Positions 1-64,000 of a DNA stretch of 64,000 nucleotides are shown here, piece after piece (positions within the stretch are counted from its first letter, which is position 1; each line of letters begins with the position of its first letter). Origin of the DNA: Tetramitus jugosus. Lineage: Eukaryota; Protista; Heterolobosea. A program made the translations under genes and the position numbers. The stretch is from contig OW569349.1 in NCBI GenBank assembly GCA_937625935.1, positions 558,001 through 622,000 on the forward strand, given 5' to 3'. The notes under the pieces were generated by a model that was not told the origin of the DNA, did no database searches, and saw only the letters and a list, made by a program, of their open reading frames with translations.

Positions 1-182
1 GTGTTCGTCTGGTGCTTCGAATATTTTTGACTGATCGTTTCTTGATCATGTTGTTCAGTTGTTTTGTTGATTGGTGTGGGACTTGTTTTTTCGCCTTGAA
101 CAAGTCACATTAGAAGTTTTGTGCATGCTTTCACAAAACAAAACACGTTTCTGCTGCAAAAAAAGCTCCTGTGTGTTTACAC

Positions 183-3100
183 ATGATCACCACCAATAAC
201 AACAACATGACAATATCCAAATGTCTCTTTCAACCACCACCACCACCACCACCACCACAACTCTCTCATACTGTTAACAACAACAACAACAATGGAAATA
301 CTACCCATGTGATCACACTAGTCAATGTTTATCCATTAACAAGAGACAACAACAGCAACAATGATGATAAAACGAATTTGTTATTCTCGTTATCACCGAG
401 TGAACAATTTTTGGCAGAGTTCAACAGTGCTTCTCACTCGATACACTCACTCTTCTCACTCACTCAAGCAAATGAACAACAACATCACCATGACTCAAAA
501 ATGGTTTCATTGCCCATGATTCACAACAACAATGCAGAACAACAACATCATGAACTAATGTTCAATGTTCAAGCTCATGGTTGGATCACCACTACTACTA
601 CTGCTATTACGACTACGACTACTACCATCGACACAACCATTGAAACATCAGTATTACAACAACATGAACCAGTACACAACCATGAGAATAATGATATATT
701 TTTCTGTACAGATGGAAAAGACATTTTAATTTATTTATTGAGAACGAAGAATATGCACTACTATACTACTAGTCATCATTGTCATCATCGAAAACAAATG
801 ATTGCCCTCCATGCTCAACATTCAAAATCAAACAATAGTAATGATGATGATGAAAATGATGATGATACTGAGAATGATGGCATGAGTGACGAGATTCATG
901 AAATATCAAATGATATTGTTGGAAAACGAAGCACGAAAAATGTAATTTTGAATTTTGAATCAATTACTCAACAGCAGCAGCCACAACAAGAGGGGTCAAA
1001 TCATGTGATGATGAGCAATGAAGATTCGATATTTTGTGTGACATCGAGACGTGTGTCGATGGGTGCAGAGAGCAATGAGAATACACATGATAATGAAAAC
1101 GAACGAGATGATAGGAATGATGATGTGACAATGATCAGTCTATTCTTTTCATTAGAAAAATTCTTTTCAAAGTTTGTACTGATGGGAAGCAAGAACAATG
1201 CAAAATTTAATAATTGTCGGGTGATGGGCAATGATACGGATTCGTTGACACTGTTGTTCAATGATGAGATATTGTTTCGATTGCATTTCGAGAATGATCA
1301 AGTATGTTTGGATCAAAGTTTCAATATTCGAAGTGGACCATTGGATAACGCGAGAGGATTCAGACAAGAGTTTGTGTGTTTTGAGCAGAGAGGGAAGTTC
1401 TTGTTCGGTTTAAGGAGATCGATTCAAATGATCGATGTTTGGGATTTGGAGCTCAGGACCAGAGTTGGATCTGTTGATTTCCGATCCATAAAAAACAATG
1501 GTCTCCAACATCCGTACACTGCATTTCAAGTCTCTCCTGATGTATTATCAATCTCATTGGAGATTTCAAACAGTGCATGTTTTATTGTGCTTTGTCTAGA
1601 TGAGTGTTTTAAGAGCGATATGGTATCAATCGGTCAGGTGGCTACAGTGAACACGAATGCTAATGAATACGGTTCTGAGGAGGCATCAGACCAGAAAGGG
1701 GATGAATATGATGGTTCGGATGATGCAGAAGAAGAGGAGGAAAGCGAAGAGAATCAGTCTGATAGCACTGATGAGGAAGAGAATGAAGGAACAATGAATG
1801 TTGGTCACCATAACTCACACTCTCGATTGCTTGATTCTCATTGGTATGATAAAGTGGGTATGCAGAGTGATAATGTTAGTTATTTATCTCTTCTTGGTCC
1901 CGAAGTTGTCGACAGTTTTTGTGCAGACAGTGGATTCAGGCGAGAGAGGGGAATAGGCATTGAATGGGATGCTGGCAATAGTCGAATAGAAGCTACGTAT
2001 GATCCAGACTCAGATAAATCACAGGCTGATGAGAGGTCTGCTCGAAGACGTCTAAGTGATGATATTGTCACAGAGTTAGACAATGGAATTGTAATGATTC
2101 GACCGAGATATTCATCTAGTGAAGTTCCAGATTTGATTCAGTGGTGTTTGACTGATCGATTCTTCTATGCATTGTTGAGAGAGTCTGGAGTAGTGAGCAG
2201 TGAAGATGCTATGATGTATATATATGATTTTGTGACAGTAAGTATTGTTAATAGATTGTGTTTTCAATGTAACACGTGCTAATATGAGTGTTCCATTAGC
2301 ACAAGGGTGGTGTTTTGCGGATTTGTAAAAATTGTTCCTTGATGTTGAGCTCGCCAAGCTGTCAAACAGAGCAGGTAATGCTTTTGAGCGATAACTATGT
2401 TTCACAGATAGTGCTTGATATGACCAAAGAGCAGATTATCAAATTTACTCTCACATTTAAGGACCGAGATTTTGCCTCGTCGCTCTGTCAGCTCAATCAA
2501 TGGGGCAACGAAACCTTCTGTATCAGTACGTTAGAATTACATTTGCAAAATAGAGAGCTGTTTGAGGTTGAGGAGATATTACGAGTTGTTCCAAAGCAAT
2601 ATGAGGTTATTGCTTGCTGTGTCATACTTAACTTTGTGAACCAAACGTCATTTGCCCGAACATCTGACTTTAAGGAAAAATCGATTCTATTGACCATCAA
2701 TTTTGCTTCTCAATTATTGGAAGCCAGAGTACGTTCGAGCAGTGAAGTTCAATACGACCAATCAATGGCAATTAATCCAATAATTCACTCGCTACAGTCT
2801 AATCAATCATCCGCAGTAGGAAAGCTTTTATCGATGACTTACTATTCCGCCACCGACCGATATATTTTATCTCCTCCGGAGGAAACGGTACTACTTATGA
2901 ACATTATCATAGCATTACGAGGTTTTTTGACGGGAGAGAATGTCTCTTCCGATATTGATCGCCTTAGTCATTTGGCTGCTACGTCTCCGAGAAAGCGACC
3001 AAGTAAACAATATGATGTTGCACCTTTGTCGTTTGTGCATGATCAAATTGAGTATTCTGAGTTATCTACTGCGGCTGACGATCCATATAATTATGGCGAG

Positions 3101-6100
3101 GAATATGTATCCGATAGCGAATTGGATGTACTAGATGAGGATAGTGATGATGATATATCGGATGCAATTTTCAATTTTGAGTATACATTCCAACAGCAGC
3201 ATCCAGGTTTGTACGTTAGATGGAGAAAACTTGGACAACGCGCAGTTATGATAGAAGCTCTTCAAACAGGAGATGTTTCTCTTGCTTTTAGCTTCTTGCG
3301 ATATCGGCATTTAAGGAGTAATATTATGGCTTCTGATTCGAGCATTGTAAGTCCAGATGTAGAGTCAACTACTTTTGAGGATGACTTAACCTCTGATATT
3401 ATGCATGAGAGTTATTATTCGGAGATTGCGACTTTTGATCAATTTAGACAAAAAGCATTCTCCCTTGTATATGAATTTTTCGCCAACAATCAGTTTGATG
3501 CTGGTGTAAGGATGTTGCGGAATCTGGGTGAGAGTGTGGTAGAACACATGCATGAGATTGCGTTTAAAACCTTGGATCCAATCCTTCGGAATCAGCTTCT
3601 ACGAGAGCTTGAGAGAAAGGAGGTACTATCGAAGGAAGAGTCCGACTCGGTTCAGTTGTTACAAACACTTGAAACTATTTATCCCGAAACGTCATTTTAC
3701 AGAGTGATGAAGTTAAAGACCACTCGATCAAGACCTGATACGCTGCTGGTTTCTGGAGATATTAATGATTTAGGAGAGATTCAACACAATAGTGATGAAA
3801 CGGGCTTATTAATTGGTACACCGAGAACTCCTAGGACTCCAGTTGAAGAATCAGAGTCTCCAAGTTCAGATATAATTGTTACTCGCTCTCGAAAAGAGAA
3901 AGTCAAAAAGAAGAAGAAAAAGAAGGCATCCCGTTCGATTAGTCACCAGGGGTCTTATTTTATTGGTGCGCTAGATTGGATTAAGTTGTGGAGTGAGTGT
4001 ACCAAGGAACGTGTCTTGGTTGAACAAAGACCTGATGCCTTTTCTGTGTCGACTGACGCTAATCTCAGCTATTTAATCTCTCATTTTGATATCGCTGGAA
4101 TAGTTAGTTGGGTTGCCTCCCTTCCTTCTCCAATCGATTCCAAACTGTGTCTTGAGTGGAATGAGGAAGAGGACAAGATAGTTTTTACCTCCAACGAAAC
4201 AAATGACAACCTAGTTGAGGTCTACAGCACATTAATAGATAGCCTAAACAAGCAGCTTCATCTTTTCCCGAGCTTGTTGCACGAGGTTCTCGTTCATTCC
4301 CTTAGCTTGCGTGGTATTATGAATAATGAATCATTTAGACATTCACGACTTCAGCGACAGAGAATGGCGAAAGCTTCACTTCTTTTCTCCAATGAAGTTA
4401 ACCGGCACGCGTTGGATTTATGCTCCAAATTTTCATCAAAATTTGGACCACAGGTTGTATCGCTGGCGAGTTCAAGGCCCGTCGGCCAACTTTCCAATTT
4501 TCACATGGAGTTTATTCACTACTGCATTTCGAATGATTTGATATCGGTGCTGATCCAGTACATCAACACTTACGGTTTGTGGGATGCTGTACTTGACACT
4601 ATGAAACTTGAAAAGTATTCAAAATATTGGCTAAACATGTTGAGACTCGCGCACAAGAATGACATATTCTCTTTGTCTTTGCTCAACGCACAGCAGTACT
4701 TGAAGCAAAGTGACCAAGAGGGAGTTAGTGTAAATCGATTGTTAGCAAGTTCTAAGCCATTGTTAGCACTGGCTACAATCATGTACTCACCCGTATCATT
4801 CGATGAAGCGCTCAATTGTTCCTTGTCTAGTGTACATTACATCAACTCCCGAAGGCTTGCTTCGATAATCAGTCCCTATCCTGCTCTGGAACGAGCATTG
4901 TTCAAGGAGGCACAGAGTGATATGTCTTTCTCCAAGGGCAAAAAGAGTTTAACCAGCTACGAAGAACAATTGAATGGTAAGGTGCAATTGGCTAACCTAG
5001 AACGAAGTAGAGGAAATTTGGTTACAATAGAGGATGACATTTCACTCTTTGATATGATGCATGATACTCATGAAGAAATTGATCTCAGTGAAATATTCCC
5101 AACACGATCTCATTCAGACAATGAAGCTTCTCCGATCGATGTACTACTTGAGCATCGCGATACATTGGATTCATATGTACTCTCTGATGATGACACGTTA
5201 CTCAATTTTTCTTCAGGGGAAACGCCATTCGAGGATAGTATTGATATTCAATATTATTTGTTGAATGCGAGAGCTTTGGATGCTTACAAGCTTTTATTGG
5301 CCGATTTTGAGGGAGATATAACTCATGATGAGTTTACTTTGTTATTTTCTCCATATACCCATGTGGTAGACACGAAGGAAACATCGCAAAACTTGTTGGA
5401 CCACAACATGAGTGCGAATGAAATTCTGCGTCTCTGTCACATGTCCCGACGAATAGCGATGAATAATTTCCTGAATAAGGCCATAACTAATGCTTGCTCA
5501 ACCTTTTTGGAGCTGTGTGGTAGTTCCATCTGTCAAAAATATGCTCATATCATTCAAGTTGAATGTAAGGTTGCTCGACTTGTATTCCAGGAGCAAACAG
5601 AAGCAACTGAAATGAAAGAGTTATTCTTGTCCGTTTCTTTTGAGGATGAAGGGATAGCCTCTCGTTTAGAAGTCCTATCTCTTCTCGAGGATGCAACGAG
5701 CAAGAAAACAGATTCTCCAACACAATCGACCACAGAGCAGTATTTAAGTGGATTGAATGCTACTGACAATCACTACTTATCACCCTACAAGCTTCTTTGT
5801 GATCTATGTGATATTTATGGCTTGCCGATGTATACGACACATTTGAAACAACTTGCTCAACACGGTCAGTGGATTTCTCTGTTGCATGAGGCCCATGAAC
5901 TTTCTATTCCTGTAAGTGTGTTGCTCAACATTGTTGAACAATACTCGGAACCGTTGAATCCCTTGCGCCACCACTTGATTATAGTTCTCCGAGAGGTTGG
6001 AGAAATGGACAAGAACTTTAACAATGACATTACTGAAAGATCTCAGGAGCCCAATACGAAGAGAGTCTTGCAAATATTCCATACAATTATCCATTGCCAA

Positions 6101-9100
6101 ACATTCCTTTGTGATGAATCGAATCAAGCAGCATTTGACTACTTAGTGCTGAAGGCTCAAGAGTACGGTGAGCCTCTTTTGGCTGTTGTTGCTGTGTCAT
6201 ATCTTCCCGATGAGGTGTTTGTGGCGTTGAATGCCTGGCTTGTAGCCGTACTCTGTCATTTAGGAGTATCGATGAATCAATTAACCACAGCATCAAAACT
6301 GGAGAAACTTGAATCTCTACTTATAATCTGTTGTGAACATGGTGTTGTGAGCAAACATAGCAACATTTTACGGTTGCTCATCAGAGCACTGAGAGTATTT
6401 GATCCCTCCAATCCTCTCTTGCAATTTATTTTGTTCTACGATGACATAGTCTCCTGCCGATTTAATTCAGCCCATAGATATTTGTTCTCATTTGTAGATA
6501 TGATAAGTAGTAGTACGGGAACAAGCACTTTTATTGTTGGAGACACCAGTTGGATCGCCAGTATCAGTGCTACGCTGATGAAAATATTGTTTCACAACTT
6601 GTCAAACTCGTATCAATGTTCCCAATTGTTACGCATTGTTGTTGAGTGTAGATTCGATGCTTTCTGTGAGGAGTTTGCAAAGTATCAAGAGCTGGATCAA
6701 ATCATTTCTAAACTGAGAACTGATTGCCTCATGCGCACTGGTCAAGTATCTGTTAAGTATGAACAAATAGCAGTATTGGATATCCGATCAGATCCAATTA
6801 CAATCATTAGCCAACTATTGGATTTGCATTATTATGAACCTGCCCGGAAAGTAACGCAGCTATTCAAGCTTTCGGTTGATCATCCGTCAGCAACATCCAT
6901 TACGCTGACAGAAGCTCGATACAAGATCTCTCAGCTCAAGGAGTCGACTCTTTGGCAGCTTAAGAGTGAACGAGATAACTTATGGACCTCAGTTCAGAAT
7001 CTATTTACAGAGGCTAAACTTTCTGCACAAGAAATTATTTTATTTTTCGTTAATCAGGCTTTTGAACTCCAAGATGTGATTGATCTATCTGAACTCATAT
7101 CCTTATTAGAACTAGCAGAAGAACAATTGAAACGCTTACCGATGACTCTGGAGGTGCAAGAGCAGCTACGTATACTGAGAAGCAATATCTCATTGCTGAC
7201 GACATGTGTATCGTCATCCACACATGCCAAGAAGGCACTCATCTCCTCTGTTATGCAACTATTATCTCAGAAGATTCTATGCACACAAACGAGCTCCGGT
7301 TTGACTGGCGAACTAGAGGGTATCTCTGAGTTCCTTGTGAAGGTTATAGATTCGTTACTTTTGCAAGGGAAGCTGAATGAAGCAATCGTTTTGGCTGGAC
7401 ATTTTCAGTTTGATAGTAGTGACCTACGAGTTATATCATCGGCATTACAAGTTTGTAGATCCTTCCTGCGTGATATGGTCAATCAAAAATCGACTCCAAA
7501 GTCCTCGTTGGTCTTACCAGCGAAATTATTGCCTGAGGAACTGTATATTGGTCTCAGACAATACATTGCCAATATTGATGAAATTCGTGACATTGAGCAA
7601 ATATTTGAAAAATTGCATATGTTATGTTATGGTCATGATGGTGCTCGACACTATTGTCGTGTCATATCTCTGAACCTCAAGGTTGCAAAATTGCTTCAGA
7701 CATCATATGACGATCTGGTTCAAAAGGATCCATATGACACTCTAAAGTTATTGCTCATGTTTGGTAGAGACAAGTTAAAATTATGCTCTTCATTTGTTCT
7801 ATTGAGAGAATTAGATACAAGTAAGGCTGGTGTCGTTTGTGCCTCATATCTATTTAATACGTTTTGTGATTACTACGAAGACGAAACGCCCACTATCATT
7901 AATAACGATTTATTCAGAAGTGATCTGATCGAGGATTACTTCTCTGGTGGCGGTAAGGACGAATCTGCTGATCTAACCCAATCAGAACTTGATCGTCTCG
8001 AGACAACTTCATCCAACAGCTCTGAGAAGAGTACTTCCAGCGCCGATTTGCCAGCAGTTCGACAACAAAAAGCTAAGGCTGTTGTGACGGTTGGTCAAAA
8101 TCAAAAGAGTGATCCAAAGTATGATATTGTCAAATGTTCCGGGGATGAATTTTTGGAGTATGCATCTATTTGCCGTGATCCTGCCGCAATGGCTTCGCAC
8201 TTGCTCCAAATGATGGACGAAGTATTGAACACTGATTCTGGGCAACATTTGAAAGTAACAATCAAGTGTCATGTAGAGCTGGTAATTCGCGCTTATTGGT
8301 GCTACCAAGTTGCCTCTTCATTGGATGGTGTAGAATCTCTTCTGAATAGGATTAAGAACGATGTTGTTGTCACGTTGTTAGATAAGAAGGAATTCTCATT
8401 GATAGTCCGCCTTCTTCTCTGCGTTCGTAATTTTAGTGAATTGGGATACTTGTTTGACATATTGACTAAACATGAGCAATTTGAGCTCATACTGCGTAGA
8501 AACCCAGACAAATCAGTCCAAAATGAACTTAAGATGGTTCTTGCCTCATATCTGAAACAGAAGTTCCCAGACGACGATGAAAAGTTAATGATGGTGTACC
8601 TTCGGTTCAATATGTTCAAGGAGTATGGTTCTCTCCTTATGAAGAAAGCCACAACCGCAATCAATTTGATCACTGACAAATTAAGTGCTCCTCCTGTGTC
8701 TCCAGTCTCTAACAAGAAGGATCAACCAACATCCATGCCTGATGACAGTGATTTGAGTATCGAGGAGCTTTTACAACGCGTCACTGAGCAATACGCTTCG
8801 GCTGCTGACTCGTTCGTATCCGAAGAGTGCTTCCTGACGGCCACGCGCTGCACCTCATTGTGCAACCTCGTTCAGCTACAAGCCTCCTTCTATCACCAGT
8901 TCAAACCAAAATGTCCTGTTGTGTTGAACATGAGCCAAAATCAGGCGAGACAATTTATTAGGACTCATAGCTGCTTCCCATCCTGTCTTGTGGTTGCTCA
9001 GGCATATGATCTCAACCAAATGTCTGAATGGTTGGAACCAATTTATCATCAGTGCATCGTGCAAGGAAACACTACATTCTTCCTTCAACTTCGTCAGTAC

Positions 9101-9316
9101 TTACCCACATCATCTAACTTGTTCAGAGAGATTGCCAAGCGATTTAGAACTGAGCAATCTCTGACTCCGAAGATAGTACGGTCAATGTATCGTTTCTGTG
9201 CCTTGTGTTCTGACTATGCGGTCAAGCTTGAGATTTTGAAGGGCATGGGTCAATTGAACTCTGAACTGGCATACACAGCTTCTGCTACACTTGACTCTCC
9301 TCTCGGAGAAAGTTAG
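183..9316 (+). CDS. SPG11: Spatacsin (AP-5 accessory protein), 2 exons 183-2237 and 2300-9316, about 3020 aa
   Basis: C-terminal spatacsin motif CHVELVIRAYWCY...DGVESLL...EFSLIVRLLLCVRNFSELGYLFDIL..HEQFELILR. ORFs 171..2282 and 2315..9316 join in frame through a 62-nt intron at 2238-2299 (GTAAGT...GCTAAT...TTAG, phase 0). First in-frame ATG is at 183; the N-terminus is low-complexity. Confidence 0.88.
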
Positions 9317-9714
9317 TAAAGGTCATGCCGGCGTACCACAAGGTTGTATCATATTCAACATGTTAACTCCGTCTCGGCAAAATCAACGTCAAAGCGGCTG
9401 TAATTTGACGAAAAACGTTTGGTTGTGTGGATCTGGGTGGGGAATGTCTTCATCAATCAAGTAGAAATCCCCTTCAGTCATGATGGGCAACAAGCACGCT
9501 GGAAAAATAAAGAAGTTTTCCAAACAACAACAAAAAACACGAACAACATCAAAGAACAACGACAACAATCACACAAAACAACACATCTCGCAATTTTTCA
9601 TTGATCAATAACAGAGATACATTTCGTGTGCTTGCAGATTTACCGTATTCTTTAATTTATCTATATACAACAACAGAATAACCTAACGGAAAAAAAAAGC
9701 TTTCAGAAAATAAA

Positions 9715-10640
9715 ATGGCGAGCGTGCTACGATTGTTTGGTTCCAATGATGCCTCTAGCAAAACCTTCAAGAGCAAAAAAATTTTAACAAACACACTTCA
9801 GACGCGATTGAAGACGGATCTACAACAGAATTATGCTTCACTTGGACTGGGACATGGATTGGCAGAGAGTGTCAAGGTTCCTGTTGGTGAAAATAAGAAT
9901 GAATGGATTGCTGTTCGTATGTGTCACTTTGATTCTCTTTGTCTGACATCATCACAGATGTTGTTTTTTTGGTAGTTGCTATTGAAGCAAGAGCTTTTTG
10001 TCGTGTGTTTGATGTCATTGCCGTTTTTTTGAGACTGTCATTTTTGATTTTACGGTAAACTGGCGGCGCGCGATTTTTTTTGCTTTCGCTTTGTGTGATG
10101 ATCATCATCCATTAACACTTTTCATTTCTTCTTCTTTATTTAGATGTGGTTGATTTTGTCAATGGTGTTGACATGCTGTACTCTAGTTTGAATGAGGTTT
10201 GTACTGCCTCCAAGTGCCCCACAATGAACGCAGGCCACGAATACGAATACCTGTGGCGAAACAAGAAGGACAAGAATTACAAGAAGCCAACTGCTGTCTC
10301 AGCACCTCAATACATTAGCTTATTGATGGATTGGATCGAGAGCTACGTGAACGATGAGACTGTGTTCCCCAAGGATGCCAACACACCATTCCCCAAGGAT
10401 TTCTTAAAGATTGTCAAGGACATTTTCAAGCGATTGTTCAGAGTGTATGCGCACATGTTTTGCGCTCACTTGAACGATGTGAAAAAATTGGGAGAGCACG
10501 CGCATTTGAACACTTCGTTCAAGCATTTCATGTACTTTGTGTTTGAGTTTGATTTGATTAGTGGATCCGAGTTGGCGCCACTGAGAGAAGTGATTGTTGA
10601 GCTGTTGGGTCCTCAGTACGAAAGCAAGATACCAAAGTAA
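9715..10640 (+). CDS. MOB1: MOB1/phocein-family kinase activator, exons 9715-9916 and 10144-10640
   Basis: Splicing the GTATGT...TAG intron at 9917-10143 gives EWIAVH/VVDF. CPTMNAG..YEYLW, SAPQYI..LMDWIE, FKRLFRVYAH and HLNTSFKHF are canonical MOB motifs. Confidence 0.93.
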
Positions 10641-11101
10641 TCACAACATGTGCAACACACAAACAATGAAAAAAACGAATAAACATGACACCTCTTGATT
10701 GAGGTCTTTGAATTTGTGCAGGTTCGTTATAGTTATAAAAAACATCCCATTTTTTGTGTATTCCCGGCGGGTCAACCTGTAAAAATTTATCGGAATGTAT
10801 TTTCCGCACCACAATAATGCAATCAATCAACAATGGTTGATTCGAAGAAGAGCGAGAATCTGTTCAAGAACCTCGCGAAATTGTTTGGCCCACAATCAGA
10901 CAACATAGAATATTGTTTAATTGTCCAAACTGGGTCGGTCTCTTCATTAGACCTTTTAACAGTTCGAGTTCCGCTTATCCGCCATGGTTGCGCTATATTC
11001 TACCTATTCTCCTCGAGGGGATCCTTTCAGTTGCCCATAGATAAGAGCCCTTCATTTGAAAAATTTGTCAGAACTCAAAACCCCTGAAAGAAAAACCAGA
11101 C

Positions 11102-12343
11102 ATGACTACTTACAACACACATAGGATACTACAAACCATGAACCACCTTAATTCTCTGATTTCCGAACGCAAGTTTACTATGCTTGTGTTCTACCGAGGA
11201 GACTGGAGCGATACTTGCAGAGAATATTTGAGGGATTTGAATCGGATGGTGCCTGCTATACGGTGCATGGGTGGTGAGATTGCTGGCGTATGTTCTCAAA
11301 GAAAAGATGTACTGGAGAGCACAACTGACGCCATGGGTCTGCGGTTTCCATTGTTTTGTGACGAGGGGAACTCTGTTGCCTCTCGATATCACCTAACTGT
11401 AACATATGGGCACAATAGCAGAGAAGTCCAGGCAATGAAACGCCTGTTTCTGAAGAAGAAGGGATTAAATGAGGAGGATCTTTCGATTGAGGATTTCGAA
11501 AGAAATGTGATGCAGAATGTTTCAGGGACAGGAATCACACGACCGGGGGTTGTCATTCTGACTGGCATCGATCAAGTGTTTTTCAAATGGAGCAGTTCCG
11601 TTAGTGAAACAACCGTACAATTCGGAAACGACGATCGTATCAAACCTCTCGCTTTGTTCAACCTTTGCAAATACAATTTTGGAAGATACTACCGTGGACA
11701 ATCCAGAAAGAAAAGAATCATCATACTTGATGAAGAATTTCAACCTGCCACGAGTTTTGAAGACATTGAATGCTATCAAAGACACAGGCCTTGTGCCGAC
11801 GTCTACAATGGTCTCAGCTTGGAACTGTGGTTTTTGAGATGTTGCAATGCTGGATGTGTGGGCTTCTCTTTGAAGAAAGGAAAGAGAAAAGAACTCTTTC
11901 ATGCACTTCTGAGCAATGAAGAATCAAGCACGTTGTTTTACTCACATTTACACGATGAAGGAAGCTCAGACTCTCTTCAATTCTTAGATTCGTTGAACCA
12001 TGTCGAGGAGTGGACGACAGGAGAGCACCCAAGTGTTCTCTTACCTTTCATGATATCCATTCATAATGACTTCACTCGAGCCAACAGCCCTCAGGAGTTG
12101 ACCATACCTCAGGAAATGAAACAAGAGATTGAGGAGTCATTTTCGAATGGAACTCCAACCCTCTCTGTGTTTTCAAAAGCTGAGGAGTATGTTCTGGAAA
12201 GTCTTCAAAGAGAATGTGTACCGAGATTCTTGAAGACACACAGAGCAACACCGATTATTAGAATCTTTCCCCAATTCTTTGAGATTGTTTGCTCTTCAGT
12301 CAACCCAGTTACACATTTTTCATCTTTCCAACAATGTCAATGA
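11102..12343 (+). CDS. AhpC/TSA (redoxin-like) domain plus C-terminal RGS domain fusion
   Basis: N-terminal LVFYRGDWSDTC...LRFPLFCDEGNSVASRY...RPGVVIL is peroxiredoxin-like. C-terminal LFYSHLHDEGSSDSLQFL...IHNDF..ANSPQELTIP..MKQEI...VFSKAEEYV...L.RECVPRFL is RGS-like. Confidence 0.75.
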   Translation: MTTYNTHRILQTMNHLNSLISERKFTMLVFYRGDWSDTCREYLRDLNRMVPAIRCMGGEIAGVCSQRKDVLESTTDAMGLRFPLFCDEGNSVASRYHLTVTYGHNSREVQAMKRLFLKKKGLNEEDLSIEDFERNVMQNVSGTGITRPGVVILTGIDQVFFKWSSSVSETTVQFGNDDRIKPLALFNLCKYNFGRYYRGQSRKKRIIILDEEFQPATSFEDIECYQRHRPCADVYNGLSLELWFLRCCNAGCVGFSLKKGKRKELFHALLSNEESSTLFYSHLHDEGSSDSLQFLDSLNHVEEWTTGEHPSVLLPFMISIHNDFTRANSPQELTIPQEMKQEIEESFSNGTPTLSVFSKAEEYVLESLQRECVPRFLKTHRATPIIRIFPQFFEIVCSSVNPVTHFSSFQQCQ

Positions 12344-12366
12344 TAAAGTTGTATTACAACAAACAC

Positions 12367-15300
12367 TTATTTTCTTGCTCTTTTCCTTCGTCTGCTTGAG
12401 GCATACTTTTTATCATCAGATCCTTCTTTTTCTACTTCTTCCTTCTTGGTCACCTTTCTCTTCTTCTCTGGCTTTTTACCGTCCCTCATAGTTAAGAATT
12501 TTTGAACAATAAAGGTTGCAGAATCATTACCCGTCATGAGTTCGAATGGTGTTTTGCCTCCAGTATCCTCAATCTCAAGGTTGGATCCATAGACGAGCAG
12601 ATCGTGCAGAACAGGTTGCAAAGAGTTCGCTGCTACATTATGAAGACAGGTTCGACCTATTTTGTTCTTGATATTTATGAACTCTGTCAACTCTTGAGTA
12701 TTCAGATGATCAAGAGAGGGAAGCTTTGTCTTGCTTCGCTTTTCTTGTTGTGGAGCAGCGCCCTTCACCTTGAATCGGTCAACAATAGACTGTAGAATAG
12801 AAGATAACTCATTACCGACAAATCCTCGATGTACACCACTTGTCAACAAGTGCAAGAGAGTATTTCCTGTTCTGGTATCAACACCTCTCAAAGTGCAATC
12901 CAACAGTGGATCATCACTATAGTGACGAGCTAACCAACTGAATATGTAGCTCGCTGCCTCCGATACTATGAGTTGAAATGTGCTTAACGAGTTGGATCAC
13001 TCTCTTCTTCGGAGTCAACAGCTTCAGATGTTTTTTGGGTTAGCATTTCCAGCCATGATGGCTTTGGTTGACCATCTTCAGTTTGAATCATTAGCGAAAC
13101 AAATTTACTCTCATGTACTGTATCAACATGGTGTTGACGCAAGCAATGTCTAAGGCTTTGATGTAATTGAGTTTTGGATGGGACCACACCGTGATGAATG
13201 ACAACTGACAGTGCGAATGAATAGTACTTCTTTTCTAAGGCTATTCGCACTGGATTGTCAAGTTGTGCTGCAAAAGTCTTTGTGTATGGCCACAGGATGG
13301 AAAATATTTCATAGTTTCCCTCAAAACAGGCTATTAGAGCAGCATTTCTTGGCTTTCGTCCATCAATCTCATCATTTTCTAGCGGCATGCTAATCAGTTT
13401 TGACAACTCTTCCTTGTTACTAAACTTTTTCTTCCAATGCTTGATGATACACTGACATAGAGAAGCATCTCTTTCAGCTGAGATATGTAAAAGATTCGGT
13501 TTGGTTTCTTGAGTTTCATCTCGTACGAGTAGGTTGTTCGTGCAGTTCATCAATTTATCGAACATTGGAGTATCAATCGATACCTCCAACGCGAGATACA
13601 ATACAGGAATAGGAGCGACTACATCAGAATCTTCGTTTGAATACACAGGCCTATTGGCAATATCACTCAGATTGATTGATAACTCATTCAACAAGAATAA
13701 ACCGTTTGATGCTTCGAGCAGAATCTGAAGAGGACTTCGACCTGAAACATCTTTCATTTCTTCGTCTTTGGATGATTCAGATCGTTCAAAGAGCATTTCA
13801 GGGTAATCCCCAAGACAAATTAGTGCGCAATGCTTTGCCACTGGGTAATCGCCGAGGAGGAACACCTTTTGCTTTTTGTTCATGCTTGTCAATGAATCTG
13901 TTACATCTACCATCTTTTTCACTATATAGTGCAAAGCATTGAACCCATATTGCATTCGATGACCCAAGAGAGTCGACAACGGTTTCGGGGAGATTGATTC
14001 CTTCTGAATAATGATGTTAATCAGTGCATAGTTTTTGTTTCGAAGCGCTGATGTAACAATTGTATCTCCCTCATTGTTTTCTAGATCAACTTTGGCTCCT
14101 GCTTTGATCAATTCAGCAGCATTCTCATCGACATAGTCTTCTTGATTGATAATGGGTCTACTTGGACACACGACATTATAAAACCAACTAGCCGTGCCTG
14201 CTTTGCAGTAGAACAGAGCATTTTCTCCTCTCTCGTTCAATTCGTTCGCATCAAAACCTTTTTCTAGAAGCCATTGGATTGTTTGTACATTGGGGCATGC
14301 CATTGCAACATGTAGAAAGTTGCCACATGATGTTTTGTAGCCTTGCAGTGTTTGACTCTTGAAGAAAGGTAACTTGGCCACGTCGTTTAGGAACTTGATT
14401 TGAACATTGGTATCCGGATACTTGAGATAACGGTTTGGAGGAAAAATTTGTTCGATGGGAGTTTGACCTTTGTTGTTTCTTTCGAACATTAAATTCTCAG
14501 GACACACTGACAATAGATAATCCAGCACTGTATCGATTTGTCCATACTTACAGGCAGAATGAAGAATGTTGTTTCCATCTTTGTCCACTTGTGTGAGTGA
14601 AGCACCTGCTGTAACCAACTGTCTTATATCTTCCAAGCTTTCTGCTATGTCATGTCTAGCGAGGGCCAACTGGATGAGTGGGAGATTTCTTTGATCACCA
14701 TCAATTATTCCTTCTGTATTTCCAAGAACAATTAACTCCGGTCCGATAGACAAGAGGTACTTCATCAACTTGGTGCGTATAGCATTGGGCAGTCCACTCA
14801 CCATCAATTGTAGAAGATAATTACGAACCCCATTGACCATCAACGAAGGTTTGTAGTCCTCTACTAGAGTTTTAATCAACGTCAAACTTTCTTCGTTTGT
14901 ACATTGTCGTATCAAGATACTTAAGAGAGTGCATCTACACCCGAACCAATCAAATGTGCTGTTAACATTCATTACCAACTCTGGATATTTCATTCGGTCA
15001 GGATCCGTGAGCAACTCCAAGATCTGGAGAGCAGAGTTCACATTGTTCAACACAAAGTTTGCATCTAATTTAGTGTATGGAGCGAGTAAAACCGCAATTG
15101 TCGATGATGCCGGTAGGGAGAGAAGTGGTTGAAAATAAGAATATTCTCGAGCAGCAATAATTGTTGCTTCCACTACATCATTCGCCTCAGTTCTCACAGT
15201 GTTTCCCATGCAAGATAAACATATTCCCTCTTTCTTCGACATGTGATCCAAATACTTAACATGTGAGACAACAGGTACATTTTGAACGGATAGATTAGCA

Positions 15301-16295
15301 GTTGACACTACTAATGACACTTCAAAATGCGAATACATTTCTTTGATGCTTTCCCAATCTACATTCGGTTGATTAGGATTCAAAATGAGCAAGGGCAGAG
15401 TGAGACTCTGAATATTCACATTGATTGGTTTTCTATAGCCTTGCAGAGAATATTGATGGAATGACATATCTATTCCCAATCGTCCCTTTTCCGAAAAGAT
15501 TGTGAGCATCTCCACCGCACGACCATAGTCAAAACTCACACCAATAAAATTAAGATTCTTTGTCGAACTTGGTAACGAACGAGCAAGAGTATCCATTTCA
15601 AGTTCAGTCATTGAAATTGAGTATCCCCCATAGCGACTCTTCTTGAATCCTAGATTCGTGCCCAACAGATCAAATGTTTCCAGTTGAGTAAACCTTGGCA
15701 ACAGAGTGTTGAGACAAGTATTGAAATTGGAATTTGTAGAGAAGGAACCAGTGGCCAATCGAAGACGCTTCACATTGGGAAACACATTCGCCAAGAACTC
15801 AAAAATAGGAGTCCTGTTATATTTTCGAGTATAATGACTCGGTCCACTCAATTGACACGTTTTTCCCGTGGAATCAATTGGCTTGAATGCTACCAATTGA
15901 TCTTGACCATCATCACACTTACGGATGTAGTACTTTGGCTTGCCATCGTCCACCAGACTCAAATACGTAACATTTCCATAGATTTGTTCTTGAAATTCAT
16001 AGAGCCACTGGGAGCACACTGATCTCAGCATGAAATAATAGGGAAAAGCCGGAATGAACAACATGATTGAATGAAAGATGTCTCTGGGAATGGGTTGACC
16101 AGCAATGACAAAAAACCCTAGAATCTTGTCTCTTTCTCTCTCTGGATCTCTTTGCCAAGCATTGACACACAGTTCAGCGTCATCTGTTTCTTTCTGCTCC
16201 AGATCACGATCATCTGTCGATGATGATGGTGAGGCAGTCATGGGTACATCGTTATCTTTAGAAAAGTTCCCAAATGCTGCGACCATACTGAGCAT
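12367..16295 (-). CDS. F-box + LRR-like + ankyrin-repeat protein, with a frame break at about 12966-12995
   Basis: F-box PIPRDIFHSIMLFI...LRSVCSQW; LRR-like FPNVKRLRL and FTQLETFDL; ankyrins GNNILHSAC, GNFLHVAM, GENALFY, GDTIVTSAL. ORF 12367..12903 carries more ankyrins (GNTLLHLL, GRTCLHNV, GKTPFEL) in a frame open back to about 12995. First ATG at 16295. Confidence 0.75.
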
Positions 16296-16939
16296 GTTTG
16301 ATGCAATCAATTTAGTATTTTTTTTGACATCAACACTGAATTTTTCAGTCTGCAGATTGCTGAGATACCGATCTGATTGCAGGAGTCACACGCTTGAAGA
16401 GACCACGCTGAAATTTCTGAATTGTTCTGATTCCACAACCAATTGTTGACCATTTAGACAAGAGGAATTAATAGACTTCCCAGGAAGGAATCGATAAAAG
16501 GAGTCGCTCAGTCCATCACCCAAGCAGTTTTGACGTGTCAAGTCATCGAGTTGACAAGGAATCACTTTAGATACTGCGCAGTCAGAAAGCGGGTAGAGAT
16601 CGGTCGTTGGTCGTTTCGCTTTTTCTCAGATAAGGAATCGTAACTTTTATGAAGTGTACCGAGGGAGTGATTCATTTCTTAACTAATTGAAGAACAAGTC
16701 GTGAGAACTAAACGTGGACTTTCCATATTAGCCCCTAAATCTTACTTCCCTCAAAAAGAGCTGTTTGTCAAATCTCTTCTGGAGATTCAGAAATATTGAT
16801 GTGACAGAGTTCCTCCTTGATGTTGTACCCTTTCGTTGTTATACCAATCTCAGGGAAGAAGAACGCTTAAAAGCTACCACAAGGCTCAAGACTCAGCTAG
16901 AAAACACATAAAGCTCGAACTATCCAGTCTATTGAAATC

Positions 16940-17686
16940 ATGAAAGCAATCCTCCATACTCAAGTCACCGAAACCACACAACAATCAATTGATCCTAGTG
17001 AGCCACAACTAACCCTCGAACCATGTATCAAACCTGAAGATACCTGCATGGTCTGCCCCTTCAGAGCTGAAGGTTCAATTGCTCGAACTCGTGGTAAAAA
17101 TCCCTCGAAGCCAACCTCCTTTTGTAACAAAATTCAAATCACAAGACGGGAGATGGCAAAATACTTTTCTTATCCACAACGCTTGGCAGCTCAAAAGTTA
17201 GGTGTTTCGGTGTCTACACTCAAGAGGAGATTTTATCAATTGGGTATAGGTCGATGGCCCTACCAATTAATGCAAGAAAAAAGAAGAAGCAATCTTTGGA
17301 GCTTAGTCAGTGACGTGGAGTCACAGAGTGAGAAAGAGTTGAGCCCAAACACTGTACAAACACTAACTCGTCTCTTCTCCATGAGTCTCCAAGACCAACA
17401 ACTTCTAGCCACTGAAAATCCGTCACCACAAAGAAATATCTCAAACAGTGGAGCTGGATCGCCAAACCTCAAGTTCCTCCAGTATGTGCCAAAGTGTGAG
17501 ACATCAGTACAATCCCAAAATCAAAACAGCTCGATACCCTCATCCAACTCCAATGTAATCCACAAGAGGTCAAGAAGATTTCTGCAACTATCCGACGAAG
17601 GAACGAACACCAGCTATGAATCTTCGAAAGAGAGCAACAGAAAATGGCAAAAACTGGTTCCTAGAAGTAATGTATCGAACAATTAG
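16940..17686 (+). CDS. RWP-RK domain transcription factor
   Basis: ITRREMAKYFSYPQRLAAQKLGVSVSTLKRRFYQLGIGRWPY matches the RWP-RK signature. Confidence 0.85.
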   Translation: MKAILHTQVTETTQQSIDPSEPQLTLEPCIKPEDTCMVCPFRAEGSIARTRGKNPSKPTSFCNKIQITRREMAKYFSYPQRLAAQKLGVSVSTLKRRFYQLGIGRWPYQLMQEKRRSNLWSLVSDVESQSEKELSPNTVQTLTRLFSMSLQDQQLLATENPSPQRNISNSGAGSPNLKFLQYVPKCETSVQSQNQNSSIPSSNSNVIHKRSRRFLQLSDEGTNTSYESSKESNRKWQKLVPRSNVSNN

Positions 17687-18122
17687 AAGGCTAGTCCAGC
17701 CAGAGGTACATAAAATCTTCCAAAACATGCAGATTGTATTATGGGTACGATGAAAACTTTTGACGCTTTCGAGAGGATATGCCCTGAACAGTTCGTTTTG
17801 TGCCATAATATATCTTCCATTCTCTTTGCGTGATATTTTCTGTACAAATTGAATAGGGTAAATCACAGCCGAGAGTGTATCGTACACCCGAGCAGTGGTG
17901 TGAAGCTGACCTGTAGCTCTTCCTGTCTCAATGAATTCTTGAACTCCCTCTGGCACTGGTACTCCCTCCCATAGTCGTATCCTAGCTGTTCAATTAACTT
18001 TTTAAACGCATATTCTTGATCAGTTGTTGAGCAAATGTTTGTAGGCTAGTATTTTCACGAAACTGCCCTAGATAACTACGGGTCAGTTTCGGAAGGTCCC
18101 CATCTAGAGAATATTTTCTTCG

Positions 18123-18194
18123 TCTTCTTCTTGTTGAAAGTCATTGTGGCTGTCAGAAGAGGACATGAAGTCACCATCGTCATTATTGTCAGAC
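18123..18194. repeat. About 70-bp segment duplicated in inverted orientation at 24357-24426
   Basis: Its reverse complement (gtctgacaataatgacgatggtgacttcatgtcc...atgactttcaacaagaagaaga) matches 24357-24426 with small indels. Confidence 0.9.
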
Positions 18195-18218
18195 CAAAAG
18201 TGCACACTTGTGAGTTTA

Positions 18219-18264
18219 GAGGAGAAATGAAAAATGTCGCAGAAATAGTTTTTTTGTATTCACA
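18219..18264 (+). repeat. 46-bp direct repeat, left copy
   Basis: gaggagaaatgaaaaatgtcgcagaaatagtttttttgtattcaca is identical at 24555-24600. Confidence 0.95.
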
Positions 18265-18720
18265 ATCGGATCCAGTACAGAACTTGTGCAACGATTATTC
18301 AAATTACGACATATTCTCGATTTGAGAGAGCAAGAACAAGAGAATATTTTGAAATCCATTGGCAACACGCCACGACTGAATATTTTGAGAATTGATATGC
18401 TCAAATTGAGCATGGAATTAACGTTGATTGGAATGAACTATTGACCCTCATCAATCCATCTGAAACAGTGAAGGCATGATCATCACGCCACCTTGAGCTA
18501 TCACGCGAGATTGAACCACCACCCAAGAAGAAATAAAACATTTGTCTGATGAGTAACATCAGCTTCTCTTTCTGCAGTACATAGTTCGAAAGACACAGTT
18601 CAATATTCTAACACAACTATACTTCAACGAAGCCAGGTTTGATGTGGCTAGCACTTTCGTTGATAGGAGAAGCTTCAAGTAGCTTCTTCATTAAATGTGA
18701 AGAGACCATGTTGTATCACA
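18265..18720 (+). pseudogene. Decayed LRR-like gene relic
   Basis: Interrupted frames give ILKSIGNTPRLNILRID and TQFNILTQLYFNEARFDV with multiple stops; the resemblance is weak. Confidence 0.3.
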
Positions 18721-19057
18721 ACAACTTCCAGTCATAGCTCATGTTTTAACAATACCCTGTGAATAAAATGAAACATCATAGTATTAACTCGTTTGCAGCG
18801 AGCAACAAGACAGGGTAGAAGGTGAAAGCTTCTCTTAGTTCCTGGTTCGTTCAGACATCCGCCATGCTGAACGGTGACCGAGCACCTGGCCGACGAGGGA
18901 CCATCTCTCATTTTCCTCTCAAGCTGCGGAGTTGGTGTTGTTGTAACAATTTCCGTTGGGCTGTCTGTAGTCCCCTTTACAACATCAACCGCCAACAGCT
19001 CGGTTTTCTCTCTTTGATTTTTTCAAAACCAAAAAAACCAAACCAAACACAAACAAC

Positions 19058-19647
19058 ATGACCCAACCTCTACCAAATTTCGACAACTTAACCCACCACC
19101 TCCAGGGTGTTGTCAATGAAGTGCAACACTTGGACAACTATTCCAATAATATGATGAACCATCAACAAAATGTTGCCAACATGGTCGTTGCTGCATTGAC
19201 CGCTCCCACAGGACCACTCACTGTTCTAAACAACCAATTAAACGGCCTTCAAACAACAGTGAACACCCTGCAAACAACAGTGAATAACATTCAAACAACA
19301 GTGAATAACATTCAAACAACAGTGAACACCCTGCAAAAAACAGTGAATAACATTCAAACAACAGTTAACAATCATACAATTCAATTTAGTCGCTTGGAAA
19401 TTGAAATGGCCCGTACCCAAATGCAACCAAAGGAGTAGGGATCCCCGACCAGTTCACCAGTGTACCTAATGCACTTGGAGCACAACCGCCCATCTAATTG
19501 GCCACCATTCACGATTTAACGAGCTTGACTGGACCTCAAGCCAATGCCTTGTGTAATTTCTATGGAATTGCTCCTATACCAAACTTCGTTGTAGATCGAC
19601 AGTCGGTAATTGCCCAACACTGTGGTATCCCTGCACACCGTCGATAA
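19058..19647 (+). pseudogene. Mug135-like (DUF1773-type) coiled-coil protein, disrupted
   Basis: N-terminal PNFDNLTHHLQGVVNEVQHLDN, then heptad repeats. After a frame break at about 19420: ARTQNATKG...VPNALGAQPPI*LATIHDLTSLTGPQANALCNFYGIAP...RQSVIAQHCGI, with in-frame TAA at 19495-19497. Confidence 0.65.
19250..19375 (+). repeat. Six 21-bp tandem repeats encoding QTTVN(T/N)(L/I) heptads, ABB-ABB higher-order pattern
   Basis: Units caaacaacagtgaacaccctg and caaacaacagtgaataacatt are read directly. Confidence 0.92.
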
Positions 19648-20901
19648 TCAGCTGTCTGTTGGATTTTGAGGCACGCATTGTTTGCACATAGTTCAGTGGA
19701 CGAACGCTGGCAACAAGCACTTGTGGATAAGCAATATTTCATTGATTACATGAGGGCAATATCACCAATGGTCGAGGACTTGCGTATTGTTTGCCAGACC
19801 CCTTATCTCACACTGAAAGTGGAAACAGTTTGTGAAAACGAGATGGAGATGTTTGATTTCGGCTGGAAGCCTTTTGAATTTACAGACAGTGAGGAGTTGA
19901 TCGAAAAGAACGAGGAGTTGACCAAGCAGCTGGATGCCTTACAGTTTCCACAACTTATGAATCTCTATTGGCGATTTTGTGACGCTTTTGAGTTGCATTC
20001 CATCTTTTTCAAAGATAGCAATTGTAGTCAGTATCGACAATTACCTTTGGTAGATCCAAGATTCATTAACTTGGAGTCGCTTAACATCACCCAAAGTTGG
20101 AGACAATGAGCTTGGGCAATATGAATAGTATCTATACGCCTCCCTGCTTTATCTCTCTGAAATCCTTGAATCTTCGTGCTACATATAACTCAATCATTGC
20201 GCTGCTCTCTGTGGAGTTTCCACAACTAACTCGATTGTGTATTCATGTTGACTATAGTACTGATCGCATTAGTGATGCAGCTGGGATTAAGTCGCTTCGT
20301 TCCCTTGAGTATTTCAAGTTCTCTGATTCTGGTGTTGGTACGAATGTCCATCTATTGTTTGAAGCTATCAATCAAGATTTAAAGGAGTTGGTCATACATG
20401 ACTACACTTACGATGGAAGTCTCTCTGATGTGATTGCGCGTGGTATAAATCATCTAACTAACATCGAGCAGGCTACGCTAAGACTTTTCTGGAAGTGTGA
20501 GGAGTTGGAGGTATTCTTGAAACAGAATGTCAATATGCATACACTAACATTGAATAGCAATTCCCCTGCTATTCCTAAGTTGGTACAGCTCACTTCCCAA
20601 CTCAAGAATTTGAATCTCAAACATTTTGTCCTCCAACCCACCGATGCACTATTCATGCACCTCCCGAACCTTCAAATTCTTGATATTTCCGAGTGTAAAC
20701 AGATCACGTTGCATTCGAGAATCTCAAGGAATTGCACTGTCTGGCACTAATGTAACGTTCCAACACCTACACAACCTCCAAAAACTGGGAATAGGCTTCC
20801 GGCATGGTTTCGATGAGTCAGAAACCAGCAATACCATCGATAATAGGGCGACAGGTGAAGCGTTCAAGACCTTGGGTTCCCTCAGAAAACTGATTGTATA
20901 A
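19641..20901 (+). pseudogene. F-box/LRR (RNI-like) pseudogene in several frameshifted pieces
   Basis: Degenerate F-box (IISCLLDF...SSVDERWQQAL). LRRs FPQLMNLYW, FINLESLNIT, FISLKSLNL, FPQLTRLCI, LPNLQILDISEC and LHNLQKLGI are spread over ORFs 19666..20109, 20097..20750 and 20626..20901. Confidence 0.7.
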
Positions 20902-21015
20902 GTGAACGAAACTGACACTTTGAGCAAAGTAAACGGAAAAACTAAAACTCCTCTAACAAGAAATTGTAAAGATGACTCTCACTAAAATTAGGATGAGTCA
21001 CCCGACTGTCACCCG

Positions 21016-21059
21016 TGTTTCAGAGCAGTTGAAGCAAACCTTCGAACTGCTCTGAAACA
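21016..21059. other. Near-perfect hairpin (15+4 bp stem, 5-nt loop)
   Basis: TGTTTCAGAGCAGTT-GAAG-caaac-CTTC-g-AACTGCTCTGAAACA. Confidence 0.85.
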
Positions 21060-21081
21060 TTCAGGAATTGTTCTATCGAGT

Positions 21082-21726
21082 ATGCGTTCACCACTTTTTG
21101 TGAAGACAATGTTCGAGGAGGCAACGAAACGTCCAGTGTCTATGCTTGTCTCTTTCACGACATTGGGTTTGGCAATGACTATCAGGAGAGAGGACAAAGC
21201 CAATCGTTACGTGAGTTTTTTCGCCAACTCCCGTTCTGGTGATTCAATCCAACATACAGATCAAGTTATATCGTTCTGTACAACCAAAGAAGGGGAACTG
21301 TTGAAGGAAGATGACCTCAGAAAACTCATCGGGGATAAGACGAGTGATAAGTACAAAGAAGCTAATCGATCTCGGCGCGAATGGTTAAGAATCTACGAGC
21401 GATTGATGTATGAATGGGAGAACGATATCATATCAGAAGCTGATATCATGATGAGCGATTTCCCAAGTACAACACAAGCCAAAACGTTCATCAAATATAT
21501 GCAAGCGTTCGATCAAGCCAATTCTGGGTCTAACAAACAGAATAACCAAGAGGACAGCAACAGCAAATGGGACGAACCAAAGCTTCACAAGTGGGTAAAA
21601 TACTATATCGAAAGAAAGGGCGAAACCAAAAGCATAAGGGATTCCTATGTGAATGGTGGAATGAAACATAGGTGGTGGTACAAACAACGCATTCGAGCCA
21701 AACTAATGTTGCTAAATTTCAAATAA
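21082..21726 (+). CDS. Hypothetical protein (214 aa), no recognised domain
   Basis: Uninterrupted ORF with protein-like composition, convergent with the TIR gene; may be a fragment. Confidence 0.4.
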   Translation: MRSPLFVKTMFEEATKRPVSMLVSFTTLGLAMTIRREDKANRYVSFFANSRSGDSIQHTDQVISFCTTKEGELLKEDDLRKLIGDKTSDKYKEANRSRREWLRIYERLMYEWENDIISEADIMMSDFPSTTQAKTFIKYMQAFDQANSGSNKQNNQEDSNSKWDEPKLHKWVKYYIERKGETKSIRDSYVNGGMKHRWWYKQRIRAKLMLLNFK

Positions 21727-21840
21727 ACGGGTTTTCTCACCTATTCTTATTCCTTTGCAGATTGGCAGTTGTCAGAAGAGTTGAATGATATTGGCGGAGG
21801 ATCAGCATCCATCCAGAGAGCTTTAATTGGTGAAGCAATG

Positions 21841-23070
21841 TCATTTCTTGGGCTTCTCTTTGATAACCTTTTCCCATTGTCGTCTGTATTCGAGACGTTG
21901 CCGATCGATGTACTCTCTGTCTTTTTGCTTGCAAGCTATTGCGAGCAGAAATGTGCAATGATAATAAAAAGCGAAAGCCGTTTTGCATTCGTTCATGTCA
22001 TCTTTCCAAGGAGTTTGGAAATGGTCATACAAAGTTATGTAGCTATCCGCCATGGATTTTAGATAATCTTGAGATACACTTTTTAGAGCATAGAACATGA
22101 GATCCAAGCCATATTCCATACATGAAAAACACTCTTCATAGTAGTCACATTTGACCAAATGAATATAATACTTCAAATTATCATAGACCATGGCAAATCC
22201 AACTTCAAAACAGGTGATCCATGCATTATTGATACTCTTTGTAGAACACCGGTCATCGTTGAAAAGTAGACTAGGTGTATTCATGGTTGCAATAACGATA
22301 TCATGGATCATTTTCGACTGCTTGCTTTTTAATCCTCCATTACGGATACCCACACACATTTCCAGCAGAAAACTCATCAAAGAACCCAAAAATTCGCCAC
22401 CAAGCTTATCAATGTCCCTGTTATACGACCTGTGTAGATCTTGCAAAGACTTAACTTTATCCTCTTCTATGTCGTATGTTTTCCTCTTGTTGTTCAGATC
22501 CATCAGCATGAAGGCTTGTGTCACGTGATATTGGATTGTGTTTTCATTGTCATCATATCTGATTGTGTGTTGAACCAAACGACCAAGTTCCCTAACAATG
22601 AGGTTAGAATCGACCATTTTATGATGATTAATCGCTGGGATGGCCTCTATCTCGAGCAAGCTCTTGACGAGGAGTTTATGTTCATCGATACAATCACGGA
22701 TTCTACCGAGATCCTCCAACAGAATTGGAATTAGAGTAACATCGTTCTGTTGACATATGTACAATTCCTTCATGCAGAACTTACTGTTTGCAAAGTTCTG
22801 AGTGACAAAGAAAACACAATAATAGCAGTTTTTCAGTGCATCCTCTATTTCCCTCCATGCTGTGGTTCCCACTTCGATGGTGCGCTCAGAATAAAATATC
22901 TTACACCTACGTTTCAAACGGTCATAAATTTGTGACACATTAGGTTGATCCCGAGATGAATGACTGAAAAAAAATGTAAATTTACGGACAGAATCGGTAG
23001 AGTTCACAGCTGACCCTTTCAGGCACTTTTTTAGTTCCTGCTTGCCAAGCTTGATGGTCTCCTCATTCAT
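21841..23070 (-). CDS. TIR (TIR_2-type) domain protein with uncharacterised helical C-terminus
   Basis: FFFSHSSRD...IYDRL...IFYSERTIEVG..AWREIEDALKNC..CVFFVTQNFANSKFCMKEL...LIPILLE; the NADase-type Glu is present in CMKEL. Confidence 0.85.
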   Translation of the reverse strand: MNEETIKLGKQELKKCLKGSAVNSTDSVRKFTFFFSHSSRDQPNVSQIYDRLKRRCKIFYSERTIEVGTTAWREIEDALKNCYYCVFFVTQNFANSKFCMKELYICQQNDVTLIPILLEDLGRIRDCIDEHKLLVKSLLEIEAIPAINHHKMVDSNLIVRELGRLVQHTIRYDDNENTIQYHVTQAFMLMDLNNKRKTYDIEEDKVKSLQDLHRSYNRDIDKLGGEFLGSLMSFLLEMCVGIRNGGLKSKQSKMIHDIVIATMNTPSLLFNDDRCSTKSINNAWITCFEVGFAMVYDNLKYYIHLVKCDYYEECFSCMEYGLDLMFYALKSVSQDYLKSMADSYITLYDHFQTPWKDDMNECKTAFAFYYHCTFLLAIACKQKDREYIDRQRLEYRRQWEKVIKEKPKK

Positions 23071-23169
23071 TTTCCTTCTTCTTTTTGGGCTTTTGGTAAT
23101 TTACGTGAGATTGTCGATTCCAAAATAGATTTTTATTTTCCGGTGTGTAATTTCTCCGTTATGGCCAGA

Positions 23170-23820
23170 CCTCGTAGGAAGATGTATGGAAGTGACAGAT
23201 CTCGTCAGAAGGTTATCACAACACTGACATCCAAGTACTATACCATCTGCAAATAACAGTATCAATCAGACAATTCAAAGGACACCTACAACCTCTACTA
23301 CTCCATATGTATAAGGAAATATGATAAACGATACATTATGATCAAGAGTGGTTGTAACTTCAAATGATTAGCACTTTCAGCCCTAACATATTTTGATCAG
23401 TGCAGAGTCTGGAGGATTGGACTCAGATATAATGAGAGTATGTAGTAACTACATGTGTCTTTACAGAGCACATTCAAAGTTTCAACATGAGATCATCAAT
23501 AGATCGAATCTACTATCATACTCAACACTGCATCTAAAGTATGAGCTAGGATTATACAACTGATATCTATGTGATATCTGAATTTTGGTCTGTAGAAAAT
23601 CCATCAATTAAGAAACATTTGCAATTATGAAATATGATATGCAATACAGACATTTTCCATGTATCTACATACTCCTATATCAGTCATATCACGAATAATC
23701 AGATCCTGCACCTGCAGCATTCAACGGTTCAACATCATTAATTGAGCATCTCCAATTCACACATACATTTTGATGATATATTCTTAATCAATGAGTATCA
23801 CCCTTGGATGTAACCTCAAG
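23170..23820. mobile_element. CpG-depleted decayed element, possible retroelement relic
   Basis: Only 4 CpG in 23221-23820 versus 8 in the next 120 bp; no ORF in the track. IHFDDIFLIN at 23763-23792 loosely recalls the RT YxDD motif. Confidence 0.3.
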
Positions 23821-23829
23821 GCAGTAAAA

Positions 23830-24265
23830 GCTTTGACATGTGTTACGCTTGCCGCCAGAAAATATCGTTACATCCTCTCGCAGACGTGTGACCCGCGGTA
23901 AGACCATGTTTAGACGATAGCAATTGGCCCTTACCTTGCTTACCTTCACACATAAAAGGAACCAGAGTTGAGAAGCAAACCAGAATAAAAGTTCTTACAA
24001 CCATAAGACATTGAGTTTTTAGCGGGGCACAGAACAATTGGATCTACTTCGTTCCAACAATCAACAGCCCTCAATTGCTGGGAAATGAACTTTGCAAGCA
24101 AAAACAACACGTTTTGACTTCATCGTTTTGACCAATTGATTAAATCTTTTTGTCCAAAATGTTCTCTCCCAATCACCAATCGATACCAGTTTTGCAGACG
24201 AGACGCTTGTGTTTGAGCTCAAAAAGGAGAAATGTTGTACATGATCTCATCAGGTATCCATTGAG
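23830..24265 (-). pseudogene. F-box + RCC1-repeat pseudogene
   Basis: Minus-strand fragments IPDEIMYNI / FSFLSS / RLVCK / WYRLV (F-box) and SMSYGCKNFYSGLLLNSGSFYV* / GKGQLL (RCC1-like), broken by frameshifts and stops. Confidence 0.55.
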
Positions 24266-24554
24266 AGTTTTTGTTTAGAATAAAACGAGCTGTCAAAAGA
24301 GGGATCATCAGGATCATACAATTCATCTTCTTCTTCATAAGAGTAGTAATTTTTTAGTCTGACAATAATGACGATGATGGTGACTTCATGTCCTGACAGT
24401 GACTATGACTTTCAACAAGAAGAAGAGTACAAAAAATTATCACATGAAGACTCTGATGAAGAAGATGCATACTTGAATACTTGTGAGCTTCTTATGGGTG
24501 TGGTATGTAAGGTTGGATGCTCCAAAAGCTTTGTTTTGTGAAAACATACAACGC

Positions 24555-24600
24555 GAGGAGAAATGAAAAATGTCGCAGAAATAGTTTTTTTGTATTCACA
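24555..24600 (+). repeat. 46-bp direct repeat, right copy
   Basis: Identical to 18219-18264. Confidence 0.95.
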
Positions 24601-24680
24601 CACAATTAAAGTTCATCAATGATAGCAAACAACAACTGTGTTATCTAAAGCTCTCAAAGCTTTTTCAAACAGATTGTTGC

Positions 24681-25154
24681 TTACCAAGCTTTTTTAAATT
24701 GAGAAAATCCCAGGGCCACCAGAACCAAGTAAATGATGAAGAACAAGAAGAAGAGCAACAATGGAATGAAGCTCACAATGGTCAATATGAGAGAAATCTT
24801 GGCACACATTCTTGCCTTTTCAGAAGGACTCTTCCTGTACAGGACAAAGATGATGATCCACAGAATGAACCAACCCATAAATAGGCTCAATACCAACAAG
24901 ATAATGGCAATGGCTTCATCAGCGTCGGCCTTTGATTTATCGTAGGCAGGAACGATAGGAGCCTCTGTGTAGTCCTCATCAGCTCTTGTTGTGTCAACAC
25001 CTACTGATGCTGCCGTAGCTGCAGTTCCATCGAAAATGTACTGCTGTTGTTGTGCATGTGGTTGACTATAGAAGGATTGTTGTTGTGGTGGTTGGAATGC
25101 ATGTGCCTGTTGTTGAGGGTACATGGTGACATTGCTGTTGTTGTTGGTGGCCAT
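24681..25154 (-). CDS. Small membrane protein, Q/P-rich N-terminus and two hydrophobic helices
   Basis: AIAIILLVLSLFMGWFILWIIIFVLY and ISLILTIVSFIPLLLFFLFFIIYLVLVAL; CAA-rich leader before the ATG. Confidence 0.75.
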   Translation of the reverse strand: MATNNNSNVTMYPQQQAHAFQPPQQQSFYSQPHAQQQQYIFDGTAATAASVGVDTTRADEDYTEAPIVPAYDKSKADADEAIAIILLVLSLFMGWFILWIIIFVLYRKSPSEKARMCAKISLILTIVSFIPLLLFFLFFIIYLVLVALGFSQFKKAW

Positions 25155-25451
25155 TGTTGTGTTTGTTTGTGTTGTTTGGAAGGATCTTCCATTTCAAGCT
25201 TTACAATTTGTGAAATCCGTGGAAAGTCCAACAATCTCTGGAAGAGACCACAAGAAATACCTTGAGCTTCCAAAGGATCAAGTGATCGGACATAAGATCG
25301 GGGAAATAAAATATTTACCCCAAAAGGAGAGTTTTTTTTAGCCCACTACGATTTGGTGTTTTTAGCAACCGGTCAACACCTGCTCGATGTCAGCTCATTT
25401 TCTTCACAACATTCTTGGTTCAAAACAAAAGAAATGAATTAATTGATGTGA

Positions 25452-26438
25452 ATGATGAATTTACGAAAACAACTGATTGAACTATTGTGCTTCTCGTTTA
25501 TCCTGAGTGTCGTAACCGCAGTTGTTCATGGACAACAGCAACGGGACATGATCCGTCGTCATCCCAATTGCATCAACATTGATGGAGTGAGTGGACTGAG
25601 AGCAGCCTTTGAGTGGAAGATATCGGATGATCGACAACAAATTACTGGGGCCGTACATTTTCCTCGGCCAGATTTAAGCATAGGATGGGCAGCACTTGGT
25701 ATTTCCAACTTTGTGGGCTTTGGCATGAATGACGCTGATATTCTGTTGGCTTGGCCAAGAGTGGATGGAACAGTTCAATTTGCATTCAAGAGAGCCATGT
25801 GGTCTGGTCAACCAGGTTCTGCTCCTGCTCCACAATTTGAATCATGCTGGGCAGAAGAACTTGGTGGACGTTTTGTCGTTCACTTCTCAAAGAAGGTGTC
25901 ATATGACAATGTGCCAGACAGTGTCAAGATAGTCCCAAATCAAGGAGCTATTCTCTCTGCTGTAAACACAAGAGAAACACCACAGGATGAAAACACTTTC
26001 TCATTTCATACTTGGCGACTCAAGAGATATGTCAATTTCTTGACTGAAGAAACCATTGATGAGTGTGGGGGTATATTTCCTTCCCCTTCACAAATTACGC
26101 AACCTCCTCCTTCAACTTCTACCACGTATCCCACACCTTCTTCTCCAGTGGCCAAGAGTAGTGTTGTGCCTGCTCCCTCCGCGGTTGTTCCCTCTCCTGT
26201 ACATTCTGATTCTCATGGGACGTTACCCACTTCGCCAGTACCTTCGAAAGGTGAAAATTCTCCTTCTATTCCTTCAACCTCTGACTCCACTCAACAGCGT
26301 CCTTCCAGTCCAGTCTCTACCATGACTCAGAATTCGAATACGACTGGTTCATTATTCTCAACAGCCCATCTACTTAGGGTTTTTGGATTGGCATTTTTGG
26401 CTGCTGCAGTGTGTGTGTTGTTCCATTCGAAACCTTAG
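25452..26438 (+). CDS. Secreted/surface DOMON-domain protein with S/T/P stalk and C-terminal anchor
   Basis: Signal peptide; GWAALGIS...GMNDADILLAW and FSFHT carry the DOMON heme-ligand Met and His; mucin-like stalk; hydrophobic tail. Confidence 0.8.
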   Translation: MMNLRKQLIELLCFSFILSVVTAVVHGQQQRDMIRRHPNCINIDGVSGLRAAFEWKISDDRQQITGAVHFPRPDLSIGWAALGISNFVGFGMNDADILLAWPRVDGTVQFAFKRAMWSGQPGSAPAPQFESCWAEELGGRFVVHFSKKVSYDNVPDSVKIVPNQGAILSAVNTRETPQDENTFSFHTWRLKRYVNFLTEETIDECGGIFPSPSQITQPPPSTSTTYPTPSSPVAKSSVVPAPSAVVPSPVHSDSHGTLPTSPVPSKGENSPSIPSTSDSTQQRPSSPVSTMTQNSNTTGSLFSTAHLLRVFGLAFLAAAVCVLFHSKP

Positions 26439-26467
26439 ACTCAGAACATCAAAGGTCCTTTCGACAG

Positions 26468-28588
26468 CTAAGTGCTTGGTTTCTCGTCTAGGGTTTCAGC
26501 TCGAACATATTCGTCATCGTGCATGATTAACTCTGATTCAGTGGCATGCAGTCGATGATAGATATCCCAAACCCTTCCATGAATGTGAACTCTCAGGGAA
26601 TATTGATACACCACTAGGGAAGCGAGGGCTGCAGTTTGAGCATAAATAAAGAGAGTGAGAAATAAACCAGGTAATAGACTAGCGTTGTTCGCCATGTAAT
26701 GAATAGAAAGAGAATATGCTTCACCAATGGGTCGTCCATGCAAAAAGATTAAGTCACTAATAAATATCCACAAAGGATCTCCAATTATACAAAACCCATA
26801 GAGTAGAACTATTCGGTATATGATGATTGGAAGAGTTCCGAACAGAAACTTCGATTGAAACAGAAGTATCGTAAGACCTAGCAAAACAAACAGGAGTATG
26901 TTAAACAAAGATCCAATATATGTGTATCCCACAACATAGAGAGCTGTACAATATTCTGGGCGAAAGTGGAACGACACATGCCACGCTCTCCAATAGGTTG
27001 GATCTGTAGTTGGTATTTTACCGGCTCCAAGATAAATCCATTGAGCAAGATAATGGGGCCAATAACGAACATACATAATTACCAAGCACAATAAAACCAT
27101 CAAATATGTCTCCAGTGTTTTAAAACTCTGGAAACCTAGATCGAATAACAGAGTTCGATACAAATATATAGCCTTCTCGTAATACAGAGATAACTTACTC
27201 CACGAATGTTCTTCGCTTCTTACACTCTGTTTGTACAATGAGAAATCGATTAGTTCGTTGTGATCTATGACTGGTGGTTCCACCATACTTGTTGATTCTA
27301 TGCCCAAAACATCAGAAAAGATATCGTTCTTCCGTTGAAGAGCAATGGAGGGGTATGGTTCTGTGCTGTTCTTCTTCTGAGGGTATCTCCCAACTTCTCC
27401 CGAATGACTCAAAACTACTCTCTGGATCATATCATTCTTCGAATCATGGTGTACTTCTAATGAATAGGTTGTATTGATAGAGTTGATATTCTCATTGTGG
27501 TAAATCTCTCTGCTTTCAACTCTATGAACATGGAAGTAAATATTTCCAAAGATGAATTCGTTTGACATGTTAAACCACTTAAAATAAGTGTCAACCTTCT
27601 TCTTGTTCAGCTCACCTCTCATCAAGGCACATTTGTAATGCCCATCATCCAAGCAGGATAAATCTGAGTTCACAGCAGGGAAAGTACCCCAAGCAACCGA
27701 GTTGTTCCTTGTCAATGAGAATAGCTCGAGGGCGATAATCATTCGAGGGTGCATTTCCCGATCACACGGACAAACAAATTGGAGAGATGTTTCACTCATC
27801 ATTATTGTTTTGTCAGTGGATTTATAAATGGGTTTTGTACATGCAAATTTTCTTTTGTTATCCTTCCGATTGAGAAAGAACACTCGCTTGAATCTCTTTG
27901 AGGAAGTACCTAGTTTCGAAAATCCTATCTCAAATCCATTTAATCGATCGTACATACTAACACTCAATACCATACTCTCATCTTGGTCCACATCCAGTGG
28001 TTCACCAAGTATGGAGGATATCCGATGAAAATCAAAATTCAATATCTGAGGTTCTCGTTTCCACTTGATGGACCATTGCTTTTTATCAAAATACTTGCCA
28101 TGATCATTCCAATGAGAATCTTCTTCTACAATGACCTTTGCGTCAACTGATTTTAATTTGCTTCTCATCTTGTCCTCTAATCTTCTCCATTCCATCCTTG
28201 ATTCATCATTCAGTCTTCTCAATGTTCTTGCCGAATGTTGCTCCAACCTCAACATGTCCTGTCGATACTTGGCTCTTGCTCTTGCCACTTTTAATTGAGT
28301 TTTCTTCATGGTTTCATTCAATTCATAGTCATTCAACAAATCAAACACTTGATCCAGCTCCTGATGGTGCCTAGAGGCTGTTTGTATCTCCTTGTCCAAA
28401 ATATTGACCAACAGTTTCTCTTCATCTTCATCCTTGTTGCTTGTCAATTGAATCGCTACGTCATCCACCTCAAAATTCAAATATTGAAGCTCTAAATCCT
28501 CTAATGATGTTACCTTTTGTTCCTCTCTGTCAATAATCTGTCTCAAAAGAGATATTTCCCCCATACTGTGCTTCATTGGTTCGCTCAT
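26468..28588 (-). CDS. OFCC1-like (orofacial cleft 1 candidate) membrane protein
   Basis: WSIKWKREPQ, VSMYDRLNG, VAWGTFP, GHYKCALMRG and a multi-TM C-terminus (RYWPHYLAQWIYL) resemble the OFCC1 family. First ATG at 28588. Confidence 0.6.
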   Translation of the reverse strand: MSEPMKHSMGEISLLRQIIDREEQKVTSLEDLELQYLNFEVDDVAIQLTSNKDEDEEKLLVNILDKEIQTASRHHQELDQVFDLLNDYELNETMKKTQLKVARARAKYRQDMLRLEQHSARTLRRLNDESRMEWRRLEDKMRSKLKSVDAKVIVEEDSHWNDHGKYFDKKQWSIKWKREPQILNFDFHRISSILGEPLDVDQDESMVLSVSMYDRLNGFEIGFSKLGTSSKRFKRVFFLNRKDNKRKFACTKPIYKSTDKTIMMSETSLQFVCPCDREMHPRMIIALELFSLTRNNSVAWGTFPAVNSDLSCLDDGHYKCALMRGELNKKKVDTYFKWFNMSNEFIFGNIYFHVHRVESREIYHNENINSINTTYSLEVHHDSKNDMIQRVVLSHSGEVGRYPQKKNSTEPYPSIALQRKNDIFSDVLGIESTSMVEPPVIDHNELIDFSLYKQSVRSEEHSWSKLSLYYEKAIYLYRTLLFDLGFQSFKTLETYLMVLLCLVIMYVRYWPHYLAQWIYLGAGKIPTTDPTYWRAWHVSFHFRPEYCTALYVVGYTYIGSLFNILLFVLLGLTILLFQSKFLFGTLPIIIYRIVLLYGFCIIGDPLWIFISDLIFLHGRPIGEAYSLSIHYMANNASLLPGLFLTLFIYAQTAALASLVVYQYSLRVHIHGRVWDIYHRLHATESELIMHDDEYVRAETLDEKPST

Positions 28589-28706
28589 CCCGCTTTTCTT
28601 TTCTTCAAGCTTCAAAATTTGAACACAAAAAAATGGCGCCAAAAACACTGCACCCAACAAAACCAAAACCAGAGAAAAAGCTTTTTCATCTCACAGAGAG
28701 ACCAAC

Positions 28707-31043
28707 ATGTCACGCATTGCTCGCTCTCTTGTCAACCACAGTCGATTACCATCATCATCATCATCCTTTCTATCATCAAACAACCACCTATCGATATTTG
28801 CATCCACATGTCCTCTGACAAAAAGCTTTCACACAACAACAACAACAACAACCGTTTCTCATCGCAACAACAATAAATCACGCATTGCCTCCACCACCTT
28901 TAAACCACTCAAACAATCATCTTCCTCATCACAACAACAAGCACCACAATACAAGCAAAAACGCTCCAGTGGTCAAACTTTTTCCAAAACACCAGTCTTC
29001 AAAGAAGATTTCTCTCAGGAGAAATTCAGAGTGGCCATCATTGGTAGACCAAACACTGGAAAGAGTACATTGTTTAATGCATTGACTGGAAGGTATCATG
29101 CTATTGTTGATAAGACTGCTGGTGTGACTCGTGATTGTCAAGAAGGATCTGCAAAACTCAAGCTCAATTTTAAGATTTTGGGTGATTTGACCATGAGACA
29201 CATGCATCCAAATCAGAACTATGGTAAGAGTGCAGCTGCTGTGGACAAGAAGCAACAAATGATGATGCTCAATACGATTACTAGGAGGAGTACAGCGATA
29301 GAGTGCACCATGATTGATACACCAGGAGCGGACAATATTGATCGAATGATTGTACAGACAGAAGAGTCGGTCAAGAGTGCAGATGTGGCGATTATTCTAA
29401 CGGATTACAAGACTGGAATTCAAGAGTGGGATATTGAGATTGCACGGTATGTGATGCTCAAGGGTATTCCTGCGATTCATGTCGTGAATAAGGTGGATCA
29501 CATGGAACAGTACAGTTCTTCACACAAGGCTGGTAGTGGTCGCAGTGGTCGTTTGGCATCAACAGAAGAGTACGAGTATGATGAAGACGAGGAAAATAAC
29601 GAGTATGGTGGTGATGACGATGCAAATGAACTGGAACTGCACAAGTTGCCTGGTATGGGAACACCGATCCCGCTGTCTGCAGAGAGAAAGTATGGATTGG
29701 GTGATTTGTCCCACATTCTCCAACCATTCTACACGCGCTATCTGATGAAACAGTTCTTGATCAAGCAGAAATTGTCTGCAAAGAATAGGTTGATGGATGA
29801 TTTCGATGGTTTTTACAAGTCGGCACTCGATTTGGTGCGTGAACAGAAGCTCGCACAGGATTTGGAGGAAGCACAGAAGCTGATGAAGGACAAGAAGACA
29901 AAAACAAAAAAGACGAAAACAACCAAAAGCAGTAGTCAAACCGAAGATGGTGAACACGAAGAGCAAGAGGAGGAAGAACAAGAGAAGGACAAGGACCCAA
30001 AGGATGACACCATACGTTTGGCTATCATTGGTAGAGCAAATGTCGGAAAAAGTACCATGTTGAATCAGTTGATTGGTCGAGAACGTGTAGTTGTGTCACC
30101 TATTCCTGGAACAACGAGAGACACTATTGAAGTGCAAGGTGTTTCCATGGGAAGAAGAATTCTGTTGGCTGATACAGCAGGTATGAGAAAGCAGAAACAC
30201 ATTTTCGAGGACCGAGTGCAGCTGTTGTCTGCGGAGGACACTTTGCGAACTATTCGTTATAGTCATATTGTCATTTTGTTGATTGACGCTAAGCAACCAC
30301 TTACGAATGAAGACTTGGAGATTGCAGCAATGATTGAACGAGAGGGAAGAGGTATTGTTGTGGGAGCCAACAAATGGGATCTCGTGACAGAACCGCTCTC
30401 GGTTGCGACTGAAATTGAGAAGAAAGTGGTGCATTCACTGTCGCAGATCCAAGGTTTGTCCGTCGTTGTGACCTCTGGTCTCAAGAACTCTAATTTAAAG
30501 TTGTTGATGAAGAAGGCTATCGAAACATTTGACAAGTGGAACTTTAGAATATCCACATCAAGGTTGAATGCCTTCATTCAACAGTATATTGCATCCAAGC
30601 AATTCCCTGCTTCATTTCCCAAAATTCAATACATGACGCAAGTGAATTCCAGACCTCCAACGTTTGCAATCTTCTTCAAACGAGGAGAGGAGTTGCCAAG
30701 AAACTTTGAGAGACAGATCACAAACGCGATTAGAACTGAATTTTCATTGGATGGAATCCCTATTCGTATCATCCAGAAGAGTTCAACTGTTCGATCCAGA
30801 GAAGAAAAGGCAAAGGAAAATAGAAAGATTGAAAGAGAAATTATTCAAAAGAGAGCAAGCAGAGATCCAGAGTTCGCAGCCAAGGTTCAGAAGGTTGAAG
30901 AAAAGAAACAAGAAGAACGAGCAGAGAAGCGAGCAAAGACGCTCCAGCAGAAGAACAAGCTGACCAGAAGAGAACAGAGAAGACACGATAAAAAGATGAT
31001 GAAGAGAGTCAGAACGAGAAGATACCGAAAGAAGAATCAATAA
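28707..31043 (+). CDS. engA: EngA/Der double GTPase, probably mitochondrial ribosome-assembly factor
   Basis: Two G domains (GRPNTGKST/GVTRD/DTPG/NKVD and GRANVGKST/GTTRD/DTAG/NKWD), KH-like YMTQV..RPPTF...GIPIRI, and an Arg/Ser-rich transit-like N-terminus. Confidence 0.92.
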   Translation: MSRIARSLVNHSRLPSSSSSFLSSNNHLSIFASTCPLTKSFHTTTTTTTVSHRNNNKSRIASTTFKPLKQSSSSSQQQAPQYKQKRSSGQTFSKTPVFKEDFSQEKFRVAIIGRPNTGKSTLFNALTGRYHAIVDKTAGVTRDCQEGSAKLKLNFKILGDLTMRHMHPNQNYGKSAAAVDKKQQMMMLNTITRRSTAIECTMIDTPGADNIDRMIVQTEESVKSADVAIILTDYKTGIQEWDIEIARYVMLKGIPAIHVVNKVDHMEQYSSSHKAGSGRSGRLASTEEYEYDEDEENNEYGGDDDANELELHKLPGMGTPIPLSAERKYGLGDLSHILQPFYTRYLMKQFLIKQKLSAKNRLMDDFDGFYKSALDLVREQKLAQDLEEAQKLMKDKKTKTKKTKTTKSSSQTEDGEHEEQEEEEQEKDKDPKDDTIRLAIIGRANVGKSTMLNQLIGRERVVVSPIPGTTRDTIEVQGVSMGRRILLADTAGMRKQKHIFEDRVQLLSAEDTLRTIRYSHIVILLIDAKQPLTNEDLEIAAMIEREGRGIVVGANKWDLVTEPLSVATEIEKKVVHSLSQIQGLSVVVTSGLKNSNLKLLMKKAIETFDKWNFRISTSRLNAFIQQYIASKQFPASFPKIQYMTQVNSRPPTFAIFFKRGEELPRNFERQITNAIRTEFSLDGIPIRIIQKSSTVRSREEKAKENRKIEREIIQKRASRDPEFAAKVQKVEEKKQEERAEKRAKTLQQKNKLTRREQRRHDKKMMKRVRTRRYRKKNQ

Positions 31044-31079
31044 AACGAACTGCTCTTGACGGAAATGCTGCATTGGAAT

Positions 31080-32237
31080 TTACACTGTTTTGGAGCTCGC
31101 CGATATTATTAATGGTTGCAAATGGGTTGCTGTCTTGGGTGGTGTCCGCGTGGGCTGTTTGGTAGTATGAGGTCGTAGAAGACCAGGACTTCGTCGCTTC
31201 TTTGGTGCTGGTCGTGGTGGCACTGATGCTGTCTGCATCCTATCCCGCTGATCCAATTCTTCTCTCACAGAGCTCTGTGTGGGATTCGTCTTCTTGTTGA
31301 TCTTCTGCCGAAGGAAGGTACTTGCATGCTTGTATTTTGAACTTTCAGTCGCCATTTGATGCAACTTGTGATTCATTGCATTCAGTTGCTCGATTAGACT
31401 CTTGTGTTGCATGATTAATGCTGCTTTATCTGCTGACACTTTCATAGTATGTATTTTCATGGTATCGTTCAGATCTATCGATTGTTTCAGTTTTAAGTCG
31501 ACAAGTTTCTTCCTTTGACGATCTTTTGATTCTAATTCATTGAGCTGTTGCAAAAACTTGTTCAGGTTGTAGTGCAGCACATGCTGATTCTGTCTCTCGC
31601 AAAACTCGTCAAATAACCTCGCGTTACCTCTCAGAGTATCAAAACCATCTAAAATTTCTGAATTGAGTGTTGATATACACACTGGCTGCAATTCAGCATC
31701 TTCATCATCATTGGAAGGTTGATTCTGTTGTTGAGTCGTTGTTGAGTCCCATTGATGAAGCAATGATCTCAACCGTATGTTCTCTGCTCTCTCGAAAGCG
31801 AGTTCCTGAAATAGTGAGAGGCTGAGAGCTTGATTGAGCATATGAGAGCTCTTGGTTTCTGTTGCAGCAGTGATTGCATCTTCAAATTCTTTGGAGTGTT
31901 TCGTAATTACATGCCCGGTCTTCTTACTGTTAAATAAGCTAATAAACGATTGAAAGGCCTTGATCGACGCAATATGACTCTTCTTAATTTCTTCTCCTCG
32001 GTTGAGATTTTCAAAGCATGTCAACAGCGTGTCTGATTGGGTCATTAACTTCTGGACACATTCGTTTGTTCTCAGAGGCCAATTTATGATGGGAGCTTCC
32101 GTTATATCCAACAAATCAATCTCGGATTCAAGCTGTACAGAATCAGATTTCATATCATCGGACATGTAGTCCAAGTCATCGTTACTGTGTATCGAACTCC
32201 AAGCTTCATTTATTGTACTCCCATCATGTTCACTCAT
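31080..32237 (-). CDS. Coiled-coil hypothetical protein
   Basis: Long ORF with heptad-rich segments and a basic C-terminus. First in-frame ATG is 32237; the track start is GTG. Confidence 0.65.
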   Translation of the reverse strand: MSEHDGSTINEAWSSIHSNDDLDYMSDDMKSDSVQLESEIDLLDITEAPIINWPLRTNECVQKLMTQSDTLLTCFENLNRGEEIKKSHIASIKAFQSFISLFNSKKTGHVITKHSKEFEDAITAATETKSSHMLNQALSLSLFQELAFERAENIRLRSLLHQWDSTTTQQQNQPSNDDEDAELQPVCISTLNSEILDGFDTLRGNARLFDEFCERQNQHVLHYNLNKFLQQLNELESKDRQRKKLVDLKLKQSIDLNDTMKIHTMKVSADKAALIMQHKSLIEQLNAMNHKLHQMATESSKYKHASTFLRQKINKKTNPTQSSVREELDQRDRMQTASVPPRPAPKKRRSPGLLRPHTTKQPTRTPPKTATHLQPLIISASSKTV

Positions 32238-32326
32238 TTTCTGACGATTATCATCTAACTGTTCAAATTGATGTTCATCGGGCAGCACTCATGAATTTTT
32301 TTACCGTAGTTTCAGACGACAACTTC

Positions 32327-34411
32327 TCATTGTTCGATTGTCCGCTTCATACGATCCAGAATGTGTTGCGCTCTTTCATTTTTTTCTATCTGGCTCAGTA
32401 CTTGCATCATGTGTTGCCGTTCAATGGTGTTATATCCTTTGAGAACTGGCCATGCAATGGCTATTAAGAGATCACAAACTGACAAGGCTGCATCGAGCAC
32501 TCGTGCATTCTTGGTATTCTGAAGAAAATCTTCACTGAACAATATTTTGATTATGCGTCTCATGTGCTTCAGTATACCTATGGACATGATGGGCATAAAC
32601 TCGGTCATATTGCAAAGAATCACAACTCTTTGTTCATCTGAGCGACTGTATTCTGCACAAGAGAGATATTGCTCTGCGGCCTCTTCGACAAATTCTGTGC
32701 ATGGCTTGTAAGTGAATGTCATTGGTTGTTTCCCTGTTGTCGAGGGGCTGTGATAATTGGTGTACAGTCGAAGGAACAGATTCAGAGTTTGCAGTGTCAG
32801 ATTAAACAATTCAGCATTATCTCTAAATCCTGTGCTCATTCGAAGTACTGGGAATATGTACTGGTCAAACGCAAGAATCTGCAACCGATTACACTCTGTA
32901 AACATGTGATGCAATAATTGCATCCCAATCTTTTTGTCCTCCTCTTGGTAATCGTGAGCCATCTTGAGAACCATTGGCAATAAAGTCTGCAGTATATTTC
33001 CGTTGAGATTTGGATGATGAATTTGAGGGATAACCCAATGGAGTACATGCTTTGCCCAGGGATGAGTCTTCCATTTGGGATCAAGCTCCTCTCCTGCAGA
33101 GACATACACAGGTTGAAGTGTCTTCAATATAAAATTGACAGATTTTGATAAAATCTTTTCATAATCACGATTCGACAAAGTATCCAGTATTGAGTGCGCT
33201 AATGTCTCAGTTCTCTCGCTCGAATAGTAATGGTTCTTGGAACAAAATATGCAACATATGAACAAGACCTCATTCACTACCTGACCAACGAGCTTTGTTG
33301 ATCCTTTCATACAATGATTTAATACCGACAACAAATGCTCGATTGAAGTTTTGTAAAGGGCTCTGTTCTCCTCTGTTGAATCGTGATCAGGAATAAAAGT
33401 GCCATACATGAATTGAATTAGTTTTTCAATCTCTGCATCTGGAACAACAATATCTTTGACTGCTAGTATACTCTTGTCAAACGTTTCGAGGATATCATGT
33501 TGCACCAATATGTCATTTAACGACTTTCCATCTAACCACTCCACCAGGGTACTGACCAATGGCATTATTCTATTCAATCTTGAGTAAAGAATCTCAAGAG
33601 ATGCAATCAGATAATGATCATGAATTGCTGATATTTGATTCAGACGCGTCAATACTTCAACGGCATTGCTCTGGTTGATAAGCACATGCTTTGTTGAATT
33701 CATGTCAGCTAATCGGCACAATGTTCGAATATACATGATTAATTCATGGTTGGACAATGGTAGACTGTGTTTGGAGTGATTAAACCGATCCACTACAGAT
33801 AAGCAAACATCGATCACTTGCTTTCCAATGATTGAATCACTCCATTCCCGTAAATGATCCAACTCTGAAGCCTCTTTCACTGCAAATTGTACAACATCGT
33901 CATAATTATCCTCTGTAAATGCCAACGCAATTGCAACACACTTTACAAAAACGAGATGGTGCGCTGAATTGACGTCATTGCGCATCATCAAATAACTTTG
34001 CGTAATCTTCCACGCACAATGACTCAATTCTTGTCTCACTTTTGCTTTTTCTTCATACACGCATGCATCACAAAGAATTTGAATGCACGATAGTATCGCT
34101 GAAGTCTCTCTTTGATTCATCGATGTAGTCGACTGAAATACGAACGGCACATGATGCATGATGACTCGAGTCATGCACTGGACGCACAAGTATCGAATTT
34201 GGCTATAGTTTGTTCGGAATAAGATGATAAGTTTCGGTAGGATTGAATTTGCATCAAACAACGCTAAGATACCATCTTCTTCTTGTTGTGCTTGTAATTC
34301 AATCAAATCATGCAACACACCCTCAAACAATTTATGATCAAATTCCTTGGTTCCAGGTGCATTCTCCTTGAACAACATCTCCCATGCCTTTAACACTTTC
34401 TCCACGCTCAT
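32327..34411 (-). CDS. TTI2: TELO2-interacting protein 2 (TTT complex)
   Basis: WKTHPWAKHVLHWVIPQIHHPNL...LLPMVLKMAHDYQEEDKKIGMQLLHH and IAWP match the TTI2 C-terminal region. Confidence 0.75.
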   Translation of the reverse strand: MSVEKVLKAWEMLFKENAPGTKEFDHKLFEGVLHDLIELQAQQEEDGILALFDANSILPKLIILFRTNYSQIRYLCVQCMTRVIMHHVPFVFQSTTSMNQRETSAILSCIQILCDACVYEEKAKVRQELSHCAWKITQSYLMMRNDVNSAHHLVFVKCVAIALAFTEDNYDDVVQFAVKEASELDHLREWSDSIIGKQVIDVCLSVVDRFNHSKHSLPLSNHELIMYIRTLCRLADMNSTKHVLINQSNAVEVLTRLNQISAIHDHYLIASLEILYSRLNRIMPLVSTLVEWLDGKSLNDILVQHDILETFDKSILAVKDIVVPDAEIEKLIQFMYGTFIPDHDSTEENRALYKTSIEHLLSVLNHCMKGSTKLVGQVVNEVLFICCIFCSKNHYYSSERTETLAHSILDTLSNRDYEKILSKSVNFILKTLQPVYVSAGEELDPKWKTHPWAKHVLHWVIPQIHHPNLNGNILQTLLPMVLKMAHDYQEEDKKIGMQLLHHMFTECNRLQILAFDQYIFPVLRMSTGFRDNAELFNLTLQTLNLFLRLYTNYHSPSTTGKQPMTFTYKPCTEFVEEAAEQYLSCAEYSRSDEQRVVILCNMTEFMPIMSIGILKHMRRIIKILFSEDFLQNTKNARVLDAALSVCDLLIAIAWPVLKGYNTIERQHMMQVLSQIEKNERAQHILDRMKRTIEQ

Positions 34412-34431
34412 CCTTGTTTTTATTATGATTC

Positions 34432-36237
34432 CTATTTCTTCTTCTTGTTTGTTGTTGTTTTTTCGTTCAAGTGAAAAGTGGATTTCAGTTGCTGTGTTGC
34501 GGAGATCAAATTCCAGTGATCACAAACGAAATCATGCACGTGAGAGCGATCCTTGTACAATCGATAGTCCAATAGTTGTAAGATCCATACTTCATGCGAA
34601 TTCAACGCTTTTAATGACCTTTCAAATGACAATGATCTAGTATTTGAAGTTGAAGAAGAAGAATTGATTCTTGGAACACTCTCAAGTGAGGTGTCTCTCC
34701 ATTTTTGACACTGTTTCAACTCAAATAGGGGCATCAATTGACACCACTCCTCATTCTGCATGTACTCGTCTTCATTAAACTTTGCACTTAACATTAAACA
34801 TGCACAAAAGATGGAAATGAAATTGTTAATGTGAAAAAACTGGTTGTTGTGTTGTTCATGATGTTCATAATGATGTTGATGTTGTTGTTTTCTTGTTAAT
34901 GAAAAGAAGGCATCATGAATGTGCATACATGCAATGAGAAAGCAACGATCATCGACACTCGTGTTCTCCGATAGAAACGAGATGACATTTTGGATAAACT
35001 CAAGTAGAAAATCGTCTTCTTTTGTTGTTGTAGTTCTAGTTGAAGTGGTTGTTAGTTGATATTGTTGTTGAGTCGCTGTCAAACTGGGTTCCATTGTTCT
35101 TCTAGCTAACAATAGGTTGTTCTTGTCATCATTGGTAGTGGGAGTTGTAGTTAATACATGATGGAGATAGTGAACACAAAAGGGAAGAATGGCAACTGTT
35201 TCACTCCTAGTCGTTGTTGATGATGATGATGATGATATAGTTCTTCTATTACTGTTATTGTTGTTATTGCTGTTGTTTGGCTCTGGCAGATAATAAATTT
35301 TAAAGTAATGAGTGCTGCTCGAGATGTCAACAAACGATACTTGGTTACGACCGTTCAACAATTGCTGTGTGTCACCGTGGGATGTATCTTGTTCTTTCTC
35401 ATGACTGTTGCTGTCATAGTAGTTGAAAGAGGATCGATAGAGCACTAGATCATCATCAGCATCATCGTACTTGCATTCTCCATACAATTCTTCTTCTTCA
35501 AGATTCACTTTTTGGTTAATGTAGTGTTCATTATTTTCTTTAATGGGAGATTGAATACAATCAATGAGAAACAGATCATCAATATCATCATTTACAATCT
35601 TACTAAATAAACCACTATCATTACTACTACTTCTATTACTACTACTACTATTATAGCTACTGCGAGTTGTTGTTAAGCTACTCCTGTAATCATCATCCGT
35701 CGAGTGACTACCACTACTACTGATGGATGACACACCAAAAGAGGAGTGAAGATTGTTGTTTTGTATTGATTTGAGTGAGAGTAGTGATGATGAAGTTTCA
35801 TTCACCACTTGCTGTTGTTGTTGTTGTTGTTGTTGTCGTTTTTGGTGATGATAATGACCTGTAGTAGTAGCAGTTGCAGAAATGGAGGATTGAGAGGTAG
35901 GAGGTGAATAATGATGATGACGAGATGGTATTCTAGGTGAATATCGTATCCATTTTTTGTATACACTATGATTGTTGTTCTTATTCTTGTTATGATTCTG
36001 ATGATGATGACTATTGTATCGAGGTGGTAATTTTGCTCGTGAGTGAGTTTCACCTTGATTGGACGACAACTGAACATGTTGTTCAACAGTTGTAGTTTGA
36101 GGAACTTGGGAAGAATTGGATAGTTTATTGTTGAAATGAGCCAATGTGTCTCTCACATGAGGTTGCTGATAGGGATGATGATGGTGTATGCTTGTTGGAT
36201 GAACACTTCGACCGTTTTTGGACATGTTAAGATTCAT
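34432..36237 (-). CDS. PHO80/Pcl-type cyclin with long low-complexity N-terminus
   Basis: FLIACMHI...NFISIFCACLMLSAKFNEDEYMQNEEWC...LNSHEVWILQLLDYRL. Confidence 0.8.
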   Translation of the reverse strand: MNLNMSKNGRSVHPTSIHHHHPYQQPHVRDTLAHFNNKLSNSSQVPQTTTVEQHVQLSSNQGETHSRAKLPPRYNSHHHQNHNKNKNNNHSVYKKWIRYSPRIPSRHHHYSPPTSQSSISATATTTGHYHHQKRQQQQQQQQQVVNETSSSLLSLKSIQNNNLHSSFGVSSISSSGSHSTDDDYRSSLTTTRSSYNSSSSNRSSSNDSGLFSKIVNDDIDDLFLIDCIQSPIKENNEHYINQKVNLEEEELYGECKYDDADDDLVLYRSSFNYYDSNSHEKEQDTSHGDTQQLLNGRNQVSFVDISSSTHYFKIYYLPEPNNSNNNNNSNRRTISSSSSSTTTRSETVAILPFCVHYLHHVLTTTPTTNDDKNNLLLARRTMEPSLTATQQQYQLTTTSTRTTTTKEDDFLLEFIQNVISFLSENTSVDDRCFLIACMHIHDAFFSLTRKQQHQHHYEHHEQHNNQFFHINNFISIFCACLMLSAKFNEDEYMQNEEWCQLMPLFELKQCQKWRDTSLESVPRINSSSSTSNTRSLSFERSLKALNSHEVWILQLLDYRLYKDRSHVHDFVCDHWNLISATQQLKSTFHLNEKTTTNKKKK

Positions 36238-36375
36238 TTATTTATTGTTTTGCACAACAAACTGTAGCTTTCGTTGTGTATTGGGTTTTGTATGGTACAA
36301 AGTGTTGTTGGTTGTTGTTGATGATTATTGTATTGAGCTTTTTCGCGTCAAGAAAACTCAATTCTGTAGTGACAC

Positions 36376-36410
36376 GACAGCGCTGTCAATCTTGTTTTTG
36401 GCGCCAAAAA
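36376..36410. promoter_or_regulatory. Two palindromes upstream of the cyclin gene, including E2F-like TTTTTGGCGCCAAAAA
   Basis: GACAGCGCTGTC (36376-36387) and TTTTTGGCGCCAAAAA (36395-36410) are perfect palindromes; function is inferred. Confidence 0.4.
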
Positions 36411-36454
36411 ATTCACCTACAATCACAATTCTGAATGATGCGAAAGGATCAATG

Positions 36455-37114
36455 TTAATGAGAAACATAGCGCAAGAATTCTTCCAGATTAATCATTGAA
36501 TCACCATCGACATCAGCCTCATGGATCATTTTTTGAACATCCTGATCAGAGAGCTGCATACCAAGAGCACTTGTCATTTGCTTGAGCTCACTACCCGTGA
36601 TAAATCCATCACCATCCCTATCAAACACTGAAAAAATGTTTTGAATTTCTTCTGGACTGATTGGAATTGTGTTTGATGACACAATCTTTGCTTTCATTAT
36701 GGTTACAAATTGTGAAAATGTAATATTGTTGTTGTTGTTGTTTCTCACATGTTGTTTACTCATTGCTGTTGTTGTTGTTGTGTAGCTACCGTCCTCTGAT
36801 GATGACATTGTTGAAGCTTGACTGTTATTGTCGTCATTGGCATGTTGCATCAGAGCCTGTAATTCTTCCAGCGAAGGATACAGTCCGACAGAGTCCAACA
36901 CGGATTGAAAATCCTCCAGAGAAATCATGCCGTCTCTGTTCCGATCAAAAATGTTGAATAATTCTCTCAATTCGGTCATGAAGCAATCATTGCTGTCATT
37001 CATTCCGGTGTTGTTGTTATTGTGATGATGGTCATTGGTGTTTCGGAGGTTGTTATCATTGTCAAATGAAGACAAATTCAAGATGACAGTATTTTGGTGT
37101 TGTGGGTCGGACAT
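36455..37114 (-). CDS. Calmodulin-like EF-hand protein
   Basis: EF loops DRNRDGMISLEDF, DRDGDGFITGSEL and DVDGDSMINLEEF; the second loop is disrupted by an insertion. First ATG at 37114. Confidence 0.85.
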   Translation of the reverse strand: MSDPQHQNTVILNLSSFDNDNNLRNTNDHHHNNNNTGMNDSNDCFMTELRELFNIFDRNRDGMISLEDFQSVLDSVGLYPSLEELQALMQHANDDNNSQASTMSSSEDGSYTTTTTAMSKQHVRNNNNNNITFSQFVTIMKAKIVSSNTIPISPEEIQNIFSVFDRDGDGFITGSELKQMTSALGMQLSDQDVQKMIHEADVDGDSMINLEEFLRYVSH

Positions 37115-37641
37115 GGTGAATTTGGTTTGAACTTTGCTTGTTGTCCTTTTTCTGACATTAGTTTTTCCCGTCAAACCAGAGCGTACGACAGATAATGATT
37201 CTTCAGCAGATTCACAACTTGAGGGTTTCTTCTTCAGAAACTTGGAATCCCATTTGAATACTTTACTACAATTCTCCAGTCACCTAAGAACATTGTTTGA
37301 GTTGAAGCTACACTCAACTCTTCCACTTGACCTAGAGTAAGCTGCGGTCTTGTGAGTTTTATCCAGATGGATTTTGACCATATTTAAGTTTTTATTCAAA
37401 AAAGGAAGAGTGGAGATGACTATCGCGACACCAAGAGGCGTTTCGTATCGAAATCCATCAATATTCGTCATCCTGCCCACCCCTTATTTTTATCATGCCA
37501 TCACCACATGGGTCAGTCGAAGACTTAAAAGCAGACCTTGGCAAAGGATAAGGCAAAACAACAACACCACAACAAACCCAAAACACCACACCTAAAATAA
37601 CTACTCTTCCAGCAGCTTGGCTTTCTCTCATTATTTAAAAG

Positions 37642-38916
37642 ATGAATTTCGTATCTGGTATCTCTAGACTTTCGATGATAGTCGTGGTCTTCTTGGTCAT
37701 GACCATCATGCAACACCAATCTCTGGCACAAACAACTCTTCCTTCAGTTGAGAGTTTAACCTTTTCTGAAAAGAACTTTGTGGCTGATAATTTGGTCCAG
37801 ATCCCAAAGGCTCGTCAATTGGCACTCACATCAGACAACTCTGTCCTTTTCGTCGGTACTTCCTCAGACAAAGTGTATGGAGTTCAACTTTCCAAGGACC
37901 ATCTAGGAAAGTACAATCAAAAGGCAGGAACTAGTCCTGTGCTTGTTGCTTCTGGTCTCGATACTTCTGCTGGAGTCGCAGTCGATGACTCTACCGGCAA
38001 CTTGTACGTCGGATGTAACGACGGTATCTATCGTATACCTTATGCTGTCACATCTGTGAAATATGCATCATCATTCGCCACTAAATCCAAGATCTTGAGC
38101 TTGACACCTCAGACCCAAATGAACAGAAGAGTTCTCATGATCAAGGGCGATCGTTTGTTCGTAACCATTGGATCCGCTTGTGATTCCTGCAATGTCACTG
38201 ATCCACTCGGCACCATCAGCAGTTTCAAGTACAACACTGATGACAGTACTCTACAAGATTTCAAGGTCGAAGCAAGAGGTATCAGAAACTCAGTTGGTAT
38301 GGACTTCCATCCCGTGACTGGTGAACTGTGGTTCACTGATAACGGCAGAGATATTGTCAATAGTGATAGACCATATGATGAGTTGAATCGATTGCCAGCT
38401 TCTGCAACTAACATCAACTTTGGTTTTCCATTGTGCTTCGAGAAGGACTTTGCAGATCCAGCCACCAATCTCAAGGGTGACTGCAAGGAATATGTTGGAG
38501 CTGAAAATGTTCTTGGATCCCATGTTGCTGCACTTGGAATGACCTTTGTTCGTGGTACCAATTTCCCTGAATCATACAGATCCAAGCCTATGATCCTCAT
38601 TGCAGAGCGAGGAAGCATCAAAGTGAACCCTCCATCTGGTTACAGGATATCCATGATCGATCCAACGGACTCCTCCTCTGCTTCATATAAGACCTTTGCC
38701 ACAGGTTTCTTCAACCAAACTGCCTGGGGAAGACCTGTAGATGTCATTAACATGGCTGATGGAAGTGTTCTCGTTTCGGACGACTTTGCTGGTGCAGTGT
38801 ACAGAATGTCCTACTTTAATCCAGAGAAGCCATCCGCAGCTGCTCAATCCTTCACTTTTGGCATCACTATGTTGCTCTGTATGTTGATGTTCACTATTCA
38901 ACAACTCCTATTGTAA
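37642..38916 (+). CDS. PQQ-dependent glucose/sorbosone dehydrogenase-family beta-propeller, secreted and probably GPI-anchored
   Basis: Signal peptide; IGSACDSCN, ARGIRNSVGMDFHPVTGELWFTDNGRD, HVAALGMTF, GRPVDV...DGSVLVSDD; hydrophobic C-terminal tail. Confidence 0.85.
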   Translation: MNFVSGISRLSMIVVVFLVMTIMQHQSLAQTTLPSVESLTFSEKNFVADNLVQIPKARQLALTSDNSVLFVGTSSDKVYGVQLSKDHLGKYNQKAGTSPVLVASGLDTSAGVAVDDSTGNLYVGCNDGIYRIPYAVTSVKYASSFATKSKILSLTPQTQMNRRVLMIKGDRLFVTIGSACDSCNVTDPLGTISSFKYNTDDSTLQDFKVEARGIRNSVGMDFHPVTGELWFTDNGRDIVNSDRPYDELNRLPASATNINFGFPLCFEKDFADPATNLKGDCKEYVGAENVLGSHVAALGMTFVRGTNFPESYRSKPMILIAERGSIKVNPPSGYRISMIDPTDSSSASYKTFATGFFNQTAWGRPVDVINMADGSVLVSDDFAGAVYRMSYFNPEKPSAAAQSFTFGITMLLCMLMFTIQQLLL

Positions 38917-39009
38917 ATTGAGGATATGGAGATGATTTAAATCTCCACTTATTCCCCAGAACTTTGTAAAATATAAAGGAGTGTATTCGATTTTACTGCA
39001 TATTTATAT

Positions 39010-39558
39010 TCATATAAAATCTTCTGAAAGTCCCACAACAGGCCTCACGAATTCATAGGTCAAGAACCATCCTCCAAAATAGAGGGCACTGAATAGTCGA
39101 TGGCGTGCCAGCATTCCAGTTGATAGTGAGGATCGGTCCACTGATCCCTCTACATATCGGGCATTGCCACGATACAATTCGGTCAAAAGTACCCTTGCTT
39201 CCTCTGTATGATTCTTATTAAAGTGCCTAAGGACAGTCATTGAAGTATCTTGCATAGATCTTCCGCCCACAATTCCTCCGCTTATCGCTCCTGCAAACAT
39301 GGATTGTAACAGCAGTGACAATCTGTCATTCTTATTTCTGAAAAGATAGGGTTTTAATACCCAATGCCGAGTGACTGTATACAGGGGAAACAAACGACCG
39401 TAGACCCATGCATTATTGCAACAATGAAAAAAGAGAACGAGGCCAATTTCTCGAGGAGATTTGATTTGATTCAAGTAACATTGACTCCACGTATGAAACG
39501 GTGAAACAACGGACAGAGAGAAACAGATACCAGAGAGACTTGATCTTGCCACATCCAT
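39010..39558 (-). CDS. Short divergent mitochondrial-carrier-like membrane protein
   Basis: VVSPFHT, SMFAGAISGGI, LYRG and R...FSALYFG..LTYEFVR resemble about two SLC25 repeats. Confidence 0.4.
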   Translation of the reverse strand: MDVARSSLSGICFSLSVVSPFHTWSQCYLNQIKSPREIGLVLFFHCCNNAWVYGRLFPLYTVTRHWVLKPYLFRNKNDRLSLLLQSMFAGAISGGIVGGRSMQDTSMTVLRHFNKNHTEEARVLLTELYRGNARYVEGSVDRSSLSTGMLARHRLFSALYFGGWFLTYEFVRPVVGLSEDFI

Positions 39559-39723
39559 TTTCTTCTTGGAAATGCTTTTTCAGGATGGACTGCGCAAATG
39601 GGAAGTGTTGTTCTGAATCAGGAACAAGCAATCGGCAATTCTCGAATAAATTTTTGTTCGCAATTACGATTTTGTCGTTCGGGTTGTTAAACTTTGACTT
39701 ACCCAAAACCAACGCACCATAAC

Positions 39724-41066
39724 ATGTTAAAGCATCAAAGAGAGTTGAATGTTTTCGGTGCGGGAGAACACAAGTTCCATCAAACTGGATTCAATCGCTC
39801 CTACCATGCAAAGCAGGCCCCACGAGTGAGTACTTCTTACATGAAAACCAAATCCAGAAGTTTGGTCGAGTGGTACAATATGGCTATGTTGGAATCGATT
39901 TTAAATCGGAAGAAGAACTGTTTGCACCGGGTGAATACGTGGTCAATGTGTCTTGTGGTGAGAGATGTTCACTCTTTGTGACCAATCATAGGCGAGTGTT
40001 TTGTTGTGGAGATAACACAGAGGGTAGTTGTGGAATGCCAAAATCAATCTCTGTTGTGAGACAGATTACATTGATACCAGAGTTGACTAATTGTAACATT
40101 GTTGAGGTTAAGTGTGGAAAAGATCACACTTTTTTCATCAGTGAAGGATATGGGTGTGTGTACGCTGCAGGAAGCAGCTCGAATGGTGAGTGTGGATTCC
40201 TCGCCACTCAATCAAAGATCTTTGGTGTGGAAAACTTGGAACATATCGAAGGCAAGAAGTTGAAGCTTGTGGCACCGGGATCGCACCACACAGTATTCGT
40301 AACAGATGATAACTGCGTTTATTCTTCTGGATATTGTGAATTTGGAAGTCTGGGTCAAGGATACTCCAGTAAAGGGAGTTTAACTCCTCGAAGAGTGAAT
40401 CATCCAGACCTAGGTGGATTTTTGGCCATCAAGACTGTGGTTTGTGGCCAATGTCATTCAATTGTCGTCACAGAGAATGGATCAGCTTACTCGTGGGGTG
40501 ACAACTATCAAGGCCAATGCGGTTCCACTTCTCTCAGCGATGAAGAAATATTAAGCCCCGCTTTGGTGAGAAGTCTTCCTCTTGGAGAAAAAGTTGTCGA
40601 TGCAAGATGCGGTCTTACTTTCACAGTGTTTCGAACTGAGTCAAACAAATTTTATGGCTGTGGAGGAAATGCGTATGGTGTGTTTGGCGTTCCTATTGTT
40701 TCTCTTTATCAAGAGCTACTTGTGACAGAGATTCCTTTATCGATTGGAAATGTGTTTGATTTCTGTTGTGGATCAACTTTTGTTGTGTTCACTACAGAGG
40801 AGGGACGTGTTTATATTGGAGGTGAGTCATATTATTGTGGTTTGAGTAAAGATTCATCTCAAGACGGTAAGTTGATGGAGGTTAGTTTGCCAGGTCCTTC
40901 TCAGAGCATGTTCCGAATTGCCTGCGGTCAAGCAGGTCTTCACACTCTATTGTATGGTGTCTTGAAGTCTCGTTGTCACTTTTCAAGCAAGTTGTTTGCT
41001 ACTCAGCAAAAAGGCCTTCTTTGTGATATCGCTATCTTTGTGGATGACGATGATGACTTCTTGTGA
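39724..41066 (+). CDS. RCC1/BLIP-II repeat protein, exons 39724-39825 and 39858-41066
   Basis: Repeats VSCGERCSLF, VKCGKDHTFF, VVCGQCHSIV..WGDNYQGQCG. A 32-nt intron at 39826-39857 (GTGAGT...CCAG) restores the frame. Confidence 0.85.
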
Positions 41067-41069
41067 ATC

Positions 41070-42013
41070 TTTTTTTAATACAATCGCAACTGAATTCTCC
41101 TGTTCACAGTCTCTAGCTCTCGTACTACGAATTAGAGAGTGAAGCACCCTCCCACTCACTACATCATCCACATGACTGGCGGTCGATTGATCGATTTCAT
41201 CCGCAACCACTAGTGTATATAAAGTAACTCTTTACCCAACTAACAAAGCTTCGTGCCTTGCGATGGGCTAGTTCTAACTTCATCCCATTCTTCACCAATG
41301 CATCCATAACTTCGTCAAGAGCTTCACTCTCAATGCCCATCATTCCCGAGAGGTACTCCCGACTGGTCTTCCGGGATCTCGGGAAGAGTACCCCGTTTCT
41401 GAACACCACCTTGTCAAACCACAAATTCACAGTTGACCCTCGATGCAATGGGAGTCTGAGCAGTTTGTTATAAACTTCCAACACAAGTTTTCGACGAGCA
41501 TCGATTGCACACTTGCACCTGATCAGACAGTGAATGATGGTTTCAGACTCAGTACCGCACCTTGGACACTGATACGGTTTGTCACCATCATACAAATCGT
41601 TACACACTGCTCTAGTATGTAATGTGCCGCTTCTGATCTGTGCATGGAACCATTCCAATTGACGATCTATCACAAAGGGGTTCTTGAGAAACTCGAATTG
41701 GTTCTTGTGCTCCATTGCGGCAGATTGCAACCACCACTCTGGATATTGATCAATTGTGGCCTTTCGTTCCCTGAAGAGCATTTCTTTAAGGTCATCTCGA
41801 CCTCTGGCATATTGTCCATTACATCGGATTATTTGCATAAACCCCTTTGAGGGATGTAAATCCTTACTCATACATTCTGGCATTGCCTTGACAGTGAGTA
41901 TCAACTCCTGATAAGTCTTTAGGCCGAATCCTCTGCCAATCTCAGTTTTTAGTGCCTCGAAACTTCTAACTTCGCCATCACGGCCTCCAATTTGCACCTA
42001 TTTCAGATATTCC
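41070..42013 (-). mobile_element. 5'-truncated non-LTR (L1/TRE-like) retrotransposon, 3' part of ORF2 with zf-RVT
   Basis: IRSGTLHTRAV...CPRCGTESETIIHCLIRC is a CCHC zf-RVT finger. A frameshifted tail (WLRMK...) and short 3' UTR end in A7 on the minus strand (T-run 41070-41076). No RT or endonuclease remains; no clear TSD. Confidence 0.78.
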
Positions 42014-42026
42014 CTAACATTGTGGA

Positions 42027-42099
42027 GGGGGCGTGGCTCAGTTGGTAGAGCGCTTCCTTAGCATGGAAGAGGTCCTGGGTTCGATTCCCGGCGCCTCCA
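42027..42099 (+). tRNA. tRNA-Ala (anticodon AGC)
   Basis: Cloverleaf GGGGGCG-TG-GCTC..GAGC-G-CTTCC-TTAGCAT-GGAAG-AGGTC-CTGGG-TTCGATT-CCCGG-CGCCTCC-A, G3:U70 alanine identity pair, TTTT terminator at 42102-42105. Confidence 0.97.
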
Positions 42100-42134
42100 C
42101 ATTTTCTGCAACTTTTTGCCAGATTGAAGAAAAC

Positions 42135-43502
42135 ATGCAAAAGCAAATCGTCTGCTTTAGCACACACTGGCCTCAGTATCAATCAAGTGCATCCTCTGTC
42201 AGGACCATCAACCTGCTCCATGCACTCCGTTCGCTTCTCCCGGGTCAAAACAAGGACAAGCCCATTCTGATGTGTTCACCGCAAAAATTGTCAAACGAAA
42301 AATTGAAGGAATCCCTGCAACAAGAGTTTACAAATTTGGAAATGTGTACTCAACCAATTAATGAAGGTCTAGTGAGTAGCAAGGACAAGCTACAAAACCC
42401 TCAAGTCGTCGTGTTTGACACGTTTGTTAGTGAAGAGTACTATGGAAGAGACATTCGGTCAAAGTTTCCCCACAGTTTGACAATCTGTGACACACAAGAC
42501 ATTCGGTCATTGAGATTTTTGAGAGAATCATTGATGATGGATTGTAGTGTGGCCAATATCATGTTCCATGATTTCGATTCTGTTCGTAACACTCTCAATG
42601 CACAAAAGGAACATTTGTTGTTTTCAGAGGTGTTCAAGAATGTGTTTCCAGATGTGAATAATCAACTGTTTTTAAGAGAACTCAGTTCGATATGGAGAAG
42701 TGATGCTAGTCTGGTTGTTTCTAGTCGCGAAATTGAATTCTTGCATCAAGTTTGCAAGGTGCCCAATGAAAAGATGTTGTTGTCTCCATTCATATTCACT
42801 CGTTCGAGTGGCAATGGTGAAGAGAAGCCATCATTTTCCAGAAGGAAACACTTTATTCATATTGGTTCCTTCAGACACCCTCCGAATAGAGATTCTGTTC
42901 TCGTGTTGAAGTATCATCTCTGGCCTCGGATCCGTTCTCAATTGGGTGATGACTCGGCAGAGCTTCACATCTATGGTAGCTATACGAGTCAGGAGTTTAT
43001 CGATCTTGATGATAAGAGATCAGGCTTTAGAATCAAGAAGCTTCTTCCGTCGATTGAGAAAATGCAAAAGTATCGAGTCAATCTAGCTCCACTGCGCTTT
43101 GGAGCTGGTATTAAGGGTAAAATTGCTGATGGGTGGTCAGAGTATACGCCATGTGTTACTACATGGGTTGGAGCAGAAGGAATGAACTTCGAACCACATT
43201 ACCCCTTTGCTGGCTTGATAGCAGAAAAGAGCTGGGATGAATTTGTTGCTCACAGTGTCTCTCTCTATTTGAATGAATGTTTATGGACTGAACAGAGTTT
43301 GTTGGCAAAAACAATCTCTACTTCACCTGAATCCTATCTATCGAATGAGAAAAGTTCCAAGCTTCTTCACAATTATCTCGCAAACGAGCTCGTGAATGGC
43401 AAGAAAATGCTGGACTACACTTCAGCGGTTGTCAGGTCCCAGGATAGCAAAAATGAGTACATGTCAAAGTACCTCCAATTGAAGAAAGAGCTCCAAAAGT
43501 AA
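42135..43502 (+). CDS. GT-B fold glycosyltransferase (GT4-like, bacterial-type family)
   Basis: WPQYQSSASSVR, DTQDIRSLR, RELSSIWRSD, IGSFRHPPNRDSV, LAPLRFGAGIKGKI, PCVTT.VGAEGM. True start is ATG 42135; the track N-terminus is the translated tRNA. Confidence 0.85.
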   Translation: MQKQIVCFSTHWPQYQSSASSVRTINLLHALRSLLPGQNKDKPILMCSPQKLSNEKLKESLQQEFTNLEMCTQPINEGLVSSKDKLQNPQVVVFDTFVSEEYYGRDIRSKFPHSLTICDTQDIRSLRFLRESLMMDCSVANIMFHDFDSVRNTLNAQKEHLLFSEVFKNVFPDVNNQLFLRELSSIWRSDASLVVSSREIEFLHQVCKVPNEKMLLSPFIFTRSSGNGEEKPSFSRRKHFIHIGSFRHPPNRDSVLVLKYHLWPRIRSQLGDDSAELHIYGSYTSQEFIDLDDKRSGFRIKKLLPSIEKMQKYRVNLAPLRFGAGIKGKIADGWSEYTPCVTTWVGAEGMNFEPHYPFAGLIAEKSWDEFVAHSVSLYLNECLWTEQSLLAKTISTSPESYLSNEKSSKLLHNYLANELVNGKKMLDYTSAVVRSQDSKNEYMSKYLQLKKELQK

Positions 43503-43544
43503 ATCCCCACCTCACCCAATCCCAGGCGCAAAGTAGAGATTGTT

Positions 43545-44303
43545 TTATGTCCATGCAACAGATGAAGCAACACCCACTAAAGCACCAGTTCTTTGATCGA
43601 ATCCTAAGATTAGAAATGGAAGACCTCCACATTCACCAACAATGAAACACTTAATACCAACCAGGTGTTTTTCCATCTCAACTTTCAGCTTGGAATAGTG
43701 TTCACTATTTTCACCTGCTTCTAATTTCTTCCATACATTCTTTTTCTCAGAGATTGGACAATCCCTTTGCAATTTCATTAAACTTCTCAAATCTTCCACT
43801 GACCAATTTGCATCAAGTTTGTGCTGTGGGTCAGCAAGTAAGAAACCTTCGACAGGATCAGATCCTTCACTATCAAATTCGTCACCAAAAGAAACATCCT
43901 TCATCATTCGATGGAACTTGTTTCGCAAAAATCTGTTCATTGTCATATCCTTCCAGTTATCGTGATGGTGTCCCACTTCCTGTGGATCAACTGTAACCAT
44001 ACCACAATCCCAATATGCCCAACCTTCTGGAAATATCTCTTCATCGTCTGTAGTAACCCAATCACATGATTCAACACAAGGAACTACCCTACAAGATTTA
44101 TGATGACTGATCATATCTTCTTGATTATGTCTTAACAGTGGTGTATTGAAGTAGAGTGTCTTCCATATATTGGATTTCGCGATATGATTGTAAAAGCGCT
44201 TATTGACCAAAGTAAATGTCATTAGGTCATTCAAAGCAAGAAAAGGTACGATTTTGTAAGAAATTAAGTCTTGTGTAACCTCTTCAAATGTATGATCTTT
44301 CAT
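43545..44303 (-). CDS. F-box protein with C-terminal NuiA (nuclease A inhibitor)-like domain
   Basis: F-box FEEVTQDLISYKIVPFL..NDLMTFTLVNKRFY...IWKTLY. C-terminal SEGSDPVEGFL...YSKLK..MEKHL..IKCFIVGE...LILG....GALVGVASSVAWT* parallels NuiA. Likely ATG at 44303. Confidence 0.72.
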   Translation of the reverse strand: MKDHTFEEVTQDLISYKIVPFLALNDLMTFTLVNKRFYNHIAKSNIWKTLYFNTPLLRHNQEDMISHHKSCRVVPCVESCDWVTTDDEEIFPEGWAYWDCGMVTVDPQEVGHHHDNWKDMTMNRFLRNKFHRMMKDVSFGDEFDSEGSDPVEGFLLADPQHKLDANWSVEDLRSLMKLQRDCPISEKKNVWKKLEAGENSEHYSKLKVEMEKHLVGIKCFIVGECGGLPFLILGFDQRTGALVGVASSVAWT

Positions 44304-44459
44304 AATGGTTTTGATTTTTGGTTCTGGTGGTTGGCACAAATAGTTTTCTTGAATGGGATTGTTCAACCAATTGATCGTAGATTCAACATCTACTTCCAGT
44401 TGCGTTGTAAAGGAAAATTCAACAATCATATAAGAATAGAAGCACAAAAACCTACATTA

Positions 44460-44526
44460 CTGAGGGTTCTCGAGTAGTCTCCTATCTCAATACTAACTCA
44501 ACCTAAGAGACTACTCGAGAACTCAG
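44460..44526. other. Intergenic hairpin, 16-bp perfect stem and 25-nt loop
   Basis: GTTCTCGAGTAGTCTC (44466-44481) pairs with GAGACTACTCGAGAAC (44507-44522), extended by CTGA/TCAG. Confidence 0.85.
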
Positions 44527-44666
44527 CCAGATGGTGCTTAACTTCTCTATTCGAAATGGGAAGAGGTGGTTCCACCATTGTATGAACGTAGACATTTGGT
44601 TGTTTTGTTCATTGCTTTTGCCGCCGGACCGAACTCTCGATAAAGAAATCGATATGATTGTGTGCC

Positions 44667-46031
44667 TCAAATTCTGCTTGCGTCAGAACATTTTACATCC
44701 GTTATAGTGCTTGTTGCGACTATCGTGTTACCTAATCCCACGATGCCAATCCAGTTGCCTGAATGAACGATATCTACTGGTTTTCCTGTAATAAGGAGGA
44801 GTCGTTCAATGCTTGTTTCGTAAGTATCGGTGTCTGATAGAGCCGATGCGTCATATTGAGGGCCCATGATTCTTACGATCTGTCCTACTTTCAGAGTACC
44901 ACTGAAAACTCTACCAACAGAAATGAATTTTCGCCCATCAACTTCAGGAATCATGTTAGAAATGTAAACCATCAGAGGACCATCGTCATCGCAATATCGA
45001 ATAGCAGTTGCATATTGATCATCGAGAGGACCCTTGTACAGTAATGGATATCTATACTTCTGGGCAGTGTCTGGTGAGGGTAATCGCTCAACAAAGAGCT
45101 CGACTAGAGCTTCATGAAGTGGAAGAAACTGCCTCATTACATTGTTCAACAAATCTTTTGTGGGTAAACCCTTCTCTGATATCGTCAAGTGAACATCAAG
45201 TGCTGTTAGCATCGAATCTAGCTTCGTCATATCACGGTCAATCGCAACTCTAAACAGCTGAAAGATTGGCTCCAGAACGAATCGACAGAACCCTCGTTTG
45301 AGTCTTTTTCCGGTACTTTTGGATACTTGATCTTTCTGCCACTTCTTTGAATCAGAACAATAGTACCATTCACCCCATAGTTTCTTCCGAATTGCCTCTT
45401 CATCCATTTTGAATTTCCGTGCGTACAACTTTGCAAATTGACCGATGGTGAACGCCCAGCCAATCTTCCCAGATCCTATCGCGACATTGCCCTTGAGAGG
45501 GTCCAACTCAAATCGATAACCGAGAGAGTGATCAGTGTGGGTGGAGATGATATCATTGGCATAGTCCACTATTCTCAGAATGCTTTGATAGAGCTCTTCA
45601 GGTTCTAATTGCAGTTCAAGAATTGCACGATCAATCTTGTTGATCATTAACACCGGTACAATTCTGTTTTTGAGTGCCTGCTGAATCCGAGCTTCGATCT
45701 GATAGCATGATCCCTCTACACAGTCCACAACCATCAAGGCTCCATCACTTGTTTGAAATGAACGTGATGTGTCTTCCAGAGAAAAGTCAACATTACTCAT
45801 GGAATGTACGAGATTGATTAGGTACTCTTGTTCTTGGTAGGGAAACATGAGTGAGGAGACTACCGCTGGATACCTGAAGATCACGTCCATTTCTCTCTCA
45901 CCAGTCCTGCATTTCGTGTTCACCTTGTGAGCTGCGTTGACCAGGGTATCAGTCAAGGTACTCTTGCCATGATCTACCGCGGCTATCAGAGTGACATTTC
46001 GAATGTGGGAGCTTGTTGGTGTTGTTATCAT
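44667..46031 (-). CDS. Truncated divergent eEF2 paralog (G domain + domain II), predicted GTPase-dead
   Basis: IRNVTLIAAVDHGKSTLTD, DGALMVVDCVEG, INKIDRAILELQLEPEELYQ, GWAFT..FAKLYA, LPSP..AQKYR, GRVFSGT. The G3 motif DSPGH is replaced by HSMSN and the ORF ends after domain II. Confidence 0.8.
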   Translation of the reverse strand: MITTPTSSHIRNVTLIAAVDHGKSTLTDTLVNAAHKVNTKCRTGEREMDVIFRYPAVVSSLMFPYQEQEYLINLVHSMSNVDFSLEDTSRSFQTSDGALMVVDCVEGSCYQIEARIQQALKNRIVPVLMINKIDRAILELQLEPEELYQSILRIVDYANDIISTHTDHSLGYRFELDPLKGNVAIGSGKIGWAFTIGQFAKLYARKFKMDEEAIRKKLWGEWYYCSDSKKWQKDQVSKSTGKRLKRGFCRFVLEPIFQLFRVAIDRDMTKLDSMLTALDVHLTISEKGLPTKDLLNNVMRQFLPLHEALVELFVERLPSPDTAQKYRYPLLYKGPLDDQYATAIRYCDDDGPLMVYISNMIPEVDGRKFISVGRVFSGTLKVGQIVRIMGPQYDASALSDTDTYETSIERLLLITGKPVDIVHSGNWIGIVGLGNTIVATSTITDVKCSDASRI

Positions 46032-46152
46032 CTGCTGGTTGTTCTGTTAATTTTGTTCGTTTGTGAACAAAGAAAATATGAACTCCGATTGCTGGAGAAT
46101 TGGAAGAGCTGAGTGTTTATGTGTTTGCGACAATAAAGTAGCTAACGTTGAC

Positions 46153-48648
46153 CTATAATCTTGGTCGTGGTGGTCTGGCTGCCTCACTGATTGCAGGAGG
46201 AACGACACGATCTGGGAAGAATCGTTGCTCGTTCTGAGCCATGCGGAGCAAGAGATCACAAGGCTCAAATCTCGATCCATATCTTGATTTCAATTCTTGA
46301 AGTCTTCGTACGATAAACTTGGCACCCAAAGCATCGGCATGAGAGAGCAATCCTCCACGGAATGGAGCGAAACCAGTACCAAATATCATACCGATATCCA
46401 CATCTTGAGGATTGGTTGCAATACCCTCCTGAAGAATCATCGAAGCCTCATTGATCATCATCAAAACCATTCTATCAATGACATCAGATCCAGGTATCTT
46501 GGTACCCTTGTATTGAGGATAGATCTGTCGTAACTTTGGATTCAATCCATCAAAGGCACCAGACACCTTTTGCGGCTTCACCTTATCAATTACGCTTGCC
46601 ACCATACTCTTCTTCTCCTTCTTGTAGTTGTAAATACCTGCACCAGTCTTCTTACCTAACTGACCAGCCTCCACCATCAAACTCATTGGGAATTGATCAG
46701 CAGAAGGGTCCACGATAAATCTCTCTCCCAAATCCTTCAATGTATGAGCAGAGTGAGCGGCAACATCGGCTCCGACTTCATCAATTAAACGGAATGGTCC
46801 CATTGGCAAACCAAAGTGTTTCACAATCTGATCTACTTGTTGAATATTGTATCCTTCATTCATCAATCTTTGTGCCTCGAGCAGGTAGATACCCAAAATT
46901 CTATTCACCAAGAATCCAGGTCCATCATTAACAACGATTGGTGTCTTACCCAATTGAAGAGCAAGGTTATAGCAATGCACAACTGTTTCATCGCTCGTCT
47001 TGTCGCCTCTCACAATTTCAATCAATGGCATTCTGTGCACAGGGTTGAAAAAGTGGAATCCAACAACATTGGATGGATTCAAGGAAACAGATGCCAATTC
47101 AGTGATGGACAAAGTGCTCGTGTTCGTACAAAAGATTTTTCCAGCATCTCTCAAAAGAGTAGCACCATCAACTCCTGGTCTGTCTCTCTGTAACTGCTTC
47201 ACCCACTCTTGTTCTGTTGCTTGTAAAATCTTCTTTTTGATGGCCATGTTTTCAACAGCGGCTTCAATCACAATATCACACTTGGCCAAAGATTCCATAT
47301 CGATACCACCGCTCACATACTGCAATAGGTATTGCTTCTTGCGTTTCTTCAACAATTCCTCAATGTGTGCCATACCCTTCTGAACAAACTCCTCCTTGAC
47401 ATCTTTCATGAAGACATGTGTATGCTTCTCGAGCAATTTTGATACAATCAACTGTCCAATGCCAGCACCCATGACGCCAGCACCAATCACGCCATATCTA
47501 GCAGTTGAAACGTTTGCGCCACCCTGCTTCATCACTGGTTGATAGACCTTGCTACCGAGCGCCCACTTTTCCCTCAACAATTGAGTTACTTCATCCCTGC
47601 TTGTGTTTGGCAATCTGTCCTTTTTGTAAATCTTTTTTGCGTCTTCGCTCATGAAAAAGACGGACATGAGATTCTTTGATTCCGGACTAGCTGCTGCTCT
47701 TCCAAAGTTCTCAGCCTCTTGCATGAGACTTCTTTGGTTTGGTGTTTTTGTGGCATTGTAAACAGAGTCAAGTGCCAAGTACGGTGCAGGATAACGACCA
47801 CCTGTTTGCTTGTCTAAATTGGCCAGAGCTTGTTGCGCAACAATCTTTCTTCCGATATAATTGTTGTTCAATAGCTTTTCCTGAAGAGACAAATACTTGA
47901 TTTGGTTGCGCTTTGGCAACGGTTTGTACAGGACACATCTCTGTGCATACTTGCGAACTTCGTTCACAAAGTGATTCTCTCCTGCCCATCGATCCGTTGG
48001 CTCATCGACAACATAGTCGACGAGACCTCTTGCCTTTGCAATCTTGGCATTGAATGTACCTCCAGGAAGGATCATTTGGAGAGCGGGACTCAATCCGATT
48101 AACCTTGGGGTTCTGACAGTGCCACCTGCACCAGGAATCACACCCAATTTCACTTCTGGCAACCCCACTCTGCCATTGAATGACAGAACACGATAAGAGC
48201 AAGCAAGTGCTAGCTCTAGGCCTCCACCAAGTGCCAACTCATTGATGGCAGCTACAGTTGGAATAGGAAGTGCCGCCAAGCGATCAAACAGAGCTTGTCC
48301 TCTCTGAGCTGCCATCTCGCCCAACTTTGCATCATTCACCTCCTTGTAAAGCGAATGAACATCGGCGCCAACCAAAAAATTTTTCTTGTCGCTCACGATC
48401 AGACAACCAGCAATTTTCCGATCTTTTTTGAGCAAATCGTCAATTGTATCGAGCGCAACACTCATATCTTGAACAAATTGACGGTCAATGATATTTACAG
48501 GCTTGTTCTCATTGTTTAAGTGAATTTCAAGGAGCGGATTCGATGGAGAATAAAGCAAGTAGACAGTAGGTGCATGGAGCACTTTGGTCATGGGAGCATC
48601 ATTCGTGAGCTCTTCACCACGAACGGTTACAACAACTGGAGATGACAT
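46153..48648 (-). CDS. Fatty-acid oxidation trifunctional enzyme alpha subunit (HADHA/FadJ-like)
   Basis: FLVGADV, ALGGGLELALAC, GLPEVKLGVIPGAGGT, GVIGAGVMGAGI, VIEAAVE, TNTS, HFFNPV, PMGPFRL.DEVG, GTGFAPFRGG; ends in -PRL. Confidence 0.93.
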   Translation of the reverse strand: MSSPVVVTVRGEELTNDAPMTKVLHAPTVYLLYSPSNPLLEIHLNNENKPVNIIDRQFVQDMSVALDTIDDLLKKDRKIAGCLIVSDKKNFLVGADVHSLYKEVNDAKLGEMAAQRGQALFDRLAALPIPTVAAINELALGGGLELALACSYRVLSFNGRVGLPEVKLGVIPGAGGTVRTPRLIGLSPALQMILPGGTFNAKIAKARGLVDYVVDEPTDRWAGENHFVNEVRKYAQRCVLYKPLPKRNQIKYLSLQEKLLNNNYIGRKIVAQQALANLDKQTGGRYPAPYLALDSVYNATKTPNQRSLMQEAENFGRAAASPESKNLMSVFFMSEDAKKIYKKDRLPNTSRDEVTQLLREKWALGSKVYQPVMKQGGANVSTARYGVIGAGVMGAGIGQLIVSKLLEKHTHVFMKDVKEEFVQKGMAHIEELLKKRKKQYLLQYVSGGIDMESLAKCDIVIEAAVENMAIKKKILQATEQEWVKQLQRDRPGVDGATLLRDAGKIFCTNTSTLSITELASVSLNPSNVVGFHFFNPVHRMPLIEIVRGDKTSDETVVHCYNLALQLGKTPIVVNDGPGFLVNRILGIYLLEAQRLMNEGYNIQQVDQIVKHFGLPMGPFRLIDEVGADVAAHSAHTLKDLGERFIVDPSADQFPMSLMVEAGQLGKKTGAGIYNYKKEKKSMVASVIDKVKPQKVSGAFDGLNPKLRQIYPQYKGTKIPGSDVIDRMVLMMINEASMILQEGIATNPQDVDIGMIFGTGFAPFRGGLLSHADALGAKFIVRRLQELKSRYGSRFEPCDLLLRMAQNEQRFFPDRVVPPAISEAARPPRPRL

Positions 48649-49231
48649 TGCTGTGTGTAGGAAAAGAAAAACTGTGTTTGCTTTGTTTTCGACGTCGATG
48701 GAGAATAACTTTTTCTTTTTTTTCCTGCTGGTCAGATCAAAATGTCCCGATAGTTTTTCTTGTCTGGGGTCTATTTTGATCTTTTCTCTTCCCCGTCATG
48801 AAATCTCCATTTGGCCAAATGACAGACCAGCAAGAACTACAATGACATAAAAATCCTGCAATTCCTCAGCAGGCCAAGGTAACAATCTGTTAAAAGGGAG
48901 AGTGGCTTCTGCGAGACGTGACGGTTAACTGACTCAGATTAGATTAGGACTCAGGGGTAGTTCTATGGAATACTTCTTTTTGAATTCGATGGAGCGCGTC
49001 ATTCTCCTCCTAACTCATGAGTACTTAATTCTGAGCACCCATAACATCAGGGATCCATTCTCCATGTCTCAACACAATTTGAAACCGTTTTTTTGTAGTT
49101 GACTAATTTGCCGAAACTTTTTTGATGTGGGTGACAAGAACGAGTGTTTGAGATCTTTATTCTTTGCCTCTTCAAAAACACGTCAAGAAAGAAAAAGCTT
49201 TTTCCAGTCGATCTAAGCTAACCTGCACAAA

Positions 49232-50509
49232 ATGGCTGATCTGTTAAAGAGTAGTGTTGAGGACATGTCCCTCGATGAAGAGTTTGAACAATACGAGTAT
49301 GAGACATTACTGGTTCATGGTGATCGCGCCTTCCAACCATCAGGTGTCTATGATGTTGCACCAGCCATGCACGTCACAACAACATACACAACACCCAACC
49401 CTAGTCACTTGGTATACAGTAGAGCACACCATCCAACAAGAGTTCGATTGGAGAAGTTGTTGGGTTTCATGGAAGGTGGTCATGCCATTACCTATAGCTC
49501 TGGTTTAGCTTGTGTTTCTGCTCTCATGCAACATATTAAGCCCAGAAAGGTGTTTATTGCTGCCAAGGAAGGATACTTTGGATGTCAAGATGTGATGAAC
49601 TTTTTTAAACATATTGTTGAGACATATGCTGATTCCAAAGACTCAGAACCTTTGTTCCAGGTGGTTGATTTGGAAACCTTGGATGATTTTATTGAGGAAC
49701 ATGCAGGGGAACTGAGCGAGAATCAGACACCCTCTGCCACCTCAGACACTCCTGTCTCTTTCAAGAATGGCAGACAGAGTCCATATGTCATCTGGTTAGA
49801 GACACCAAAGAATCCTTCTTGTTCTCTCGAGGACATTCAAATGTATAGCCAGAAGGCAAAGAAAATTGGGGCATTAGTTGTTGTAGATTCCACTTTTGCG
49901 ACTCCAATCTTGCAAAAACCCTTGGAGTTGGGTGCTGATTTTGTTGTCCACTCCGCAACCAAGTACCTCTCTGGTCATTCTGATGTCTTGGCTGGTGTTG
50001 TTGTGACTAAATCTGCGGAATCTTCCAAGAAGTTGCACAAGGAGCAGAGTGTCATGGGCAATGTTCTCGGTAACATGGAAACTTGGTTGTTGTTGCGTAG
50101 TGTGCGTACATTGCAAGTACGTGTCAATCAGCAATGCCAATCAGCATTGGTGGTTGCAGAGTGGTTGGAGTCCCAGATCAATAACCCTGAAACAAACTGC
50201 AGAGTGACTAAAGTGTGGTATCCAGCCCTGAAATCTTCCACCTACTACGATTTGTGTCAGACTCAAATGGGAGGAAAGGGATCTGGCATGTTATCTGTCG
50301 AGTTGGACACACCAGAGAATGCTGAAAAGTTCCCAGCACTTCTCAAGCTCATCACCGTTGCTGTGTCACTCGGAGGATATGAGTCATTGATTGATTATCG
50401 ATATATTTGGGATCATACAGTAAGTCCACTGTTGCTCCGAATTAGCATTGGTCTCGAGAATCCACAAGACATTATCAAAGATATCAAACACGCCTTGAAA
50501 GAACTGTAA
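49232..50509 (+). CDS. Cys/Met metabolism PLP-dependent enzyme (cystathionine gamma-lyase/synthase family)
   Basis: YSR..HPTR, YSSGLA, WLETPKNP, VDSTFATP, HSATKYLSGHSDV (PLP lysine), AVSLGGYESL, LLRISIGLE. Confidence 0.92.
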   Translation: MADLLKSSVEDMSLDEEFEQYEYETLLVHGDRAFQPSGVYDVAPAMHVTTTYTTPNPSHLVYSRAHHPTRVRLEKLLGFMEGGHAITYSSGLACVSALMQHIKPRKVFIAAKEGYFGCQDVMNFFKHIVETYADSKDSEPLFQVVDLETLDDFIEEHAGELSENQTPSATSDTPVSFKNGRQSPYVIWLETPKNPSCSLEDIQMYSQKAKKIGALVVVDSTFATPILQKPLELGADFVVHSATKYLSGHSDVLAGVVVTKSAESSKKLHKEQSVMGNVLGNMETWLLLRSVRTLQVRVNQQCQSALVVAEWLESQINNPETNCRVTKVWYPALKSSTYYDLCQTQMGGKGSGMLSVELDTPENAEKFPALLKLITVAVSLGGYESLIDYRYIWDHTVSPLLLRISIGLENPQDIIKDIKHALKEL

Positions 50510-50626
50510 GTCGGGATTTTAAAACTCAAAATGAAACTTCAAGATTGTAAGTAATTTGTAAGAAAAGAAACGCAAAAAAAAACAATAATTTCTCCATTCC
50601 ACATTATCACACGAGCGAGCTTGAAA

Positions 50627-51532
50627 ATGATGCAAATGAGACGAGCACTGCTGTTCACAACAACAACAACAACAAAATGCAACACAAATGCGCAAGTTAA
50701 TTCTCTTGCCACAATGATGAACAATTTGAGACCATTCCACTCCACAACCGCCACATGCAACACTGAACAATCACAACAGCAACAACAACCACAACAAAGA
50801 ACCGGAAAAGACAACAAACTAAAGATGAAGAGATCCATTTTGGAAGAATCGCAGAATCACAATGAAGACATTGACCTCACCACTGAAATGCCAAGAGTGT
50901 ATGAAGGTCAGTTCGAACCATCGAGACATCACGTCAAGCACGCACAAAAATCACCCGATGACAAGGAAAGCAGATTCATGTATCCAATGAGACTGGACAG
51001 ACATGACAACCCTGTTTTCAATTACTCAAAATTCACCGCTTACAACAAGGCAAGATACCCTGCCATTGAAACGAACAAGGTTGTGATTCCAAAGAAGCCA
51101 AGACATCCATACTCACCACCTACTCTGGATCAAGTTGACAAATTGATGGAGTTTAGAAAGGGTGTTGATTCGGATGATTTGATTGCATCGCGTGCCTCTC
51201 CACTCGTTCGTCAAGTTCTCTCCTGGAACAATGCATCACAACCAGAGTTGAACAGCAGAGCAAAGCAAATTGCAGTCAAGAGATTCCAGTTGCATCCAAG
51301 TGATCACGGTTCTGCTCCAGTGCAGATTGCTGTCATGACTGAGAGAATCAAGTACTTGACAAGTCACATGCAAGTGCACAAGCAAGACAAGTACACGGCA
51401 AGAAGACTTCAAATTTTGATGAACAAGAGGAAGAGAATGATGCAATACTTGAGGAAGAGAAACCCAGAACAGTACTGGAAGGTCATGAGAGGATTGGACG
51501 TCAAGGTCAAACAACAAATGTCTGCCTTCTAA
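50627..51532 (+). CDS. MRPS15: Mitochondrial ribosomal protein uS15m
   Basis: DHGSAPVQIAVMTERIKYLTSHMQVHKQDK...RRLQIL..KRKRMMQYL, with a transit-like N-terminus. Confidence 0.88.
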   Translation: MMQMRRALLFTTTTTTKCNTNAQVNSLATMMNNLRPFHSTTATCNTEQSQQQQQPQQRTGKDNKLKMKRSILEESQNHNEDIDLTTEMPRVYEGQFEPSRHHVKHAQKSPDDKESRFMYPMRLDRHDNPVFNYSKFTAYNKARYPAIETNKVVIPKKPRHPYSPPTLDQVDKLMEFRKGVDSDDLIASRASPLVRQVLSWNNASQPELNSRAKQIAVKRFQLHPSDHGSAPVQIAVMTERIKYLTSHMQVHKQDKYTARRLQILMNKRKRMMQYLRKRNPEQYWKVMRGLDVKVKQQMSAF

Positions 51533-51827
51533 TCTCTGGGAGAGAAAACAATAAAATTTACACATAACTATTCACACAGTATGGATGATATCATTCTTTC
51601 ATCTTCCGACACCGCACCCAATCCAAAATTGTTGCTTCCGCATGATGGTGACGTAGGGGAAACCTCCCAACTTCGAAAGCACAACTTTCCGTGTGTTGCC
51701 GACAAAAAACATTTCGACTTCCAAAACAAACAACTCCCACCACCACAGCTCTGTACAACAAACATTACCCATACCCACTATACCACCCCCTTTCTCACTA
51801 ATTTTTTATTATTAACATCTATTGACA

Positions 51828-54800
51828 ATGAGTTTCTTTGGTTTTGGAGGAGCTGCAAAAAAGCAAGGCACCCCATCGAGTACTGGTAGCCCAAGTGACT
51901 CTGTGGACACATCCAAGTTGATATCACCAGTTTATGACACTGGAAGAAATGTTGATGGTTTGTGTCAAGCTATTGCCGTTTTTTTTGATTCGATTGTTGA
52001 TGTTTTTTTTGTGTCCATTTACGATAATGTTGATAAGCTAACAACGGATGGTTGTGTTTTTTTTATTGTTGACAGATATTGTATTGGGACTGTTGAACAC
52101 ATTGAACGATAGTGAAGCTGCTGTTCGAAGCTTGATGCACAAGAGTTTGTTACAAATTGGAGACAATGAACCAGTGTTGGTCTTGTCAAAGTCTCTTGGT
52201 TTCCTGAACAAGCTTTCAAAGTCTCAAAAGGGTCATCGTGTGCTTGTCATGAACATGATGAGTGAGTGCTTGGACAAGAATGTCGAGCTAAAGTTGCCTG
52301 ACGATTTAGCAACAGGATTGGTGATTATGAGTGTGTTGGAAATTGTAGCCGAAAAGGTTTGTTTTTATTTTTTTTATATCAGCGAAGCTTTTCATGTGCA
52401 AATGCTATTGTGTGTGTCTGTTTTTTTTAACTGTAAAAACTGTGATTGATGACTAACCATTGATGACTTTTGTTGTGTGATATTGAGAACAGTCCATTTC
52501 ATCAGAGTGGCAGAATGCTGCTTGTAAGCTGCTGATCAGTTTGTCCAGATTGGCTCCTGATATCGTAGCAAAGCAATTGTTGGAGAGATTTCCATCGACT
52601 TCTCCTCCTCACTACTTTATTGTGAAGGCGTTTGCTGATTTTGCGTACACTTATCGTATGTCTCTCATTTTTTTTTCTCGTTTCACATTCAATATGGATT
52701 GTTTGTTGTTAACGCTTTAATTGTGTAATGATACTTTTTAGCACACTTGTTCTTGCCTCATTGCAAGGAAGTTGTGAGTAGATCGTTGCCTATATTGGCC
52801 TCTTTGAAACAGGATAATCTGAAATGGGTGTTCTGTGCTGGTTTGGGAAGATGGGCAGAAGCTGTTGTTCGATGCAAGAAGGAAAGCAAGAACAATATTC
52901 CAACTTCAGAGTACTCATCGGCAATGCACGCTGCCATTAAGCACATGTTGAACGATTGGTTAGTGATTAGAGAGCCAAAGATTCGATTGGCCGCATCTGA
53001 AGCGATTGGTTACATGTCACACATTATTGAAACAAATCATTTGAACGAGTTGTTGAAGCCGATTATTGCTGGACTTTTGGGAATGATGAGAAAGGAAGCA
53101 AAGGGAGAACAGTTACCTGTGACTATCGGTTTGAAGAATGTTATTTATGTAGTAGTAAGAGATTGCTCTGCTAGTCTCAGCGAACACTTGGAAATTTTGA
53201 TGAAGGAATTGATGAGTTATTTGCCTGGAGCAGTCAAGATAGAAAACACGTCACAAAAGGCCAAGCAGAATCTGCACGAGTTGTTGAGTTGTTTCGAATA
53301 TATTGGTAAGCAATACACGGATCAGGTGGTGAGCTTCTTCCAGAGACATACAGAGTCAAAGGAACCACTTGTTAAATTGACTGTGTTGCGTGCCTTTAAA
53401 CACATGGTATCGAATTTAGACATTGAACTTGCGAGCTACAAGGATGTCCTTGTGTCGGGATTGAAATTGTTCACACAGTATGAAGACACAAAGATTCATT
53501 TGGAGTATGCCCGCCTCATTCACGAGATGGCAAAGCACAATTATCTGCAGTCGCTTGGTGGTACAGATCTAGTGACCGTTGTGATTCAGGGTGCTTCTAT
53601 TTCTGACGATGCCATTGCCAGACAAGCAAAGTCGCCTCAACCTATTCCTAGCCCTACATTGGAGGAGTTGCGCACAGAATGTGATGATATTTTGTCTGAT
53701 TTTGCATCTGATTTGGGCGAGTACATGGATCCTGTTTTGTGGCCGTTCCTTATGGAGCATCTGATTCCTTTCGAGCGCACAGCCTCATTCTCCATTCTTT
53801 GCAAATGTATTTCTGATATTGCCAAGAGGAAGAAGAATGATGATGATTTTATCATTGATTATGATAGAACTGTGAATGTGCCAAAGCCAAATCAACTCTT
53901 AGCGAGATTAATTATTATGTTGAACGAGCCTTTTGGTAGAAATCAACCTGGTGTAAATATTCTGCGTGCTCTCTATTGCTTGTCTCCCAATATCCACCCT
54001 GATCTTGTGGAGGTTTGGAGCAAGTCACTTCCAAAATTGAAGAGATATCTTGATTCTGAGGATTCTTTCAATCAAGACCAATGGGAAAATTATTTATTAA
54101 GCTTGGTACGTGATAGTATCGATGCTGTCAACGATGACAGCTGGTCTGTTCAGTTCGGTGATGCATTGTTGGAGCAAATGAGGCTTTATACTGGCATGAG
54201 AAGTTTCAAGAAGACCTTGCTCAGCATTCTTGGTCTCGTCATTCAAAAGACCAATCTCAAGGAGTTTATTCATAGAGCAGTTGGTGAGCTCTTTGATGGC
54301 ACAGACCACGCAAGCGATATTGAGAGATTAGGTTGTGCCAGAGGTTTGGGACAGGCTGCTGCCGTGAATACTGACGTTGTTTTGACAAAACTCCAAACTA
54401 TGGTCAAGACACAGGAGAAGAAGCAATCTGGTGGCTGGTTCTCCAGTAAGCCTACTGGTCCATCCGTCGGTGGTGGTGCCAAGGCATCCGCTCTTTTGAC
54501 CTATGGCTATGTGACCATGCTTACCCCTACCGATTTGATTACTTCCAGAGTTGAGGTCCATATCATCAACAATATCTTGCCTGTGTTGCAAGGACCTGCA
54601 TCCTTGGAGGTGAAAGAGAATGGATTGCGTGCGATTGATTTGATTGGTAAGGCTGTTCATCCAAACAGATTGGAAAAATTTGTTCTCAAGTCCAGAGACG
54701 ACTTGATCAAGGTCATTTTGAGCATTATGAATCCTCCAGCAGAACCTAATGCAAAACCTGATCCTAATGTCCACAGACTGAGAAGTTTAGGCTTGGAAGC

Positions 54801-57132
54801 TCTTTCTACGCTCATTGGCTTACCTCTAACGATTAATATCGATGTTCAAACAGCTGTTCTCAATGGCACCTTGAACATTTTTAAGACGAACATTGACGAT
54901 AAGACAACTGAGGAATTGCTCATTCAAAATCTGGATGCCATGCTCAACGCAATTCTCATTGCTGAGCCAACTCAAGGAACCCTTGATGATTTATTGAGGG
55001 CTCTAGAGCCATATCTTCGATCTCGAAACGAGTTGGAAAGATCTCGTGCAGCATCCACCTACGTAGTGCTATTGAAGGACTTTGCTAGAATTATCTCTGA
55101 GGAGAAACCAGACAATGATGCATTGAATTCTTGTGGCAGAATTGTTGCAAAGCTTGTCCCTAGAATTACAGAGAGCAATATCGATGTTCGAATGGCCAGT
55201 ATTGATGGTATCTATGTTGCTCTGAGAATTCACTATTACCTCAAGTTGGGAACTGGAACTGAATTGCCAGAGCACATTCAGAAACTTGGTCCTTTGAGAG
55301 CTAAACTCGATGTCAGTGAGCCTATGGAATTATTCGCTGTTGCAAAGGAGCTTGCTGGAATTCTTACCGAAGCAATTGATGCTGCTCACTTTGCTACTGT
55401 GATTGAAGCGCTGCTTGATACGTTGGATGATGTTGAGATTGATGGTGCTAATGGATCTTGTGTTATCTTAAATGGCTTGATCAGAACTCGTGGAAGCGAG
55501 CTCGAGAATGAAACTGTGAAGTTTGTGAAGAAGATTATTGAGATCATGGCTCAATTAAAGGACAGAGAGCAAATTGTTACTGGCTTGTTGCATGCAATTC
55601 GTGGATTTGCCAGAAACTTCTCACTTCCAGTGATAAATGCGCTCATTGCCATGCCTGTGCCACATTCAACTGAGGTTATCAAGGCATTCCAAATTCTTGC
55701 CACAGATCCTAAATTAGTGTACATATTGATGGACCATTTGCTCGATATTATCAACAACTCACAATTGTATGAGGAGAAGAAAAAGGGAGGTGAAAGCAAG
55801 ATTGAACTCATTCCAACACACAATCCAAAGTCCTGCACATGTGCTTTGGCAGAAGTATTGGATGTCCCAACCACCAACAGGATTGCACTTGAATATTATC
55901 CAAAGATTGTCATGACAACACTTTTGAGATTAGGTTCAGCTAATGCTATGACAACCGATCCACCAGCAAAGGACAGTCAAGTTGCCCTCAAAAACTTCTT
56001 TACTTGCACAGAAGACGAAGAAATCTTGAAGAAAATTGAAAAGGCAGAGCTATTCCCAAAGATGATTGGCAACGAGTATGCCGATGCTATTCAAGACACA
56101 TTGCATATTGTGTGTACTGCTCATCCAGAACACATCCCAGCCATGTTTGAATTCTCCAAGCAATTCATCTCAAGAACATTTATTGGCCATCGTATTCCTG
56201 CTACTTGCATCGTTTCTGTTCTCCTTTACCATATGAAGAACGACAGAGATATGATTTATGCAGCTATCAATGCATTGCTTGGAAGATCCGGTACTGATGA
56301 GCAAGTTGTTGTCAAGCTACACGCTCTAAGAGGATTGGCAAATTTGACTCAACATCCAAAGGATGTCATGCACAGATACGTGACTCCTGTCGTCGGTGCT
56401 ATGATTGCCAATCTCGAAGACTTGGACGAATCTGTCATTATGCAAGCCATGAAGAGTGTTAGTCAAATCTTTGAGGTTGCAGAAGATGAATTCATTGCGC
56501 CACTATTGCTCAACTTGTGTGTACGATTAAGACCTTCATTCGAGAAGAGTAATCCAATTATTCGGGAGGCTTCCATTCAACTCTTTGGTTCTCTTGCTCG
56601 TTTCTGTCAAGGTGTACTCAGCGATACTCTGATTAATAATATTCACAACAACTTGCCAACAATTTTGTTGCACTTGCAAGATAATGATGTGACAGTTGTA
56701 CGAACATGTAAGAAGGCATTAAGACAACTCGTTGCAGAGCTAGGATCAAAGCCTTTGATTGAATTGTTTGATTGCGAGCAATTGGATGTGAAATCCACAC
56801 CTGAACAAGATGCAAAGGCATCATTGCAATTAGAACTCGTAGACTTTGACGAATTTTCTGAGAAATTTGCTGCTGTCTGGGTGAAGGAATTCCCTGACAG
56901 AATCAGTGATATTGTGATGAATTTAGTTGTGTTCTTCAAGAGTGATTGGGCTGGTGTGACTGCTGGCTCATGTTTGATTACCGGCCACATTATTGCCAAG
57001 ATTAACTCTGATCAGAAGCAAAGAGTGAATCTCAGACATACATGCACATCAATGGTTGCTCTTCTCAAGTCGCCTAGCGCACTCATTCGTGAAAAGGTTT
57101 CCATGGTCTTGGGTCTCATGTTTGAGGCCTAA
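51828..57132 (+). CDS. MROH1: Maestro HEAT-like repeat protein, exons 51828-51957, 52076-52356, 52493-52655, 52742-57132
   Basis: Three introns (51958-52075, 52357-52492, 52656-52741; GTTTGT/GTATGT donors, CTAAC branch in two) splice in frame. EWQNAAC..L, PHYF.V, LWPFL, LVPRIT and LRPSFE match the MROH family. Confidence 0.85.
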
Positions 57133-57514
57133 AAGCAATCTCCAAACACTAGAATCATCAAATAAACGTAAAATGCAAAAGTCCTTGAACTGGCTGTCAT
57201 GTCACAACCATCACCCAAAATCTTCAAAGGATCACTTTTGGTCAATGCCCCGCACAGTCCGCATCACTCTAAAAATATGATGTCTAAGAAGGAGGAGAAT
57301 CTTCTTCAATCAAGCAATTTTGCATGATGTGATCTTTGTTCTCAAGTGGCTGCGTATTTTTAAATTATTTCAGTTCCAAGTATTATAGAGGGAGAACAGC
57401 AAGGCAAGACGGCAACACCATCAACAACACAAATAACAATACCAAAACACGACAACAACTGTTGATCTTCAACTCTCTCTCTGTACAGCTAACACACAAT
57501 TTCTTTTTGGTGAG

Positions 57515-57710
57515 GTAAGTTTTTCTGTTCGAATCTTTTTTCACACGTGTGAGTCTCAAAGGAAAACAGAGAGAGCGCTACAAAGCAAGAATAGCTCTGT
57601 CTCTCCTTTTGGATTCTCCTTCTCATCATTATGATGAACCTCACTCACACTTATCGTTCATATATGTATCTCTCTGCATTTCTCTTTTTCATTTCTTCTC
57701 CCACAAACAG
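57515..57710 (+). other. Putative 5'-UTR intron of the downstream transferase gene
   Basis: AG/GTAAGT donor, CTCAC branch-like site, long pyrimidine tract and CAG acceptor, flanked by CAA-rich leader sequence. Confidence 0.5.
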
Positions 57711-57816
57711 AGTCAGTGAACGAACGAACAACAACAACTTGATCAAAAAGCAAAGAACAACAACAAATCATCATATTTATAACAACTAACAACAACAAAT
57801 AACAACAAATAACAAC

Positions 57817-60800
57817 ATGACGGCAACAGAAAACAACCAATTGTCGTCATCGCTACAACAACATGACGACAATACTCACAACACTAACAATAACAATAGT
57901 GGAAGTCTATTGTCAGGTGAAATTGCATTGGCTGCTTCCTTGGCAGCATCAAGCAACAACAAGAAACAATTTTTGGCTCGTTTTGGTGTTTTTCTCAAGG
58001 CCTGTCGATACCTGATACTGCTCGTTTTGTTCCTGTTGGGCATTCGAACTGGTTTTCACACGTTTTTGCACAGAAATCAGTTTAGCTCCAGTGTAACAAA
58101 CACGTTGTGTTCTCAGATGGATACTGAACAGCAATTAAGACCATTTTTGCTGCCAAGAAAGAGTAATTCCACCTATCTAGGCTCAGTGCTCGGTCGTCCC
58201 ATGACCTCTGTGTGGTCCTCGAAGGAACTGAACCGTTTTCGCGAAGAGGATCACGTTTGCGATTTGCCGCCAAAGTTCCAATTCAAGAAATTTTTGTGGT
58301 TTTTGACGGATGGCTTGCCTGTAAAGTATTCTAGGAAGACGTTGACTCATTTTGCGGCCAACTCTGTTTTGTATACGATTGATATACCGGGTCCAAAGTA
58401 TTCTCATGCCATTTATACGAGTTATTTAACTGGTCAACTGCCAACCAATTATCAAGGAACTCCGATTGATGGAGATTCGTTGATTAAGAGCATGCAGAGA
58501 AGTCCTTCGATTGGTCCATTGACGTACATTGGCCCAGAGTGGAGTTTTTTGGCCATCTCTGGTAAACAAAACTATGAACACTTGTTCAAGAGAATCATCA
58601 ATAAGCCTGAGCCTTTGGATCAGCCTCATGACAGAGCCTATCGATTCTTCTTCCAGGATCAGCCATCAAAAGATTGGTTCAAGAGTACTCTGGACTATAT
58701 TGATGCAGAGGGTGGATCTCTGTTCACTCACTCTGCCATCTTTGATCACATTAATCACGGTGTGTTCAGAAACAATCCTACCAACACAAAGTATCTGGAC
58801 TTTTTGGCAAATCGTATTGCTGATGATATCAATACGCTCAAGCAATGGGTGGACCAGCATCCAGACTATTTGCTCATTTTGTCTTCGGATCATGGTTGCG
58901 ACGATGTGTCAAACGGTTATGTTCTCCATGGTTATTCCACCAATGGTAACGAAGGTTACGTCATGCTCTACAATCCAAATTTGGTGCCACATCAAGAGCG
59001 TGTCGATGTAGTCGATGTTGCACCTACGATTGCAAAGTACTTGGACAAGGTAGATATTCCAGCAGATAACATTGGTGTCACGCGTGCCTACTATGGTTCC
59101 ACACCTGAGGATTTGAAGTACAAGGGAAATGCACTGAAGCAAAATATGATTCAATTGGCCGATACTTCCAACCGAAGAGGTGTTCCTAATATCAAGTATG
59201 ACACAATCAACAATCTCATCAAGATGAGTGCTGAGAAGGGAGCTGGATTCGTGAGTGATGGTTCACTCAATATTCGATTGAACCAATCCCTGACCGCAAT
59301 GAAGATGAATCTGTACAAGTTATTGCACAAGCCATATAGTTGGGTTGTATTCTATGCCGTACAATCATTTGTGGTCATGATGCTCATTCTGTACCGATAC
59401 AACTACAATACTCTCTTATTGATGGCCAAGGGATACATCCTCAAGGGAATCAAGTTGCTCCTCTTCATGTTTCCACTTTATTTTGGAGCATTCTTGAATA
59501 TTTTGTTCGTGTGGGATTCATGGAAGGGTATTATTCGTTCTGGAGGACCATTCTACGTGTGGCACGCATATCTTGCACTCGTCGTGTTTTATTTGCTGTT
59601 CAGAGTAGGTATTACATCGGAGGAGAAGGACAAGAAGAGAGTTCTGGGCACTGGTAAGAACTTTTTGTGGCACACGCTGATCGATATCACTTGGTTCATG
59701 TTGTTCACACTGTTTAGAAAGCAGTGGAAGTGGGTGTTTGATATCAAGGCGATCTCTTTAGTTCCTTATGGTCTGTTGGTCCTATTTATTCTCATGACAT
59801 CACACATTAGCATTGTCAGTGTTCTATTATTACCATTCAGACTGATTCGGAAGATACTGAAGAGACCACTTCCAACCAATCCACAAGTTCAACCAAAGAA
59901 GGACTATGTTCATTTGGTTGTGTCATTGGCATTGCTCGGTTTGATTATTTTGTTCGAACTCACGAGTGCAAAGGGTACTAGCAGCAGAGAAGAGAAGGAG
60001 ATGTACATCAAGTACTATAACATTGGTGGTTTCCACATATTCTTTGCTCTGTTCCTTGCCCTGAACCTTATTTATTTCATTGTCACACTTTTGTTGGGAA
60101 CAAATGATTTGGACAGATTGGTCATTCCTGTTACCTTGTACGCGTTTGCTATTATGAGAGACACACCACATGGCAGAGTATTGACGACGGTACTCAACTT
60201 GCAGTACTTGATATTGTTGGTTCCATTGATACAGAGAGTGAACCACATGGCCGCACAACACAGACGACAAGCGAAGAAGAAGATGATGAATCTGCCTGAG
60301 AAGTCAATTGTTTTGTTAATTTCGAACTCGCATGCTTGGGATCTGCTTCAGCAAGCTATCATTCTATTCGCTTTGAATCAACCATTGTATCAACTAGTTG
60401 TTGGTAAGGAAGAGAAGTTGAATGTGGATGCTCATCCTTTTGCAGGTGCTATCGGTATGAGATCTCATCAAGAGTATCCATCTTTCAATGCATTCCAAAT
60501 GGCATTCGAAAAGTGGCACACCATTGTTCTCTTTACACTCTTCTTGTGGAAGGTTATACACAAGACTCCAGAAGACCTAGCTGTCGCAAATCAACAAGTT
60601 CAATCTGCTCAAACCAAGACACCTCAAAGAAAGTTGAGATTGACAGATGCTGAGAGAGAAGAAGATAGAGTGTACAATACTGACCTTGCCATTACAACAA
60701 ATGCCTTGCTGCTCTTCAATGCCAATGGTTTCTTGCAGCTCATGCTGTGTTTCATTGGTATGAACCATCCATTCGAAGACAGTGTAGTGTACTTGATTGT

Positions 60801-61068
60801 TATGTCACTAATGGGAGCTCTGTTTACTCTCTTCCATTTGATCACACAGTACTTCTCGTTGGCCAAGATTGTTCAATTCTTCCGCAGAAGTAACACCCAT
60901 GCGCACAAGTCTGCTGTTCTACCCAGAACATCCACCTCTGCTGTCGACAAGGACAAGGAACCATTGTTGCCACTGGATTCAAAGATGGCATCCTTGCACT
61001 CTGCTTCTGCGACCACAACCAGTGTCAGCAACAGAAAACAACATTCACTAGATGCTAAGGACCATTAA
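57817..61068 (+). CDS. GPI ethanolamine-phosphate transferase-like (PIG-O/PIG-G type) multi-pass membrane protein
   Basis: One N-terminal TM, an alkaline-phosphatase-fold domain (LTDGL, H...DH..H, SDHG, HG, DVAPTI), then many TM helices. Confidence 0.72.
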   Translation: MTATENNQLSSSLQQHDDNTHNTNNNNSGSLLSGEIALAASLAASSNNKKQFLARFGVFLKACRYLILLVLFLLGIRTGFHTFLHRNQFSSSVTNTLCSQMDTEQQLRPFLLPRKSNSTYLGSVLGRPMTSVWSSKELNRFREEDHVCDLPPKFQFKKFLWFLTDGLPVKYSRKTLTHFAANSVLYTIDIPGPKYSHAIYTSYLTGQLPTNYQGTPIDGDSLIKSMQRSPSIGPLTYIGPEWSFLAISGKQNYEHLFKRIINKPEPLDQPHDRAYRFFFQDQPSKDWFKSTLDYIDAEGGSLFTHSAIFDHINHGVFRNNPTNTKYLDFLANRIADDINTLKQWVDQHPDYLLILSSDHGCDDVSNGYVLHGYSTNGNEGYVMLYNPNLVPHQERVDVVDVAPTIAKYLDKVDIPADNIGVTRAYYGSTPEDLKYKGNALKQNMIQLADTSNRRGVPNIKYDTINNLIKMSAEKGAGFVSDGSLNIRLNQSLTAMKMNLYKLLHKPYSWVVFYAVQSFVVMMLILYRYNYNTLLLMAKGYILKGIKLLLFMFPLYFGAFLNILFVWDSWKGIIRSGGPFYVWHAYLALVVFYLLFRVGITSEEKDKKRVLGTGKNFLWHTLIDITWFMLFTLFRKQWKWVFDIKAISLVPYGLLVLFILMTSHISIVSVLLLPFRLIRKILKRPLPTNPQVQPKKDYVHLVVSLALLGLIILFELTSAKGTSSREEKEMYIKYYNIGGFHIFFALFLALNLIYFIVTLLLGTNDLDRLVIPVTLYAFAIMRDTPHGRVLTTVLNLQYLILLVPLIQRVNHMAAQHRRQAKKKMMNLPEKSIVLLISNSHAWDLLQQAIILFALNQPLYQLVVGKEEKLNVDAHPFAGAIGMRSHQEYPSFNAFQMAFEKWHTIVLFTLFLWKVIHKTPEDLAVANQQVQSAQTKTPQRKLRLTDAEREEDRVYNTDLAITTNALLLFNANGFLQLMLCFIGMNHPFEDSVVYLIVMSLMGALFTLFHLITQYFSLAKIVQFFRRSNTHAHKSAVLPRTSTSAVDKDKEPLLPLDSKMASLHSASATTTSVSNRKQHSLDAKDH

Positions 61069-61244
61069 ACGGGAACCATTTTACAATCAACCTTCTGTAG
61101 TTTCTCTTGATTTCTCCGCCATGTTCGCAGCTCAATGTTCCTTCCAGCCTGAGCTTGACCTCGTTTCTCAAGATATGCAAAAACGACAACAAAACAACAA
61201 CGAGAGCCACAAGACAACATCAACTAACATTTTACAAACTTAAC

Positions 61245-61874
61245 ATGTCCTCTTCCAAATCCAAACAAAAGGGAAAAGCATCCGCATCCAGCAATGCAAA
61301 GAATGAACAATGGGTCATCTTACTCATGGGATTTCCAGGTGCAGGCAAGGTATGAATCAGAATCGTTCGTTATTGTTGTTGTTTGCTCTCCGTTTGTACT
61401 CACTCGCCAATCATTAACATGTAGAGCTATGTGGCGAAACAGTTGGAGTCCAAGCACGGCTACATTCGAATCAACCAGGACGAACTCGGATCAGCAGACG
61501 AATGCAAGAAAATGTTGGCAAAGTCGTTAAAGCACGGAAAGTCAGTGTGCATCGATCGGTGCAACATTCATCCCAAGGAACGAAAAATGTGGATCAATGA
61601 GACGAGAATGATATTGAATGACAAGTCGTTTCGCAACTTTGACTTGATATGGTTGAGTACATCGGTCGAAGAGTGCAAACGGAGAGCAAAGGAACGAAAG
61701 AATCACCCAACGTTGGACATTGACAAGGCAGATGAAGTCATTGACGAGTTTGCCAAAGGATTTAAACCGCCGCAGACATTTGAAGGATTTGTAAACTTGT
61801 TTAATGTGTTTGATACGGCGAGTGCCAATGTAACATTGACTTCCCTGTCCAAACGTTCCATCATTACCAAATAA
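61245..61874 (+). CDS. Small P-loop kinase (AAA_33/polynucleotide-kinase-like), exons 61245-61349 and 61425-61874
   Basis: Splicing the 75-nt intron at 61350-61424 gives GFPGAGK/S; also RINQDELG, IDRCN....R..W, R..HPT and P...EGF. Confidence 0.85.
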
Positions 61875-61982
61875 AACAGTCATACTCCCTATCTATCACA
61901 CCTAACACAACCTCTATGTGGTCGGATAAAAAAACACTGCTTTTTTCACAACTCGAACAACAAACAGAATCAAAGAAGAAGC

Positions 61983-62666
61983 ATGAACAATTTGCCAGGT
62001 ACACCAACCAAACGGAGGAGACTTGCAGCAGCCAATTCCTTGTTGCAAGAACAGCAACAAACGACCAATGTGGATTCACCAACTGTGCAAAGCAGCAGAG
62101 TACGAAAATCGATCAATTTTCCAAATCAACCGCTCGCTCATCACGCGAATCATTTTCTGGCGCGCCAAAAACTTTCTACGATCACGAATAACCCGCCCAT
62201 TGTCGAACAGCAACAAGAGGACGATGAAGCGCGGACGGAGCGGAAAAACGATCTAAAAGTGTTCGAGGAGACACTACGGACGAAATTGATTGAAAGCATA
62301 AGGGTGGGTCAACGATATGAGCTTTTGTTGATTGGAATCATTGTGTTGATCCTCTGTTCAACATGTTTGTGGTTATTCAGTAGCTTTAGCTATTCAAGGC
62401 ATGTTTTTCTGTTTTCTATTGCTACTGTAGCATTCTTCATGCTGAGTGGCGGTTATGCCAAGATTCAAAAGCCAAAGGTCTTGTTGAATCAAATGAACAG
62501 AGTCCTTAGAGTGTTCCATGTTCGTTTCAACATTACAAAGCTAAAGCTCGTGCGGTTGAAAACGAAACAGAGCACACAGCCCACACCACACTCTGCAGAG
62601 GAAATTGCGACATCGTTCGGAAGTGGACTCCCTGGAATTCTTGATGGTGTCGGTGGTCGAAACTAA
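61983..62666 (+). CDS. Spo7/CNEP1R1-like regulatory subunit of the nuclear-envelope phosphatase
   Basis: DLKVFEETLR, two TM helices, and SGGY.KI.KP......NRVLR.F.V.F. Confidence 0.65.
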   Translation: MNNLPGTPTKRRRLAAANSLLQEQQQTTNVDSPTVQSSRVRKSINFPNQPLAHHANHFLARQKLSTITNNPPIVEQQQEDDEARTERKNDLKVFEETLRTKLIESIRVGQRYELLLIGIIVLILCSTCLWLFSSFSYSRHVFLFSIATVAFFMLSGGYAKIQKPKVLLNQMNRVLRVFHVRFNITKLKLVRLKTKQSTQPTPHSAEEIATSFGSGLPGILDGVGGRN

Positions 62667-62699
62667 AAACTCTGTGAATACTTGTGCTCTCTATGAGAT

Positions 62700-63500
62700 C
62701 ACATCTTGGAAGAGCAATCCTGTCGCAGCTCCAATAAAAAACAGGATGAGAATTTAACAACACTTTAACCTTTCTTGATAGCAACAAGGAGAATAGGTGA
62801 ACTCGAATCTCGAAAAGTAACTACCTGAGGAAATTGTGACGTCGACAATAGTTGCTATGTATACCTTAAGATAACCATAGGTATCTCATTCAAGATGCAA
62901 ACGGCTTTGCGTGTACGGGTTGTAACACTGTTGTCGATATCCGAGTAATAACAGAGGCAGTATGAAAACGCTGTGACAGTAAGAGTGTTTGAATTGTGAG
63001 CGGGTTCTTTGCTTCTAGAATGCTTTACTCATCGTACAACGTTCTCGCAAAGTTTTGACGTCATGAACATCATTGGAATTGGTTGCTCAGCTCCACATCG
63101 ATGATCCAAGAAAAAGTGTTCTGTTGTTTAAAAGATGAAATGGGACAGCAACTCGGAATAGAGCGCGATCCCACAAGCCACTTTGTGACTTTGAACTGTG
63201 AAGGTTTGTTCAACTTGGTAGTGATTCGAATAAAATTCTCGATTCATCAGTGCAGCTTAAATCCTCAGCTAACACATGACTCCTTTCCCGAGCAATTATG
63301 GTTTCACTGAGGATTTTCCGAGATTGAAGTACCGATTACTTGGAACGATTCGACAGTAACTCGAGATCGGTGTGCTTCATTGAAGTTAAAAGGCATTGTA
63401 TGCTAATGAGAAGACATCCAGCAACACTTTTATCTCCCATACAGACAATCAGACTCAAGCCTCCGCCGGGTTCTCGTTTTCTGTCGTTGCTCAGATCTGG
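62700..63500 (-). pseudogene. Possible decayed gene (F-box-like fragment)
   Basis: Broken minus-strand frames include LFESLPS*...LWDRALFRVAV; many stops, weak similarity only. Confidence 0.2.
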
Positions 63501-64000
63501 TGGAGAGGGTGAGAGTTTTTTTGGCTCTTTTTTTTAATAAAGTGGCTCTCCACTTCACTCAGTTCGTCGAGTGATATTGAGACCGTTTCATTGTAAGCAA
63601 CAGTACAATTTTTTGCTTTTAAAGTTGCTGCTCTTCTCACTCATGACTTTCAGCAGCACTCGCAACAAAAACACCATAACAGCTACCACCAGCAATACAC
63701 AATGCCACAAGAGCTTTAGGCCACAAGCATCATGTCATCAAAATCATTGATCGAAGAACCAGTTCCCACTACCAATGACCTACAACAACAAGAAGAAGAG
63801 CAATATATCCGGTTCAATCTCGGGCACGAAATGAACTAGGTGAGCTTGAGAAGTGCTGATAGCTGTTTAGAGCTCGTTTCCATACTGACCAATGGAACGT
63901 CAAGTTGTCGCCTGCCAAGTCCATCATTGCTTAGAGTCGGCGGCCAATTTTTTTTTCCATACAACAGTTGCCACTTTATTCAATTCACTACTATGAGACA

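Follow-up and report, generated by a model that had tools for sequence, protein, structure and literature searches.

A divergent F-box joined to a remote NuiA-like domain in Tetramitus jugosus: a candidate receptor for an EndoG-type nuclease

The gene and its neighbourhood

The window, that is, the whole 64-kb stretch of Tetramitus jugosus DNA that was analysed, is gene-dense and has about 41% G+C; its ORFs are long and unbroken, and it carries a tRNA-Ala(AGC) of the eukaryotic type. The gene described here lies on the minus strand (Table 1), and next to it are a 5S rRNA gene, an ORF resembling eEF2 and another that has no Pfam match. A preliminary description of this DNA had called the ORF intact, and this was borne out by the ORF list and by the sequence: the frame runs from the ATG at 44303 to the TAA at 43545-43547 and encodes a product of 252 aa with the C-terminus ...GALVGVASSVAWT. 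No sign of an intron was seen. The DSEGSDP motif and the terminal Thr that had been pointed out in the product are both there, the motif at residues 144-150 and the Thr as the last residue, T252.

Table 1. Features of the F-box/NuiA-like gene, given as positions in the window
Feature	Position	Strand	Extent or counterpart	Basis
Whole coding sequence	43545..44303	(-)	252 codons + stop TAA, single exon	ORF list, colinear strain and RNA-library contigs
Divergent F-box (predicted)	44148..44267	(-)	residues ~13-52	Pfam sub-threshold; profile matches to solved F-boxes
Acidic Cys/Trp-rich linker	43950..44096	(-)	residues 70-118, pI 4.2	alignments A1, A4, A8
NuiA-like domain	43548..43949	(-)	residues 119-252	Foldseek, VIA, ESM Atlas, Pfam, hhalign
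Loop F143-L155 carrying S145-E146	43839..43877	(-)	counterpart of NuiA S23-E24	hhalign register, predicted interface
C-terminal A250-W251-T252 and stop codon	43545..43556	(-)	counterpart of NuiA terminal Thr135	VIA, conservation

The gene model is supported by colinear contigs from other strains. Two related-strain contigs (L006 and L007) are colinear with the locus at 97% identity over about 1 kb, flanks included, with two amino-acid changes. A contig found in soil metatranscriptomes (L077/L078, encoding protein P0127) is 97.8% identical over the whole coding sequence, from which it is separated by 16 substitutions and one in-frame codon deletion; all of these changes are in-frame, and the flanks differ. 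The stretch, or part of it, was present in 17 public runs from 12 studies; 8 of the runs are RNA libraries, contigs from such libraries not being proof of transcription. When the gene was compared with P0127, dN/dS came to about 0.25 for the NuiA-like half (3 non-synonymous and 3 synonymous changes) and to about 0.95 for the N-terminal half (8 and 2), the counts being too small for a test in either case. A presence/absence allele, in which a read joint from 43486 to 44444 skipped the gene, was rejected: the letters at the junction come from a different locus (C29), next to a different 5S copy.

That the ORF is non-functional, or a pseudogene in decay, we find hardly credible. Its relatives do include decayed copies, both of them on Logan contigs, one with two in-frame stops (P0004, L009) and the other truncated (P0003, L008), yet the copy in the window is intact and its frame is kept in at least three related strains. 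The contigs from the 8 RNA libraries and the dN/dS of about 0.25 in the C-terminal domain also speak against decay.

Relatives of the gene and its N-terminal region

Relatives of the protein are few: only four were found among 1.84 billion representative proteins by word-index and exhaustive HMMER searches, and cluster look-ups add two. P0001 and P0127, from close strains, have the architecture of this gene, P0127 with an N-terminal extension that resembles a bipartite nuclear-localisation signal. P0002 and P0126, from assembly GCA_037189345.1, consist of the acidic Cys/Trp-rich linker and the NuiA-like domain, with no F-box in the available contigs. Among the relatives is one distant case of the F-box and NuiA architecture for which a survey of protists had been proposed: P0005 from the MMETSP transcriptome of the ciliate Protocruzia adherens, in which an FHA domain precedes the F-box and a NuiA-like domain ending in AWT. 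Judged from these sequences, the fusion appears to occur in two very distant lineages, provided that the Protocruzia transcript is not a contaminant.

In the amoeba's own genome (26.35 Mb in 56 contigs), protein, profile and DNA-motif searches for paralogues matched only this gene, and an HMM screen of the ORFs at 60 F-box loci found none. The profiles PF07924 and PF23151 and the NuiA alignment A5 gave no match in this genome, nor did the controls, so that these blanks carry no weight. Two Thr-ending candidates, in L049 and L056, were discarded, Pfam giving an F-box only for both. By eye, the C-terminus of the candidate in L056 looks SPRY-like rather than NuiA-like.

The N-terminal region was compared with the Pfam F-box profiles and with solved structures. 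The Pfam F-box-like profile matched residues 16-52 with an E of 0.002 and 18.3 bits when the whole protein was searched, and with an E of 0.00026 and 21.2 bits when only residues 1-70 were used, the cut-off being 24.3 bits; the second profile of the PF12937/PF00646 pair gave 13.9-16.5 bits against a cut-off of 20.5. For a profile of three sequences (A6), the N-terminal region was combined with that of the close relative P0127 and with the aligned part of the distant P0005; of the 16 matches of this profile among the PDB sequences at E up to 10, 13 were F-box proteins. They are led by the F-box of Skp2 (E 0.005-0.012) and include four FBXW proteins and Cdc4. The aligned region of P0005, at the homologous position, passes the Pfam F-box-like profile with 28.9 bits. 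Because of the PDB matches of profile A6 and of the score of P0005 above the Pfam cut-off, the prediction of an F-box at the N-terminus, already made in the preliminary description, is probably right, with the qualification that this F-box is divergent. It has Thr-Gln-Asp where Skp2 has Leu-Pro-Asp, and the leading Leu-Pro of helix 1 is absent. This Leu-Pro is usually a Skp1 contact and is common, not universal, among F-boxes. A Skp1 gene is present in the same genome (L014, E 7e-29), as are at least 150 F-box-like matches, and the number of these matches suggests that F-box fusions are a general habit of Tetramitus jugosus.

The linker that follows (residues 70-118) is conserved in the orthologues, including those without an F-box, and was found in P0126, P0002 and L009. 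It takes no confident fold, its pLDDT being below 50 in both models, and at these values the idea that it is a folded zinc module was set aside.

The relatives and the state of the F-box bear on an alternative in which the protein is a stoichiometric inhibitor of EndoG only, the F-box serving to control the turnover of the inhibitor itself (self-ubiquitination would release the nuclease on a signal, in the way that CAD is set free by ICAD) or merely to tether it to Skp1. The orthologues that lack the F-box keep the linker and the NuiA-like domain intact, from which it would follow that the NuiA-like module can evidently work without an F-box and, as far as the available contigs of P0002 and P0126 go, that degradation is probably not intrinsic to the module. 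In the same direction point the degenerate F-box, without Leu-Pro and with its sub-threshold score, and the N-terminal half, which is near-neutral against the close relative (the dN/dS of about 0.95, on tiny counts); inhibitors as a means of control have precedents in ICAD/CAD and EndoGI (PMC2790893). However, the F-box is kept in an independent and very distant homologue, the FHA-carrying P0005, which argues for a functional SCF link, and F-box fusions are widely used in this genome. We consider a role as inhibitor only to be rather unlikely.

The C-terminal domain compared with NuiA

In the AlphaFold model of the full-length protein, the C-terminal domain has a pLDDT of 70-90. Foldseek searched with this model returned 2o3b_B, the NuiA chain of the NucA complex, as the sole significant match (E 5.5e-6, probability 1.0, TM 0.69 by target), and the NMR structure 1j57 was second in the list. 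A wide VIA search of 48,161 chains, which is independent of Foldseek, placed 1j57 first with a Z of 6.0, and this was the sole chain with a Z of at least 5. With a second model (residues 69-252, pTM 0.71), VIA aligned 2o3b_B at Z 12.1, with an rmsd of 3.2 A over 124 of 135 residues and 18% identity. Residues 51-184 of this model lie on residues 1-135 of 2o3b_B, so that the two C-termini coincide. The next unrelated match of the second model was phiKZ Dip at Z 4.5, and Maf1 or phiKZ Dip as the true fold was dismissed, with Z 4.2-4.8 against 12.1 for NuiA. The shape search of the ESM Atlas had NuiA clusters in its top three rows, two of them at TM 0.69-0.70 by target, and the three nearest clusters in the language-model feature search were also NuiA, at 0.86-0.88. 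The models are in our view decisive for a predicted NuiA fold over the whole of the domain.

At the sequence level the likeness is remote. Pfam NuiA (PF07924) gave 14.0 bits for the whole protein and 15.6 bits for the domain, below the gathering score of 22.1; it gave 12.8-14.3 bits for P0003, P0005 and P0127 and no match for the other relatives. All of these weak matches share one register, covering about positions 61-127 of the 130 of the profile and ending 3 residues before the C-terminus. When a profile of the amoeba family was aligned by hhalign with 23 cyanobacterial NuiA homologues, an E of 0.023, which is marginal alone, was obtained over 110 collinear columns, in a register that agrees with the structural alignment. 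When the PDB sequences were searched by HMMER with the domain or with the family profiles, NuiA was absent from the matches at E up to 10. A BLASTP comparison between the domain and NuiA had an E of 2.9, and the exhaustive profile search of the 1.84 billion representative proteins linked no bacterial NuiA to the family.

Since the curated gathering score is not reached, residues 119-252 are a remote NuiA-like domain and not a member of the Pfam NuiA family. The NuiA domain claimed in the preliminary description therefore stands as a fold (2o3b_B at Z 12.1) and falls as a Pfam membership (14-15.6 bits against 22.1); the check that had been suggested for it, a Pfam search combined with structure prediction, divided in the same way, with a sub-threshold Pfam score on one side and 2o3b_B as the top structural match on the other. 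The domain had also been called bacterial-type, a term we do not keep: its identity to bacterial NuiA is 13-19% and its Pfam score lies under the threshold, which is too distant for a domain of that name and of recent origin.

The NuiA used for comparison was taken from plasmid pCC7120alpha of Nostoc PCC 7120 (L004:28843-29247, annotated 'nuclease A inhibitor family protein'), where nuiA and nucA are 8 bp apart; the fragments of NuiA quoted in the preliminary description match this actual sequence. The hhalign alignment pairs, with the amoeba residue given first, F143/F21, S145-E146/S23-E24, P150/P28, E152/E30, F154-L155/F32-L33 and W191/W76, and sets G234 and G244 on two invariant glycines of NuiA and A250-W251-T252 on V133-E134-T135. 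Glu24, the partner of E146, is invariant in the 23 cyanobacterial NuiA sequences and reportedly reaches into the active site of NucA. The last residue, T252, aligns with the terminal T135 of NuiA by both hhalign and VIA, and the claim that the Glu of the SE motif and the terminal Thr are both kept is thus confirmed for the positions of Glu24 and T135. In NuiA this Thr directly coordinates the catalytic Mg of NucA (PMC2790893, PMC5587815).

Both elements are conserved within the family. AWT forms the last three residues also of P0002, P0004, P0126, P0127 and the 34%-identical P0005, and the SEGSD motif is kept in P0002, P0126, L009 and P0005. In the truncated copy (P0003/L008) the two are lost together, the motif reading SGG and the protein ending in TIDV. 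The penultimate residue, an invariant Glu in NuiA, is in contrast Trp in the amoeba domain.

A candidate target and a proposed mechanism

Two Endonuclease_NS loci were found in the genome, on other contigs than the F-box/NuiA-like gene. The stronger one (L002) encodes a protein of 476 aa that has a hydrophobic anchor at its N-terminus, a coiled stretch, a nuclease domain with DRGH and an extension at its C-terminus, and because of these four features we call it a putative EndoG-like nuclease. Residues 110-395 of this nuclease were co-folded with Mg and the NuiA-like domain, along with three controls. The score was 0.74 (0.74, 0.74 and 0.72 in three runs), the best of the three controls scoring 0.00, and this pass may in part be the model's memory of the solved 2O3B, in which case it would reflect likeness rather than binding. 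In the calibration, which included no ligand, 51 of 78 solved complexes and 2 of 108 mismatched pairs scored this high; for eukaryotes the figures were 39 of 65 solved pairs without a like older complex and 2 of 126 unrelated pairs. At least 90% of contacts are common to the runs, and the pLDDT of the partners is at least 89.

The predicted interface comprises S138, D141, F143, D144, E146, G147, S148, C225-G227 and A250-W251-T252 on the NuiA-like side, and D213-R214-G215-H216, Q243, N248-R249-G250, W252-R253 and E256, which constitute the beta-beta-alpha-Me active site, on the side of the nuclease. Within it, E146, G147 and S148 touch D213-G215, Q243 and N248-R249, and A250, W251 and T252 all lie on the DRGH site. 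As modelled, then, the NuiA-like domain would occupy the active site of an EndoG-type nuclease that the amoeba itself encodes, which supports binding and does not show it. Co-folding with a nuclease of this kind had been suggested at the outset, and its outcome is favourable for the cell's own EndoG-like nuclease (0.74 against 0.00 for the controls, on the DRGH site) within the bounds of a prediction that may draw on 2O3B.

The interface also bears on the alternative that the NuiA fold has been re-used, the protein being an F-box receptor for a non-nuclease partner, with the fold kept and the function changed. Such a change is consistent with the 13-19% identity to NuiA, with Trp in place of the penultimate invariant Glu and with the other partners bound by similar alpha/beta sandwiches (Maf1, phiKZ Dip), which stand lower in the structural lists; the co-fold, for its part, may be memory of 2O3B. 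Against a changed function, both plug elements of NuiA are retained, conserved in the family and lost together in the decayed copy, the C-terminus falls at exactly the same place as that of NuiA, and the controls of the co-fold scored 0.00. On balance we give the re-use of the fold a low probability.

We regard the architecture, a predicted F-box joined to a NuiA-like domain, as established in silico. The reading that we prefer, with a rough probability of 0.45, is that of an inhibit-and-degrade receptor, in which the NuiA-like domain would plug EndoG that has escaped and the F-box would bring in the SCF ligase, the nuclease then being ubiquitinated and removed. The protein would be a cytosolic or nuclear F-box protein whose substrate-binding module is a remote homologue of NuiA, and this module would bind the beta-beta-alpha-Me active site of a nuclease of the EndoG/NucA family. 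The likeliest target would be the amoeba's own membrane-anchored mitochondrial EndoG after its escape to the cytosol or the nucleus. The domain may block the nuclease in the manner of NuiA and NucA, its terminal Thr being bound to the catalytic metal while its Glu imitates the scissile phosphate. The F-box would then dock the complex on Skp1-Cullin, leading to ubiquitination and removal of the captured nuclease. The whole system could act as a fail-safe against self-inflicted DNA damage, merging two roles that are separate in Drosophila EndoGI, a stoichiometric inhibitor in the nucleus, and mammalian CHIP, an E3 for EndoG. A point against an inhibit-and-degrade receptor is that EndoG normally resides in a different compartment. 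The preliminary description had already offered an inhibit-and-degrade reading, for which both domains, the encoded Skp1 and EndoG-type nuclease and the co-fold on the DRGH site now speak; the function itself is what we infer.

The same mechanism might be directed at a foreign target, namely a NucA/EndoG-type nuclease of viruses, of intracellular bacteria or of the bacteria on which the amoeba preys, and the preliminary description had likewise included prey bacteria and viruses as sources. With few members, a patchy distribution, fast evolution and decayed copies, the family fits the pattern of conflict genes, and amoebae host intracellular bacteria. The in-silico support, however, concerns only the cell's own EndoG, and we hold a foreign target to be improbable.

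We are more tentative about the full proposal, that of a natural inhibit-and-degrade receptor in which a NuiA immunity domain of bacterial ancestry, the first recognised in eukaryotes, serves as the bait of an SCF ligase against escaped EndoG, in a fusion that occurs also in Protocruzia with an FHA domain. We take this proposal to be possible, and on the unlikely side.

Among known systems, NuiA of Nostoc/Anabaena sp. PCC 7120 (2O3B chain B, 1J57, PF07924) shares with the amoeba domain the alpha/beta fold, as well as the loop with the SE Glu and the last Thr, which are homologous. NuiA sits on the DRGH, beta-beta-alpha-Me active site, where the amoeba domain is predicted to sit too. Unlike NuiA, the amoeba domain is eukaryotic, has no nuclease gene beside it and shares its polypeptide with a predicted F-box and the acidic Cys/Trp-rich linker. 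The SCF receptors Skp2 and Fbxw7/Cdc4 begin with an F-box, as is predicted for the amoeba protein, and bind proteins through a module at the C-terminus. In these receptors the module is of the LRR, WD40 or Kelch type, whereas the amoeba protein carries an enzyme-inhibitor fold and a divergent predicted F-box without Leu-Pro.

The proposed role has parallels in animals. Drosophila EndoGI is a nuclear fail-safe inhibitor of EndoG (PMC2790893), and the likeness lies in this role, that of an extramitochondrial inhibitor which neutralises escaped EndoG via the active site and the metal shell. EndoGI (3ISM) differs in its unrelated fold of tandem helical domains, in binding both active sites of the EndoG dimer and in having no link to a ubiquitin ligase. 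In mammals EndoG is degraded by CHIP (PMC3698548), which resembles the proposed system in that an E3 ligase controls the level of EndoG and protects against cell death. CHIP, in contrast, is a U-box ligase that works through chaperones and has no inhibitor domain.

Should the inhibit-and-degrade reading be true, an enzyme-inhibitor (immunity) fold would for the first time be seen to act as substrate receptor of a cullin-RING ligase, and nature would have its own version of the inhibitor-based degraders that have been engineered. With Drosophila EndoGI and mammalian CHIP, there would then be three independent ways of keeping EndoG from doing harm outside mitochondria. The NuiA family would no longer be confined to bacteria but reach into eukaryotes, and one would have to ask whether the gene was transferred from bacteria long ago. 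A literature search found no paper that describes an F-box and NuiA fusion, in line with what had been supposed from the start, and the few papers that name the NuiA family concern the cyanobacterial protein or its fold. NuiA domains do occur in multidomain proteins of bacteria, as in a Bacteroidota cluster of the ESM Atlas with NuiA and HIT/DcpS_C; the partners there are others, and there is no ubiquitin system.

The 5S rRNA gene and the ORF beside it

The directly upstream neighbour of the F-box gene is a 5S rRNA gene, with a length of 145 nt against the 120 positions of the Rfam model. The 16-bp hairpin recorded at window 44460-44526 in the preliminary description is the place of the extra part of this gene, and the 5S copy on contig C29 of the same genome (L079:1375-1500) is without the extra ~25 nt. 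Since the reads of the 5S region showed an enormous depth and many differing flanks, we infer that 5S genes are dispersed in the Tetramitus jugosus genome. The ORF beside the 5S gene is a truncated eEF2-like paralogue.

Features of the F-box gene, its surroundings, its relatives and the candidate nuclease target
Feature	Coordinates	Strand	Description
5S rRNA gene	window 44449-44593	minus	Rfam 69.4 bits, E 9e-15
454-aa ORF	window 44667-46031	minus	limited to the EF-Tu GTP-binding domain and domain 2
Linker of F-box protein	window 43950-44096	minus	residues 70-118, acidic, Cys/Trp/His-rich, pI 4.2
Copy of F-box gene	L077:1-1564		97.8% identical, soil metatranscriptome contig
Relative	L009:229-843		in-frame stops TAA at 409 and TGA at 604
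Relative	L008:454-858		truncated upstream
EndoG-like nuclease	L002:1207-2637 (contig C47)		476 aa

Linker and relatives of the F-box gene

The linker is kept in all orthologues, including those devoid of an F-box. Structure prediction did not yield a confident fold for it, and it could bind a metal or provide a second surface for contacts. The relatives from other samples are decayed: the one on L009 has no F-box, and the one on L008 has lost both the Glu of the SE motif and the terminal AWT.

In the close copy on L077, a convergent ORF lies 31 nt away, for which a search of the T. jugosus genome found no counterpart; either the gene has different surroundings in closely related organisms or this contig is a chimera. 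The start codon of this copy is 16 codons further upstream than in the F-box gene, and the extension brings in a Lys/Arg-rich stretch that resembles a bipartite nuclear-localisation signal.

Nucleases and F-box repertoire of the genome

The EndoG-like nuclease has an N-terminal hydrophobic anchor and a coiled-coil stretch, carries the DRGH motif at residue 213 and is extended by ~100 residues at the C-terminus. Contig C33 (L003) holds a second Endonuclease_NS locus, with a weaker match.

In the 26-Mb genome, F-box-like matches number at least 150, with 255 candidates at first look, and many of these matches lie in ORFs whose C-terminal domains are unusual. The SCF receptors have undergone a large expansion specific to this lineage.
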